From: Hemiscyllium ocellatum | Lineage: Eukaryota | Direction: 5' to 3' | Length of the DNA stretch: 64,000 nt | NCBI RefSeq assembly: GCF_020745735.1 | Contig: NC_083414.1 | Location: 28,582,001-28,646,000, forward strand | Shown here: positions 1 through 64,000 of the stretch, piece by piece | Layout: the number at the start of each line of letters is the position of its first letter | How positions within the stretch are numbered: position 1 is the first letter of the stretch | Notes under the pieces: generated by a model | The model's database searches: none | Told to the model about the DNA's origin: nothing | The model's input: only the letters and a program-made list of their open reading frames with translations | Translations under genes and position numbers: made by a program

Positions 1-18
1 AATCTAATCTAATCTAAT
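1..18 (+). repeat. (TCTAA)n tail, probably the 3' end of an HE1-type SINE lying upstream of the window
   Basis: aatctaatctaatctaat; the same tail ends the SINEs at 9108-9420 and 25113-25422. Confidence 0.6.
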
Positions 19-539
19 TATGAATAATTACTTTGTGCTGCTGAAAACTAATTTTATATTTGTAGAATATGACATTTCTCCATTGATTTTCAGGTTTATT
101 CAAAAAGTTTATAATCGTTCAGCTTCTACCTTAATTCCACGTGCATGTCTTAGTCTTCAGTTTTTAGTTTGTGAATAATTATAAGTTGTGACAGGCAAAG
201 TCCAAGCCATAGAGATCATCAGATCTTTGTTGGCGATTTTTTAAAGTCAGCAGCAAGCACCGTTACTTCACCAATGGCTGCAAAAGCAGGGTCATTCACA
301 ATCAAATTGTGTTTTTTACACTGTTATACCAGATTAAAAATATCCACTGTGCTTTATGAAACTCAAGACTTTAAAAAAGAATAGTAATGCTTTATATTAC
401 ACATGCTGAATGAACCTCAATGCTAATTGTACAGCTGTAGACTCCAATGTTTGTTGCAAGCATTGGTGTGCAGTTATGAAATTGTGTCATTTGAACATAA
501 TTACCAAACCAGAATAATCAGAAATCAAAACGGAAACTA

Positions 540-893
540 GGCACTGTGGCTCAGTGGTTAGCACCACTGCCTCACAGTGCCAGAGACCCAGGTTCGATCC
601 TACCCTTGGGCAACTGTATGTGTGGAGTTTGCACATTCTCTCTGTGTCTGCGTGGATTTCCTCCGGGTGCTCTAATTACCTCCTACAGTCTAAAAGTCCA
701 TTATTAAGTGGATTAGACATGCTAAATTACCCACAGTGTCCAAGGATGTGCAGGCTAGGTGGACGAGCCATAGGAAATGCAGGGTTATAGGGGTAGGGTA
801 AGGGGTTAGGATGGGTTGGGCTGCTCTTCGGAAGATTGGTGTGATCTCAATAGGCTGAATGGCCTGCTTCCACAGTGTAGGGAATCTATGACT
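540..893 (+). mobile_element. HE1-type V-SINE (tRNA-derived)
   Basis: A box tggctcagtggttagc, B box ggttcgatcc, V-domain tgtggagtttgcacattctc..tgtctgcgtgg, CR1-like tail ending ctatgact. Confidence 0.85.
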
Positions 894-1059
894 GGGAAAT
901 AAACTAATTTGTGATCTTCAAGCAGTCTCAAATTTGTCATGAGAAAAATGTAGGAAGAGTCTTGTTGAAACAATAGAAATAAAATAGCATAATAAACCCA
1001 GTGTATTGCTATGTACACATTATTACATAATTCATTATGTAACTGAACATGTAATCAGT

Positions 1060-1586
1060 CCAAAGCTGGAATACTATGAGCAGTTTTGGGACCCTTATTG
1101 AAGGAAGAATATAATGACAGTCTAGAGAATCTTCACTATGTTGATTCTGAGTTTGGAGGGACTGTCTATTGAGGAGAGGTTAAGTAGCTGAGGACTTCAC
1201 CCATTGGAGTTTAGAAGAATCAGAGGAGACCTTATCGAAACATATATGATTCTTAAGGGATGTGACAGGTTTGATGGTGAAAAGCTGTTTCCCCCTCTGG
1301 GAACAGAAGGCATAATCTCAAGGAGTGGCACGGTTAAGTCCAAGATGAGGAGGAATTTCTTATCTCAGAGGGTACTGCATTTATGAAATTCTTTGTTACA
1401 AAGGTTGGGTCATTAAGTTGTTTCAAGGCTGTGATAAATTTTTAATCAGTGTGGGAATCAAGGTGTAATAAGGAAAAAGCTGGAAAGTGGAGTTGAAGGT
1501 TATCAGATCTCAATGAATAGTGGAAAAAAAATAGATGAGCTGATTGACCTACCTTTGCTCCTAATTGTTATGGTCTTATGGTCTTA
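1060..1586 (+). mobile_element. CR1 LINE 3' fragment
   Basis: ORF 1204-1386 EFRRIRGDLIETY..RRNFLSQRV is the CR1 ORF2 C-terminus; tatggtct tail repeats. Confidence 0.85.
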
Positions 1587-1726
1587 AGATTTATTCAGGG
1601 CCACCAGTCAACATTTTACTGAACTATTCAAGGGTTATTAAACTGATGTTGGCATGTCAGTGTTGGATATTTCATGACAAAACATTATTATTTATTAACA
1701 ATTGATTATTTTAAATTTCATTACAG

Positions 1727-1870
1727 ACATTAATGAATGCACTACTATAGCTCAGCCTTGCAAACCTGGGTTCAATTGCATAAATACTATTGGATCTTAC
1801 ACATGCAAAAGAACTGTCATCACATGTGGAAGGGGTTATCATGCTAGTCCTGATGGTAGTCATTGTGTTG
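1727..1870 (+). CDS. FBLN2: fibulin-2 internal exon (cbEGF), phase 1-1, 144 bp
   Basis: ttacag|ac ... ttg|gtaagt; (D)INECTTIAQPCKPGFNCINTIGSYTCKRTVITCGRGYHASPDGSHCV resembles the fibulin-2 cbEGF with extended linker. Confidence 0.95.
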
Positions 1871-2061
1871 GTAAGTACAGTTCACATAGTCCCAAGTCAC
1901 TGCATTCTTATGTCATACTTTAGAACAATGTAAGAAACCGTACTTTTTAATCACTGTAATGTGAAAACTGCATCAATCCTTTAGCATACAACATGATTTA
2001 AAGATCTGATGGAGTCAATTTTTTTCACTGTAGTGAACTCTATGAATCTTTGTTGGCACAG

Positions 2062-2190
2062 ATGTTGATGAATGTCAGAGCGGAGTGCATCGATGTGGCG
2101 AAGGACAAGTCTGTCAGAATATACCTGGGAGCTATCGCTGTGATTGCAAGAGTGGCTATCAGTACAATGCGCTCAGCAGAACATGCATTG
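2062..2190 (+). CDS. FBLN2: fibulin-2 internal exon (cbEGF), phase 1-1, 129 bp
   Basis: cacag|at ... ttg|gtaggc; (D)VDECQSGVHRCGEGQVCQNIPGSYRCDCKSGYQYNALSRTCI. Not shown in this frame by the ORF track. Confidence 0.95.
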
Positions 2191-2289
2191 GTAGGCAAAC
2201 TCTTTGTATTAATTTTCAAAATTATTCTAGAAAGTCCAAAACTTCTGAGAACCTACAATGATAATTCAGTATTTATAACGCAACATGTA

Positions 2290-4090
2290 CATTTGATGGT
2301 TTCTGCCATCTGGCCAAAGTAAATTGGAAGCAGATACTTACAGGAAAATCCACAACAGGGCAGTATTCAAAAGAAAAATAGTAGGAGTGCAGGACAAACA
2401 TATATTGTAGATGTGAGGGGTGAGAACCATGGACTTTAAGGGGTGTACAGGATTGGATTACAAACAAATATAAAGCTTATGGTGGATACTCAAGGCTTAA
2501 AATAGTGGATGTTGTCAAGGAGTATAAAAAGTGCAGGGGGTTGTTTAAAAAAGAAATTAGAAGAGTGAAGAAGGAACATGAAAATTACCAGTGGCTAACA
2601 TCAAGGAAAACCCATAGATGTTTTATAAGTATATTGCAAGGCAAGATAATAAGCAGGGAAGAATAACTCCCACTGGGGACAGAAGTAACAATATGCGTGT
2701 GAAGCCAGAAGACAAAGCAGAGGTTCTAAACGAGTATGTTGCACTGCATTCACAATAAAGAAGGACAATGTGGGTCTAGAAATCAGGGAGGTGGAGTGCG
2801 ATATACGTGAACAAATGAGACGTGGGAGTTCAAAACTAGGGGCATATTTTTAAGGTGATGGTAGAAAGGTTTAAAAAGGGCATGAAGGACAACAGAATGA
2901 ACTGCCAGAGAAAGCGGTGGAAACAGATACAGTTGCAGCATTTAAAAGACATTGGTAAGTACATAAAAGTCACTGATAGTTAACATGGATTTGTAAGTGG
3001 GAGATCACATTTAACAATTTTCATTCAATTTTTCGAGGAAGTGACTGGGTGTGTGGATGAGGATACCACAGTCTATGCAGTCTACATAGACTTAGGGAGG
3101 CTTTTGAAAAGCTCTGACATGGCAGACTGGTCAAGAAACTAACAGTCCATGAGATTCAGGGCAATTTGGGAAATTGGATCAAAATTGGCACTGTGGCAGG
3201 AAGCAGAGGGTGATGATCAAAAGATGTTTTGTAACTCGGAGCCTGTGTTCAATGATGTGCAACAGGGTTTGGTACTGGGTCCCTTGCTGTTTGTAGTGTA
3301 CGTTCATGATTTTAATCACAAATGCTGGAGATATGACCAGTAAGTTCACAGATGACTCAAAAATTGGTGCTGTAAGGGGGAAACCATTAGACTGCAGGAT
3401 GACATAGACATGGTTAAAGGGATAAACAGTGGCCAATGAAATTTAATCTTGAGTATGCACACTAGATGATCTGAGGGACCTTGGTGTGCATATTCACAGA
3501 ATTTGTGAAATTCAGGTAGGTGATATGGTTAAGAAGGCATTTAGGCTACTTGCCTTTGTTAGTCGGGGCATTGAGTACAAGAGAAAGGAAGTTATGATGG
3601 ATGTAATGTTAGTTAGACCACAATTGGAATACTGTGTGCCTGTTGCCTCACCAGGATGTTGCCTGGGCTGAAATGATGGGAACAGCTAAGAAGACAGACT
3701 AGACAGGCTGGAGCTGTTTTTCTTCGAGCAGAGGAGGCTGAGGGGGAATCTGTTTAAGGTGTACAAAGTTCTGAGGGCATATACGGGTTAGATAGGAAAA
3801 AACCTTTCCCCTTAGTAGAAGGGTCATTAATCAGGGGGCACAGCATTAAGGTTTTAAGCAGAGGTTTAGAGAGGATTTGAAGAAAAGACATCTTCCCCAT
3901 TGCATTGTTGATATCTGGAACTCACTACCTGAAAGGATGGTAGAGGCAGGAACCCTCTAGTGATTTAAGAACTATTTAGATGAGCATTTGAAACACCATA
4001 TCATGCAAGGCTACGGGCCATGTGCTGGAAAATGGGGTTAGAATAGATGGATTTTGGGGTCTCTTTTTATGCTGTAAAAAACTTTATGAT
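2290..4090 (+). mobile_element. decayed CR1 LINE (RT region to 3' end), with an out-of-order 3' segment at about 2820-2965
   Basis: QQGLVLGPLLFVVYV, KFTDDSKIG-like and VRPQLEYCV motifs with many frameshifts. Confidence 0.85.
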
Positions 4091-4309
4091 GTTCTGACTT
4101 CATTAGTACTCAAGATGCACTTCATCTACATTGTGCTGAGACATAGATACGTGACTTAAATAACTGAGTAACTGAGTTTCTTGTAGTAGTCAATTATCTA
4201 ACTTACGTCATAATTTCTGACAGATGCACATATGGATTGAGGCACTAACAGTATTGTGACACAATATGCCCTGCTTCATTTAACATGCTACATGTTAATC
4301 GCAATGCCA

Positions 4310-4526
4310 AGTTATTCCTGGTGTCCTGGCCAATATTTATCTCTCAAACAACACACACAAAAATGGATTATCTCTTAAGTACTACATTGCAGATTGTGAG
4401 AATTTGATGGGCACAAATTGGCTACTGTGTTTCCTACATTACAACATGGACTATACTTCAAAAGTACTTCATTAGCTACAAAGCACTTTGGGACACCTTG
4501 TGGTCATGAAAGGTGCTATGTAAATT
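4310..4526 (+). mobile_element. DeuSINE (SacSINE1/AmnSINE1-like) 3' half
   Basis: cctggccaatattta..caaattggctactgtgtttcctacattacaaca..cttcaaaagtacttcatt..gaaaggtgctat; matches the DeuSINE 3' region as I recall it. Confidence 0.65.
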
Positions 4527-5061
4527 TTATTAACTGTGAGTGACATGAATTTAAATTATAGCAAAATACTTTTAAAAGTCGTACAATTTATAATTTAACT
4601 GAATTACAGTGGTCACTTACCAGCAAATCTTAAAAAAATGCATTCAAACCCCTTTGATATGTGACTGTATTGACTTTGTACCTTAAAGTTCCAAGTTAAT
4701 CATTTTGAACACTTGCAAATGAGACCAAATAGCAGCATTACTCTTCCTCCAGGAGGCATAGTTGCTTTTGTGGGCAGTGCTTGCTTTTCTCTTGAAAATT
4801 TTAAAACAAGCATAAAAAAAATTTGTACTGAATGTATTTTGTATTGAAGAAAAGTAACATTTCCAGGCAGCACCACCAATCAAGCTTAATTTAATGTCCA
4901 GCCTTGAAACTGAAAGACCTGCTGCACACAGTAAGAGAACATTCACGGTGGTAGTTCCCGCAAAACATCATTTTAATTAACTCCAAGGGCTCCATGCTTC
5001 TCTACTTTAGAGAGGACAGTTCTTAGGTGGCTTCTCTGAGATAAATCTACTCTTCTATAGC

Positions 5062-5170
5062 CTTCTGAAGAAGGGTCACGAGACGTTAACTCTGCTTTCT
5101 CTCCACAGCTGCTGTCAGACCTGCTGAGTTTTTGTAGCAATTCCTGTTTTTGGATCAGATTTCCAGCAGT
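5062..5170 (+). mobile_element. old PLE-derived pLTR fragment with degenerate hammerhead
   Basis: ctgaagaagggtc..gagacgtt followed by gctgtcagacctgctgagttttt..tccagca, related to the element at 6256. Confidence 0.55.
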
Positions 5171-5408
5171 TCTTTGGATTTCTTTTTAAAACCCACCATA
5201 GGCTTGCTTGATATTCTATTCAGGATAAACAGGCAGTGAAGGATAGAACTGGAGCCAGTATTCAAAGTTTTCTTTACAAATACCCATTATTTCACTGGAG
5301 ACATACTGATCCAAACAATCTCACATACTCAAAAGGTATGTTATAATATCTCTGAACAGATTAATTAATAAATCTAAATGAGAATTATCTTCAAATGGTA
5401 ATATTGTT

Positions 5409-5567
5409 GGAGAAAAGTACTGCAGATGCTGGAATCTGTACTGAAAACATCACGTGCTAGAGATCACAATGGATCGCGCAGCATCCATAGAGAGACAGCA
5501 AGCTAAAGGATGGAGTCCAGATGACTCTTCGTCAGAGCTTCAGCTTTAGCTTGCTCTCTCTCCATGC
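5409..5567 (-). mobile_element. old PLE-derived pLTR fragment, partly fold-back
   Basis: ggagaaaagtactgcagatgctgga tail; minus-strand ctgacgaagagtcatctggactc; short inverted arm ttagcttgctctctctccatg. Confidence 0.5.
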
Positions 5568-6255
5568 TAATGTTGAAGCTTCTCCATGGAGCTAGATGAA
5601 TCTGTAGGTACCATATGATCTGGCATGAGCCTTAAGGACTATGACGATGTAGAGTGGGCTGGAAAATTTTGCACAATGAAAGAGTGTCCAACAGGACAAT
5701 GCCCTCCATCAGTAATTCACACGGTCTGAAGAAGAATAAAAAAAATCCATTACAAAAGGTTTGGGCCTGGGTTGGAGTTGGGGACTTGCTGTAAGGTCAG
5801 TGGCATTAACCTTACTCAATCACCTCTGGGTCAGGATAGACCTGAAAAAGCAGGCTTTGTGTATCTTTGTGTAACCATTAAAAGAGCAGCAGAAAGGAAA
5901 TTGTGTCAAATGGATAGTTGTAAGTCTCTAGCAATCTGAAAAGCTGCCCAGAATACTGCTTTGTCAAGTATAACTGTGTTTGATTTCAACCAGAAGCTGT
6001 TTACTCAGTCCCAGAGTTATCAGTGTGCACCAGGGCCAGAAGAGCCACAGCATGCTAGACTACCTCTTGTGGGAAATGTCAACTTTTAAAATACTTTTTA
6101 TGCTTCTTATATACTTCAATTTCTTATGTGTGTTATATGTTATGAATTCTTTCTGGTATTGCAATTTACTTTTTTAATGCACATGAAGGATTAATGTTAG
6201 ATGGTTTGAGTTATTCAGAACCACATGCACGATATATTGTTTGTATGCTAAGGAT

Positions 6256-6465
6256 GCTGAAAATGTGTTGCTGGAAAAGCGCAGCAGGTCAGGCAGCATC
6301 CAAGGAACAGGAAATTCGACGTTTCGGGCACAAGCCCTTTCTCAGGAAGGGCTTATGCCTGAAACGTCGAATCTACTGTTCCTTGGATGCTGCCTGACCT
6401 GCTGCGCTTTTCCAGCAACACATTTTCAGCTCTGATCTCCAGCATCTGCAATCCTCACTTTCTCC
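6256..6465 (+). mobile_element. fold-back PLE-derived mini-element (family B) with 14-bp TSD
   Basis: inverted arms span 6256-6430, tail 6431-6465; tgtatgctaaggat duplicated at 6242-6255 and 6466-6479. Confidence 0.85.
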
Positions 6466-6654
6466 TGTATGCTAAGGATACACCATTGAGTTATGACTAC
6501 AGGTCATGACAGTGGATTGTGATCACGATTGATGATTTAATGTAAGTGTTCAAGATAACAAAATCAGAAAGCAACAACACTGATGACAGAGGACAAGTTC
6601 ACAGATTTCAAAGGGTTCTTTGTGCAGATTTCAGGAAGACTTCAAGATTCAAGA

Positions 6655-6835
6655 ATATTTCATGCTGGTTCAAAATCCTGGAATACCCTTCCTAATGGAA
6701 TTGTGGGTCAATGTTCAGCAGGTGGATGTCCACATTTCAAGAAGACAGCTCACCACCACCTCCTCAAGGGCAACTAGGGATGGGCAATAAATACTGACCA
6801 GCCAGCAACACCCACATCTCACAAATGAATAAACA
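6655..6835 (+). mobile_element. LINE 3' end (CR1/L2 group), same family as 58800-59655
   Basis: GSKSWNTLPNGIVG..FKKTAHHHLLKGN* matches GSKYWNSLPSDIVD..FKKATHYHLLKG in ORF 59241-59717. Confidence 0.75.
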
Positions 6836-8174
6836 AAAGGAGGGAGTAGGAATTCATGAACTTCTGTAGCTACTTGGATCATTGGGAAGCACGAACAGTC
6901 TCAAAAAAGATATTGATCATTTTCTTTCATTTCCTATAACATAACTGCTTGAAGTCACTGCATCAAGTGTTTCCTTGGGCAAAATTTATTTTTTAATCTC
7001 TGCACCTCTATATGTAAAATCTTGTAAGAAACACTTGCATAGCCACATACATAAAATTGTTCAAGGTCATTGTGTTGCATATGTGCATTTTTCAATCCTA
7101 GCCCATCTTTCAATAGTATCAATTGAAATAAGCCAATAATAAATGCTTGTTTCCATGGACATCTTTAGAATGGAGAACAAGTGTGGAGCAAGCAAATGCA
7201 GAACTACTTTTATCAATTTCTCTGAATTTATGTTAATAGACAACTATTGCATCCAATGTTATATAAAAACTCACCTCATGAACTTAAAAAAATTTGAAAT
7301 TGACAATACATTGACTAAATATAAACATTACAAAAAGCAAGCACTCTTGGGTTCTGATGGCTGTGGTTTACCTAAGGCATTGATGTTATTACTTGTGGGT
7401 CATTTACTCAGGTGTGGTTGGATAAATACTCAGCCAAATACATGATTCCACTGCATAAAATTCTTATTCACTTACATTCCATCCCACTTACATTACATAG
7501 TAGTGTTATAAATGAAATAATTCTTCTGAAGTGTTAAGTAATTTCTCCATCTATTGAAGTGCAAAATTACTTACTCAACTATGAAAAGTCATTTTTATGT
7601 AAAATACTTTTTGAACATCATCATTTTGATGACTGTAGACTTGCTAAAGTGGAGAGTGTAAAAGAGATGATTAATACCGCACAAAGGTTAGCAAACTGAT
7701 GCTTCTATTTTTGGGCTGTACATGAACTATTCCACATATTCTAACTTGGCATTTGCAAGTAAATGACTTTTCTATTTAAAATTACATTTATGGATGAAAC
7801 CAGTGGTGCAAACAATATTCGGTCTGATGCAAAAAAAAGTTTACTCCAAAGAACAGTGGCAAAGAAATGATACATTATTGATAGGAATCCAACACCTTCA
7901 TACCAAACAAATGTCTGTGTCCTCGCCTCTGATTTCTTTTTTATGACTATCTGTGTAACAACTAAAATGCGTAATGTACCTTGACATGCACAGACATTTA
8001 ATCTTTCCATCGCCAAATTCAGCGAAGCCAAATAGATTCAAATTTCATGGAGAATTGGTTGCTGAAGCTTGAAATGAATAATGAAAGGTATCTTTATTGG
8101 ATAGGATTGGTTAATTTCTGCTTTTGCACTATCTCATTTTTGTCCTGTCATTGAATCTTGCTTGCTTCTGGCAG

Positions 8175-8300
8175 ATGTTAATGAATGTTGGCGCTATCCA
8201 GGTCGACTGTGTGCACATACTTGTGAGAATACTCCTGGGTCCTATTACTGTACCTGCAGCTCTGGCTTCAAGCTAGCCCTTGATGGCAAGAATTGTGAAG
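8175..8300 (+). CDS. FBLN2: fibulin-2 internal exon (cbEGF), phase 1-1, 126 bp
   Basis: ggcag|at ... aag|gtattt; (D)VNECWRYPGRLCAHTCENTPGSYYCTCSSGFKLALDGKNCE. Confidence 0.95.
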
Positions 8301-9107
8301 GTATTTTTAATCATTGTGCGGTCAATAATAAGAGCAGCAGAAGTGAAAACATAAAGCAGTACACATGCCATAGACATTGCATTATATATTAGTTCATTAA
8401 AGAATATATGCTTATGAAAAATGCATTACCTTGTTTAAAGTTGCCTCTGATCCTTACCGAAAATACATTTTCATATTCCTCATTGTATCATTTTGTAATA
8501 CAATCATCAAATAACAGTTCAATTTCCTTTACTCTGGGAGGCCCACTACTTCCTGGTCTCAGTTTAGAAAATTCTTAAACATTACTCCAATTATTGGATT
8601 GTCAGGACTTTTGTAATCTCTGCAGGAAACCTTGACAACCACATTCCAGGAGCCTGCAGACAAAGTGAGCGATGTCCTTTCTCATCACCAGCCTCATTTT
8701 CTGCAGAAGCTTTGGAGATATTGGATGGGGTTCTCTTCTGCGCTCCTGCCTTAAACACTTCACATCAGCATTTTCATGGCCACTCACTCTAGTCATCAGA
8801 AGTAATCTCACAGCTCCTTCCTCGTCATCATTGCCAAGATGGTCTCCAAATACTGCCTGATTTCCATTTTCCTACATGCACCCGGCATGTATAAGTAGTG
8901 TAATGTCACTTTTAGCCCTTGCACAACCATCCTTAGTTTTCATCCTTAGGGTGCTGTCTGATTTGATTCTCTTTTACTTCAAGCCAACATCCAGTATTTA
9001 TCAATATTCTTTGTAACTATCTCACCATTGCTGTCAGGTCTTGCTTCCTTCAAATTCAGAAATGCCTCATATTTCTTAATTTTAGCTACTCCTCCAACCT
9101 CCTTTAT

Positions 9108-9420
9108 GGGCGGCACGGTGGCACATTGGTTAGCACTGCTGCCTCACAGCGCCTGTAGACCCGGGTTCAATTCCCGACTCAGGCGACTGACTGTGTGGAG
9201 TTTGCACGTTCTCCCCGTGTCTGCGTGGGTTTCCTCCGGGTGCTTCGGTTTCCTCCCACAGTCACAAAGATGTGCGGGTCAGGTGAATTGGCCAAGCTAA
9301 ATTGCCCGTAGTGTTAGGTAAGGGGTAAATGTAGGGGTATGGGTGGGTTGCGCTTTGGCGGGTCGGTGTGGACTTGTTGGGCCGAAGGGCCTGTTTCCAC
9401 ACTGTAAGTCTAATCTAATC
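9108..9420 (+). mobile_element. HE1-type V-SINE, young copy
   Basis: A box tggcacattggttagc, B box ggttcaattcc, V-domain, many CpGs retained, (tctaa)n tail. Confidence 0.9.
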
Positions 9421-10022
9421 TCCAATAGCCAATGGTAATCTAGACCAGAATATATGTTCATCTGACTTAGCCATCAGCTCTGGCTGCATCACCTTTGAGT
9501 TGTGCCCTACAACTTTTTTCTGGTGAATATGAATTAGCATTCCCAAGTTTGTTTTGGGAAAGACAACTTGAAGTTCCTTTTCTTCAATGCATAAAGTTGA
9601 AGTTTATTTTTAGCCAGATCCCTAAGTAACAACTAAGAGCAAGGTCACTTGGTAATTTCCTTCTTCTGAATCGAGGATAATTGATTACAATTATTTTGTT
9701 CATTCTGCCACTATGGCACATTTGTTTACTACAACAAAATTAGAATGTCTTGAGTTTATCTCAGCAGTTGGTGCCAAAGTCATATTATGAAATCCTTAAT
9801 AGTAATGTTCAAAACAATTACTCAGAAGTTGTGAGATGATTTTAATTTAAGAGAAATTTGATTCCTTAATCATCATAGATCATTGCTGAGTTGCCTTGTT
9901 TTAGTTAATGATGATATCATATCAATCCCTATAGAGAATGGTATGTAAAAAGTTACAAAGTAAGACTTCATAGAATCAATGAATGTGATGAAGCAATTTT
10001 ATCTCTGCCTTTTTCTCGGTAG

Positions 10023-10142
10023 ATATAAATGAATGTGAGAACAATATATGTGGGCAGGAATGTGCCAATATTTATGGGTCCTACCAGTGTTACTGCAGAC
10101 AAGGTTACCAACTCACTGAACTAGATGGGCATTCCTGTGAAG
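10023..10142 (+). CDS. FBLN2: fibulin-2 internal exon (cbEGF), phase 1-1, 120 bp
   Basis: ctcggtag|at ... aag|gtaagg; (D)[39 protein letters not shown]. Confidence 0.95.
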
Positions 10143-12624
10143 GTAAGGGGAGCCACAGCAAGATAAGTCTTTCATATGTCAACAGTCTTTTACATATTGC
10201 TGTTCTATGGTTAAGTAAGGTAGTGCTTTCTTGCTAAATGCTCAAAACAAGATTTAATGAAGTGCACCAAGACAAACAGTTGGATGGTGACATTATTTAC
10301 ATCTGAGCCTCTCCTCCAAAGTACCATATGAATATCAGTTTCTCATAATTAATACATGAAAAGTTATTGGCCAAGAGAGAATTCCTTCCTGCATTGCTCA
10401 TGAGAGTAGTGTGAAGGCATTAAATTACTTTGCATGATAGGATGGGAAACAAACTGTTAGAATGCAGTCCTTTCATCTCCATTTCTAGGCACCAATCTAG
10501 GTTAATTGACAGGTTAATACATTAGCAAAGAGCATCGAAAGTAGTAAATATTAATCTTGCAGCTTCAACAAGCACACAGTTATCACATGACACAAACGGA
10601 AAGCAAAGTCCTATGACCAATTTGTTTCTTTTTTTTAGAGATCTTGCCAATTTAAGGAAAGACTGTAATATAAACACATGAAAATCTGCATGTATGTAAA
10701 TAAATGTGGATCTAGACCTTTCACTGAAACTGCTGAAGCCTGTTAACATATGTTGTTTCATGAATAGTTCAGGTTTATGTTTACTAGCCCTCAAGTGTTG
10801 TCACTCTAGATGACTTGCAAGTTTGCTCAGTGGCTGCTAGTTATCTGTTTCTGCTATTTGAAATACCTTCCATTCAGTGGTTAGAGCAGGGTTTTACATC
10901 ACTATTCCACATTATTTCCTACAACCTCTTCGGCCACAGTTTGTTGATTTGTTGTGAACAGTGTGCTCTGTGCATTGCCAAGATCCAGTCATTGCCTTCA
11001 CTATATTTACCTTTGTAGGTTTCTTTAAAATGTTGATGTGAAAAATTAGGTTTAACCATCCATGACACCCAGCAAGAAACATTTGTCACTCAATTGAAGT
11101 CCCATACCTCCACACCTTGCTGTGCTCCATGTCAGCTTCATGCCAATGGTTCTGATGCTGTCTTATCGTTTAGCACCAGTGGCAATGCTTACTTAGACTG
11201 AGTTCATTGTTCACTCTCAACCTTCTCTTGTCGACCTCATGCACCTGCATTAAAACCCCAGATCCCTAGGGGTGACAATTTGATTTTCTCTCATGACCAA
11301 ATGGCCCAGAATGTACAATCCTTCCTTCATAGGCAGATGCTGAAATGTCATGGCATTCATTCTAATGTTCAATTAGGTTATACTGAGGAATTCTTGTCTG
11401 TCAATTATTCTGAGGAAATCTATATCCTTTCTACTTTTTGAAAAAATGTAAGCGCCACTTTCTTGGCAATAAGGTACACTTCCCAAAAGAAGTGGCATCC
11501 TTTTCTATAGTGGCCCTCTGGATTCTATCTGAACATCACATAACTGGTCAAGCAAAATAAACTGCTGGCTAGTAGAAAACTCTTCATTTTAACAGGTACA
11601 CAATTGTTGGAGAATGTAGAAATTCCTTGAAATTGCATCCAATTCTCAGTACTTGACCTGGAAGTGTTTGATGAACATATGAATTAGAAGCAGGAGCAAA
11701 TTATAGGATTCCTCTAGCCTGATGCACCATTTAATAAATCATACTAATCTGATTGTGGCCTCAAAACCACATACCTATCTACTTCTGATAACCTTTGGTT
11801 CCTTTGTTTCATGTTGCCTTTGGTTATTAAAGAAAACAACAAACAATTATTCTATTCTTCTAATCTCACATCCATTATGTTGTGGAGCACAAAATTCAAT
11901 GTTCTCTCCCTTAAAACTAAACAGAGGTTTGTCTTTTTTTCCTTTATTTTAAGATAGTTGTATTTTATAATGTTATCTCGCTTCTGCCTTTTGAAATATG
12001 ACTCTGACTATGACTCTGTCACAAACTAAATTAATGGTGAAAGGTCGCTTCTTGATTTCAGACATGTTGTCAGCCATTGACAACATATTACCTAATGCTC
12101 TTGAATAACTAGTTTTCTAATATTAATACTGGTATATAATATTGTACTACAATATTAAATTATCTGGTTTTCAATGATACAAAATGATAATATACTGTAA
12201 TCATTATTCATAATGTGTATTTTCATTAAATGGAAGACATAAGCCAACAGAAAATTAAATCAGTAAGTATAGGTTTTTTGTTTTACGTTAGATATTGACG
12301 ATACATTAAAATGAACTGTTTTGATCTGATTATTCTGGATCTAAGCCACTGAAGACTACCATTATTATTCCATGAATAAAACAAACAGCATATACATTCT
12401 TGTCTTTAGCTTATTAGGTAGGTAAGAAATAGAAACTGGTCAAGAGTGCAAATCAAACAACCTATAATTTCTCAATAACTACTGAACTGGTATCTCAGAA
12501 TCTCAAACAGGAGACAATTATCTTTATGTATTCAACTATTCAGTTCAACGAAAGACAATGGCTAAATCTTTCAGAAGTAATGCCAGTGCATCTCAAGTTA
12601 CCTGGGCATTTGACAGGACAGGTT

Positions 12625-12673
12625 GGGGATGGGGGGGGAGGGGGGGTGATGGGGGGGAGTGAGGGAGGGAGGG
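12625..12673 (+). repeat. G-run cluster (potential G-quadruplex)
   Basis: G4, G8, G7 and G7 runs separated by 1-4 nt loops. Confidence 0.6.
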
Positions 12674-13405
12674 TCAGCACCCATTGTCAATGGGGTGGAA
12701 GGTGCCATCCACTGAGAGCTGCTAGTCAGAGGTTGGCAGTTCTTCTCTACTCAGCGGCACCAGTTGCTGCTGAAATGATACCCACTGGAGGCCTTGGACT
12801 GAAGGGGCACACAGGTGCAGTTGAATGATAGCAAAAGAGTGATCACAGGGTGAGGCTGGCAATGGAGAGGGGTGAGATTGGGCTAGCATTACCTTTTGTG
12901 GGCGGTCCCCCTTCCTGATGCTAGGTTCCTTTGAAGAAGGGACACCCTGGAATCCCATAACTGAACAAACCAGTGTTTGCTTTTTCTGTTCCTTGTCAGG
13001 TTAGTTTCTGTTTGCTTCTGTCTTAATATCAATGGAGCCGGATGGAGCCTTTAACTGAATGCTAATTGTCCACTTACAAGCCTTCATTGGCTGGAAAGCA
13101 GGAAGACTGTGCAAGACTTAATCAGGGTAGAGCTGGAAGGTATTGGAGTCCCCCTTGTTACATTCCACCTGATTAATTTGTCCCCATCACTAAACTCCCA
13201 AGGAGGATAAGGCAAAAGGTTTCCACCATTTTATTTCCAATATAGCAAAATGTGAATCTATAATTCTAATATTTGTAGTTTCAGGAATAATAAAATGTAT
13301 AAGATGATGGTATATCAAAACCAAGAAAGGTTGATTCACAAGTATCACCCATTGCTAAGTGAATATTGTTATGTCTATATTTAATGAGAATATGCAATCA
13401 AGTTA

Positions 13406-13423
13406 TGGTGCCATCTAGTGGTA
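13406..13423 (-). promoter_or_regulatory. candidate CTCF-binding motif
   Basis: minus strand taccactagatggcacca fits the CCACYAGRKGGCR core. Confidence 0.5.
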
Positions 13424-13476
13424 GCATGCTTTTGAATTTTTTTTGTTGCATTCGCTAAAGAAAGTTTGAATTTCAG

Positions 13477-13605
13477 ACATTAATGAGTGTGCGCAAAGTG
13501 GAAGCACCCTCTGTACATTCCGCTGTGTGAATATCCCTGGCAGTTATAACTGTGCCTGCCCTGAGTTCGGTTATACAATGTCGCCAAATGGAAGAACGTG
13601 TAGAG
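13477..13605 (+). CDS. FBLN2: fibulin-2 internal exon (cbEGF), phase 1-1, 129 bp
   Basis: tttcag|ac ... gag|gtagga; (D)INECAQSGSTLCTFRCVNIPGSYNCACPEFGYTMSPNGRTCR. Confidence 0.95.
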
Positions 13606-14196
13606 GTAGGATTTTTCATCATTTACTCCTAATTTCTCAGACCTTAATGATCTCCATTTTGTGAACATTATGTATATGATGAAATGTTTGTAATAATTAA
13701 GGTATTATTTTTATACATTGAGTTTCTGGTGTTGCAGTTAAATGTCTACTCTCCAAGATCTTGTTTTCACAAAATTACTAAGGTTGGTTTAATTTCTCCC
13801 TTGGTAAGACAGTACTCAGGAAATGGCATATGATAGTCCTTCTCCTGTTCGTTCATTAGAATCTGCTCTATTTGGAATGCTATTTCATGGACTGATAGTT
13901 ACTACAATCTCTGATTTCAAAATAAAATGAGCCTAAAAGTTTAACCAGAATACTTTCTTTTGGAATACACCCAACCCCCTCCAATCCTGCTTTCTTCCCC
14001 CACCGCTAGTGATTTATTCAATTTAGAGTTGGGGACCAAATGTAATGTGTCAAAGTTCGCAGGTGAAACTAAAATGAGTGGAAGAGCAAAGTGTGCAGAG
14101 GACACTGAAAGTCTTTTTTTGCAAGGTTTGTGAAGGTTTGTAGCTCAGGTTGAGGTTTAGGGTGTAGGTTTGCTCACTGAGCTGTAGGTTTGATAT

Positions 14197-14236
14197 CCAG
14201 ACGTTTCATTACCTGGCTAGGTAACATCATCAGTGG
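14197..14236 (-). ncRNA. minimal type I hammerhead ribozyme motif in PLE pLTR
   Basis: cca-CUGAUGA-u-guuacc(uagcca)gguaau-GAAAC-GUC-ugg on the minus strand. Confidence 0.75.
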
Positions 14237-15270
14237 TGACCTCCAAGTGAAGCGAAGCTGATGTCTCCTGCTTTCTATCAACCATCCAACCATTAAACCA
14301 AAAATCTGGGTCCGCTACGTAGATGACACCTTTGTCATCACAAAACGAAACAAGATAGAAGAGATATTTAACATCATCAACAACACCCTCACAGCCATAA
14401 AGTTCACCAAGGGGGAAGAAACCGACAACAAACTCGCATTCCTGGACGTCACAGTCAAAAGAACGGACAACGGAGAGCTCAAAACCTGCATTTTCTGTAT
14501 ACGCAGGTTTGACCAAATACTTAACTACACCAGCAACCATCCCAATACACACAAACGAAGCTGTATGAGAACACTATTCCAACGAGCCACCTCACACTGC
14601 AGCACAGACGAACTTCGGAAAACAGAGGAGAACCACCTATACAATGTATTCAAGAAGAACGGATACTCAAAAAAATACAGTCCGCAGATTCCTCAAGAAC
14701 CACGACAAGCAGACCAAACACAGCCAGAAACCCTAACCACCTTACCATACATCAAAGAAGTTTCAGAAATGACAGCCAGACTACTAAGACCCCTCAAAAT
14801 CCTAGTAGTACACAAACCCACCAACACTCTCAAACAAAAACTAACAAACTTAAAAGACCCAATACAACCTATGGACAAAACCAATTTCGTCTACAAAATT
14901 CCATGCAAGGACTGCCACAAACACTACGTAGGACAAACAGGAAGAAAGTTAGCCACCAGAATACACGAACACCAGCTAGCCACAAAAAGACACGACCCTC
15001 ACTCCCTCGTAGCCCTACACACGGAGGAAAAAAAGCCATTTCGACTGGGACAACACATCTACCCTGGGACAGGCCAAGCAAAGACATGCCAGAGAATTCG
15101 TCGAGGCCTGGCACTCCAACCACAACACCATAAACAAACACATAGCTCTAGATACCATCTATCAACCCTCAGAAAACGAACAGGAAATGACATCACCACA
15201 AACCCCAGGAACCCCATCCAAGATATAAATAGAAAGCAGGAGACAACAGCTTCGCTTCACTTGGAGGTCG

Positions 15271-15310
15271 CCACTGATGATGTTACCTAGCCTGGTAATG
15301 AAACGTCTGG
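15271..15310 (+). ncRNA. minimal type I hammerhead ribozyme motif in PLE pLTR
   Basis: cca-CUGAUGA-u-guuacc(uagccu)gguaau-GAAAC-GUC-ugg. Confidence 0.75.
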
Positions 15311-18300
15311 ATATCAAACCTACAGCTCAGCGAGCAAACCTACACCCTAAACTGAAAATCTATAGAGGGAAGTTAAGTGAATGGGTAAGCACTGGCAGAT
15401 GGAATACTATGTTGGTAAATGTGATGTCATTCATTTTGTTAGGAATAACAGTAAAATGGACCTTTATTGAAATGGTGAAAAATTGCAGCAGGCTGCTATG
15501 CAGAGGAACCTCGGTATCCCTGTTGCATGAATCACATAAAGTTGTTTTTGCATGTGTAGCAAATAATTAAGAACGCAAATGGAATATTGTCCTTCATTGC
15601 TTGAGGGATGGGAGGTTATGCTGCAGCTGTATAGGGTGCTGGTGAGGCCACACCTGGAGTACTGAATACAGCTTTGATCTCGTTACTTGAGAAAGAATAT
15701 ACTGACACTGGAGGGGGTGAAGAGGAGGTTCACTAGGTTGATTCTGGAATTGAGAGGGTTGACATATGAGGAGAGACTGAATAGACTGGGACTTGAAATT
15801 TAAAAGAATGATGGGGAGTCTTATAAAAACATAAAATTATGAAGGGAATAGATAAGATAGGAGCATGGGTGTTGTTTTCACTGGTGGGTGAAATTAGAAT
15901 TCGGGGATGTAGCCTCAAAATAAGGAGAAGCAGATTTAAGACTGGGTTGAGGAAGACCTTCTTCACCCAAAGAGTTGGGAATCTATGGCACTCCCTGCCC
16001 AATGAAGCAGCTGAGGCTACCTCGTTGAATGTTTTTAAGGCAAGAATAGTTAGATTTTTGGACAGTACAGGAATTAAGCATTATGATGGAGGGACAGGTA
16101 AGTGGAGCTGAGTCCAGAAAAGGATCAGCCATGATCTTATCGAATGACAGTGCAGGCTTGATGGACCAGATGGCTAAGTCTGCTCTTATTTCTTATGCTT
16201 TATTATGTCCCTATTCAGAATTTGTCTCTCAAACATTTTTGATCAGCTCAGAACTTGATTCAAGAGTATGTTTCATTTACAAAATGTCACCTTCCCAGTG
16301 AAACACTAAAGTGACACCCTTTATCCAGAGCTTTATTTTAGATTGGCATTGTTTTCAGCCAGAATTTGTTGTTAAAGTATAAAAATGTCTAGGTATTTCT
16401 GGTCCATCACCACAAGCAAGGACTTCAGGTTTCAATCACTTTGTTGGCTGTCCAAATTTGTTGAGCTTTACACATCTTTTGACCAGGCAATAACACTACT
16501 TCATTCTTTATAGTATTACCTTCCAATTTAATCTCTCCTGTTGATTGATCGTGCATCCAAATTGACTGCGTCCGTATCTCTGCCACTGGAGTTCCATATT
16601 TGCTTACATAGGTTGTAACTTTTGAGATAATCAATTGAATATCAGCAATGTGTCATTTCTTTCTTAGCTAATATGTTAAGGCAAGAACCAAGATGACAAT
16701 TGGTTAAATTCATTATTTAGTAGAAGTTTTGAAATGATATCCAGCCTTCATGCAGGGGTCCACTGGGGATAAAAGATAACCATTGTATTGTCAAATTTCA
16801 TGGGTGAAATAAATTAACATTGCTAATAACATAGTGTTAGTTGCTGATCTTGAAGATTATGTTTCCCTTTTTGAACATGTATGTTAACCTAAAAATCATG
16901 AACAAGCTCACAGAGCTTCTAAAAAGCTGACAATCAAAAAGTATTGTATGTGAAAAATAGTTTTCAATAAAGATCTCTGCTTCAACGTAACTGAATAAGA
17001 TAAATGACCTTTTATTGGTTTGGATTTCAGGGGTTTTATTGGTCTTTTGGGATTATGTTTTGTAGTTCAGTCTGTCTGTGAAAACTAAAATCCAATGGTT
17101 TTCTCTATGACTTGAGAAAAGATTTAACTATAACGGGAATATAGAGGACATGAACTGGTTATGGCTGAAGTCACAGTCATCCTCAATTGCATTGTGCAGG
17201 CAAAAAGCTAGACAGTACACTATGTAATCTTCTCAAAGGTGGATTTAGATAATTTTGAAGGGCAAATTAGTTCTAATACTGCAAAGTATATTTGTCGAGT
17301 GGGCGATAGTGTGAATTTTGACTAGGAAATATGGAAGTTTGCTCCATTTTGAAGCATTTGCCATAGTTTGAAAACTGACATGTTTTATCCAGACCTGCTA
17401 TTTGTGCTGTTACAATCTAGGATTTAAAACATTTCTTTATTAAGCTTACCTTGTTTCTTGCTGATTGCAAACTTGGTAGTATCTTACTCTTTGCTGTTGT
17501 CTTTTTACCAAGATGGCAGAAGGAATATAAAACTGAACCAGGAACATGAAACACTAATGTCAATTGATGAAAAGCTTACAATTGTAATTTCACGATGTGT
17601 GGGATTCACAGAAGCTTGAAAGACATAGTAGACTTTCTGTATGTTCGTTTGCGGAGTGGATCAGATAGTAGCCATTATTACACAAGGCATGATCTATTCC
17701 ACATTGTTTGGAGAAGTAATAGTAAAATTGGCTTCATTGTAGAATCTGGGCAAGTTAGGTAATGCCTTTTTAGCAACTGTTTCAATAATACGGTAGCTGT
17801 TTGCACTGCTTATTAGAAAACACAATTTAACCTACTGAAGGTATCACATTCCACTGGGAGGAAATCTATTGGACAAAGTCTTTAGAAACAGTATGATATA
17901 GTGGAGTGCAGCTTGTTGTTAATACTCACTGCTCACAATGAAGCAGTAATATGGGCTGCATCTAACACTTGGCCCACCAATTGATTTGAAGACAAGAGAC
18001 ACATCAAATCCAGCAGGCAGCCTTCACCACCCTTGCCTCCACCACAATTATACGGATGGCAGGATTGGCATCAGCCAACTTCTCTGTTGATGCATGAATT
18101 GAGCCCCTTACCTGGGCAACTAATTCTCATCTAAGGACCTCATCCTGCTGCCAGGCCCTAGATGGTGGGCAAGGGTAGGTCATTCCTCAAGGTATAACCA
18201 CCTCGATCTCCCCCACCCCCAGTTCCACTCCCACTCCATGCATCCTGGCTGAGCCGCAAATGTTTACAAGGTTCTAATCCATCACATTTTACCTCCTCAT

Positions 18301-19537
18301 CATCCGAGTGCCATACTAGCAGTGAACCCCATTCCCACTGGTGTTATCTCTAATTGGTCAGCAGCTCTCTGAGACATGACTTCCTATTCTTGTGGGGCAA
18401 AGATCCCTCCTCCCTGACATTCTACCTCGGGGAAGATAATTTGGGGACCAATATGCCCTGTATAATTGAACCTAGTGACATGATTAGTCAATGAACAGAG
18501 ATACACAGGAGACTTGCTGATATTGGTAATATTAGCATTGTCATTCAAGTTGCTGTTGCTCCTTCCTTCTCTACAACCTGCCTTATGGCTGTTCTTCACT
18601 TTACGTAGTCTTCATGTAAAACCTGAAAAGAAAATATTATGACTCAAGTTCCTTGTAATGTGCACAAAGAAATTGATCCAAACACGAGTAATTGTGATTC
18701 CTGTTGGCTGGAATTGAGTGATCATCAAATTCCTAAAATAACAAAAGTATCTTTATTCATACATAGTTCCTGCATGCTATTATTTTCATCAACCAGCTTG
18801 TCCCACCACACACACACAATGAATAAATGCATAATTCTTGCTTTATATTTTTAAACATATTCTGGTCCAATCAGAGAGAGGACTCTGTTTGAGAGACATG
18901 ATCATGTTCACCCTTGCTTTTTTATATGTGCTGTTTGGGCTGGAGTTGGGATGTTGTACTGAACGGATGTGCATATATTTGAGAAAGGATATAAATGAGG
19001 CCTCTGATAGGCTTGTGGGCTCTTGTAAACTACCTCCAGGTAATAGCATCACTCCTGAGTATATACATATATTGACTTATTCTCCTTTTGATTATGACTA
19101 AAATATTGATCTCCAAAATGACACACCCTTTTGGATCATGTACAGTAAATTGAATCTTGTAGTCATGCCAATGAATTTGTTTCCGAAGGTAGTTGTTATT
19201 CAAACACATGAGTGAATGCTGTGGTTTCTGTTTTACCGTACTTGCTCCATGTGCATAGTAGCCTCTTAGTTAGTATCTCTGTGTAATTCCTGTTTCATAA
19301 TGTGCACCTTCTATACATGGGGTGGATTCAGGAGGCAACCAACAAAAGTGTGGGTTGATGAGCTGTTGTATGAATGCAATTTGGGGCCTGAGTGAGTGGT
19401 TTGGAAAAGTGAGTTATCTATTTATAACATGGCAACTAGATATGACAGGACATACATTGTGAATATTCTGGAAGGAACTAATTTGATTTGGGATGATAAA
19501 TGGAATGAGTTTAATTCAATTTTGTTGAACCATGAAA

Positions 19538-19990
19538 CCAGAGAGTCATACAGCATGGAAATAGATCCTTCAGTTCGTCTCGTCCACATCGAACATATTC
19601 CAAAACTAAAATAGTCCCACTTACCTACATTTGGCCCATATCCCTCCAAACCTTTCCTGTTCATGTCGTCATCCAAATGTCTTAAATATTATAACTGTAC
19701 CTGCATCCACCATTTTCTCTGTCAGTTCATTCCCCACATGAATCACTATCTGCGTTGCCCATCATGTCCTTTTTAAAGCTTTCCCCTCTCATTAAAAGTA
19801 TGACCCTTGGTTTTGAACTCCCCCACACTAGTTCAAAGACCTTCGCTATTCATCTTTTCTATGCCTCTCATGATTTTATAAACCTTAATAAGGTCATTCT
19901 TCAAACTTCTACATTCAAGTGAAAAATGTCCCAGCCTATCCAGTCTGATTTCTTTTTATATAACTCAAACCCTCCATTCCTAGCAACAAT
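19538..19990 (-). mobile_element. CR1 LINE 3' fragment
   Basis: minus ORF MNRKGLEGYGPNVGKWD; tail agagtcata. Confidence 0.85.
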
Positions 19991-20094
19991 CAAGGTGACC
20001 TTGTCAACCCCTAACCTTAATTAGGATTGTCCATTGTAAAATAATTATTAGGTAACAAAATATGTCACAAGATTAATAGCAAGGATATGAAAAC

Positions 20095-20307
20095 AGCTGT
20101 AAATGTGTTGCTGGAAAAGGGCAGCAGGTCAGGCAGCATCCAAGTAACAGGAAATTCGACGTTTCGGGCATAAGCCCGATTCCTGATGAAGGGCTTATGC
20201 CCGAAACGTCGAACTTCCTGTTCCTTGGATGCTGCCTGACCTGCTGCGCTTTTCCAGCAACACATTTTCAGCTCTGGTCTCCAGCATCTGCAGACCTCAC
20301 TTTCTCC
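20095..20307 (+). mobile_element. fold-back PLE-derived mini-element (family B) with 15-bp TSD
   Basis: inverted arms 20095-20177 and 20191-20273, tail 20274-20307; atgaaaacagctgta at 20087-20101 and 20308-20322. Confidence 0.88.
20180..20213 (+). ncRNA. minimal type I hammerhead ribozyme, intact core
   Basis: uuc-CUGAUGA-a-gggc(uuau)gccc-GAAAC-GUC-gaa. Confidence 0.8.
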
Positions 20308-20362
20308 ATGAAAACAGCTGTAGTCAACTAAACTTAGTGTTAGGAATGCTAATTAAAAATAA

Positions 20363-20810
20363 AGTTAAAAAATCACCCACCGTTACTTTATAGGCCAACA
20401 GGAATGTGGAAGTACAAGCTTTCGGAGCTAGTGGCACAGGATCATAGGACACAGGATTTATAGTAAAAGATCAAAGTGTTCTACAACTGATGTGATGTAT
20501 TCAACAAACCTAGATTACTGTTAAGTCCTTATTGACTTAGAATGGGTTGCAGGTTTCGAATCATTAATATGTAAATCCCAGAACTTCTTTCAAATCATAT
20601 TCTCAAGATAACTTAAGGTTTTATTAAAAAAAGGTGACATCTCAGCTCAGACAATGCATTAAAAGTGTGAGGTTAGAGTCTGTCTGTATCCCAAACTTGA
20701 GTCAGACTGGTTCAGAGTAGGAATTTATAAAATGTGACATGGACTGACTTTCTCCCAATTGTGTGCGTTCTGAACAAAATAGAATGTATCTGCAAATACA
20801 AATCTGCAAT
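20363..20810 (-). mobile_element. PLE family C 3' UTR/pLTR fragment
   Basis: colinear with 32520-32870 (cagctcagacaatgca..gtgtgaggtta..ttgagtcaga..tctgcaaatacaaat); left end resembles the arm at 30103. Confidence 0.7.
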
Positions 20811-21709
20811 TAAAACTAATATAGTCGTTCCATTGCAGTAATAATGCCAAGGGTTTCCTCAGTTTGCTAGAAGACTGGAAATATTACACTCAATGATCTT
20901 TTGAGGGCATTAATCAAGGCAGGTTAGGGTTGAGGATACAGATATGGCCAATGAGTCTAATGGATATTTCGCATTGCTTTCACTTCTGAAAATAATGGTT
21001 CATTCCTGATTATACGGGACAAATGTGCAACTGAATTGGTTTCTGTGTCTAGAATTGTGGAAATCTCTTCAGTTAATATTTAGGATTTAAAGCTGTTTGT
21101 GCTGCTGAATCTGCTTCTAATTACTGTTAAATGAAATGGAATTAGTAAAATGAGTCACTGGCCCATGTAATCAATAACTCTTGAAGCCAGAGTTGATTTC
21201 AATTGATCAGAAAGAGATTCATGAGCTTCCATCATTCCAGAAGGAGAAAATAATCAGTGTTTGACTTTACTTTGGGAAAGATATTAAAAAGCAACAAATA
21301 GAATGCAATTTATGATCCTTTGGAGCACTTGCATATTACTAAGGGATTAAGAGATACAGGGAATGGGCAGGAAAGTGGAGTTGAAGTCAAAGATCAGCCA
21401 TGATTATTATGAATGGGCAAACACATGAGGTGCTATATCATCTCCTGCTACAGTTTATTATATTAAAATGGACAGTGTGGGAAACGTAGAGTTAAGGAAG
21501 ATATTTAGCCAGCATTTTATTGAATTACAGAGCAGGTCCCAAGTGTCTAAGTGACTTACTCCAGTGTGAACGTCATTTATTCTTATGTAAGTTCAACAGC
21601 ATAGTGTTACTCTGCTCATTCTTGTCATCTGATTACAATAGTTTCAGTTTTAGCTGTATACATGTGAAATAAACAATTAAACCTGACAGTTGTGTGTAAT
21701 TTCCCACAG

Positions 21710-21833
21710 ACATTGATGAATGTGCAATAGGAACACACAACTGCACATCAACTGAGACCTGTTTCAACATCCAAGGTGGATTCAGATGCCCTGTTGTGGA
21801 TTGCCCACCAAACTATAGGAAAGTGTCTGATAT
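21710..21833 (+). CDS. FBLN2: fibulin-2 penultimate exon, phase 1-2, 124 bp
   Basis: cccacag|ac ... tat|gtaagt; (D)[40 protein letters not shown](M); N-glycosylation sequon NCT. Confidence 0.95.
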
Positions 21834-21982
21834 GTAAGTGTTTGACTATTTCCAATCCGGGAAGGTGTCTGACATGTAAGTGTTTGACTATTTCCAATTC
21901 AGGAAAGTGTCTGATATGTGTGTTTGACTATTTCCGATCCGGGAAGGTGTCTGATATGTAAGTGTTCGACTATTTCCAATCC
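21817..21982 (+). repeat. tandem array of four units (42, 42, 40, 42 bp) spanning the exon/intron junction
   Basis: units start at 21817, 21859, 21901 and 21941; consensus rggaargtgtctgatat|gtaagtgtttgactatttccaatcc. Confidence 0.95.
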
Positions 21983-23189
21983 AAGCAAATGGAGATTTTT
22001 CTTCGGGATAAAATGTAGTTCTTATTACTTTTACAATTGGTGTAGAAAGATAAGAACCATGGCAAAATACATTACAGAAAGAGGGTAGTTAGCCTCATGA
22101 GGCTATATTTTCCAGTGACTGGCAAGAACACAGGGTGCAAATGGAGCTAGTTAGTGTGCCTTTCTCTGGCTGATAAATCCTGCTGTTTTTGCAGTGTTGT
22201 CAATTTGAATATATATAGGGAGAAGCTGGATACATTGGTCAGAGCGACTGCACAAATACATCAGCTGTTTGGCAATTTTAACTTTTAGAATCATCTTACA
22301 ATGAGAACCTGAAGTATAACTCTTATTCATTGTGCTGCTCCCAATACTCCGCTCAATATCTGGGTGGAATCGGTTCGCCTGTTTCCACTTAGGGGGACGT
22401 CGTAAATTTGAGAATGGAGATTCCACATGAATGGAGTCTACTGCATCAAACCAACCTCCAGATAGCACCAGATGCCATAATGGCTCAGCTAACTATCATT
22501 CAAGACAGCTGCCTGAGAAAGGAATTATCCCTCAGAAATGCAAGTTAGTTCTGTATTCGTTCAAGGACCCAGCATGTTGAATTTATTTACAAATTAGCAG
22601 AGCTGGCATGAGACACATCAAAAATGGCCCAGCTTCAGCATTTATTTTTGCAGTCGCAGGAGAAACAGAAACAGTAAATTTTGACTTATAAATGATCCCT
22701 GGTTTGCTCTCACCATGTTTGAAATACCTCCACAATTGCGCCTTCTTCCACCCATCAACCACAATGTTCCCAGGCTCCATTTACTATTAGGCTCAGCAGA
22801 GCAGTCTGTATATCTCTGCTGCCTCTAACCGGTGAACTGTAGTAAAAAACCCATTTCATGTCTGCTGCTTTCTGATGGGATTAGATTGTCACCTGTAGCC
22901 AATTTTGCCTGAAGTTTCCAGCCATCATTTAACCATATACAAGTCCTGTATCCAACAGATACAACATCGTGAGCCAAAGGGCCTGTTCTATGCTATATTT
23001 TTCTATGTTCTATGTGCCCATTTTGAGTATGCTTTGAATTTCTGGTGAACTTTTATTTCAGTGAATTTCTCACTTTCTGACTATTCGTCATGTGTTAGCC
23101 AGCTGCACATATTCGATATTAGAGAGAGTACATTTATACAATTTCATGAATGCCAAATATTTTGCAATGTTTATACATTGAAAATCACT

Positions 23190-24295
23190 ATGTAGATAAA
23201 TGCATGGTATCACATTTTGATAAGACAAACCAGAGCAGTATTTACAGAGTTAATGGTAGGACCCTGGGAGTGTTGTCAAACAGAGAGACTTAGGGACAGG
23301 TACATAGTTCCTTGAAAGTCGGGCCACAGATAAATACGGTGGTGAAGAAGACATTTGGTATGCTTGCCTTATAGGATAAATAGACAAAGTCTCTTCCCTG
23401 GGCTGGGGGAGTCCAGAACTAGAGGGCATGGGTTTAGGGCGAGAAGGGAAAGATATGAAAGGGACCTAAGGGGCAACTTTTTCATGCAGAGGGTATTACG
23501 TGTATGGAATAAGCTGCCAGAGGAAGTGGTGGTAGCTAGTACAATTGCAACATTTAAAAGTCATCCGGATGGGTGTATGAATAGGAAGGGTTTGGAGAGA
23601 TATGGGCTGGGTGCTGGCAGATGGGACTAGATTGCGTTGGGATAGCTGGACAGCATAGATGAGTTGGACCAAAGTGTCTGTTTCCATGCTGGACATCTCT
23701 ATGACTCTAAGTAAGAAGAATTGAATAAAGGAATTAGGACATCATGTTAAGGCTGTACAAGGCATTGGTAAGCCAAATTGCAGTACTGCATATGATACTG
23801 GTTGCCCTGTTATAAGCATGATGTTATTAAACTGGAAAGGGTGCAAGAAAAGATTTACAAGGATATTACCAAGAAGGTCTAGGTTATAAGGAGAGGCTGA
23901 ACAGGCTGGTCTTTTTTTTCCCTAGGAGCGTAGGAGGTTGAGGGGTGGCCTTATAGATGTGCATAGATGGAGGGCATAGATAAGATGAATAGCCAAGGTC
24001 TTTTCCCCAGGGTGGGAAAGTCCAAAACTGGAGGGCATAGGTTTAAGGTGAGAGGGGAAAGATTTAAAAGAGACCTGAGGGCCAATGTTTTTATACAGAG
24101 AGTGGTGCTTATATGGAATGAGCTGCCAGAGGAGATGCTGGAAGTGAGTACAATTACAACATTTAGAAGACATGTACAGGAAAATGTTAGAGAGATATGG
24201 GCAAAACACAGGCAAATTGGACTAGCTGAGTTTACTGAAGCCTGGCCAGCATGGCCGAGTTGGTATGAAGGGCCTGTTTCCATGCTTAATGCCTC
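23190..24295 (+). mobile_element. two nested CR1 3' fragments (inner copy 23371-23708)
   Basis: the outer copy breaks after atgcttgcctt and resumes near 23710; both copies encode the ..GHxF..RG..NxFxQRV..WNxLP terminus. Confidence 0.8.
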
Positions 24296-24984
24296 AGTCT
24301 ACTTAATAGTGCAAACATATGTATTTGATAAGTTGTCTCTTTGAGTGCATGTTGTGAAAGCCCTAACACTTTATAAAATCACTGGTTTGAGCTCAGTTAG
24401 AAAATTGTATCAAATTTTGAGCACTGTGCTTTAGAAAGGACATCAAGCACTGGGTTGAGTAGAATGGTACCAGGGATAGGGAGTTTCACTAATCTGGGGA
24501 GATTACAAAAGCTGGATTGTTTTGAGTTGAACAGAGAAGGTGTAAGCAGAGAAGATTAATGGGAATGTTGGTGGGGGTGATCAAAATTGTGAGGGATTTT
24601 GATGGGACAGACAATGAGAAACTGTAATCACTAACCAGAGCTGTAATTTGAGCACAGATTTAAAATAATTGGCAAAATAAAATCCAATGGGAAACAAGAC
24701 TTTTTTTTGTAAAATGTCAGTGATATATGATTCCAATGTAGTTCATAAAGGTTGGTAGAAAAGTTGGTGGAAGTAGATTCAGAACTTTTGTACTGAACAT
24801 CTGTACTTTTCAGAAGTCTCTACTTAATTAGGTAGACTTTATAGGGCTGTATGAAAGGAGCATTGATGTTGTTTCAGACAGTTGGCACAGGCTCCATCAG
24901 CACCAAATGAATCTATAACATTTTGAAATACTTTCAGATCTCTACTTACCCATATGGTCTTAGTCATCATTTTTTATGTATCCA

Positions 24985-26785
24985 TAAGACCATAACACAT
25001 AGGAGCAGATATTAGGCCCTTCAGCCCATTGAGTCTGCTCTGCCATTCGATCATGGCTGATATGTTTCTCAATCCCATTCTCCCACTTGCTCCCCATAAC
25101 CCTTGATCCCCTTTAGATTAGATTACTTACAGTGTAGAAACAGGCCCTTTGGCCCAACAAGTCCACACCGACCCGCCGAAGCGTAACCTACCCAGACCCA
25201 TTCCCCTACATTAATCCCTTCACCTAACACTAGGGGCAATTTATCATGGGCAATTTACCTAACTTGCACATTTTTGGATTGTGGGAGGAAACCTGAGCAC
25301 CCGAAGGAAACTCACGCAGACACAGGAGAATGTGCAAACTCCACATAGAGAGTCACCTGAGGTGGGAATTGAACCCGGGACTCTGGTGCTGTGAGGCAGT
25401 AGTGCTAACCACTGTGCCACCGTACCATACCATCACGAATCTGTCATTCTCCTCTACAACCTTCTGTGGCAATGAATTCCATAGATTCACGACTCTCTGG
25501 CTGAGGACATTCCTCCTTATCTCCGTGCTAAAAGGTCTTCTGTTTACTATAAGGCTGTGCCCTTGGGCCCGAGTCTCTCTTACCACTGGAAACATCTTCC
25601 CAACATCCATTCTGTCCAGCTCATTCAGTATTCTGTAAGTTTCAATTAGATCCCCCCTCATCCATCTAAACTCCATTGAATATATACCCAGAGTCCTCAA
25701 ACATTCCTCATACGTTAAGCTTTTCATTCCTCGCACCATTCTTGTGAACATCTTCTGAACACACTCCAGTGCCAGTATATGGGGCCCAAAACTGCATACA
25801 ATGCTTGAAATGTGATTTGACCAGAGCCTTATCGAGCCTCAGAAGTACATCCCTGCTTTTATATTGAAGTCCTCTCAAAATAAATGCCATTTGCTTCCCT
25901 AACTACTGACACAGTAGAGAGAGAATCCTGGACTAGAACTCCCAAGTCTCTTTGCACTTCAGACTTCTGAATTTTCTCCCCATTCAGAAAACAGTCCATC
26001 CTTCTATTCTTCCTACCAAAGTGCATGACCTCACACTTTCCCACATTGTACTCCATCTGCCACTTCTTTACCCACCCTCCTAACCTATCCAAATCCTTCT
26101 GTAGCCTCTCCACCTCCTCAGTGCTACCTGTCCCTCTACCTACCTTTGTATCATCTATAAACTTAGCCAGAATGGCCTCAATTCCCTCATCTAGATCGTT
26201 AATGTTTCAAGTGAAAATCTGTGGTCCCAACACTGAGAAGGACCTTTTGATCTCCACTCTTTGTTGTCTGCTGGACAGCCAAGCTTCTATCCATGCTAGC
26301 ATTTTGCCTTCAATACCCTGGGCACTTACCTTACTCAGTAGCCTTCTGTGTGGCACCTTGTCAAAGGCCTTCTTGAAGTCCAAGGAGATAACATCCATAG
26401 GTTCTCCTTGATCTAATCTGCTCATTACTTCCTCAAAGAATTCTAGCAGATTTGCCAGGCATGACCTACCCTTGACGAAACCATGCTGACTCTGCGCTAT
26501 TTTACCATCCACTTCCAAGTATTCAGAAATCTCATCGTTCATGATGGATTCCAGGATCTACCCACGACCATAGTTAAGCTAATTGGTCTGTAATTTTCCA
26601 ACTTCTGCCTTACTTCCTTTTCAAACAAGGGTGTCACATTAGCAATTTTCCAGTCCTCTGGCTCCCTCCCTGATTCCTGAAAGATTACCACTAATGCCTC
26701 TGCCTTCAGCTATCTCCCTTAGCACTCTGGGGTGTAGTCCACCTGGACAACGTAATTTATCCACCTTTAAGCCATTCAGTTTTTG
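24985..26785 (-). mobile_element. CR1 LINE RT-to-3' fragment containing a nested SINE
   Basis: minus ORFs SQHGFVKGRSCLANLLEFFEEV, LDFKKAFDKVPHRRL, LQKDLDRLGGWVKKWQMEYNVGKC, RGDLIETY. Confidence 0.9.
25113..25422 (-). mobile_element. HE1-type V-SINE inserted in CR1
   Basis: reverse complement of the 9108 element: ttagattag tail, V-domain, B and A boxes. Confidence 0.9.
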
Positions 26786-27093
26786 TTATCCAGGTTTTGT
26801 AACAAAATAAGCAGCTTGTAAAGAGAAAATGCAACGGGTGACTAATTTGGTTTGGGTTTACTTTGCACTTGATCAAGCAGTCTGAGGTCATAACCATACA
26901 AGTTTAATTATGTTCTTCAGTCTGTTTTATGATACTGTATAATAGTAACAAAGGTTCCTGATTCTGCAATGCTTTTCCAACTCTTGCACACATTATCCTA
27001 AGTATCTGCATTGCAGACTTTTTAACTTCTACAGGAGGAAACTGTATTCTTGTTTCATTATGTGCATTAAATTAGTTGGCATTCTCTTCTCAG

Positions 27094-27451
27094 GCGCTGT
27101 GAACGCATGATGTGTCCCAACTACATGGATTGCCAGAATATGCCAGTCAGAATCACCTACTATCAGCTGACGTTTTCAACCAATGTCCAAGTTCCAAGCA
27201 CCATTTTCCGGATTGCTCCATCACCTGTGTATATAGGAGATAGCATTATCCTGACCATCACGAAAGGAAATAACGAAAATTACTTCAATACACGGAAGGT
27301 GAATGCTTATACTGGGATTGTGTATGTGCAGCGGCAGTTCATGGAATCCAAAGATTTTCTACTTGATGTTGAAATGAAACTCTGGCGTCAGGGAATGTTC
27401 ACTTCATTCCTTGCTAAAATTTATGTATTTGTTGCAGCTTATCCTTTCTAA
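27094..27451 (+). CDS. FBLN2: fibulin-2 terminal coding exon (fibulin C-terminal domain III)
   Basis: ctcttctcag|g phase 2; RCERMMCPNYMDCQNMPVRITYYQL..NAYTGIVYVQR..DFLLDVEMKLWRQG..AAYPF*. NAYTG and DVEMKLWRQG are, from recall, diagnostic of fibulin-2 rather than fibulin-1C. Confidence 0.95.
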
Positions 27452-28760
27452 AGCAATCACTGCGTCTGTTGTAAATACTATAACTTTATGGCTCGACACT
27501 AATATGCCCACAAGGCCAATATACATATTGGGAGGACTTTTGCGTTCGAAGTCCATGGAAGTGAAGCTCTAGCAACCAGATCAATATTATCTGTTACACA
27601 TTCATCCAAAGTCAAATTCCAATGAATCTAAAGTCAGCGTTGAAATTTTACTCACTGTATGTTTCATTCCTGTCAACCAAATGATATAATTGTATTTGTA
27701 AAGTGATTTTATCAAACTGTGTCTATGTGTGGAGCACAGCCTATCTGAATCACATCACTAGCTCCATGGGTGCCTAGCCATTATGGTAAATGGGATAAGT
27801 CTTACAGTAGAGGTTTCACAATCCTATGTATATTAATTTTAAATTCTTTACCAAGATAATTATTAAAAGTGGCATATTTTAAACAAAACACATTGAAATG
27901 AGTCATCATCTGTGTGGGGGCCTAGCATGACAAATAAAAGTATCTCTTCCAACACCATTAAAAAAAGGAAAAAGGGCATTTTTGATAAAGACTATGGCTA
28001 TGAAAGTATCTTGGGCTGCAGGGCAAAACAGCAAAAGTAGTGGGTGCCTGTATTAGGAGGGACTCAAAACAGGTTGCTAATTTGCTGCTGCACTATTGAC
28101 CAAAATAACTGTTAATCTTAATGTTTCTGAGGTGGCACCTGCAAGGAGGATGTGTTCATGTGGAATTATCTCCTAAGGCCTTAAGTTCATTGACTGGTTA
28201 CATACCCTACATGGCTTTAGTAGCTGAATTCAATTTCTTTTTATACTATTCTAGGCAACTGTAATTTTAAATAGATTTCTGGTCTTCAAGGGGCTTTAGA
28301 ACTTATTGTACTGCAGATCACGTAAAGATGTTGAAATAAATTGGCTGTGCAAGTATCAGTAACATTTTGCACAAAACCACAATGTTTCAATGAAAATATA
28401 AACTGGAATGGATTTGGATTTTCATTTTACTAAAACTAGCTTTATAAAATAACCATGATTCTGGTGCTATAAAAAATGTTTTCTTGTCTCAGCCATTGTT
28501 TCATGCCTTATTAAGCACAGCTAATATTTACTTAAAATGTACAGCAAATCTAAAAGCTAAAATGTTTACACATTTTTGAAATATGTAATTTTGGAACTTG
28601 AGACTGTTTGTTGTCATATGAAAGTTTGTCTGTGTTGCTAACCCTCAAAGGGTTAAACATGTTGCCACCGTTAGCCATGTAGACATGTAATGACCTTTTA
28701 ATAAACAGGGACATAGATTTCAAATATAAAATAAAGTGAGTCTTTATATAAATGTTTATG
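27452..28760 (+). other. FBLN2: probable FBLN2 3' UTR
   Basis: AT-rich, no recognisable repeats, ends at paired AATAAA signals followed by a T-rich tract; the end is inferred. Confidence 0.6.
28700..28735 (+). terminator. polyadenylation signals AATAAA at 28700-28705 and 28730-28735
   Basis: upstream TGTA motifs, downstream T/GT-rich sequence. Confidence 0.6.
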
Positions 28761-29574
28761 ATTTTTATTAATATTTTCCACAGTTCTCTATAGATCCCAT
28801 GGTCTACACAATCTTTGATGTTTGCAGATTTAAAACATGTTCACAATGGCAGGAGGTGTGTGAGTCACATTCCATGGTGAAAGTGACTAATGCCATATTT
28901 GTAAAGGCTCCTCTATAGGTATTCAGATCTCATGCTTGAAACAGGTACATGCAAATAGAGAGTGTCACTCTCGTTCAAGGCCACCTTCCCAAATTACCTT
29001 GAATGTCCCCAGCAAAGGTCTTACTACATGTGGTCTAACCAATAACTCTAGGGCATTGCCAGAAAGGAAAGCTTCCAAAAAAAATTAAATAAGGGACAAT
29101 CCACATTAACTCTCTGTTGTCAGCTCTTGCCCAGCCTCCCACAAATCACCTACAGCTCCTGTTTCAAGATCTGAAGGTTGCTGACATGGAGACATGGAAT
29201 CGGAATAGTATGACAGTAAAACATTCAAGTATTTCTCCAGGTTAGTCAGGCATAAGAGTTCATTAGGATGACATGTCTGATACAGATCTTGCTATCACCT
29301 CAACCATTTGATAATGTGAAGGCCCACAGTGAGGCTGGCATGGGAACTTGGAAGAAGTAGTTGCAATGCAGGTTTACAGCAGAAAAGGGAGGAACAGCAC
29401 AATTGAGTAAGCACACTTTTATACACTGTAAGTCGAATAGCCAATGATGTTCTGGTATGCTAAAACAGGAAGGACAGCACTACTCTTGAGAGCAGCAGTG
29501 GATTAAGCAAAAAGTAGGATCTTATTGTAAAAGAAGTAAAGTCTAATTTTATAGCCTTAACGGTATACTACTTA

Positions 29575-29728
29575 TATCTGTAATGTAGTGTAACATTTTT
29601 CTTTATTTTCTCCTTTTTTTGTACCTAAGATGGTGCCATGTGTTAGCAACATTGCAGACCTTTCACTATACTCCTGTTCTTTTGTAACTTAACTACACGT
29701 GACAATAAACATAATTCTGAATCTAACT
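29575..29728 (+). mobile_element. unclassified retroelement 3' end; related copy on the minus strand at about 46770-46875
   Basis: shared tacctaagatgg..tttcactrtactc..acaygtgrcaataaa. Confidence 0.5.
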
Positions 29729-29729
29729 C

Positions 29730-31662
29730 AAACTACACTAACTAGCAACTGAAGGAAAACTGTGAGAAATTTATGCAACTCAAAAATTGGATGAGTGCAT
29801 TACAGTCAAACAGCTCCTGACTGAAAGGATGATCACAATATTATCCAGCAGATCAAATGCTGAAAAGGTATCACGATCAGGAACAACTTGACAATAGTGG
29901 AAAATTTATGTTCCCAGAATGCTACAGAAACTCCCTGTAGTACATTTAGGTATCACAAAGTGTAGAGCAAGGGCATAGCAATCAGTGTGACGGCCGGGTA
30001 GTTCAAAAGATATACAGGATTGCATTTTGTCATATAAATTGTGTACCATATACAACTAAATGCTTACAGAGCCAATGAATTCAAGATTTTGAAAAAACAA
30101 CCTCAGAAATCACACGTCACCAGGTTATAGTCCAACTGGTTTATTTGAAATCACAAGCTTCTGAAGCATAGCCCCTTTGCCAAGTGAAGTCACTTCAACC
30201 GACAAAGGGGCTTTGCTCAGAAAGCTTATGATTTCAAATTAAGCTGTTACACTAGAACCACATGTCATGTGACTTCTGACATTGTCAATCCCAATTCAAC
30301 ACCAGCACCTCCATGTCTTTGAAAGAAAAGGGAAGCAATCAATTTACTCCACTATAAAGAGAGGTATTTACTCCTGGTTGGCAAGTAATTAAGATGATTA
30401 AAGCAGCAAGACTTCATTCAAGTACAGTAGATTCACGATTGGAGCATTGAAAAGGAGCTTTTGATATATGGTTTTACCAGAAGAATTACTATCAGACAAC
30501 TGTTCTTAGTTTAGGAAAAGGAATTCAGGAGATGTTCATGTTCAGAGGCAGGTGTCAAATAGCTGACAGGGTTCTCCATTTCATTTTCAGTTGAACAGAG
30601 AAGCAGAAAGAGTAGTCAAGACTGTGAAGCCACTAATACATAAGATTTCAGCTGGAAATTAGTTGTGTTCACGTACAGAGCAACACTGTTGAATAATGGG
30701 TGCATGCCAGCAGCATTATCAATGGGGGGGGTAGGTTAAAAACAGTTTTACACTTTAGTAATGAAGTTTCAAATCAAATGTAACCTATAACCTCTCAACA
30801 CAGCAAAAGGTGAAATAACTAAAAAAAAGTTAACTGTAGCAGAGCTGGTTGTAACTCTAGATACATCGTAAAAATTCTATCAACCTTAAAGCCAGGGCAG
30901 AAAGACTGGTGATTGTATAGCAAATTAGAAGTCACAATTATCAGACAAATGGATCAACTGAGATCTTGTCAGAATGCCAGCAGGAACATTTTAGGAGGAA
31001 CAGGAAGGCCTTGATAACCCTTGAGTTGGTATAATCTTCATGGAATTGGGGCAGTTGTATCTGCACTACATCAGACAAAGTGTAGAGTGGTACAATTGTT
31101 CCAGCGATGGTACAACAGTATTAACCTTGTGTTGGACTCAAGCGGACCTGACTGAGATGCCCAGAGTTCCAGATCATCTTGACCTGTGAGAATTCCAATT
31201 TGGATGAAGGGGGGAGATGGTAATAATGGTGATAACAGTGATCATTATCATTATAATGTTAATCAGTTCAAAGACTATGCAAATAAGTCAAATTAAGCTA
31301 CTGGAAAATGTAGACCAATTGGAAAGAACTTGGTAGGAGATGCAGAATAATGAGGTCTGTGTAAAAAAATTCCAAGATAACTGAATAAATTACTCTGACA
31401 GTAGTAAGAGAGAAAACACCAGTGTAGAATAAGCATGTGAAGGGAAAAGATTATCATATACACCTCTCTGGAGTATAGTCTATGTATAGGTGGATATAAA
31501 AGAGTGTTACAGCACATCAGTGGTTGAAGAGCCTGATTTAGAGAAATGAAGCATGCGACCTCGCAGACAGTGTAAGGGCAAACATCCACAACCTGAAACA
31601 ATCTGGATTGATTTCACAATGTTCAGGCAGCAGAAGGTAAAGCATTCACTTTGTTCACTACA
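29730..31662 (+). mobile_element. decayed Ty3/Gypsy LTR retrotransposon: integrase, PPT and probable 3' LTR
   Basis: HLGITKCRARA*QSV*RPG integrase Zn-domain near 29943-30000; EAERVVKTVK near 30600; PPT gaaggggggaga at 31206-31217 followed by TG; LTR end (actaca, 31662) tentative. Confidence 0.7.
30103..30317 (+). mobile_element. fold-back PLE-derived mini-element (family C), old
   Basis: inverted arms span 30103-30279 (tttgaaatcacaagctt vs aagcttatgatttcaaa), tail 30280-30317, degenerate hammerhead ccgacaaaggggctttgctcagaaagctt. Confidence 0.7.
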
Positions 31663-32475
31663 TGAAAATTATATTAATGTATAAGTTGCAAAGAAAAATT
31701 GCATTGCAACCAATACTACATCTTCAGCACTGTGACCTATTGTGGTTTACCTTTTATGCAGATAGTTTAAGTTTGCAAATATGTTCTAAAAACACTTCTA
31801 TGTGGCCTACCCAAATCTTGATCTCGATCTGCCTGATCGAGACCCCAAACTCAATTGCTTCCTCGAAGCTCCAGGTTCTCCCTGCATGTTCCCAAACCCC
31901 AAAGTTCTCTCTTTTTAATTTCGCATGGGACATGGGATTGCTAGCTGGTCAACATTAGTTGCATGAACAGGCGAAGAAACTGATGCCTTGAAGAAGCTGT
32001 CCAAGCAGCAACTGCCACTGGTTTGATCTTCAGAAGTATGTATTTAAACAGTTGCTTGAAACTCTCAGACTAGTTATGCTTTCATCAGAAATGCATTGCT
32101 TATACATGCACTTACGTAGACCAAATCAAACCACACATTTAGTAAATATTTCAGAGAAACAGTGAGCAGCTGTTACCACTTTATGGAATAAATTTAAGAA
32201 CATCCAAACATAAGAAATAGGAGAAGGAGGGAAAACCCAAAGTTCTACACTTACGTGAGGAATAAGAGAATGATCAGAGAGAGGGTAGGGCCGATTAGGG
32301 ATAGTGGAGAGAACTTGCGCTTGGAGTCTGAAGAGGTAGGGAAGGCCCTAAATGAGTTTTTTGCTTCAGTATTCACTACAGAGAGGGACCAAGTTAATAA
32401 ACTTCATCACATGGATATTAATAAACTGGATGTGCTGGAAATTCTGGGAAGCATCAAGATAGATAGGATCCCAGG

Positions 32476-33238
32476 GCTAGCTGTCAAGGTGCTGCCTCTT
32501 CATCAGGTGGTTGTGGAACAGGATGATAAGACACAGAATTTATAGCAAAAGGGCACAGTGTCATGGAGCTGTAATGATATAAAACAAATTTAGATTAAGT
32601 CCTTCATCTTTTAGAATGGGATATACTAGTTTCGATTCTTTAAAATGTAACTTCCAGAACTCCTTTTAAGTTACATTCTCAAATTGGCTTCAGCTTTTCT
32701 CACAACAGGTGTCATTTCAGCTCAGACAATGCAATTAAGGTGTGAGGTTAAAGTCTGTGTTCCAATGTTGAGTCAGATTGGTTTGATTTCTAAAGTGGGA
32801 CTTACGGAATCTTACATGGATTTATGCAGTTTTTGAGCAAAATGAAATATAATTCTGCAAATACAAATTCACCCTTTAAACCTATTTGTGAGCAGGCAGG
32901 AGAGACAAAGTGAGTGTGTGTGTGTATAAGCTTGGTGAAGTATGTGTGTGATTGTGATGGGGTAAAAGCCTGTGAGAGGGTGCGTGCGTGGGTGTGAGTG
33001 TGGGAGGTGCATGTGTGCGTATGAGAAAGAGCTTGTTTCTGAGAGAGGGTCTGTGTGAGTGTGAGAGTATGTAAGTGTGTGTGTATGTGAGAGAGAGAGA
33101 GAGAGAGAGGGAGAGAAAGAGTGTATAGTACAGTGGGGTCACCTGTAGTGTGACATGAACCCAAGGTGACGGTTGATGCCATCCCTATAGCTATTGAACT
33201 TGGCTATCAACCTCTGCTTGACCACTTTGTGTTATTGC
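32476..33238 (-). mobile_element. PLE family C (Neptune-like) 3' end: ORF C-terminus, microsatellite-rich UTR, degenerate hammerhead
   Basis: minus frame KVVKQRLIAKFNSYRDGINRHLGFMSHYR* (stop at 33139-33141) resembles the GIY-YIG C-terminal GLN motif; minus ccacctgatgaagaggcagcaccttgacagcta near 32480-32515. Confidence 0.7.
32905..33125. repeat. imperfect (GT)n/(GA)n microsatellite
   Basis: visible dinucleotide runs. Confidence 0.9.
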
Positions 33239-33783
33239 TGCAGCTCTATAAAACCCTGGGTAGACCACACTTGGAATATTGTGTCCAGTTCTGGTCACCT
33301 CATTATAGGAAGAACGTAGATGCTGAGAAAGGGTTTAGAGAAGGTTTCTCAGGATGCTGCCTGGATTGGAGGTCTTGTCTGATGAAGAGAGGTTGGGTGA
33401 GCTAGGGCTTTTCACACTGGAGAGAAGAAGGAAAAGAGATGACGTGATAGAGGTGTATAATGTAATGAGAAGCATAGATAAAGTACATAACCAGAGACCT
33501 TTTCCCAGGCTAGAAATGACTGTCACAAGGGATCAAAATTTTAAGGTGATTGGAGCAAGGTATAGGCAGAGGTAGAGTCTTTACACAGAGAGTGTAGGTG
33601 CATGGAATGCACTGCCAGCAGTGGTAGTAGAGTAAGAGACATTTGGGATATCTAAGCGACTGCACATGGACCGCAGTAAATCGAGGGATATGTAGGCTAG
33701 GTTGATCTTAGATTAAGATAAATGTTTGACACAGCACTGGGCTGATGGGCCTGTACTGTGCTGTACTGATCTTTGTTCTATGA

Positions 33784-34635
33784 GGAGGTCATTTGGTCCA
33801 TTGAGCCTGCTCCAGCATTCAATAAAATTATGGCTGATCTTTCCCTGGACTCAACTCCACTTACCTGCCCGCTCACTATAACCCTTAATTCATGTGTTGT
33901 TCAAAAGTCGAACTATCTTTGCCTTAAAAACATTCAATCAGGTAGCCTCAACTGCTTCATTGGGCAGGGAATTCCACAGATTCACAACCCTGTTGGTGAA
34001 ATTCCTCCTCAACTCAGTCTTAAATCTGCTCTCTCTCATTTTAAGGCTATGTCCCTTAGTTCTAGTTTCACCTGCCAGTGGAAACAACCTCTCTTCTATT
34101 TTATCTATTCCTTTCATAATTTTATAACATACACCCTCATTCTTCTACCAACCAATGGACAAAGTCATAGTCTATTCAATCTCCTCATAAGCCAACCCTC
34201 TCAACTCCCGAATCCACCTAGTGAACCTCCTCTGCATCTCTCCAATGCCGGTTCATCCATTCTCAAGGAGACCAAAACTGTACCCAGTACTCCAGGTGTG
34301 GCCTCACCAACACCCTAAACAGCTGCAGCATAACCTCCCTTTAAAACTCTATCCCTCTTGCAATGAGGGACAGTATTCTATTTGCTTTCTTAATTACCTA
34401 CTACAACAGCAAATAACTTTTTGTGATTCATGTGCAAGGATACCCAGGTCCCTCTGCATAACAGCATGCTGCAATTTTTCACCATTTAAATAGTAGTCCA
34501 TTTTGCTGTTATTCCTACCAAAATGGGTGACATCACATATATTAATACTGTACTCAATCTGCCAGCGCTTGCCCATTCACTTAATCTATCTATATCCCTC
34601 TGCAGACTTGCAGTGTCCTCTGCACAATTTGCTCT
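33784..34635 (-). mobile_element. CR1 LINE 3' fragment, tail-to-tail with the preceding copy
   Basis: minus WQIEYSINIC..YYLNGEKLQ..QRDLG. Confidence 0.85.
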
Positions 34636-36897
34636 ACCACTCATTTTAGCATCATGTATGTCATATTACAGAACGAGACCAAGAATGTTTAGAAACCACT
34701 GAAAGACCTTGATGACAAAATGACCAGTTTTCAGTGATTCATCAGGTAATGTCAAAATTGTAAGTGTCCATTAGGTCACAACAATAACATGGTGGAGCAC
34801 ACATGATTTTCAACATGCCAGCAACAGAGTTGTAGGGTGAAAAGGTTCAAATATGGTTCGAGTGCAAATGTTAACACAAGGGAAAACAACCTTCATGATG
34901 GGCTGTAGGTTAGTCTCAACATGGGATGGTTGAGAAGGGATTAGAGAGCAGTGGGGATATTTGGAAGTCTACTGACACTTGTGTCAATCATGCCACCTTT
35001 TTTCATATGAGTTCTCCTGCTACTCAAGTATTGGTAAGGGATTTACTTGGACTTCAGCCTCCAGTGGCCTGCATACAGAAAACAGTTAGGAAATTGCCAG
35101 TTTACAGTGCAATCCTGTCTTCTGGATTCCACATGCTGTATTAACACCCTCAGCTTCCATTGGATCAGGTAAGTAAGAGTCCAGGCCTTAATGCTAGCTA
35201 TTACACGTTTCCTTGCAGAACGACTGATTACAACTAACTGATAGAGATCCAGCTTTTAATAGTTCTGCACAAGGCAGTGCATTTACCCAGTGAGCGATAT
35301 GGGAGATGATAATGCCTAGTAAATTTAAGTTAAGCACACTGAGCAATCAATTTATCATGGGGACAGCAAAATCAATAATCATATTTGTAGAAAGATTTAG
35401 AAGACATTTTAGCAACTCCTCATTGCAACAGAATCGATTAATCTTACTTGCCTCATGGAAGCAACAATCTTTTCTGCTGTTTTATCTCCAGCTATATAGA
35501 ACCCACACCAATTTGATTCTAAAAAAAAATCTATTAATCTTAGTCAGTAGGATAATAGTCTGAACTAGAATTTATTGTTACTGGCTAGGTTTCTGATCAA
35601 AGGAAGATAATCTCGCTGCAAGTATGGCAAAATTATCAATTTTCATAAAAAATACATTTGCGTTGTCATCATATCTAGTGCAGGTGAATTTCTCATGCAA
35701 GTTTTGAACAAAGGACTATGATGAAAATTATTCTAAAAAATATACAAAACTGAATCCGAAGGTGTATCGGCTGGGAAGGTGTTCTCAAAACTTTAATCTA
35801 AAATATCTGAAATATTACTGCTGAACATATACTATTCTGTGGGCATTCACATTTCTTGTCAACTCTGTATCAAGGTGACAGATTATTCATCTGCCACAAA
35901 AAACACTGCTTTGCCACAGCACCTAATCCATCCCTCTTCACCCACAAACTCTGACTATTTTCGTCGAACAGTCCAACTGTACAAATGGCAGTGCTGAAGT
36001 TTCATGGCTGGATAAATGAACAAAACTAGAGATTGAGGCAACTGATTGTCCTTTAGGTGTGATTGAGAAACATGTGAAAATAGTCAAAAGAAGGGTCACC
36101 TGAGCAAAATACTGAAAGGACAACCTACTGAGCTGGATTTTCTCACGCAACCAATGGGTTGTTCATCCATTAATTTCAATGGAATAAAAGTGTGGCAGAA
36201 TCTGGACAAACATCCATCCAAAATGTATGGACCATGGTGCTTGGTCAGGTCTCAAAACACAAATGGTAAAGACAAAAATTGTTGCAGTAGGGCAGAGAAG
36301 CAGCTTTTCGTACCTTATGCAGGAGTGTACAGATATTGGTGGATGAATCTGAAATAGGATACTGCAATATTGTTTAGATGTATTACCTTGCTCATGACCA
36401 CATATGAATCATTTCCTCAGAGTGATCTGTGGCTTAAGAGTTTGTATCAATTCGTGTGTAGTCCACTTTCAATCTAAAAATAACCAGAACGGCTTTATAT
36501 TTGAAGCAAAGTAAGTTGTGAGTTTATTACACAACTACTGGTGAAAACTATTTAAGTTAAAAAATGGTCAAGTTTTGAGCTAAAATGCAAGTACAAAGTT
36601 CCTACAGAACAATCCACATTAGCCTCAGACCTAACGCCGTACAATATGGGGTGAGAATTTGTAGGGAGATAATATGAGACTAGTTTATCAAAGTCTGTTC
36701 GAGTTCCCCAGTCTTGAAGATGAGCAGGTTTCAATTGTGTGAATCTCCATTTCTATTAAGTCTATGTTCTTATCAATAATACAACAACACCGCATTTCCC
36801 CTTGAAGAAATAAGAAACCTGATCCCAATAAATATATATAATGATAAACATCAGTATATTATATTTATACATGACTATATCTTTTTGACAGAAGTAT

Positions 36898-37891
36898 GGC
36901 TGGCCCTCTACTTTTTGTCATTTACATAAATGATTTGGATGCAAGCTTAAGAGGTGCAGTTAGTAAGTTTGCAGATGACACCAAAATTGAAGGTGTAGTG
37001 GACAACGAAGAGGGTTACCCCAGATTACAACAGGATCTTGACCAGATGGGCCAATGGGCTGAGAAGTGGCAGATGGATTTTAATTCAGGTAAATGCGAGG
37101 TGCTGCATTTTGGGAAAGCAAATCTTAGCAGGACTTATACACTTAATGGTAAGGTCCTAGAGAGTGTTGCTGAACAAAGAGACCTTGGAGTGCAGGTTCA
37201 TAGCTCCTTGAAAGTGGAGTCGCAGGTAGATAGGATGGTAAAGAAGGCGTTTGATATGCTTTCCTTTATTGGTCAGAGTATTGAGTACAGGAGTTGGAAA
37301 GTCATGTTACAGCTGTACAGGACATTGGTTAAGCCACTGTTAGAATATTGCATGCAATTCTGGTCTTCTTCCTATTGGAAAGATGTTATGAAACTTGAAA
37401 GAGTTCAGAAAAGATTTACAAGGATGTTGCCAGGGTTGGAGGATGTGAGCTACAGGGAGAGGCTGAACAGGCTGGGGCTGTTTTCCTGGGAGCATCGGAG
37501 GCTGAGGGGTGACCTTATACAGGTTTACAAAATTATGAGGGGCATGGATAGGATAAATAGACAAAGTCTTTTCCCTGGGGTCGTGGAGTCCAGAACTAAA
37601 GGGCATAGATTTAGGATGAGAGGGGAAAGATATAAAAGATCCCTAAGGGGCAACTTTTTCACGCAGAGGGTGGTATATGTATGGAATGAGCTGCTAGAGG
37701 ATGTGGTGGAGGCTGATACAATTGCAACATTTAAGAGGCATTTGGATGGGTATATGAATAGGAAGGGTTTGGAGGGATATGGGCCGGGTGCTGGCAGATG
37801 GGACTAGATTGGGTTGGGATATCTGGTCGGCATGGAAGGGTTGGACCGAAGGGTCTGTTTCCACGCTGTACATCTCTATGACTCTATGACT
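36898..37891 (+). mobile_element. young 5'-truncated CR1 (HER1-like) LINE with an uninterrupted 303-aa ORF2 C-terminus
   Basis: GPLLFVIYINDLD..KFADDTK..WQMDFNSGKC..RGDLI..FFTQRVV; (ctctatga)2 tail. Confidence 0.95.
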
Positions 37892-38482
37892 GGATTTAGT
37901 TCTTATACAATTATCATGATTTGGTGTGCTATCTGTCTTTGCACTGGATGTGCATTGTGCATTTTAGTTGTATTGTCTGATACCTGTGATGCTTTCAGTA
38001 TTGGAATAATAGCCTTGCATGATTGTATCTTGGCTATTTCCAATTTGAATGTGTTGTTTGTTTCATCATAAGACTTGATCATTGTTTACATCAACTGGGC
38101 TCTACATAACATTGTCAAATCTTTCTATAAATCCATATATTTGTGCGAAGATCTCAAACTGTGGTGCTTTGTCTTGGTTCAAGTTAGAATAACCATTCAT
38201 GTGCTGGTTGATCATGCTCCAGTACCATTTTCTTCCTTTGTTCCTATAATGCATTGTGCATGTGGTAGAGTGGTAACAGTGCATGATAGAAGGGATGTGT
38301 GTATCTGTGTTCCATGCATGAGAGTTTCTGGTGAGGGAATTGGTCCATAAATTTAAAAAAGGCTACCTGAAAACCCTGGCAAATTACTTTATATTGATGA
38401 TACTGTGTGTCATGTAAACTGTGTATTCTGTGAGACTATTATCATAACATTCAAGGATATGGGACTTGCATAGGAAATTAGG

Positions 38483-39092
38483 TTTTTCGTGAGTTTTGAG
38501 AAGAATTGTAGCTCAGGTTGAGGTTCTGGATATAGGTTTGCTCACTGACCTGGAAGCTTCATTTCCAGACGTTTCATCACTCTACTAGGTAACATCTTCA
38601 GTAGGCCTCAGGTGAAGCACTGTACATGATTCCTGCTTTCTATTTATATGTCTGGATTTTTTTAGGTTGGAGATGTCATTTCCTGTGGTGATGTCATTTC
38701 CTGTTCTTTTTCTCAGGGGGTGTTAGATGGGGTCTAACTCGACGTGTTTGTAGATTGCGTTCTGGTTGGAATGCCATGCTTCTAGGTACGGACTGGGACA
38801 ACACATCCACCTTAGGATAGACATGCATGAGAATTCTGAGAAGGATGGCATTCCAACCGGAACTTAATCACATCTGGTTATACCCCATCTACCACCCTTG
38901 AGAAGAATAACAGGAAATGACATCACCACAGGAAATGACATCACCAACCCCCAAAAAACCATAAACATAAAAATAGAAGGCAGGAATCAAGTACAGTGCT
39001 TTGACTGAGGCCCACTGAAGATGTTACCTAGTAGGGTGACGAAACATCTGGAAATGAAGCTTCCAGCTCAGTGAGCAAACCTACATCCAGAA
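38483..39092. mobile_element. fold-back Penelope-like element (family A) with long inverted arms and 9-bp TSD
   Basis: tail 38483-38523, arms 38524-~38785 and ~38790-39092; gaaattagg at 38474-38482 and 39090-39098; homologous to the pLTR of 14115-15352; weakened hammerhead at 39012-39051. Confidence 0.88.
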
Positions 39093-39607
39093 ATTAGGAT
39101 TAGCACACTTTTAGTGGTAGTAATGTTAGCGGTGACTTGCCAGGCTGAAAGGCCTTTTCTGCAATGTATGAATCTATGTATTAGATTGAGGACAACAAGG
39201 AAAGAAGATGTGTTGAAATCCTCAATTCCCATACATGTGATGGGAATGTACATTAGTGTAATATGGGCTGTTGTTCGACACAACCTATTGAAGAACACCA
39301 AATATATTGAAAATGATGGTTAATGCGTCAGTAAGTGTTGTATTGGTACTATCCATGACTTGTTTCATGAAAGGATAGTTGGTGAAATAGTCTGTCACCA
39401 GGATGTAGTTCTACCCCAGACATGGAAAGAATCAGTAGTCATCTTACATTACAGTCCAGAATGAATTTCATGTGGAATGAAAGGTTCTATCAATTGGAAA
39501 GGGTAATGGAGTTGACATGTTTTAAAAGATGACTTGATGAGTTGATTAATGTACTTATTGATGCTGGGCCAATAGACAGATTCATATGCCAGATAAAAAC
39601 ATCAGGT

Positions 39608-39703
39608 TATTCCTGATGAAGGGCTTTTGCCAAAAAGGTCGATTTTACTGCTCCTCGGATGCTACCTGAACTGCTGTGCTCTTCCAGCACCACTAATCCA
39701 GAT
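39608..39703 (+). mobile_element. family B single arm, degenerate hammerhead
   Basis: ttcctgatgaagggcttttgccaaaaaggtcga..ggatgctacctgaactgctgtgctcttccagcac. Confidence 0.75.
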
Positions 39704-41446
39704 TCATGTGCCAATCTCTTTAGTATTTTTCTGTACCCATGTGGCCTATGGATATAGACAAGCACAACTCTCAACGTACAGTCTGTTTGCTTTGAAAATT
39801 ACATTTCAGGAGTGTGCTAATTTGTATCTGAGTGAAGCAGAAAGAATGTAACTACTCAAGGATTTGTTGAATGCATTTGGCCATCCACCGATGAGGGTCT
39901 TGGTCAGCTGTTATTGCTGAGCATCACCAGACATAGCTTGCTGAATCTGTTATGCTCAGTTATGACCAAAATTAATGCGATCGACATGGACATTATCTTC
40001 TAACTTGGATTTCCATTTGTAAGTCAAGAGGAGTATTTTTGTTCTTAGGGAGTTTGTAAGTCACAGTAAATCAATGCTAAGAACATTGCAACAGTCATCT
40101 GTTTAATATTGAGGATCAACATTGTACTCTTGGATCTTCAAAAATTATAGAAATGATAGGTTTCAACAGATCATTTCCAAAGATTTATGGTCAGTGAAAT
40201 GACTGCTGAATTGGCACAAATGGAAGTTAATTTTCCAAAAATTAGTGAGAGTTTCCCTTTCAATGCCAGCGTAGTTTGCATAAGTTGGGGTGAGGACCTT
40301 TGAACCAAAAACAATAGGCTTGTCATTCTGTAATAGACATGCCCCAAGGCCTTTCTGGGGCATCCAGCATAGTAAGCTTGGAGCTATCATGACATTAAAC
40401 ATGACACTCCTGGGAGATAAAGTGATTTTTAAAAATATAATCTCCACAGTGTGAAAACAGGCCATTCGGCTTGATTTTAATATGCTGAAAGATATGTTAG
40501 TGATCTTCCTACCACATGTACAGGATAGTTTTTTGGAGTAAATCATAAAGAAAAAATACTTTGGTTTCAAAATTTGGAATATATATAAATAAAATGTTGA
40601 AGAAGTTGAAATACCTTTGTATGTTATCTTTCTTTTATGTAGCCATCTTTTGTATACCTTCTGTTTTGGTAGAATCATGTCTAAAACCATTAAAAAAACT
40701 TGATCTGCCTTATGCTGATTTTCCATTTGTTGTAAATGAACAGTAAGCCTTGTTTCCTTTTTGCTGGCATGAACAGATGAAACTTTGTTTCATGCTCATG
40801 TTTAGATTTCCGTAAGAACTGTGATGTCATCTGTGATACATGGACAACCTGGTAGGTTCTATATGATGTAATCCATATGTGGGTTGAATATATATCCTGG
40901 CTGACAGATCATCTGAATGGTAATATGAGAAATCAATTTCTACCAAAAATGGTTCTAAGTATTCTCAGGTCCTGGGACTCTGAGGAAAGATGCATGGACC
41001 AAAATCCATTTCTTTTCATTAAGCTTAGAAAAATGCTTCACATTTGAAAACTTGAGATTAAACTGTTGCAGGGTAAAAATCTTGTGTGGACATCATTTCA
41101 GTGCAATATTCAGTCACCTTGGATCCAAACATAGTGTTAGAGTGCTATTTTTCTTCATAACATAAGCTATACCAATCAAAGTGATGCTCAATTTTATGAA
41201 TGATATTGTTTAGATCCTGGAATACAATTCAAATTTCAGTTTATCTTGAATATGGATACTACACTTACAAAGAAAGTCAAAGTTTAACTGAGAATTATCT
41301 TTCTGATGTAACACTGCATTGCCTTCAAAGTTACTATTAGAATCAAACTAGTTGAATAAATATTTTTCCTAGATAAACCCAATATTGTGGACTGGAATCT
41401 TTGGTTTCCAAACTGACAGGAACACAAGGTTGCCATGAAGTTGACT

Positions 41447-41613
41447 GAGCTTAAAAATGTGTTGCTGGAAAAGCTCAGCAGGTCCTGAAGAAGGGCTTAT
41501 GCCCGAAACGTCGATTCTCCTGTTCCTTTGATCCTGCCTGACCTGTTGCGCTTTTCCAGCAACATATTTTTAAGCTCTGATCTCCAGCATCTGCAGTCCT
41601 CACTTTCTCCTAG
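41447..41613 (+). mobile_element. fold-back PLE-derived mini-element (family B) with 19-bp TSD
   Basis: short left arm 41447-41484, right arm to 41577, tail 41578-41613; atgaagttgactgagctta at 41435-41453 and 41614-41632. Confidence 0.88.
41482..41515 (+). ncRNA. minimal type I hammerhead ribozyme, intact core
   Basis: guc-CUGAAGA-a-gggc(uuau)gccc-GAAAC-GUC-gau. Confidence 0.75.
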
Positions 41614-42729
41614 ATGAAGTTGACTGAGCTTACATTGTTTTTCCAGGACTTGGGAAAGCTTGACTGGATCTTTATGGCTGTCACTCAAAATGGCTATATG
41701 AGTTAATCTTTCTCAACCCTTCATTCCCCAAAGTAAAAAGAAGTTTGACAGTCTATCTCTCTTTGTAAGTGATCTAATGGGGGAAGATTATTTGTTTCCG
41801 AGAATAATTGAAATTCAGACATGTCATTGAAGTGCCAATCCATTTGCAGCAGTTTGCTTTCCATCCTTAATGTGCATTTTTTAAAACTCTTTAATAATTG
41901 TAACCAAAATTTGTTTTGTTATTTTTTGTTGTCACCTTTTTTTTCTGATTGCAGTTTTAAATTTGTTCCTTTGGAAGAGAAATGGTATGGAACAAGTGGA
42001 ATAATTAGTTAAAATTTTCTAATTCTTTGTCATTTTTACCCAATCTTTAAACCTAAGCTGAATATGTATAGTTTATTGGCATGTGCAAAGGGAATTATAC
42101 CTTAACTATGCTTGAACTAAAGCTGCTGAAAATGTGCAAAATGAGCATTGTGATAATATCCGATTACAAAGAACTGGGGTCTGAGTCTGTAAGGCTCTAG
42201 GTAAGTTGCCCTCCCTTACCCTTCTCTAAACATATTTCTGTTCAATTAAGCCTGACACCATTGACTCAAAAAAGTACAGACCTCACATTACTACAACATG
42301 AGCTTTAATTCATTTCAATCTTGGTATCTGAGAGATAACACCAACGATCAATTCAAAGGAGATTGCACTTGGCAAAAAACATTGTTCTCAGTTTAAATAT
42401 CTGTCAACCTCAGCCTCCAATTTAACACAAAAGCATTTTTGTAAAATGTTAATGGATGTTATCATTTAATGTAACCAACAAATTAGACTTACATGTTCAT
42501 TAATGCTGCAACTCATAACACTTTAAGAATTCTAAACTCCATCAAGAGCATTTCAATCTCATTAAAGTGCTTGAAACAGAGAGAATGATTATTTGCCAAC
42601 CGCATTCATGATTCGAGCACAGAACGAGAAGCAGACTGTAGGAATAGAATATTATTATTAATTGGTAACACAGAGTAAAAGTACAATGTCATTATTATTA
42701 GCTGTACCATGTGGGTGGATCTCGGAGAT

Positions 42730-43180
42730 CACATTGGAACAGTTCTGAAAATGTTCACAAGGCTGATGTCTGGAATGAAGAGATTGTTTTATGAGAAAAG
42801 TTTGAGCAGTTGGATCTCAGTCATTTGAGATTAAAAGAATGAGAGGTGATGTTATAATCTTGAGTACGTTTGGCAGGATAGATGCTGAGGGGATATTACC
42901 TTTTATAGGGTAATCTAACAATTGGATGAACGTTCTACAAATAAGGGGCCTTGCATTTAAAATGACGATAAGTTGTCAGAATGGTCTCAGTGTTTGGAAT
43001 GTGGAGATTGTGTCATTGAACATATTAATGGTTGGGTTAGACAGATCTTTGATCCATATGGGAGTGAAGCTATGTGGAAGACAGTTTAGAAATTTGAGCT
43101 AGACCACAATCAGATCAGCCTTGACCTTATTTTATGATAAGGTAGGTGCAAGGGGTTGAATGACCTATATCTACTCATTT
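42730..43180 (+). mobile_element. old CR1 3' fragment
   Basis: aagaatgagaggtgat..cagatcagccttgaccttat..gaatgacctat. Confidence 0.65.
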
Positions 43181-45699
43181 TTTTTATTGCAAATGAGTTT
43201 CAATTATCTGAAAATCCAGGGAAATCAAATCTATCTTTTCAACTACCAGCAAAACTGATATTTTCTGGTCTTAGTTTTGGTCCTGAAGTTCCTCAGGAGA
43301 TCCATCTAAAGCCAGCCAAGCTAATAATGTAATAACAGAAACCTGGTGGCACTGTGCAGTTGTCATTTCCAGCAATATTCTCTGTGCCTTTTAAGAACTA
43401 GAATCTTAGCTTGCCCCTCTCAAAACTGCAAATATAAGCTGGGAGTAGCTGCCACTGATCTGAAGAATGCAGAGAAAGAAAGATCCAAGGCTCTTAATGC
43501 AAAAATAGTCAAAGGTTCATCAGCTGTGTCATGAATCAATAGCTGGAGAGAACAGAGACATAGAGTACGCTCACAGTGCAATTAAATGGCAAGGCATAAA
43601 ATTTTGTCCTTGTAGAAGATCTTGGTTAGACCTAACTTTGTATATTGTGCTCAGTTTTCATTTCCTCTCATGAGGGATGGCATTAAGAATTTGGAAAGGT
43701 GCAGAGGAGAATAGTTCCCGGTACTGAGCATATTACTTAGTAAGATAACCTCGAAAGATCCTTTCCTTCAGACATCCACCCGTGTACAGGAGATCTGATT
43801 GAGGATTGAAGGATGGAGGGAATAAAGTGTGCTTCGGGTAATGGTATGGTCCACTGAATAAGTTAGAGATGGCCAATGATCACAATTTGATGTTGTTCAA
43901 GGTCAGATTTATGTTACATATCAAGAGATGCTTTGATTATGGATGGAATCAGAATTTAATTGCAGGACTCCTTTGTAGTAAGGTCAGCGTCTTGATGCGG
44001 GAATAGACGATGCAAAGAGATCACAATGTGAGAAGGTTTTACTGGCTAACTTGTTGTGGCAAGAACAAATATTTCTTCACAGCCAAGAGCAGTGCTACTG
44101 AAGCACTTTCCTCATCTCCCTTAAGCATCTGAGTTTCCTCAAGGCCCAGAAAACCAGGCTGTCCCGGGTTAAAAACATAACCATTATGACAATGGAGGCT
44201 TAGAGCGTCGATATGACATTTAAATGAATAACTCATTCTCTGTGTGTAGATTTATTGTCTGCTCCTCATTAAAACCAGAAGTAAATGATGTAAGCTGAAC
44301 ATTTTAATCATTGACACAATCTGAACACATCAATTTTTAGGCCGTTAAAGATCAGCCCAAAGCATCACTATTGTAGAGACAGATTGGACAGATCGCAGGA
44401 TGTTTTCCTGGCAATCATTTGTTTGTATGATTCTCAGTAAAGTGTGTTTGTGCCCTGTGGGATGAGGCAATAATGGGTGTCATCAGAGGGAGGTCAGAGC
44501 TAACCCCTTTATTCCCAAGAAGCAATAGATGGGGTTTGATGTAAGCCTGTGTTAGACAGAGATTGGAGAAACTGTTAGTCCCATCCAAATGAGGTGATAT
44601 CCAACCGAATCTACAAATTTCTTCCTTGGTTGGCATCTTCAGCTGAGGTCATGACAAAGTTATCAGAACGTTGGCTCGAAGGATTTTGGGCCTAAAATCC
44701 CAACCCAAAAAAGTCAGCAACTAAACTGTCCTGCTGGGGAGGTCTGTTCCTATGTTAATTAGAATAAAAAGAAAATATATCCTTACTAATTCCAATTTGG
44801 TCACAGTATAAGTTCCATTTTCAGTGAAAATATTTCCAACTTTAGGAACATTAGCATCATCCTACAAAGTGATGTTATCTCTATTTGATGTGAAGGTTAT
44901 ATTGTTTGATGAGAAACGACAGTGAAATAAAATAATTTCCATTTTGGCCCTTTAACTAATGGGTATGCTGAAACAGATGCAGATACAGTTCTTCCTTTTC
45001 TTTCTCCTGAATATGTTAAAGCCCTGATTTATGTGTTCCCTCTTGTACCAGATAGATTTTTTAAAAGCCAAAATAACTATTTTTCCTCCTAAACCCTCTC
45101 TTCCTTTAATTGAACCTCTTTGACTAAGCTTTGTTAACTTCTTACAACTCCTTTTCTGGAAATGTGCAAAGTCACAAGTGTGATCCTATGGGACTGGGTG
45201 ACAAAGGTAAACTATCCCTCCCTGTCCTTTTAGATCAGTGGTTGATCACATCAAACTCCTCAAACATCTATCTTGTCCGCTTGAATTGCTGCCAGAGTAT
45301 GACTTGCAATGGCTTCCCTTCCTGTTCCCACATAGTTGCCTCTGGTATTGTCCTTATATGTCTCCTTTCTCTTTCCCATCAACAAGCTGCCTTGGGTGAC
45401 CTTCAAAACTACAATATTCTTGGTCTCATTGTTCTGGTAAAGCACATTTATGTTGCCTTCTTAGATAAGTAAACCATTAATTTTTTGGAAGAAACATTTC
45501 ACTGTGGCTTCATCTTGCTCTGAGGCTGCAAGAGGGAACAAAGGCATGTGACATTGAATCGTCCCTGTGAGGATGCATTCTCTCTGAATAACATATCATA
45601 CAATCAGAAGTAGCTGCTTTATATGACAGAAAGTACAGTGTAGTTTTCACATATACACTGATGTATACCGTACTCTACCTCAAAAGGAGTTTTCTCAAC

Positions 45700-46350
45700 T
45701 TTCTCAAAATTATCAGATGGCTTAACCACAACATCCAGTACTAAATGGCAATAGCAATTTCCTCTAATCAAATATCAGGAAGACCAAAGACATTGTATTC
45801 ATTGTTTGCTCCAAACTCCATTCCCTAGCTACCAACTCCATTCCTCTCCCTGATAAATCAGACTGTTCACAATGTTGGTTTTATTTTTGATCTTGTGAAA
45901 ATCATTCAGTCACACATTTTTATCATCGTTAGGACAGTCTATTTCTACACCTGAAACATCACCTTGCTTCACCCTTGTCTCAGTTCCCCTGCTGCTGAAA
46001 TCCTCAGTCATGGCTTCATTATTTCATGACCTAACTATTGTAATGCTTAACTGGCTTCCCACATTCTATTGCTGGGAAACTTGAAGGTATCAAAAGCTCT
46101 GCTGTTGTAACTCACACCAATATTGTTTGCCCATCGTGGTCTTGCTGATAAACACTGGCACCCAGTTAAACAAACGACTGAGTTTCAAAAATCTCATTCT
46201 TGTTTACGAAGCATGTCAAGTTCTCACCCTTCCCTATCTCTGTGATTTCCTCTAATTAGTATCCTTGAATTTTATTGCTGCCCTATTGGTGACTGTGCTT
46301 CATTTGCCTATGTCATAAACTCTGGAATTCCCTTCTTGCAATTTTCAGTA
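45700..46350 (+). mobile_element. old L2-type LINE 3' fragment
   Basis: HPCLSSPAAEILSHGFI..LTI/DYCN-like region typical of the L2 ORF2 C-terminus; ctctggaattccct near the end. Confidence 0.65.
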
Positions 46351-49234
46351 TCTCTCTCCCATCTCTTTCTTTATAATGTAAAGTCAGAGAGAATCTGCTC
46401 AGAACCTATTTCCTCTTTTCACAAGGTCTCAAAGTCTCTTTCAAATGCAGTATTACTTTAAAATCTTTATTTACTATTATGTTAACATTATCCAGTAGCT
46501 ATCATAATGCAGAAGTATAATATTTAATAAATAATTAGGTGATAAAAAGATCATTACTTTCCACATCAGTATTATTCTAAACATACATCCCAACATGGGG
46601 AAAAAGTAAATGTGAAATGTTACAAAGAGAAGGCAAATGAGTAATGTAAGTATGTGAGGCAAGAAGGGCTGAGAGAATTTTCTCTCTTGACAAAGGCTGC
46701 CACACATGCTGAGTTTCTCCACCGTTCTCTGCAATTATGACTGAGGGAGTAGCTGGGTCAGGGAGTATTGAATTAGCTTTATTGCCACATGTACTCAAAA
46801 GAGTACAGTGAAAAGTTTACAAATCGCCATCTTAGGTATAAGGTACCTAGGTACAAATTCTTCAGTACAGGTTCTGACCTAAAAAACATTAGAAAAATTA
46901 AGAAATAAATCATCCGACATTATGGATCATAGGAATAAATTAGAAAATAAAAAAATTAAAAATTCAGAACAGCAGTCCACACTAGCACTTAGTCTCCAGT
47001 ACACACCAGGCCTTGACTCCAAACCGCGCTGGATGTCACTTTGAGGCTCTGAGGCTGGAGACCGTTCTGGAATCTTCTCAAGGCCAGAAGTCCATCCTGA
47101 CGCCATGCCAGGCTGAAAGGCCACCATGAGCTGCTGAAAGACTGCCTTAATGAACCTGGTAACATGGTTAGGAGGGGGATATTAGGGGCAATGGTGTCAA
47201 GGCTGTTGTTTGGTTTGGATAGAGTCCAGTCAAGCTGGATTGGGGGTTGGAACAAAGAGAAGAATATATCTGGACTAGAGTTGAGGGAGGGAGGAGACAG
47301 ATCAGATTGGAACTGACTGTTCAAAGAGGAAGTCAGGTCACACTTGAGCCCAGGAGTACGGAGTGGCTGGGAAGTCATGTTGTATCAGGTTGATAAAAGT
47401 GACTTCATTTGAGAGCTGTCTGTACATCTATGTTATATTGAGCCAGGATATAAAGGACTTCCACTATAATTTGTACTTTCAAACAAGATGCTTGTTCTAA
47501 ATAAGTGAACAAAGAAATGTACTGGCTTCCATATTAACACCAGCCAAGAACAATAAATCACAGCAGTTGAAGAATGCATCCCAGTGGGTTGTTCTACTTG
47601 CCTGTATACTTGCCCTGTTCTTGCTACTTTAAAATTTCACTTTTTAAAATATGCTGCTGGTTTCCTACCTGAAGTTGAGTGGCAATAAATGTTTAGCAAG
47701 TTCTAATCCTACTTTGGGAATAATGCGTTGAAAAAGTTTCATAGGCGACACCCATCAATTGCATTGAACAATATACTTTCATATCTTGGTCCAGGGTTTG
47801 AAGGTCTCTCTTTGTTATTACACATAGAGTCAATCTAGGCATTTCAGTTCCATTCCTCGAAGACATCAATCAATGGCATTTACTCAACATTAATTGATAG
47901 CTTTACCCAGTAAGGTTACAGAAATGGCTGATGAGAGAAATGGCAATGCTACCATGATGCAAAAAGGTTCATGCAAACTGGAAAAGATTTTCTTTTCACT
48001 GTTTGCCAAGAGTTTAAAACGTTAATTCAGAGTGTAATGTCAGATTGTTGTGATAATTACCTGTAATTAATATTTATAGTCTTATTTAAATATATTTCTG
48101 GTTCACAGAGTTAGCCTGACTGTGTGTTAAAAGTAAATAATTGTTGTAAAAGTGCTCCAAATGAAGCCAGGAAGCAAGTCAGCTAGTGGGAGAATAAGAA
48201 GGATATTAACAGCAGTCAAACAGCAATAAGACCTTTAACACTATAATGAATGCAGAAGCTGGAGTTCATTTATATTCTTTTTCAGAACTATTGCTGTTAG
48301 TGATGTGCTGAAAATGATATTGATTTTTTGTGCAGATTTTCTGTGTGTTTGGTGCTAATTATGCAATTCTTTTCTATGACATACTAGTAGAATCGACCAG
48401 TGCATCAGCTTGTTAAATTATCATTATCACAGGCCCATGTGCCATTTCAGTAAATATTTAAATTAGGTTGGTAACGTGTGCCAATTTATATCATTACACA
48501 TTTTTGTTCAAGGCGCTATGCCATGAAATGTTAGTGGCACCATTAATGAGAAGGGATGGATTAACATTCACCATTACTTCTATAGCATGTGAAATAGCAG
48601 CAGTGTTGAGATAATGTAACTATATTTGTTTAGTTGCAGTATAACAAAATTATTTTTGTTCTCATGCTACATTTGATTCAAACAAAACAAATGCTAAATC
48701 CCCTATCTGCCTTGACAATGAATTTGAAAACCGCATTTGGGTAGATAACATTGCATCGATCTGGCAAAACAAGAATGGTTTATAATTGAGATCTGCATTT
48801 CTCTGCAGTGCTACCTCCCAGCCTTATATTGCACCACCTTGTCAATACATTATAATGGCTATTTGACATTGCCAGCACACAGCAGATTGATAAGCTGCAT
48901 CTGCCTGGAGATGGATCATTCAGTTCCAACAATTCTAAAATGCTATTGTCATTCTTAAAGCACTGTTACAATGAAAGGAGGAAACCAGTGGACACAGCCA
49001 AGGTACAGTCCCTTGGATTTAAGATAGCAGCTCAGAGTTGCTACCTCAGAGAATACATGGTGCCTATCCCATGAACAAAGCTGGGACAGAAGATGAAGAA
49101 AATTATCAGGCATTTCATAACATTGACTTCAGTCATGTTATGTGGATTGTACGTCACACTTGGTGAACTGGAATATACATTACAATCAGAAAATGAAATG
49201 TTCTTTGCCAATTGTTCTAAATGTAGCAATGTTG

Positions 49235-49530
49235 AGAAAATATTCTCTAGGTCATAGTTCAAGAATAAGGGAGTGCCCATTTAAAGCAGAGATGAGGAAA
49301 CATTTTTTTCTTTCAGAGACTTGAGAGTCTTGAAACTCCCTTCCTCAAACGGCAGTGGATATAGAATTTTAAAATATTTTTAAGGTAGAGCTGGATAGAT
49401 TCTTGATTTTGATGGGATGAAAGATTGTTGGAGATACACTGGAATGTAGAATTGAATTTAAAATCAGATCAGCTGTGATCCTACAGAATGGCAGAGACAG
49501 CTTGAAGAACCCATGTTCCTTGTTCATATG
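49235..49530 (+). mobile_element. CR1 3' fragment
   Basis: SLGHSSRIRECPFKAEMRKHFF. Confidence 0.7.
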
Positions 49531-49619
49531 TATGCAGGTGTGATTATGCTCAAGGCAGAGTATGAAAGAAGCAAAAGTGAAGGATAACTCAGGAGATATT
49601 AGAGATGCTGTGAATCATG

Positions 49620-52466
49620 ACGATAAGAAAGCTAGCATAAAGGTAACTTATGTGAATGTTCGTAGCATTCGTAACAAGGTTGGTGAATTAATAGCACAAA
49701 TCTCTTGAACGAATATGATTTGGTAGCCATCATAGAGACATGGTTGCAGAATGGTCATGACTGGGAATTAAATATCCAGGGGTACCAGACTATTGCAGAC
49801 AAGAATGCAAGGGAGGTGGTGTAGCTGTGACATTCAAGGACGACATCAGGGCGGTGCTGAGAGACGATACAGGCTCTACGGAGCATGAAGTCAAATCCTT
49901 TTGGGTGGAAATTAGGAATTTCAAGAAGAAAATGTTACTGAAAAGTGTAGTCTATAGGCCACCAAATAATAACATCACATTGGGGTGGGCAATAAACAAG
50001 GAAATAACTAATGCCTGCAAAAATGGTACAGCTATTATTATGGGAGATTTTAACCTGCATGTAGCTTGGTCGAACCAGCTCAGTCAGGGTAGCCTTGAGG
50101 AGGGGTTTATTGAGTGTAACCACGATAATTTTCTTGAACAGCATGCAGTGGAACCAATGAGGGAGCAAGCTATCCTAGATCTGCTCCTCTTAATGAGACA
50201 GGAATAATTAATGACCTCATAGTTAGGGATCCTCTTGGAAGGAGCGATCACAGTGTGGTTGAATTTAGAATACAGATGGAGAGTGTAAAGTTAAAATCCA
50301 ATACCAAGATCCTGTATGTGAATAAGGGGGACTATGATAGAATGAGGGAAGGCCAGGCTAAAGTAAACTTGAAACAGCAACAGTTGACAAGCAGTGGAGG
50401 ACCTTCAAAGGAAATTTATATTCTAGTGAGAAGGAAGGACAGTAAGAGGAGGGATAATCTGTCATGGGTGTCTAAGGAAAGAAGGCAGGCTATCAAAGTG
50501 AAAGAGAAGGCATACAAAATGGCCAAAAACAGCAGGGATCTAGAAGAGTGGGAAAACTTTAAATGTCAACAGAAAGCCACTAAAAGAGCTGTACAGAAAA
50601 GTCAGGTAGAGTATGAGAAAAAACTAGCACAGAATATAAAGACTGATAGCAAATGTTTCTATAAATATATAAAATGAAGAACAGTGGCGAACGTAAGTGG
50701 TGGTCCTTTAGAGGATGAGAAGGGACATTTAGTTATGAGATGTGATGTAATAGCTGAGGCATTATACAGGTACTTTGCATTGGTCTTCACAGTAGAGGAC
50801 TCTAATAACATGTCAGGAAGTGATGAAGAGACAAAGGTAGGTGAGAACATGGAAACAATAATTATTATGGAAGAGCTCGTGTTGAGTAAGCTAATGAAGC
50901 TAAGTCTCCTGGCCCTGATGGAATGCATCCCAGGGTACTAAAAGAGATGGTGGGAGAAATAGCAAGTGGACTGGTGGTAATTTTCGAAAATTTGCTGGGC
51001 TCTGGGGCAGTCCCAGTAGATTGGAAAATAGCAAATGTGACGCCACTGTTTAAAAAGGGAAGTTGACAAAAGATGGAGAATTATAGACCAGTGAGCTTAA
51101 CTCTGTAGTGGGGAAGATGCTTGAGTCTATTATCAAGGAGGAAATAGCAGGGCATCTCAAAAGAAATTGCCCCATTGTACAGATGCAGCATGGGTTCATG
51201 AAGAGCAGGTCATGCTTAACAAATCTTTTGGAACTCAATGAAGACATTTCAAGCAAGGTGGGTAACAGGGGCCCAGTATACCAAGATTTCCAAAAGGTCT
51301 TTGACAAGGTGCTGCACATGAGGTTGCTGCATAAGATAAGGATGCATGGTGTTAGGGGTAGAGTATTAGCGTGGATAGAGGATTGGTTGACTGACAGGAA
51401 ACAAAGAGTGGAGATAAATCAGTGCTGTTCTGGCTGGCAATCAGTGACTGTGGTGTGCCTCAGGGATCGGTGTTGGGACTGCAATTATTTACAATTTATA
51501 TAGATGATTTAGAATTGGGGACCACGTGCACAGTGTCAAAATTTGCTGATGACATTAAGATCAGTGGCAGAGCAAAGTGTGCAGAAGACTGTGAAACTTT
51601 GCAGAGGAACATAAATACATTGAGTGAGTGGGCTAACTTCTGCCAGATGGAATACAAAGTTAGTAAATGTGAAGTCATACATTTTGGTAGGAGTAACAGT
51701 AAAATAGATTATTACTTGAATGGTAAGAAGTTGCAGCCTGCTGATTTGCAGAGGGACCTGGGTGTCCTTGTGCATGAATCACAGAGGGTCGGTCTGCAGG
51801 TACAACACATAATTAGGAAGGCAAATGGAATTTTGTCCTTCATTGGGGTTGAGTTTAAAAGCAGGGAGGTAATGTTATAGCTGTACAAGGTGCTGGTGAG
51901 GCCACACTGGAGTACTACGTGCAGATTTGGTTTCCTTACTTAAAAAAGGATATACTGGCACTGGAGGGGGTGCAGAGGAGGTTCACTAGGTTGATTCTGG
52001 AGTTGAGGGAGTTGGCTTATGAGGAAAGGCTAAATAAATTGGGATTATATTAATTGGAATTCAGAAGAATGAGGGGGGATCTTACATATAAAATTATGAA
52101 GGGAATTGATAAAATAGAAATAGATAGGATGTTTCTACTGGTAGGTGAAACTAGGACAAGAGGGAATGGCCTCAAGATTAGAGGAAGCAAGTTTAGAACT
52201 GAATTGAGAAGGAACTTTTTCTTCCAGAAGGTTGTAAATCTGTGGAATTCCATACCCATGGAAGTAGTTGAAGGTACATCAGTAATCGCTTTTAAAGCTA
52301 AGATAGATACTTCTTTGAAAAATAAAGGAATTAAGGGATATGGTGAAAACTTGGGTAAGTGGAGCTGAGTCCACAAAAAGATCAAGCATGATCTTATTGT
52401 ATGGTGGAGCAGGCTCGAAGGGCCAGACGAACTACTCCTGCTCCTAGATCTTATGCTCTATGTTCA
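49620..52466 (+). mobile_element. near full-length CR1 ORF2 (APE endonuclease plus RT) with 3' UTR, frameshifted
   Basis: YVNVRSIRNK, ETWL, VYRPP, MGDFN, SDH, NYRPVSL, QHGF, GVPQGSVLG, KFADD, RGDL, FFQKVVNLWN. Confidence 0.92.
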
Positions 52467-53099
52467 TATGCACTTCATGTTTTTGATCATCATGCTAATG
52501 CTGTCATCTCAAGATGCATAAATTAAATTGCTAGCAAAAAAAAACATGCTGCATATTGACAGAAACAGGATCGTTTTGTAATATGGAAATCATGTTGCCT
52601 GGTAGCCCACGAATATTTCCATTGTTCTTTACATTACCCCTCTTTATCTGTGAGAATCCCAAAGATTCCCTAGTCTTTTTAGCGGAACCAGTAGACCAAT
52701 CTACATGCTGACCCCATCCACCTGATTTGGAAATCCCAGTGTAACACAGGCACAGACTTATTGAAGCAGTGGTTAACTACTTGTCCTCAGGGCTTCTGGG
52801 CCCTTAACAATGGAGAAGCATTTCCAACTGGAGGGTCAGCAGTGCTCCTGCCCCCAGTAACAGCACCAGGAAAAATGGCCTTTCTGGGATAGCAGCAAGT
52901 CCTGACCCTGGCAGCAGGGAGGAGGCCCCAATTTGTAGGTAAGGTTGGTCAGGCTTGCCAGGGCCATAGAGGCAAGCTTTGGTAAAGCAGGGCATGTTGC
53001 ATATCACCTTAGCAGAAAATGCGGATTGTGCACACACAGAACCAGCTTGAGATTGGTAATGTCCATGCATGCAGGACATGACCCAACTGAGGGGAAGAT

Positions 53100-53467
53100 A
53101 GCTAAGAGGAGACCAGATAGAAGTCTTCAAAATCTAGAGGTCTGGATAGAACACATAGAGAGAAAATGTACCTGCTCATAAAAGGATTGAGAATTAAAGA
53201 GCACAGATTTAAAGTGATTTGTAAATGTAGCAAATGTGATGGGAGAAAAACCTTCTTTCACACAGTGAGTAGGTCAGGTCAAGAATGCACTAGATGGAGG
53301 CTTGGTAAAAATGTTTAAGGGGAATTAATTAATTTACTGAATAGAACCAAAGTGCAATGTGTGGAGCAAGTAGGAGGATAACACTGAGTCTGAATGCTCA
53401 TTGGAGATCTGATGATGACAAGATGGGCTGAATACATCCTCTTGCATTATAATGATTCTGTGATTTT
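53100..53467 (+). mobile_element. old CR1 3' fragment
   Basis: gaggagaccagatagaagtcttcaaaat..gagcacagatttaaagtgatt..gattctgtgatt tail. Confidence 0.65.
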
Positions 53468-54554
53468 TATGGTTGAGTCTCTAGAGTAAACATGCGAACT
53501 GAGCTCTTCTGGTATTAGCTCAACTCTTCAAGTAATATAACCAACGTTGGAGTTTGTCAAGCCTTTGGGTGTGATTGGTGACCCTGTCTGAAGTAAACAA
53601 GTCATGCAATGTGGGGATGAGTTGCCAATGAGGTGGCAGAATGGGACTTTCTCAGTGAGGTGGCCTTCCCTGCTGTAGAGGGAGCTAACAGGAGACTATC
53701 ACTGGGATAACTTTGTGGCTACTCAGGATCTTAATTGGCTTTGGACAGGCAGGTTGATTTGGATCTTGTCCATCCCTCTCAGTAATCAGGAATCTGATGG
53801 GCATGTTAACCCACCTGATTGCTTGTTGATTCTATGGCTCTCCCGGTGCCTCCCTGCTTACACCCGATAAGGAGCAAGGAATTAAGTTCCTTATAACCCA
53901 CAAGTTAATATGTGCACATGCCGTGAAGATGACTGATGGCCTGGATGTTTGGATGCCATGCATTTTCACACATATTCCTCTTTTCAAAACTACATCCTTT
54001 GGTATACTTCCTTGATAACTTCAAGTTTAACATACCACAAGGCCGTCCATGCAAATGGAAATTGGGTCAGCAAAAGTTCCTCTCTTTATTGGTGTGCAGC
54101 TCCCAGGGAGGTGACATAGCCTTTGTACCAGGGAAGCCTGCTCCTGGACTGTGAGGTATCTGTTCAGCATTTAGTTCAGTGGGTCTTTCTTAAATGATGA
54201 GTCAGGGAGCTCTCACTAACTCTCCTGCTGATGGGTGAGACCCCTGTCACTCTTACTAAACACAACCCTAAATCTAACAGTGTATAAAACAATAGATTAA
54301 CATTTCAAATGCACATTCCTTGTACATTTACTGGCATTTTTACTTGGGTTTTGCTAAGAATAATATTGAACAAATGTCTGGTAGTAGTGTCTCATGTTTT
54401 ATTGATATAATGAAAAATATCATCATTCAATACTTACAACTGTCAAAAACCTTCAAAATGTATGAGTATTAATAAAATTCTGATTTAATTGCATTTATTG
54501 TTGTTTTGTGGTGGTCTGCTTCCATACAGTATAAACTAGTTGTTTTTAATATAC

Positions 54555-54650
54555 GTCTCTGCACAACAGCAGTGGCTACACTTCCAAAATACTCAATTGG
54601 CTGGAAGGCATTTTACAATGTCCAGTGGACATATAAATGTGAGTCTGCTT
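54555..54650 (+). mobile_element. DeuSINE tail fragment
   Basis: gtggctacacttccaaaatactcaattggctggaaggcatttt, similar to 4445-4500. Confidence 0.5.
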
Positions 54651-55285
54651 TTCTCTTACCATCTCTGCAATACCCCACCCAAGTTCCTTCCTGTTTTCAT
54701 TCAGGAGAAGAAAATAATGTCTTTTAGGTGATTAAAATCTTTCTTGTACTTGTAGTTTGCTGCCATCTGCCTGTGGTTTTCTGCAAGAAACTTCCATAAA
54801 ACATGTTGTGATTTGCTGGACAGAAAACGTAAGCTACAAATGATACTTAGATTTAGAGAAATAATTGTGTTCAAACTAAATTATAGTCACCTAAAAACAT
54901 CTCTGTACATGTTTGATGAACAAATCATATTGCTGAATTACAAATTCATGGAATGGCTCAATTCACAGATGGTTTATTTCCTGGTGTTGAAAGTTATTCT
55001 GTCAATGATTCTGTGGGTCATCGATCAATGGCTGTCATTTCGAAACATACAAAGTCACAAATCATTGTCAATTTGTGGCTTGAGTGGAGTTAACTGGTAA
55101 AGGCATTGGTGATTTAACTTAAAGGGGATTTAGTTAAACTTATTTTGTGATTATATCCAGGAATCAATCACTGGGACAACAAAAATTTACTAAATCAATT
55201 GTGTTAAAATCAATGGAATGACTCTTATCTGAAATTGGTTAAGCATAATTTTTTTGCACGTTTCATAAAGGTTTTCTCTAAAGTC

Positions 55286-56172
55286 AGAGAGTCATAGAGA
55301 TGTACAGCACAGAAACAGACCTTACGGTCCAACTCATCCATGCCAACCAGATATCTAATCCTATTTGGCCCATATCCCTCAAACCCATCCTATTCATGTT
55401 GTAATTATACCAGCTTTCACCATCTCCTCTGGCAGCTCATTCCATACACACACCAGCCTCTGTGTGAAAAGTTGCCCATCTCACCTTAATCCTATGCCTT
55501 CTAGTTTTAGACTCCCCTACCATGGGAAAAGACCTTGTGTATTTATCCTATCCATGCCCCTCATGATTTTGTAATCTTCTATAAGGTCACCCCTCAGTCT
55601 CTGATGCTCCAGGTGAAATAACCCCAGCCTTTTCAGCCTCTCCCTCGAGCTCAAACCCTCTCTTTATAGCTCAAATCGGTAACAACCTTGTAAATTTTTT
55701 CAGAACCCTTTTAAGTTTCACAAAGTCTTTCTTATAGCATGGAGATCAGAATTGAATGCAGTATTCCAAAAGTGGCCTAACCAATGTGCTGTACAGCTGC
55801 AACATGACCTGTCACTCTTTGGCCCATTGACCCATCTGATCAAGGTCCTGTTGTACTCTGAGGTAACCCTCTTGGCTGTTCACTATATTACCAATTTTGA
55901 TGTCATCTGCAAACTTACTAACCATACCTCCAATATACACACACAAATCATTTCTGTAAATGACAAAAGCCAGTGGACTCAGCACCAAGCTTTGCAGCAC
56001 ACTCTGATCACAGACTGCCAGTTCGAAGCACAACCCTCCACCACCACCTTCTATCTCCTAGTTTGAGCCAATTTTGTATCTCTATGATCTAACTTGCTAA
56101 CCAGTCAACCATGGAACCTTGTCGAACACCTTGTTGAAGTCCAGATAGACAACGTCCACTGTGCTGCCTTCT
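55286..56172 (-). mobile_element. CR1 3' fragment with internal deletions
   Basis: minus VSKFADDIKIG..QQDLDQMGQWA; agagtcatagaga tail. Confidence 0.85.
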
Positions 56173-56429
56173 ATTTGAGGCTTAGTAAGTTTTCTCACCT
56201 TATCTAACATGCATCATGCTCTTATGCCACCCTGCTCCTCCTATTCACCCACTCACCATAGTGGAACTAATTGCCATTGCTCGGATATCCTGGGATCATT
56301 GGTGTCAGCGCTGGGGTCATCTTAAAACCCAGCCTTCCACTGATCAAGCATTAGCAGTCAGGAGTTGCTCTTCACCATGCATGTAATGGGACAGCAAATA
56401 CAAACTGACATTTCCCAGGACACATGGGT

Positions 56430-57730
56430 GCCATAAAACTAAGGAGCAGAATTAGGCCATTCGGTCGATCACCTCTGCTCCACCATTTGACCATGGCTGA
56501 TATGTTTATCAACCCCACTCTCCTGCTTTCTCCCTGTAACCCTTCATCTCCTTGCCAATCAAGAACCTCTATATCTGTGTCATAAGCACACTCAATGACT
56601 TGGCCTCCACAGCCTTTTGTAGCAATGAGTTCCACAGATTAATTACTCTCTGGCTGAAAAGCTTCCTCCTCATCTCAATTGGCCCTTTACTCTGATTAAG
56701 TGCCCTCAGGTCCTATTCTCTCCTACTATTGGAACTATCTTCTTCACTTCCATTCTATCCAGGACAATCAGTATTCTATAAGTTGCAATCGGACCACCCT
56801 CATCTGTTTAAACTCCATCGTGAACAGACCCAGAGTCCTCAATCACTGCTCATATGACAAACCCTTCATCCCTCGGATTATTTTTGCAAACCTCCTTGGA
56901 CCCCTTTCAAGGCCAGCACTTCCTCCTGAGATACAGGGTCCAGAACTGCTCACAATATTCCAAATGCTATCTGACCAGAGCTTCCTACAGTTCCAACAGC
57001 ATATCTCTGTTCCTGTAAATTAGCCCTCTAGAAATGAATTTAACTTCCTAACTGCCAACTGAACCTGTACATTAACCTTAAGAGAATCCTGAACTAGGGA
57101 ATCCAAATATTCTTTGTGCTCCAGATTTCCAAAGCCTTTCCCCATTTAGAAAGTAGTCAACGCTCAACTCTTCCTACTAAAGAACATAAGCTCACACGTT
57201 CCCACATTGTATTCCATCTGCTACTTCTTTGTCCGCTCTCCTAACCTTTCTGAGTCCTTCTGCAGCTTCTCTGCTTCCTCAACATTATCTACCCCTCCAC
57301 CTATCTTGACGTCATCTGCAAATACCCTCAGTTCGTTTGTACAAATTCAGAACGTATAACACGAATAGTTGTGATCCCAGTACAGACCACTGTGGAAATC
57401 TACTAGTCGTTAGCTGCCATCCTCAAAAAAGACATTTTTATCCCCTTGTTCTGCTTTCTGCAAGTCAGCCAACCCTCTGCACAAGCCATACCTTGCCCCT
57501 GACACCATGGGCTTTTATCTTATGTAGCAGGCTCCTGTGCAACACCTTGTCAAAGACCTTATGGAATTCCAAGTAGATCATGGCTATTGGCCCTCCTTTG
57601 CCTAACTTGCTCATTACCTCTGCAAAGAATTCTAAGACATTTGTCAAGCATGACCACCCCTTGATGAAGCTGTGTTGACTCAGTCCTATTTTACCATGCA
57701 CTTCCAAGTACTCTGTAATCTCATCTTTAA
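56430..57730 (-). mobile_element. CR1 RT-to-3' fragment
   Basis: minus SQHSFIKGWSCLTNVLEFF..FDKVLHR. Confidence 0.85.
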
Positions 57731-58410
57731 CAAGGCCTTTTTCTGTGCTGTTGACTTCTATGACTCCATGACAACCATGACAAGCTGCCTAGCTTTGTGT
57801 CTACTTAAAGAAGCACTGCAGTGTGGAAGTACTATGAGCCTTTAAGATGTGACTGAGGGTGTGAGTCGCCAAAAGGTGAGGCAAGGCAGAGATATTGTGG
57901 GCATTGAATAGGCACAGAGTAGACGCCAAGACAGTAAGCAAGTAACCCTCGCATCTACCCTAGTCCAATCCATGAGTAGGTTGCCCATCTCTACATGCAA
58001 AAGTGCCCTATCAACATCAGTATTGCAATCAGAGGTGTTATTGCTCTCCAAAGAGGAGCATTGAATTGTTGAACTACAGTGTAGAACCACATTTAAGTGG
58101 ACCAGACATCTGCCATGAGGGTACGCTCACACTGGTACATGTTGGATATCAATTTCTGTGGACAGGGATAAAGATATGTGTAACATTACCCATACTCCAT
58201 GTCCGAAATATCGGTGACTGTTGTCCAAGGTGGATGTTTAGTGCAGCAATTGTTCGGCTGGAGTTTCAAGGTGCTTAGTTTGGCTTTCACGCTGGGATTT
58301 AGTGTCATCTAGTTTCCCTTCAAGGTGACTGAAAATTAGAAGGATGAGGTTAACTAACATTGAAGTGTCAATACACATTAATGGATGTAAATAGGCCTTT
58401 GTCACTCACT

Positions 58411-58505
58411 GCTGAAAATGTGTTGCTGGTCAAAGCACAGCAGGCCAGGCAGCATCTCAGGAATAGGGAATTCGACGTTTCGAGCATAAGCCCTTCATCA
58501 GGAAT
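58411..58505 (-). mobile_element. family B solo tail-less arm
   Basis: starts at gctgaaaatgtgttgctgg, the same nucleotide as the left arm at 6256. Confidence 0.8.
58470..58505 (-). ncRNA. minimal type I hammerhead ribozyme, intact core
   Basis: minus auuc-CUGAUGA-a-gggc(uuau)gcuc-GAAAC-GUC-gaau. Confidence 0.8.
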
Positions 58506-58799
58506 GAGAGAGAGTAGCCAAGTGAGATTCTCACCTTGTTATTCAACACTCGGTTGGAACATGGGACTTTTCACTTTTGATGTTGAGAAGCTCCTCGCTG
58601 GCCATCCCATGAAATTTTTCCAACTTTTTCATTATAGCCCAAGTTATTTAGGGATTGGAAAAATTCTGTCCAACATCTTCAGTAACATACAATTTCCTCA
58701 ACAGTATTTTAACAGTAATTTCTTAATTTCTATTGCAAAGAATAGGGATTTAGATTGTAAAATGCTGCTGTAACTCATTTTAAAGAGAGCAGTTGAAGG

Positions 58800-59655
58800 C
58801 CAACAGTAGAAATTACTATTCAATGACGCCTCAGATATTGAAACTGTCCATGTCCAAATGCAGCAGGCTCTGGGTAATGTCCAGGTTTAGGCTGACAATT
58901 GACAAGTAACACTTCCACCACACAAATTCCAGGCACCAACCCTCTCCAGCCATGTCTCTAAACGTTACCAACACTGAATTCCCCCATTATCAATGTCCTT
59001 GAGGTTACCATTGACCAGAAACTGAACTGAACTTGCCATATAATTATTATGGCCACTAGAACTGTTTAGAAACTAATAATCCTGCAATAAGTAACTCACT
59101 TCCTGACTCTCCAAAGCCTGTCCATCATCTACAAGGCACAAGTCAGAATGTGATGGAGTACTCTCCATTTGCCTGGATGAGTGCAGCGCCAACAGCACTT
59201 GATAAGCTTGACATCACCCAGGACAAAGCAGCCTGCATGATTGATATCATATCCACAAACATTTAGTTCCTCCATCACAGTGCTCAGTAGAAGCAGTGTT
59301 TACCATCTTCAAGATCCATTGCAGAACTTCACCGATTTTCCTGAGGCACACTTTCCAAATCCAGAAGTATTCCCATCTAAAAGGATAAAGGTAGCAGATA
59401 TATGGGAACATCACCACCTGCAAGTTCATCTTCACGTCACTCACCATTCTGACTTTGAAATATATCGCTGCTCATTCACTGTCGCTGGGTCAAAATATTG
59501 GAATTCACTCCCTAGTGACATTGTAGATCTATCTATGGCATATGGACTGCAGCAGTTCAAGAAGGCAACTCACTATCACCTGCTCAAGGGCATCTGGGGA
59601 TGGACTAGTAATGCTGGTCTACCCAGCAGAGCCCGCAACCCCGAAATGAACAAAA
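58800..59655 (+). mobile_element. LINE (CR1/L2 group) 3' fragment
   Basis: MQQALGNVQV*ADN*QVT, LSIIYKAQVR..MEYSP and GSKYWNSLP motifs. Confidence 0.8.
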
Positions 59656-62199
59656 TAATTTCTTTTACAATTTTATCTTTCATATCCCATTTCTGTTTCC
59701 CTTTGATCTTTAAGTAAACTGAACTGAATATTTACTTTGCAAACATTGATTCAAACCTAGGAGTGATTAAATTAAAAATTAATCTATTGTGTAGTCAGTA
59801 GGAATATTTTTAAGCGTAGACTTTGGACCTTTTTCCCAAGATACATGTTTTAAATGGGTATGTTTTATTCCTTAAATACTTGCACTAAAATAGTTTTTCT
59901 GTTGTTTAAAAAGAGGAACTGTCCTTACTATATGAACCCTGATGATCCTTGAAGTAAATGCTGGATCAATGATGAGCCTCACATGGGATGGTCAATAAAA
60001 TAGTTTAATTGATAGTTGTGGGGATGACTAGGGAAACCAATAAACCCGGTTAAATATGTTAAGCAAGAACAGCTTTGATATCATAACATAATCTATTAAT
60101 ATTCATTTAATACCTCATGTGTAATCATTTGAGTGAGGTACATGAAGGTTGTTTGCAGAAAGGTGCTTTTCCACCACCTCACTATAAAAGGGGAGAAAAA
60201 GTGTCCAATTATTTATTATGCTTTGTTCTTCTTCTTCTTCCTGCAGTTAATTATTGTCCAAACATGTGGATCTGCTGACCATAAAACTACTTGCCATTAT
60301 GTATCTTCATATATAAGTTCAATGAGCCTAAGCAGACACCCATCAAATTTTGAATCTGGATTCATATATCACTAGAGTACTTTAGCATACAGTATATTCA
60401 CATTATTTCCCAACTAAGTTGTATTCACACCAAGCACTCATTTCACTTCTTGAGCCGACATTAATTTGAGCTGTTATTTGTCAAGTCAGCATTGTCCAAC
60501 CGTTTATTTATCTCAAAGAGACTGAAACAAACACAAATTGCCTTCAGTGAAACAACACCACTTTCCCAAGTGATTAGTTTTTAATAAGCATCAATTAAGG
60601 AATTATTCCAGGTCATTTGCAGGAGAAAACATTGATAGGTGGTGCAATTAGATTATTTTAATTCTTTGGAATTATGTTAACAAGCACCATGGACCTCATA
60701 TTAACTTTACCAAACCAAATGCAATTGTTAACCAATTAAATCGAGAAGGATCCCTCTGAGAAAAAAGCCAGCCTATTGATCTGAGTTGAATTGTAATGTG
60801 ATATCTAATAGTTCTGTCCAAAGAAATTATAAAAATGTACATGTTGGCCAATTAATTCCAGCCTTCTAGTGTTCAAGACATATTCAAAATCCCCAAATTC
60901 CCTAGCATTTGTCTTTACAGATAAAATATGCTATCTATTTAAGAAAACTGGTTTCTCAAGTTATTAGTGGTTCACTGTTATACTTCAATAGAAAGGAGGG
61001 AATCCAACAATCTGAGAAAAATCTAGGAAGGTGTGCTTAAATCTTTCATTTCAAAAGTGCTGCTCTAAATATCCAATGAGATTGGATAATGTATTTTGTG
61101 TCTAAACATGCCTGCAGCTCTCAAAACATTAACATGGCCTCAGGTTTCCGTGTATGTACCATGAGTTGCATTTTTATCTCAGAGATGGGAACTGAGAGAT
61201 GAGTCATTTCCCATTGTCACGATTCTGCTTCCATCACAGGGAATCAGAATTTTCTGGCAGCTGTAACTTCCAAGTTGAAATAGATGGGATTTTTCACTTC
61301 GTGGAGTGGTGTGGGCAATGGTGCGGACTGTAGGGAAATGTGGCGTAAATGAAACAAATCAGAATCTTGACATTAAGAAAAGAAATTCTGATATTCCTCT
61401 TAAGGATTAAATAGTAAGTCCAGAATTTTGCAATTGTGTGGTGATTACCTAATATCCATGCACTTATACCTCATTATTTGCCCAATTTACATCATTTCTA
61501 CGCACCTTCTGGTTCTTCTCTCCTTCCTTGAGAAGCTAGACAGTGCCAATTTCTGACATTAATGTCAGAGCGGGTACCTGACGGCCCAGCCCTTCATCCA
61601 ACTCTGTCATAATCCCCCTGCTAGCTGCATGGGCAGTATCTTCCTCCACCTTTCATCCACTGAAGGCAGCATCAACATTAACAAACCACCAACCTCATCA
61701 CATCTTCAAGGCGGTTCTCAGACAAACTCAGTCTTTCAGGATTTTACTTTGACGTTTAGGGACAGTTATGACTTGCGTACTATTGCCAGGTTATTTGTGC
61801 GCAGGGACACATATTCATCGCATGCGTCTATGGCTCTTGGCTTCATTCCTTAGCGTCAGTCACTTTGCATTTACTTGGAGGCCAACAGCCTCTGTGTCTT
61901 GCTCTTTTTTTAGTTTAGAGAGAGGGTTTACAGAACTGAATATTCAAGAAGGTGGACTGGATGTCACCATGCTATATCACTGTCACATCTGCAGTATGTA
62001 CCAACATCTTATAGGCTTTGCTGAATAGCCATGTCTGTAAGTCAAAGAGGACCAGGCTCTGCTGGGTCAGAGATGATTATGGTTGGCCATAGTCAGTCAA
62101 GGTCCAATTATAGTCCAGGGAGTTGGCCATAGTCAAATAGACACTTGGTCTTATTAGAGTCTTGAGGTCCATGTCTTCGCAATCTGGAAATTGCCAGTC

Positions 62200-62347
62200 C
62201 TAGGAGATAGTGAGGACTGCAGATGCTGGAGAGTCAGAGTTGATAAAGTGTGGTGCTGGAAAAGGCACAGCAGGTCAGGAAGCATTTGAGGAGCTAGAGA
62301 GTTGATGTTTCGGGGATAACCCTTCATCAGGATGAAGGGCTATGCTC
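62200..62347 (-). mobile_element. family B arm with tail and a very short inverted arm; mutated hammerhead
   Basis: ctaggagatagtgaggactgcagatgctgga tail; gtttcggggataacccttcatcagga then gatgaagggctatgctc. Confidence 0.75.
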
Positions 62348-62541
62348 ACAGTCAGTCCTGCCAGTCAAGTACAACTATTCAGGGTGCTGTCCACTGCAGG
62401 TACTGCAGAGACATCAGTCAGGAGAGTGGGGCAATAATTTTCTGCAATAAACCAGAGAGAGGGACTGCATATGTTGGCAGTGGATGGAAGATCTGGTAGT
62501 GGTGATGCAAGAACAGGAAAAGAACTGAGGTGTCCACAGTG

Positions 62542-64000
62542 TCATAGAGGCCAATATCCCTCCAAACCATTCCTTTGTATGTACCTGAACAAATGTCTTT
62601 TAAATGTTATAATTGTACCTGCCTCTACCATTCCCTCTGGCAACCCAGTCCATATATGCACCACCATTTGTGTGAAAAAGTTGCCCCCTCAGGTCCCTTT
62701 TAAATCTTTCCCCTCTCACTTTAAAGTTATGCCCTCTAACTTTGAACTCCACTACCCTGGAGAAAAGACATTATGATTTCCCTTACCTATTCCCCTTATG
62801 ATTTTATACACCTTTATAGGGTCACCCCTCAACCTCCTATGCTCAAGGAACAAAATCTCAGCTTATCCTGCCTCTCCTTACCTTCTAGCCTCTTCAAGTC
62901 TCGGCAACATGCTTGTAAATTGTTATTGTACCTTCTCCACTTAAATAATATCCTTCCTGTAGCAGAGTGACCAGAATTGTACGCAGTACTCTAAATGTGG
63001 CCTTGCCAATGTCTTGTAGTAACAATTCATCCCAACTATTGTACTCTGTGCTCTGACCGATGAAGACAAGCTTGCCAAATGCTTTTCTTTACCACCCTAT
63101 ATACCTGTGATGCTACTTACAAGAAACTATGTACCTGCATTCCACATCTCTCTGTTCAACCACATTCTCCACTGTCCTCCTATTATCTTTTGTTAATTCT
63201 GGCCTGGTTTGTCTTACCAAAAAGCAATATCTCGCATTTATTGGAATTAAACTCCATCTGCTAAGCCTCAACCCATGGTCCAGCTGGTCACGATCCTGTT
63301 GTAGTCTTAGATAATCTTCTTCACTATCCATTATATCACCAATTTTGGTGCAACCTAATCATACATAGTGGCTCAGCGGTTGGCATTACTGCATCAGGGA
63401 CCTGGGTTCAAATCCAGCTTTGGAGGACTATCTGTGTCGAGGTTGTACATTCTCCTTGTGTCTGTGTGGGTTTCCTCTGGGTGCTCCAGTTTCCTCCCAC
63501 AGTCCAAAGATGTCCAGGTGGCCATGCTAAATTGCTCACGGTGTCCTGGGATCTATAGATTAGGTGGATTAGCCATGAGAAATCCAGGGTTACAGGGATA
63601 GAGTAGGGGTCAGGTCCGGGTTCGATTCTCTTCAGTGGATTGGCATGGACTTGGTAGGTCAAAAGGTCTGCTTCCACACTGTAGGGATTCAATTATTTTA
63701 TGTCCCCTATATTCTCATCCAAATCGTTTATATAAATGACATCCAACAGTGGATCCAGCACTGATCCTTGTGGCATACTGATGGTCATTGGTCTTCAGTC
63801 TGAATGACAACTCTCTTATCACCACCCTCTGTCTGCTACTATCAAGTCAGTTTTGTATCCCTAAATCTCATGTGATCAAAACTTACTAACCGGTTTACCA
63901 TGCGGAACCTTGTCGAAGGTCTTGCTAAAGTTTAAGTGGACAACATCTAATGCTCTGCCCTCATCTATCTTCTTGGTCACCTGTTCAACAAACTCAATCA
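62542..64000 (-). mobile_element. CR1 fragment running off the window, with nested SINE
   Basis: minus DSEEDYLRLQQDRDQL; FDKVPHG at about 63900. Confidence 0.85.
63365..63690 (+). mobile_element. HE1-type V-SINE inserted in CR1
   Basis: tggctcagcggttggc A box, ggttcaaatcc B box, V-domain, ccacactgtagggattc end. Confidence 0.85.

What the first reader, a model, noticed from the sequence alone, without database searches (positions are those of the whole stretch)
21817..21982. Tandem array multiplies the last FBLN2 splice donor; possible switch to a fibulin-2 lacking domain III
Seen: the last 17 nt of the penultimate exon plus the first 25 nt of the intron are repeated four times. Donors lie at 21834 (TAT|GTAAGT), 21876 (CAT|GTAAGT), 21918 (TAT|GTGTGT, weakened by a 2-nt deletion) and 21958 (TAT|GTAAGT). 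Reading past donor 1 gives GAT ATG TAA (stop at 21835-21837), so every downstream donor truncates the protein. Known: NMD usually needs a stop more than 50-55 nt upstream of the last junction, and the paralogue FBLN1 switches or omits domain III at the homologous junction. Inference: donor 2 is only 38 nt past the stop and has a slightly better -3 base. It could yield a stable mRNA for a fibulin-2 ending ..[11 protein letters not shown], with no domain III and an unpaired Cys. Donors 3 and 4 (80 and 120 nt past the stop) would feed NMD and tune dosage.
Basis: partly seen in the sequence, partly recalled or inferred. Interest (0 to 1): 0.78.

Follow-up and report, generated by a model that had tools for sequence, protein, structure and literature searches.

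The report
Splice-donor minisatellite in shark fibulin-2
The intron after the second-to-last coding exon of the epaulette shark fibulin-2 gene begins with four tandem copies of the exon's own splice site, a real but already known kind of repeat in which cells normally use only the first copy, so the proposed truncated fibulin-2 is possible but unsupported.

Summary
A 42-nt unit (last 17 nt of the exon plus first 25 nt of the intron) is repeated four times at 21817-21982.

The gene is Hemiscyllium ocellatum FBLN2. Both RefSeq isoforms map at 100% identity and join 21833 to 27094, so they use donor 1 and keep domain III.

This is a new member of a known class: minisatellites whose first unit spans an exon-intron boundary (human F7, CBS, IFI6, LMNB2, PDGFA). 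In F7 only the most upstream donor is used. In CBS and IFI6 the next two copies are also used. The scan has already noted the same class elsewhere in this genome (LSM1, MAPK10).

The proposed isoform switch has no support:
- No truncated isoform is on record.
- The product would end inside the last calcium-binding EGF module, with five of its six cysteines.
- The array is absent from Callorhinchus.

It is not excluded either. I could reach no shark RNA-seq junction data, and work on strong duplicated donors favours the downstream site.

One addition: each unit folds into a sense-strand-specific RNA stem-loop that presents the donor GUAA in its loop.

The parts
21710..21833 (+). Penultimate coding exon of FBLN2 (124 nt). 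It encodes the first five cysteines of the last calcium-binding EGF module and ends ...[10 protein letters not shown] + AT of the Met codon.
   Evidence: RefSeq H. ocellatum fibulin-2 X1 (P0256) residues 1112-1153 map here at 100%. Pfam EGF_CA E=2.9e-13, profile positions 1-35 of 43. Acceptor AG at 21708-21709.
21817..21858 (+). Unit 1: last 17 nt of the exon plus the authentic donor TAT|GTAAGT (GT at 21834-21835) and 25 nt of intron.
   Evidence: The annotated protein junction is 21833|27094. This unit has no private substitutions relative to the other units.
21835..21837 (+). In-frame TAA, read if donor 1 is skipped. It is a by-product of a phase-2 GTAAGT donor.
   Evidence: The same arrangement (GAT AC|G TAA GT) occurs at the single-copy Callorhinchus junction.
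21859..21900 (+). Unit 2: pseudo-donor CAT|GTAAGT (GT at 21876-21877).
   Evidence: Private changes are T>C at donor -3 and C>T in the tail.
21901..21940 (+). Unit 3 (40 nt): decayed pseudo-donor TAT|GTGTGT (GT at 21918-21919).
   Evidence: Alignment A1 shows the 2-nt deletion. U1 duplex energy is -1.9 kcal/mol, against -7.3 for donor 1.
21941..21982 (+). Unit 4: pseudo-donor TAT|GTAAGT (GT at 21958-21959). Its 9-nt site is identical to donor 1.
21818..21853 (+). Predicted pre-mRNA stem-loop of unit 1 (13 bp). The donor G+1 to A+4 sit in the tetraloop. The same fold is repeated in every unit.
   Evidence: -12.9 kcal/mol, z -4.68, 0 of 200 shuffles fold as well. Antisense RNA z -1.2. DNA z -1.6. 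Five control junctions z +1.57 to -1.55.
27094..27451 (+). Last coding exon: G of the Met codon, sixth Cys of the last EGF, fibulin C-terminal domain (domain III), and stop TAA at 27449-27451.
   Evidence: Pfam Fibulin_C E=2.3e-29. P0256 residues 1154-1271 map at 100%. It is the only Fibulin_C-coding stretch in the window.

Best explanation
This is a small, diverged minisatellite made by tandem duplication of the FBLN2 exon-intron junction. A 42-nt segment was duplicated first. The resulting 84-nt dimer was then duplicated, and the copies have drifted since.

The first copy carries the working splice donor. It is joined to the last exon at 27094 and gives the normal fibulin-2 with domain III. 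Copies 2 to 4 are pseudo-donors inside the intron. They are removed with the intron in the great majority of transcripts (my estimate: more than 90%). At most they contribute a low level of unproductive or truncated mRNA.

Shown: the array, its structure, the annotated junction, and the coding consequences of each donor. Inferred: which donor the spliceosome picks, the order of the duplications, and neutrality.
For: Array and higher-order 82-84-nt period. Units 1/3 and 2/4 share the variants at unit positions 1 and 6.

The units differ by six substitutions and one 2-nt deletion. That argues for an old, real array rather than an assembly stutter.

RefSeq X1 and X2 of H. ocellatum both use 21833|27094 and differ only by one residue at position 385.

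The VSDM|RCER junction is conserved in birds, coelacanth, sharks and rays. It is seen in spliced ray mRNA contigs.

Domain III is intact, and 117 of its 118 residues are identical to Chiloscyllium plagiosum.

Natural precedents (PMC1557585):
- In F7, the 37-bp array uses only the most upstream donor. Pseudo-sites raised from consensus value 74 to 91 are still not used.
- LMNB2 and PDGFA also use only the authentic donor.

No ...VSDM-ending isoform is on record. The truncated product would break the last cbEGF, leaving 5 of 6 Cys.
Against: No RNA-seq junction counts for this species could be reached. Donor-1 use therefore rests on a gene model and on homology.

Donors 2 and 4 are as strong as donor 1, and predicted accessibility is equal.

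Work with two strong duplicated donors finds almost exclusive use of the intron-proximal (downstream) donor once they are about 45 nt or more apart (PMC3413131). Here the spacing is 40-42 nt.

In CBS and IFI6 the second and third copies are used alongside the first.
Confidence: 0.65

Rival explanations
1. Leaky array. Donors 2 and/or 4 capture a measurable minority of transcripts (about 5-30%) as splicing noise. Donor 2 would give an NMD-resistant mRNA for a misfolded ...VSDM* protein. Donor 4 would give an NMD substrate. None of this has a selected function.
For: Donors 2 and 4 equal donor 1 in U1 pairing and in predicted accessibility. CBS and IFI6 use the two pseudo-sites next to the authentic donor. 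Strong duplicated sites favour the downstream copy. Donor 1 is the weakest of the FBLN2 donors examined in the window (-7.3 against -7.7 to -10.5 kcal/mol).
Against: F7 pseudo-sites stronger than the authentic site are silent at 37-nt spacing. No alternative isoform is annotated or on record.
Confidence: 0.2
2. One reading: a selected switch. Donor 2 makes a stable mRNA for a secreted fibulin-2 without domain III. Donors 3 and 4 feed NMD to tune dosage.
For: The arithmetic holds: 38 nt is under the 50-55-nt NMD rule, and 80 and 120 nt are over it. Donor 2 has C at -3. FBLN1 varies its C-terminus by splicing.
Against: - The product stops inside the last cbEGF with an unpaired fifth Cys. That points to misfolding rather than a designed isoform.
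- Donor 3 is nearly dead, so it cannot do much tuning.
- The array is absent from Callorhinchus.
- No such isoform is on record in five hemiscylliid or orectolobiform models.
- Substitutions in the pseudo-donors look like drift.
- There is no second domain III exon as in FBLN1.
Confidence: 0.06
3. The pseudo-donors act as extra U1 snRNP landing sites. In this reading they strengthen definition of a short exon whose own donor is weak and sits in a stem-loop, or they suppress premature cleavage in the 5.3-kb intron, without themselves being spliced.
For: Donor 1 has T at -1 and -3 and the weakest U1 duplex of the gene's donors in the window. It sits in a -12.9 kcal/mol hairpin. From general knowledge, intronic U1 sites can enhance use of an upstream donor and suppress intronic polyadenylation.
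Against: This is purely inferential. The nearest AATAAA is 1.9 kb into the intron. Relatives without demonstrated arrays keep the same junction.
Confidence: 0.05
4. Assembly artefact: the genome really has one unit.
For: Tandem repeats can be mis-assembled. No independent assembly of this locus could be reached.
Against: The four units are all different from each other: six substitutions, one 2-nt deletion, and a nested 84-nt order. Stutter or collapse errors do not produce that. The array is only 166 nt, well within single reads.
Confidence: 0.03

Closest known systems
Human F7 intron 7 37-bp VNTR (Borensztajn et al. 2006, PMC1557585)
   Same: The first monomer spans the exon-intron boundary, so the authentic donor is followed by copies of itself at about 40-nt spacing. 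The unit sizes are similar (37 and 42 nt). Use of most downstream copies would give a premature stop.
   Different: F7 has 5-9 identical copies and is polymorphic. Its unit holds only 4 nt of exon. Here there are 4 diverged copies with 17 nt of exon. One copy is stronger than the authentic donor and one has decayed. Usage is measured in F7 (first donor only) and unmeasured here.
Human CBS intron 13 and IFI6 (6-16) intron 2 donor minisatellites (as summarised in PMC1557585)
   Same: Minisatellites that reiterate the splice donor in the intron.
   Different: They have many more units (15-20 and about 26). In both, the two pseudo-sites nearest the authentic donor are also used.
Human LMNB2 (100-bp unit) and PDGFA (81-bp unit) donor minisatellites (PMC1557585)
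   Same: Junction-spanning arrays; only the authentic donor is used.
   Different: They have longer units and more copies.
Donor minisatellites noted earlier in this same genome (LSM1, 26 units; MAPK10, 15 units; scan notes s1-146943 and s1-146979)
   Same: Same species and same architecture (the exon's own donor amplified at the start of the intron).
   Different: Those arrays are much longer. This one has four units, and its copies are diverged. I did not re-examine those loci.
FBLN1 C-terminal splice variants A-D (PMC6714394)
   Same: A paralogue whose variants differ in the length and sequence of the terminal fibulin-type domain.
   Different: FBLN1 uses alternative terminal exons. Here there is only one Fibulin_C exon, and the alternative would be a truncation inside an EGF module.

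Membership tests
Exon-intron junction (splice-donor) minisatellite | Head-to-tail array of a 10-100-bp unit | tested here: met
   TRF period 42, 4.0 copies, 87% matches, score 267.
Exon-intron junction (splice-donor) minisatellite | The first unit spans the authentic exon-intron boundary, so the donor sequence recurs in the intron | tested here: met
   RefSeq protein P0256 maps with junction 21833|27094. Unit 1 covers exon -17 to intron +25.
Exon-intron junction (splice-donor) minisatellite | The copies keep a usable GT donor consensus | tested here: met
   Donors 2 and 4 give -7.4 and -7.3 kcal/mol with U1, equal to donor 1. Donor 3 is decayed at -1.9.
Exon-intron junction (splice-donor) minisatellite | The most upstream donor is the one used in vivo | not testable with these tools
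   Only gene-model support is available. No transcript contigs of this species are on record.
Exon-intron junction (splice-donor) minisatellite | Copy-number polymorphism (VNTR) | not testable with these tools
   No second individual or assembly could be reached.
Regulated alternative 5' splice site / AS-NMD switch | Transcripts or annotated isoforms from the alternative donors | tested here: not met
   H. ocellatum X1 and X2 both use donor 1. Exact look-up of ...VSDM-ending versions of seven shark models was negative. This is weak evidence, because such isoforms are often not annotated.
Regulated alternative 5' splice site / AS-NMD switch | Conservation of the alternative donors in related species | tested here: inconclusive
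   Absent in Callorhinchus (single donor). Chiloscyllium, Rhincodon and Stegostoma DNA was not retrievable because the gene range is 180-390 kb.
FBLN1-type C-terminal variation | Alternative terminal exons encoding different or absent fibulin-type domains | tested here: not met
   tblastn of domain III finds one exon only in 64 kb.

The most novel reading that the evidence does not exclude
The four-donor array is a working device. Donor choice among stem-loop-embedded, near-identical 5' splice sites sets the ratio of three outputs: full-length fibulin-2, an NMD-resistant domain III-less form (donor 2), and NMD-degraded transcripts (donor 4). If so, a minisatellite would have created a new regulated C-terminal isoform in one shark lineage.
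Probability: 0.06. Interest if true: 0.6.

Novelty: new member of a known kind. Interest (0 to 1): 0.3.

Why it matters
In itself this is an ordinary, probably neutral intronic repeat. Its value is as a natural experiment.

Two bodies of work disagree on which of several equivalent 5' splice sites wins. The F7 VNTR work says the most upstream. Work on duplicated consensus sites spaced about 45 nt or more apart says the most intron-proximal.

This array sits at the critical 40-42-nt spacing. It contains one stronger copy, one dead copy and one identical copy, and its read-out is unambiguous (full-length protein, NMD-immune truncation, or NMD substrate). Together with the longer arrays the scan noted in LSM1 and MAPK10, public shark RNA-seq could test the rule outside mammals.

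For fibulin-2 biology, only substantial donor-2 use would matter.

Tried and rejected
1. A 119-aa Logan protein starting MRCER... (P0001) looked as if it might come from mRNAs with a stop before domain III. The contigs (L001-L007) are ordinary spliced ray FBLN2 mRNAs cut up by a prokaryote-style gene caller. Rejected.

2. I tried exact look-ups of window ORFs to find independent assemblies or reads of the array: the 114-aa last-exon ORF, the 61-aa ORF across the array, and the 105-aa ORF 170 nt downstream. None is on record.

3. I tried to fetch orthologous DNA from Rhincodon, Chiloscyllium plagiosum and C. punctatum, and transcripts of H. ocellatum. The gene ranges are 176-390 kb, so no DNA was returned, and there are no transcript contigs. 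Only Callorhinchus could be read.

4. I tested whether a hairpin drove DNA slippage. As DNA the fold is only -3 kcal/mol, z -1.6. The stem depends on G.U pairs and is specific to the sense RNA. Rejected as an origin mechanism.

5. I tested whether RNA structure hides the pseudo-donors. Predicted unpaired probability is 0.40 for donors 1, 2 and 4, and 0.20 for donor 3. There is no discrimination.

6. I looked for nearby intronic polyadenylation giving the same truncation. The first AATAAA is at 23724. Nothing suggestive.

7. I looked for a second domain III exon. There is none.

8. MaxEntScan tables were not available. I used an approximate position matrix written from memory and U1 duplex energies. 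The ranking is reliable; the absolute values are not.

Full report
**Observation.**
The sequence at 21817-21982 is four head-to-tail copies of a 42-nt unit. Tandem Repeats Finder gives period 42, 4.0 copies, 87% matches and score 267. It also gives an 82-nt period with 2.0 copies at 93%. This is the only tandem repeat scoring 80 or more in the whole 64-kb window. A 31-nt core of the unit occurs three times with at most one mismatch, against none in 100 shuffles.

- The units are 21817-21858, 21859-21900, 21901-21940 (40 nt) and 21941-21982.
- The donors are TAT|GTAAGT, CAT|GTAAGT, TAT|GTGTGT and TAT|GTAAGT, after 21833, 21875, 21917 and 21957.
- The third donor has lost the AA at +3/+4.

**Gene and junction.**
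The plus strand carries a run of calcium-binding EGF exons and a final exon with a fibulin C-terminal domain. The domain III exon finds FBLN2 of birds and fishes at 65-71% identity.

A cluster look-up returned RefSeq fibulin-2 isoforms X1 and X2 of Hemiscyllium ocellatum. X1 residues 896-1271 map onto the window's seven exons, with the last two exons at 100% identity. Chiloscyllium plagiosum differs by one residue in the last exon. The window is therefore epaulette shark FBLN2.

The annotated junction is 21833|27094. It is phase 2, and the Met codon is split AT|G. X1 and X2 differ only by one Ala at residue 385, and both keep domain III. The motif VSDM|RCER is conserved from birds and coelacanth to sharks and rays. 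Spliced ray mRNA contigs show it directly.

**Consequences of the other donors.**
- Reading past donor 1 gives GAT ATG TAA (stop at 21835-21837), so donors 2-4 all encode ...[11 protein letters not shown].
- The stop lies 38, 80 and 120 nt upstream of the three alternative junctions. Under the 50-55-nt rule, only the donor-2 mRNA would escape NMD.
- The immediate TAA is a by-product of a phase-2 GTAAGT donor. It is also present at the single-copy Callorhinchus junction (GAT AC|G TAA GT).
- The exon's EGF_CA match ends at profile position 35 of 43. The sixth cysteine of this EGF lies in the last exon (RCER). A truncated protein would therefore end inside an EGF module with an unpaired fifth cysteine. 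I read that as a sign of a defective product rather than a designed isoform.

**Donor strength.**

| Donor | U1 5'-end duplex energy, kcal/mol | Note |
|---|---|---|
| 1 | -7.3 | authentic |
| 2 | -7.4 | C at -3 |
| 3 | -1.9 | 2-nt deletion |
| 4 | -7.3 | 9-nt site identical to donor 1 |
| Four other FBLN2 donors in the window | -7.7 to -10.5 | for comparison |

An approximate position matrix, written from memory, ranks donor 2 above donors 1 and 4, with donor 3 far below. The authentic donor is thus the weakest of the gene's donors examined here. Two of its copies are at least its equal.

**History.**
Units 1 and 3 share A at unit positions 1 and 6, and units 2 and 4 share G. Together with the 82-84-nt period, this indicates a 42-nt duplication followed by duplication of the dimer.

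Private changes since then are:
- two in unit 2
- one substitution plus the deletion in unit 3
- one in unit 4
- none in unit 1

This divergence makes an assembly stutter very unlikely and implies some age. Unit 1's lack of private changes fits constraint on the coding end and the working donor, but the numbers are small.

Callorhinchus milii has a single donor, a roughly 550-nt intron and no array at this junction. The array therefore arose within elasmobranchs. I could not date it more closely, because the gene spans 176-390 kb in the relatives and the tool returns no DNA for such ranges.

**What is known.**
Borensztajn et al. 2006 (PMC1557585) describe exactly this class: minisatellites whose first monomer spans an exon-intron boundary.
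- In F7 intron 7 (37-bp unit, 5-9 copies) only the most upstream donor is used.
- The F7 pseudo-sites are functional when the upstream ones are destroyed.
- Raising their consensus value from 74 to 91 does not make them compete. Only perfect-consensus copies do.
- LMNB2 and PDGFA likewise use only the authentic donor.
- In CBS and IFI6 the two nearest pseudo-sites are used as well.

Against this, Hodson et al. 2012 (PMC3413131) report results for two strong donors. These are spliced almost wholly from the intron-proximal site, with use approaching 100% at separations of about 45 nt or more. That outcome is attributed to double U1 occupancy.

The shark array, at 40-42-nt spacing and with moderately strong sites, lies between these regimes. 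The literature alone does not fix the outcome. I weight the natural-gene precedents more heavily, together with two observations here. The gene model uses donor 1. Domain III is intact and almost invariant among hemiscylliids, which would be odd if most transcripts had been diverted for a long time.

- I looked up, by exact sequence, the hypothetical ...VSDM-ending versions of seven RefSeq models (H. ocellatum X1/X2, C. plagiosum X1/X2, C. punctatum X1/X2, Stegostoma). None is in the collection. This is weak negative evidence.
- There is no second Fibulin_C exon in the window that would parallel FBLN1's alternative ends.
- FBLN1's four C-terminal variants are documented (PMC6714394), so the analogy is fair, but the mechanism would differ.

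**An addition: a stem-loop in every unit.**
Each unit folds, as sense RNA, into the same 13-bp stem-loop. Donor positions +1 to +4 (GUAA) form the loop, and positions -5 to -1 pair with +5 to +9.

| Sequence folded | Energy (kcal/mol) | z-score |
|---|---|---|
| Unit 1, sense RNA | -12.9 | -4.68 (0 of 200 shuffles fold as well) |
| Units 2-4, sense RNA | -13.7, -10.6, -11.7 | -3.1, -3.4, -2.6 |
| Antisense RNA | not listed here | -1.4 to 0.0 |
| Unit 1 as DNA | -3 | -1.6 |
| Four other FBLN2 donor windows and the Callorhinchus junction | not listed here | +1.57 to -1.55 |

- The two between-unit substitutions that fall in stem positions keep pairing (A-U to G.U, and U.G to C-G).
- The structure treats donors 1, 2 and 4 alike (mean unpaired probability 0.40). 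It cannot explain donor choice.
- Its weakness as DNA argues against a slippage-hairpin origin.

Whether it modulates U1 access is open.

**Verdict.**
The object is a new member of a known class, and the scan has already met that class in this genome (LSM1, MAPK10).

The most likely reading (0.65) is a largely silent pseudo-donor array. Next come a non-functional leak (0.2), a U1-landing-site role (0.05) and an assembly artefact (0.03). Junction counts from existing shark RNA-seq would settle it.

Noticed in passing
window 21818-21853, repeated in each unit to 21982: Each 42-nt unit folds as sense RNA into a 13-bp stem-loop with the donor GUAA in the loop (unit 1: -12.9 kcal/mol, z -4.7). The fold is absent on the antisense strand, weak as DNA, and absent at five control donor junctions. 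The two stem substitutions between units keep pairing.
   Followed up: partly
window about 8175-8300 (+): The 42-aa cbEGF exon (VNECWRYPG...KNCE) is annotated as skipped in Chiloscyllium plagiosum isoform X3 and Mustelus asterias X2. Two Scyliorhinus species have other EGF exons skipped. This suggests EGF-cassette skipping is common in shark FBLN2, although it is not annotated in H. ocellatum.
   Followed up: partly
L008 31634-31898 and 32320-32600 (Callorhinchus milii FBLN2): The elephant shark orthologue has an 89-nt x 3 tandem repeat just upstream of the penultimate exon. Its short last intron is filled with GT-rich micro- and minisatellites, some containing GTGAGT-like motifs, but there is no copy of the exon junction.
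   Followed up: no
window 14565-15290, 23355-24344, 25353-26542, 51087-51500: Long ORFs with reverse-transcriptase-like or retroelement-like translations lie in the FBLN2 introns and downstream. These are probably LINE or retroelement remains.
   Followed up: no
L001-L007 (Logan RNA contigs of a ray or skate): On these spliced FBLN2 mRNA contigs, the collection's gene caller reports a wrong-frame 140-170-aa ORF plus a 119-aa MRCER... ORF instead of the true continuous reading frame. This is a caution for reading small 'proteins' from eukaryotic Logan contigs.
   Followed up: yes
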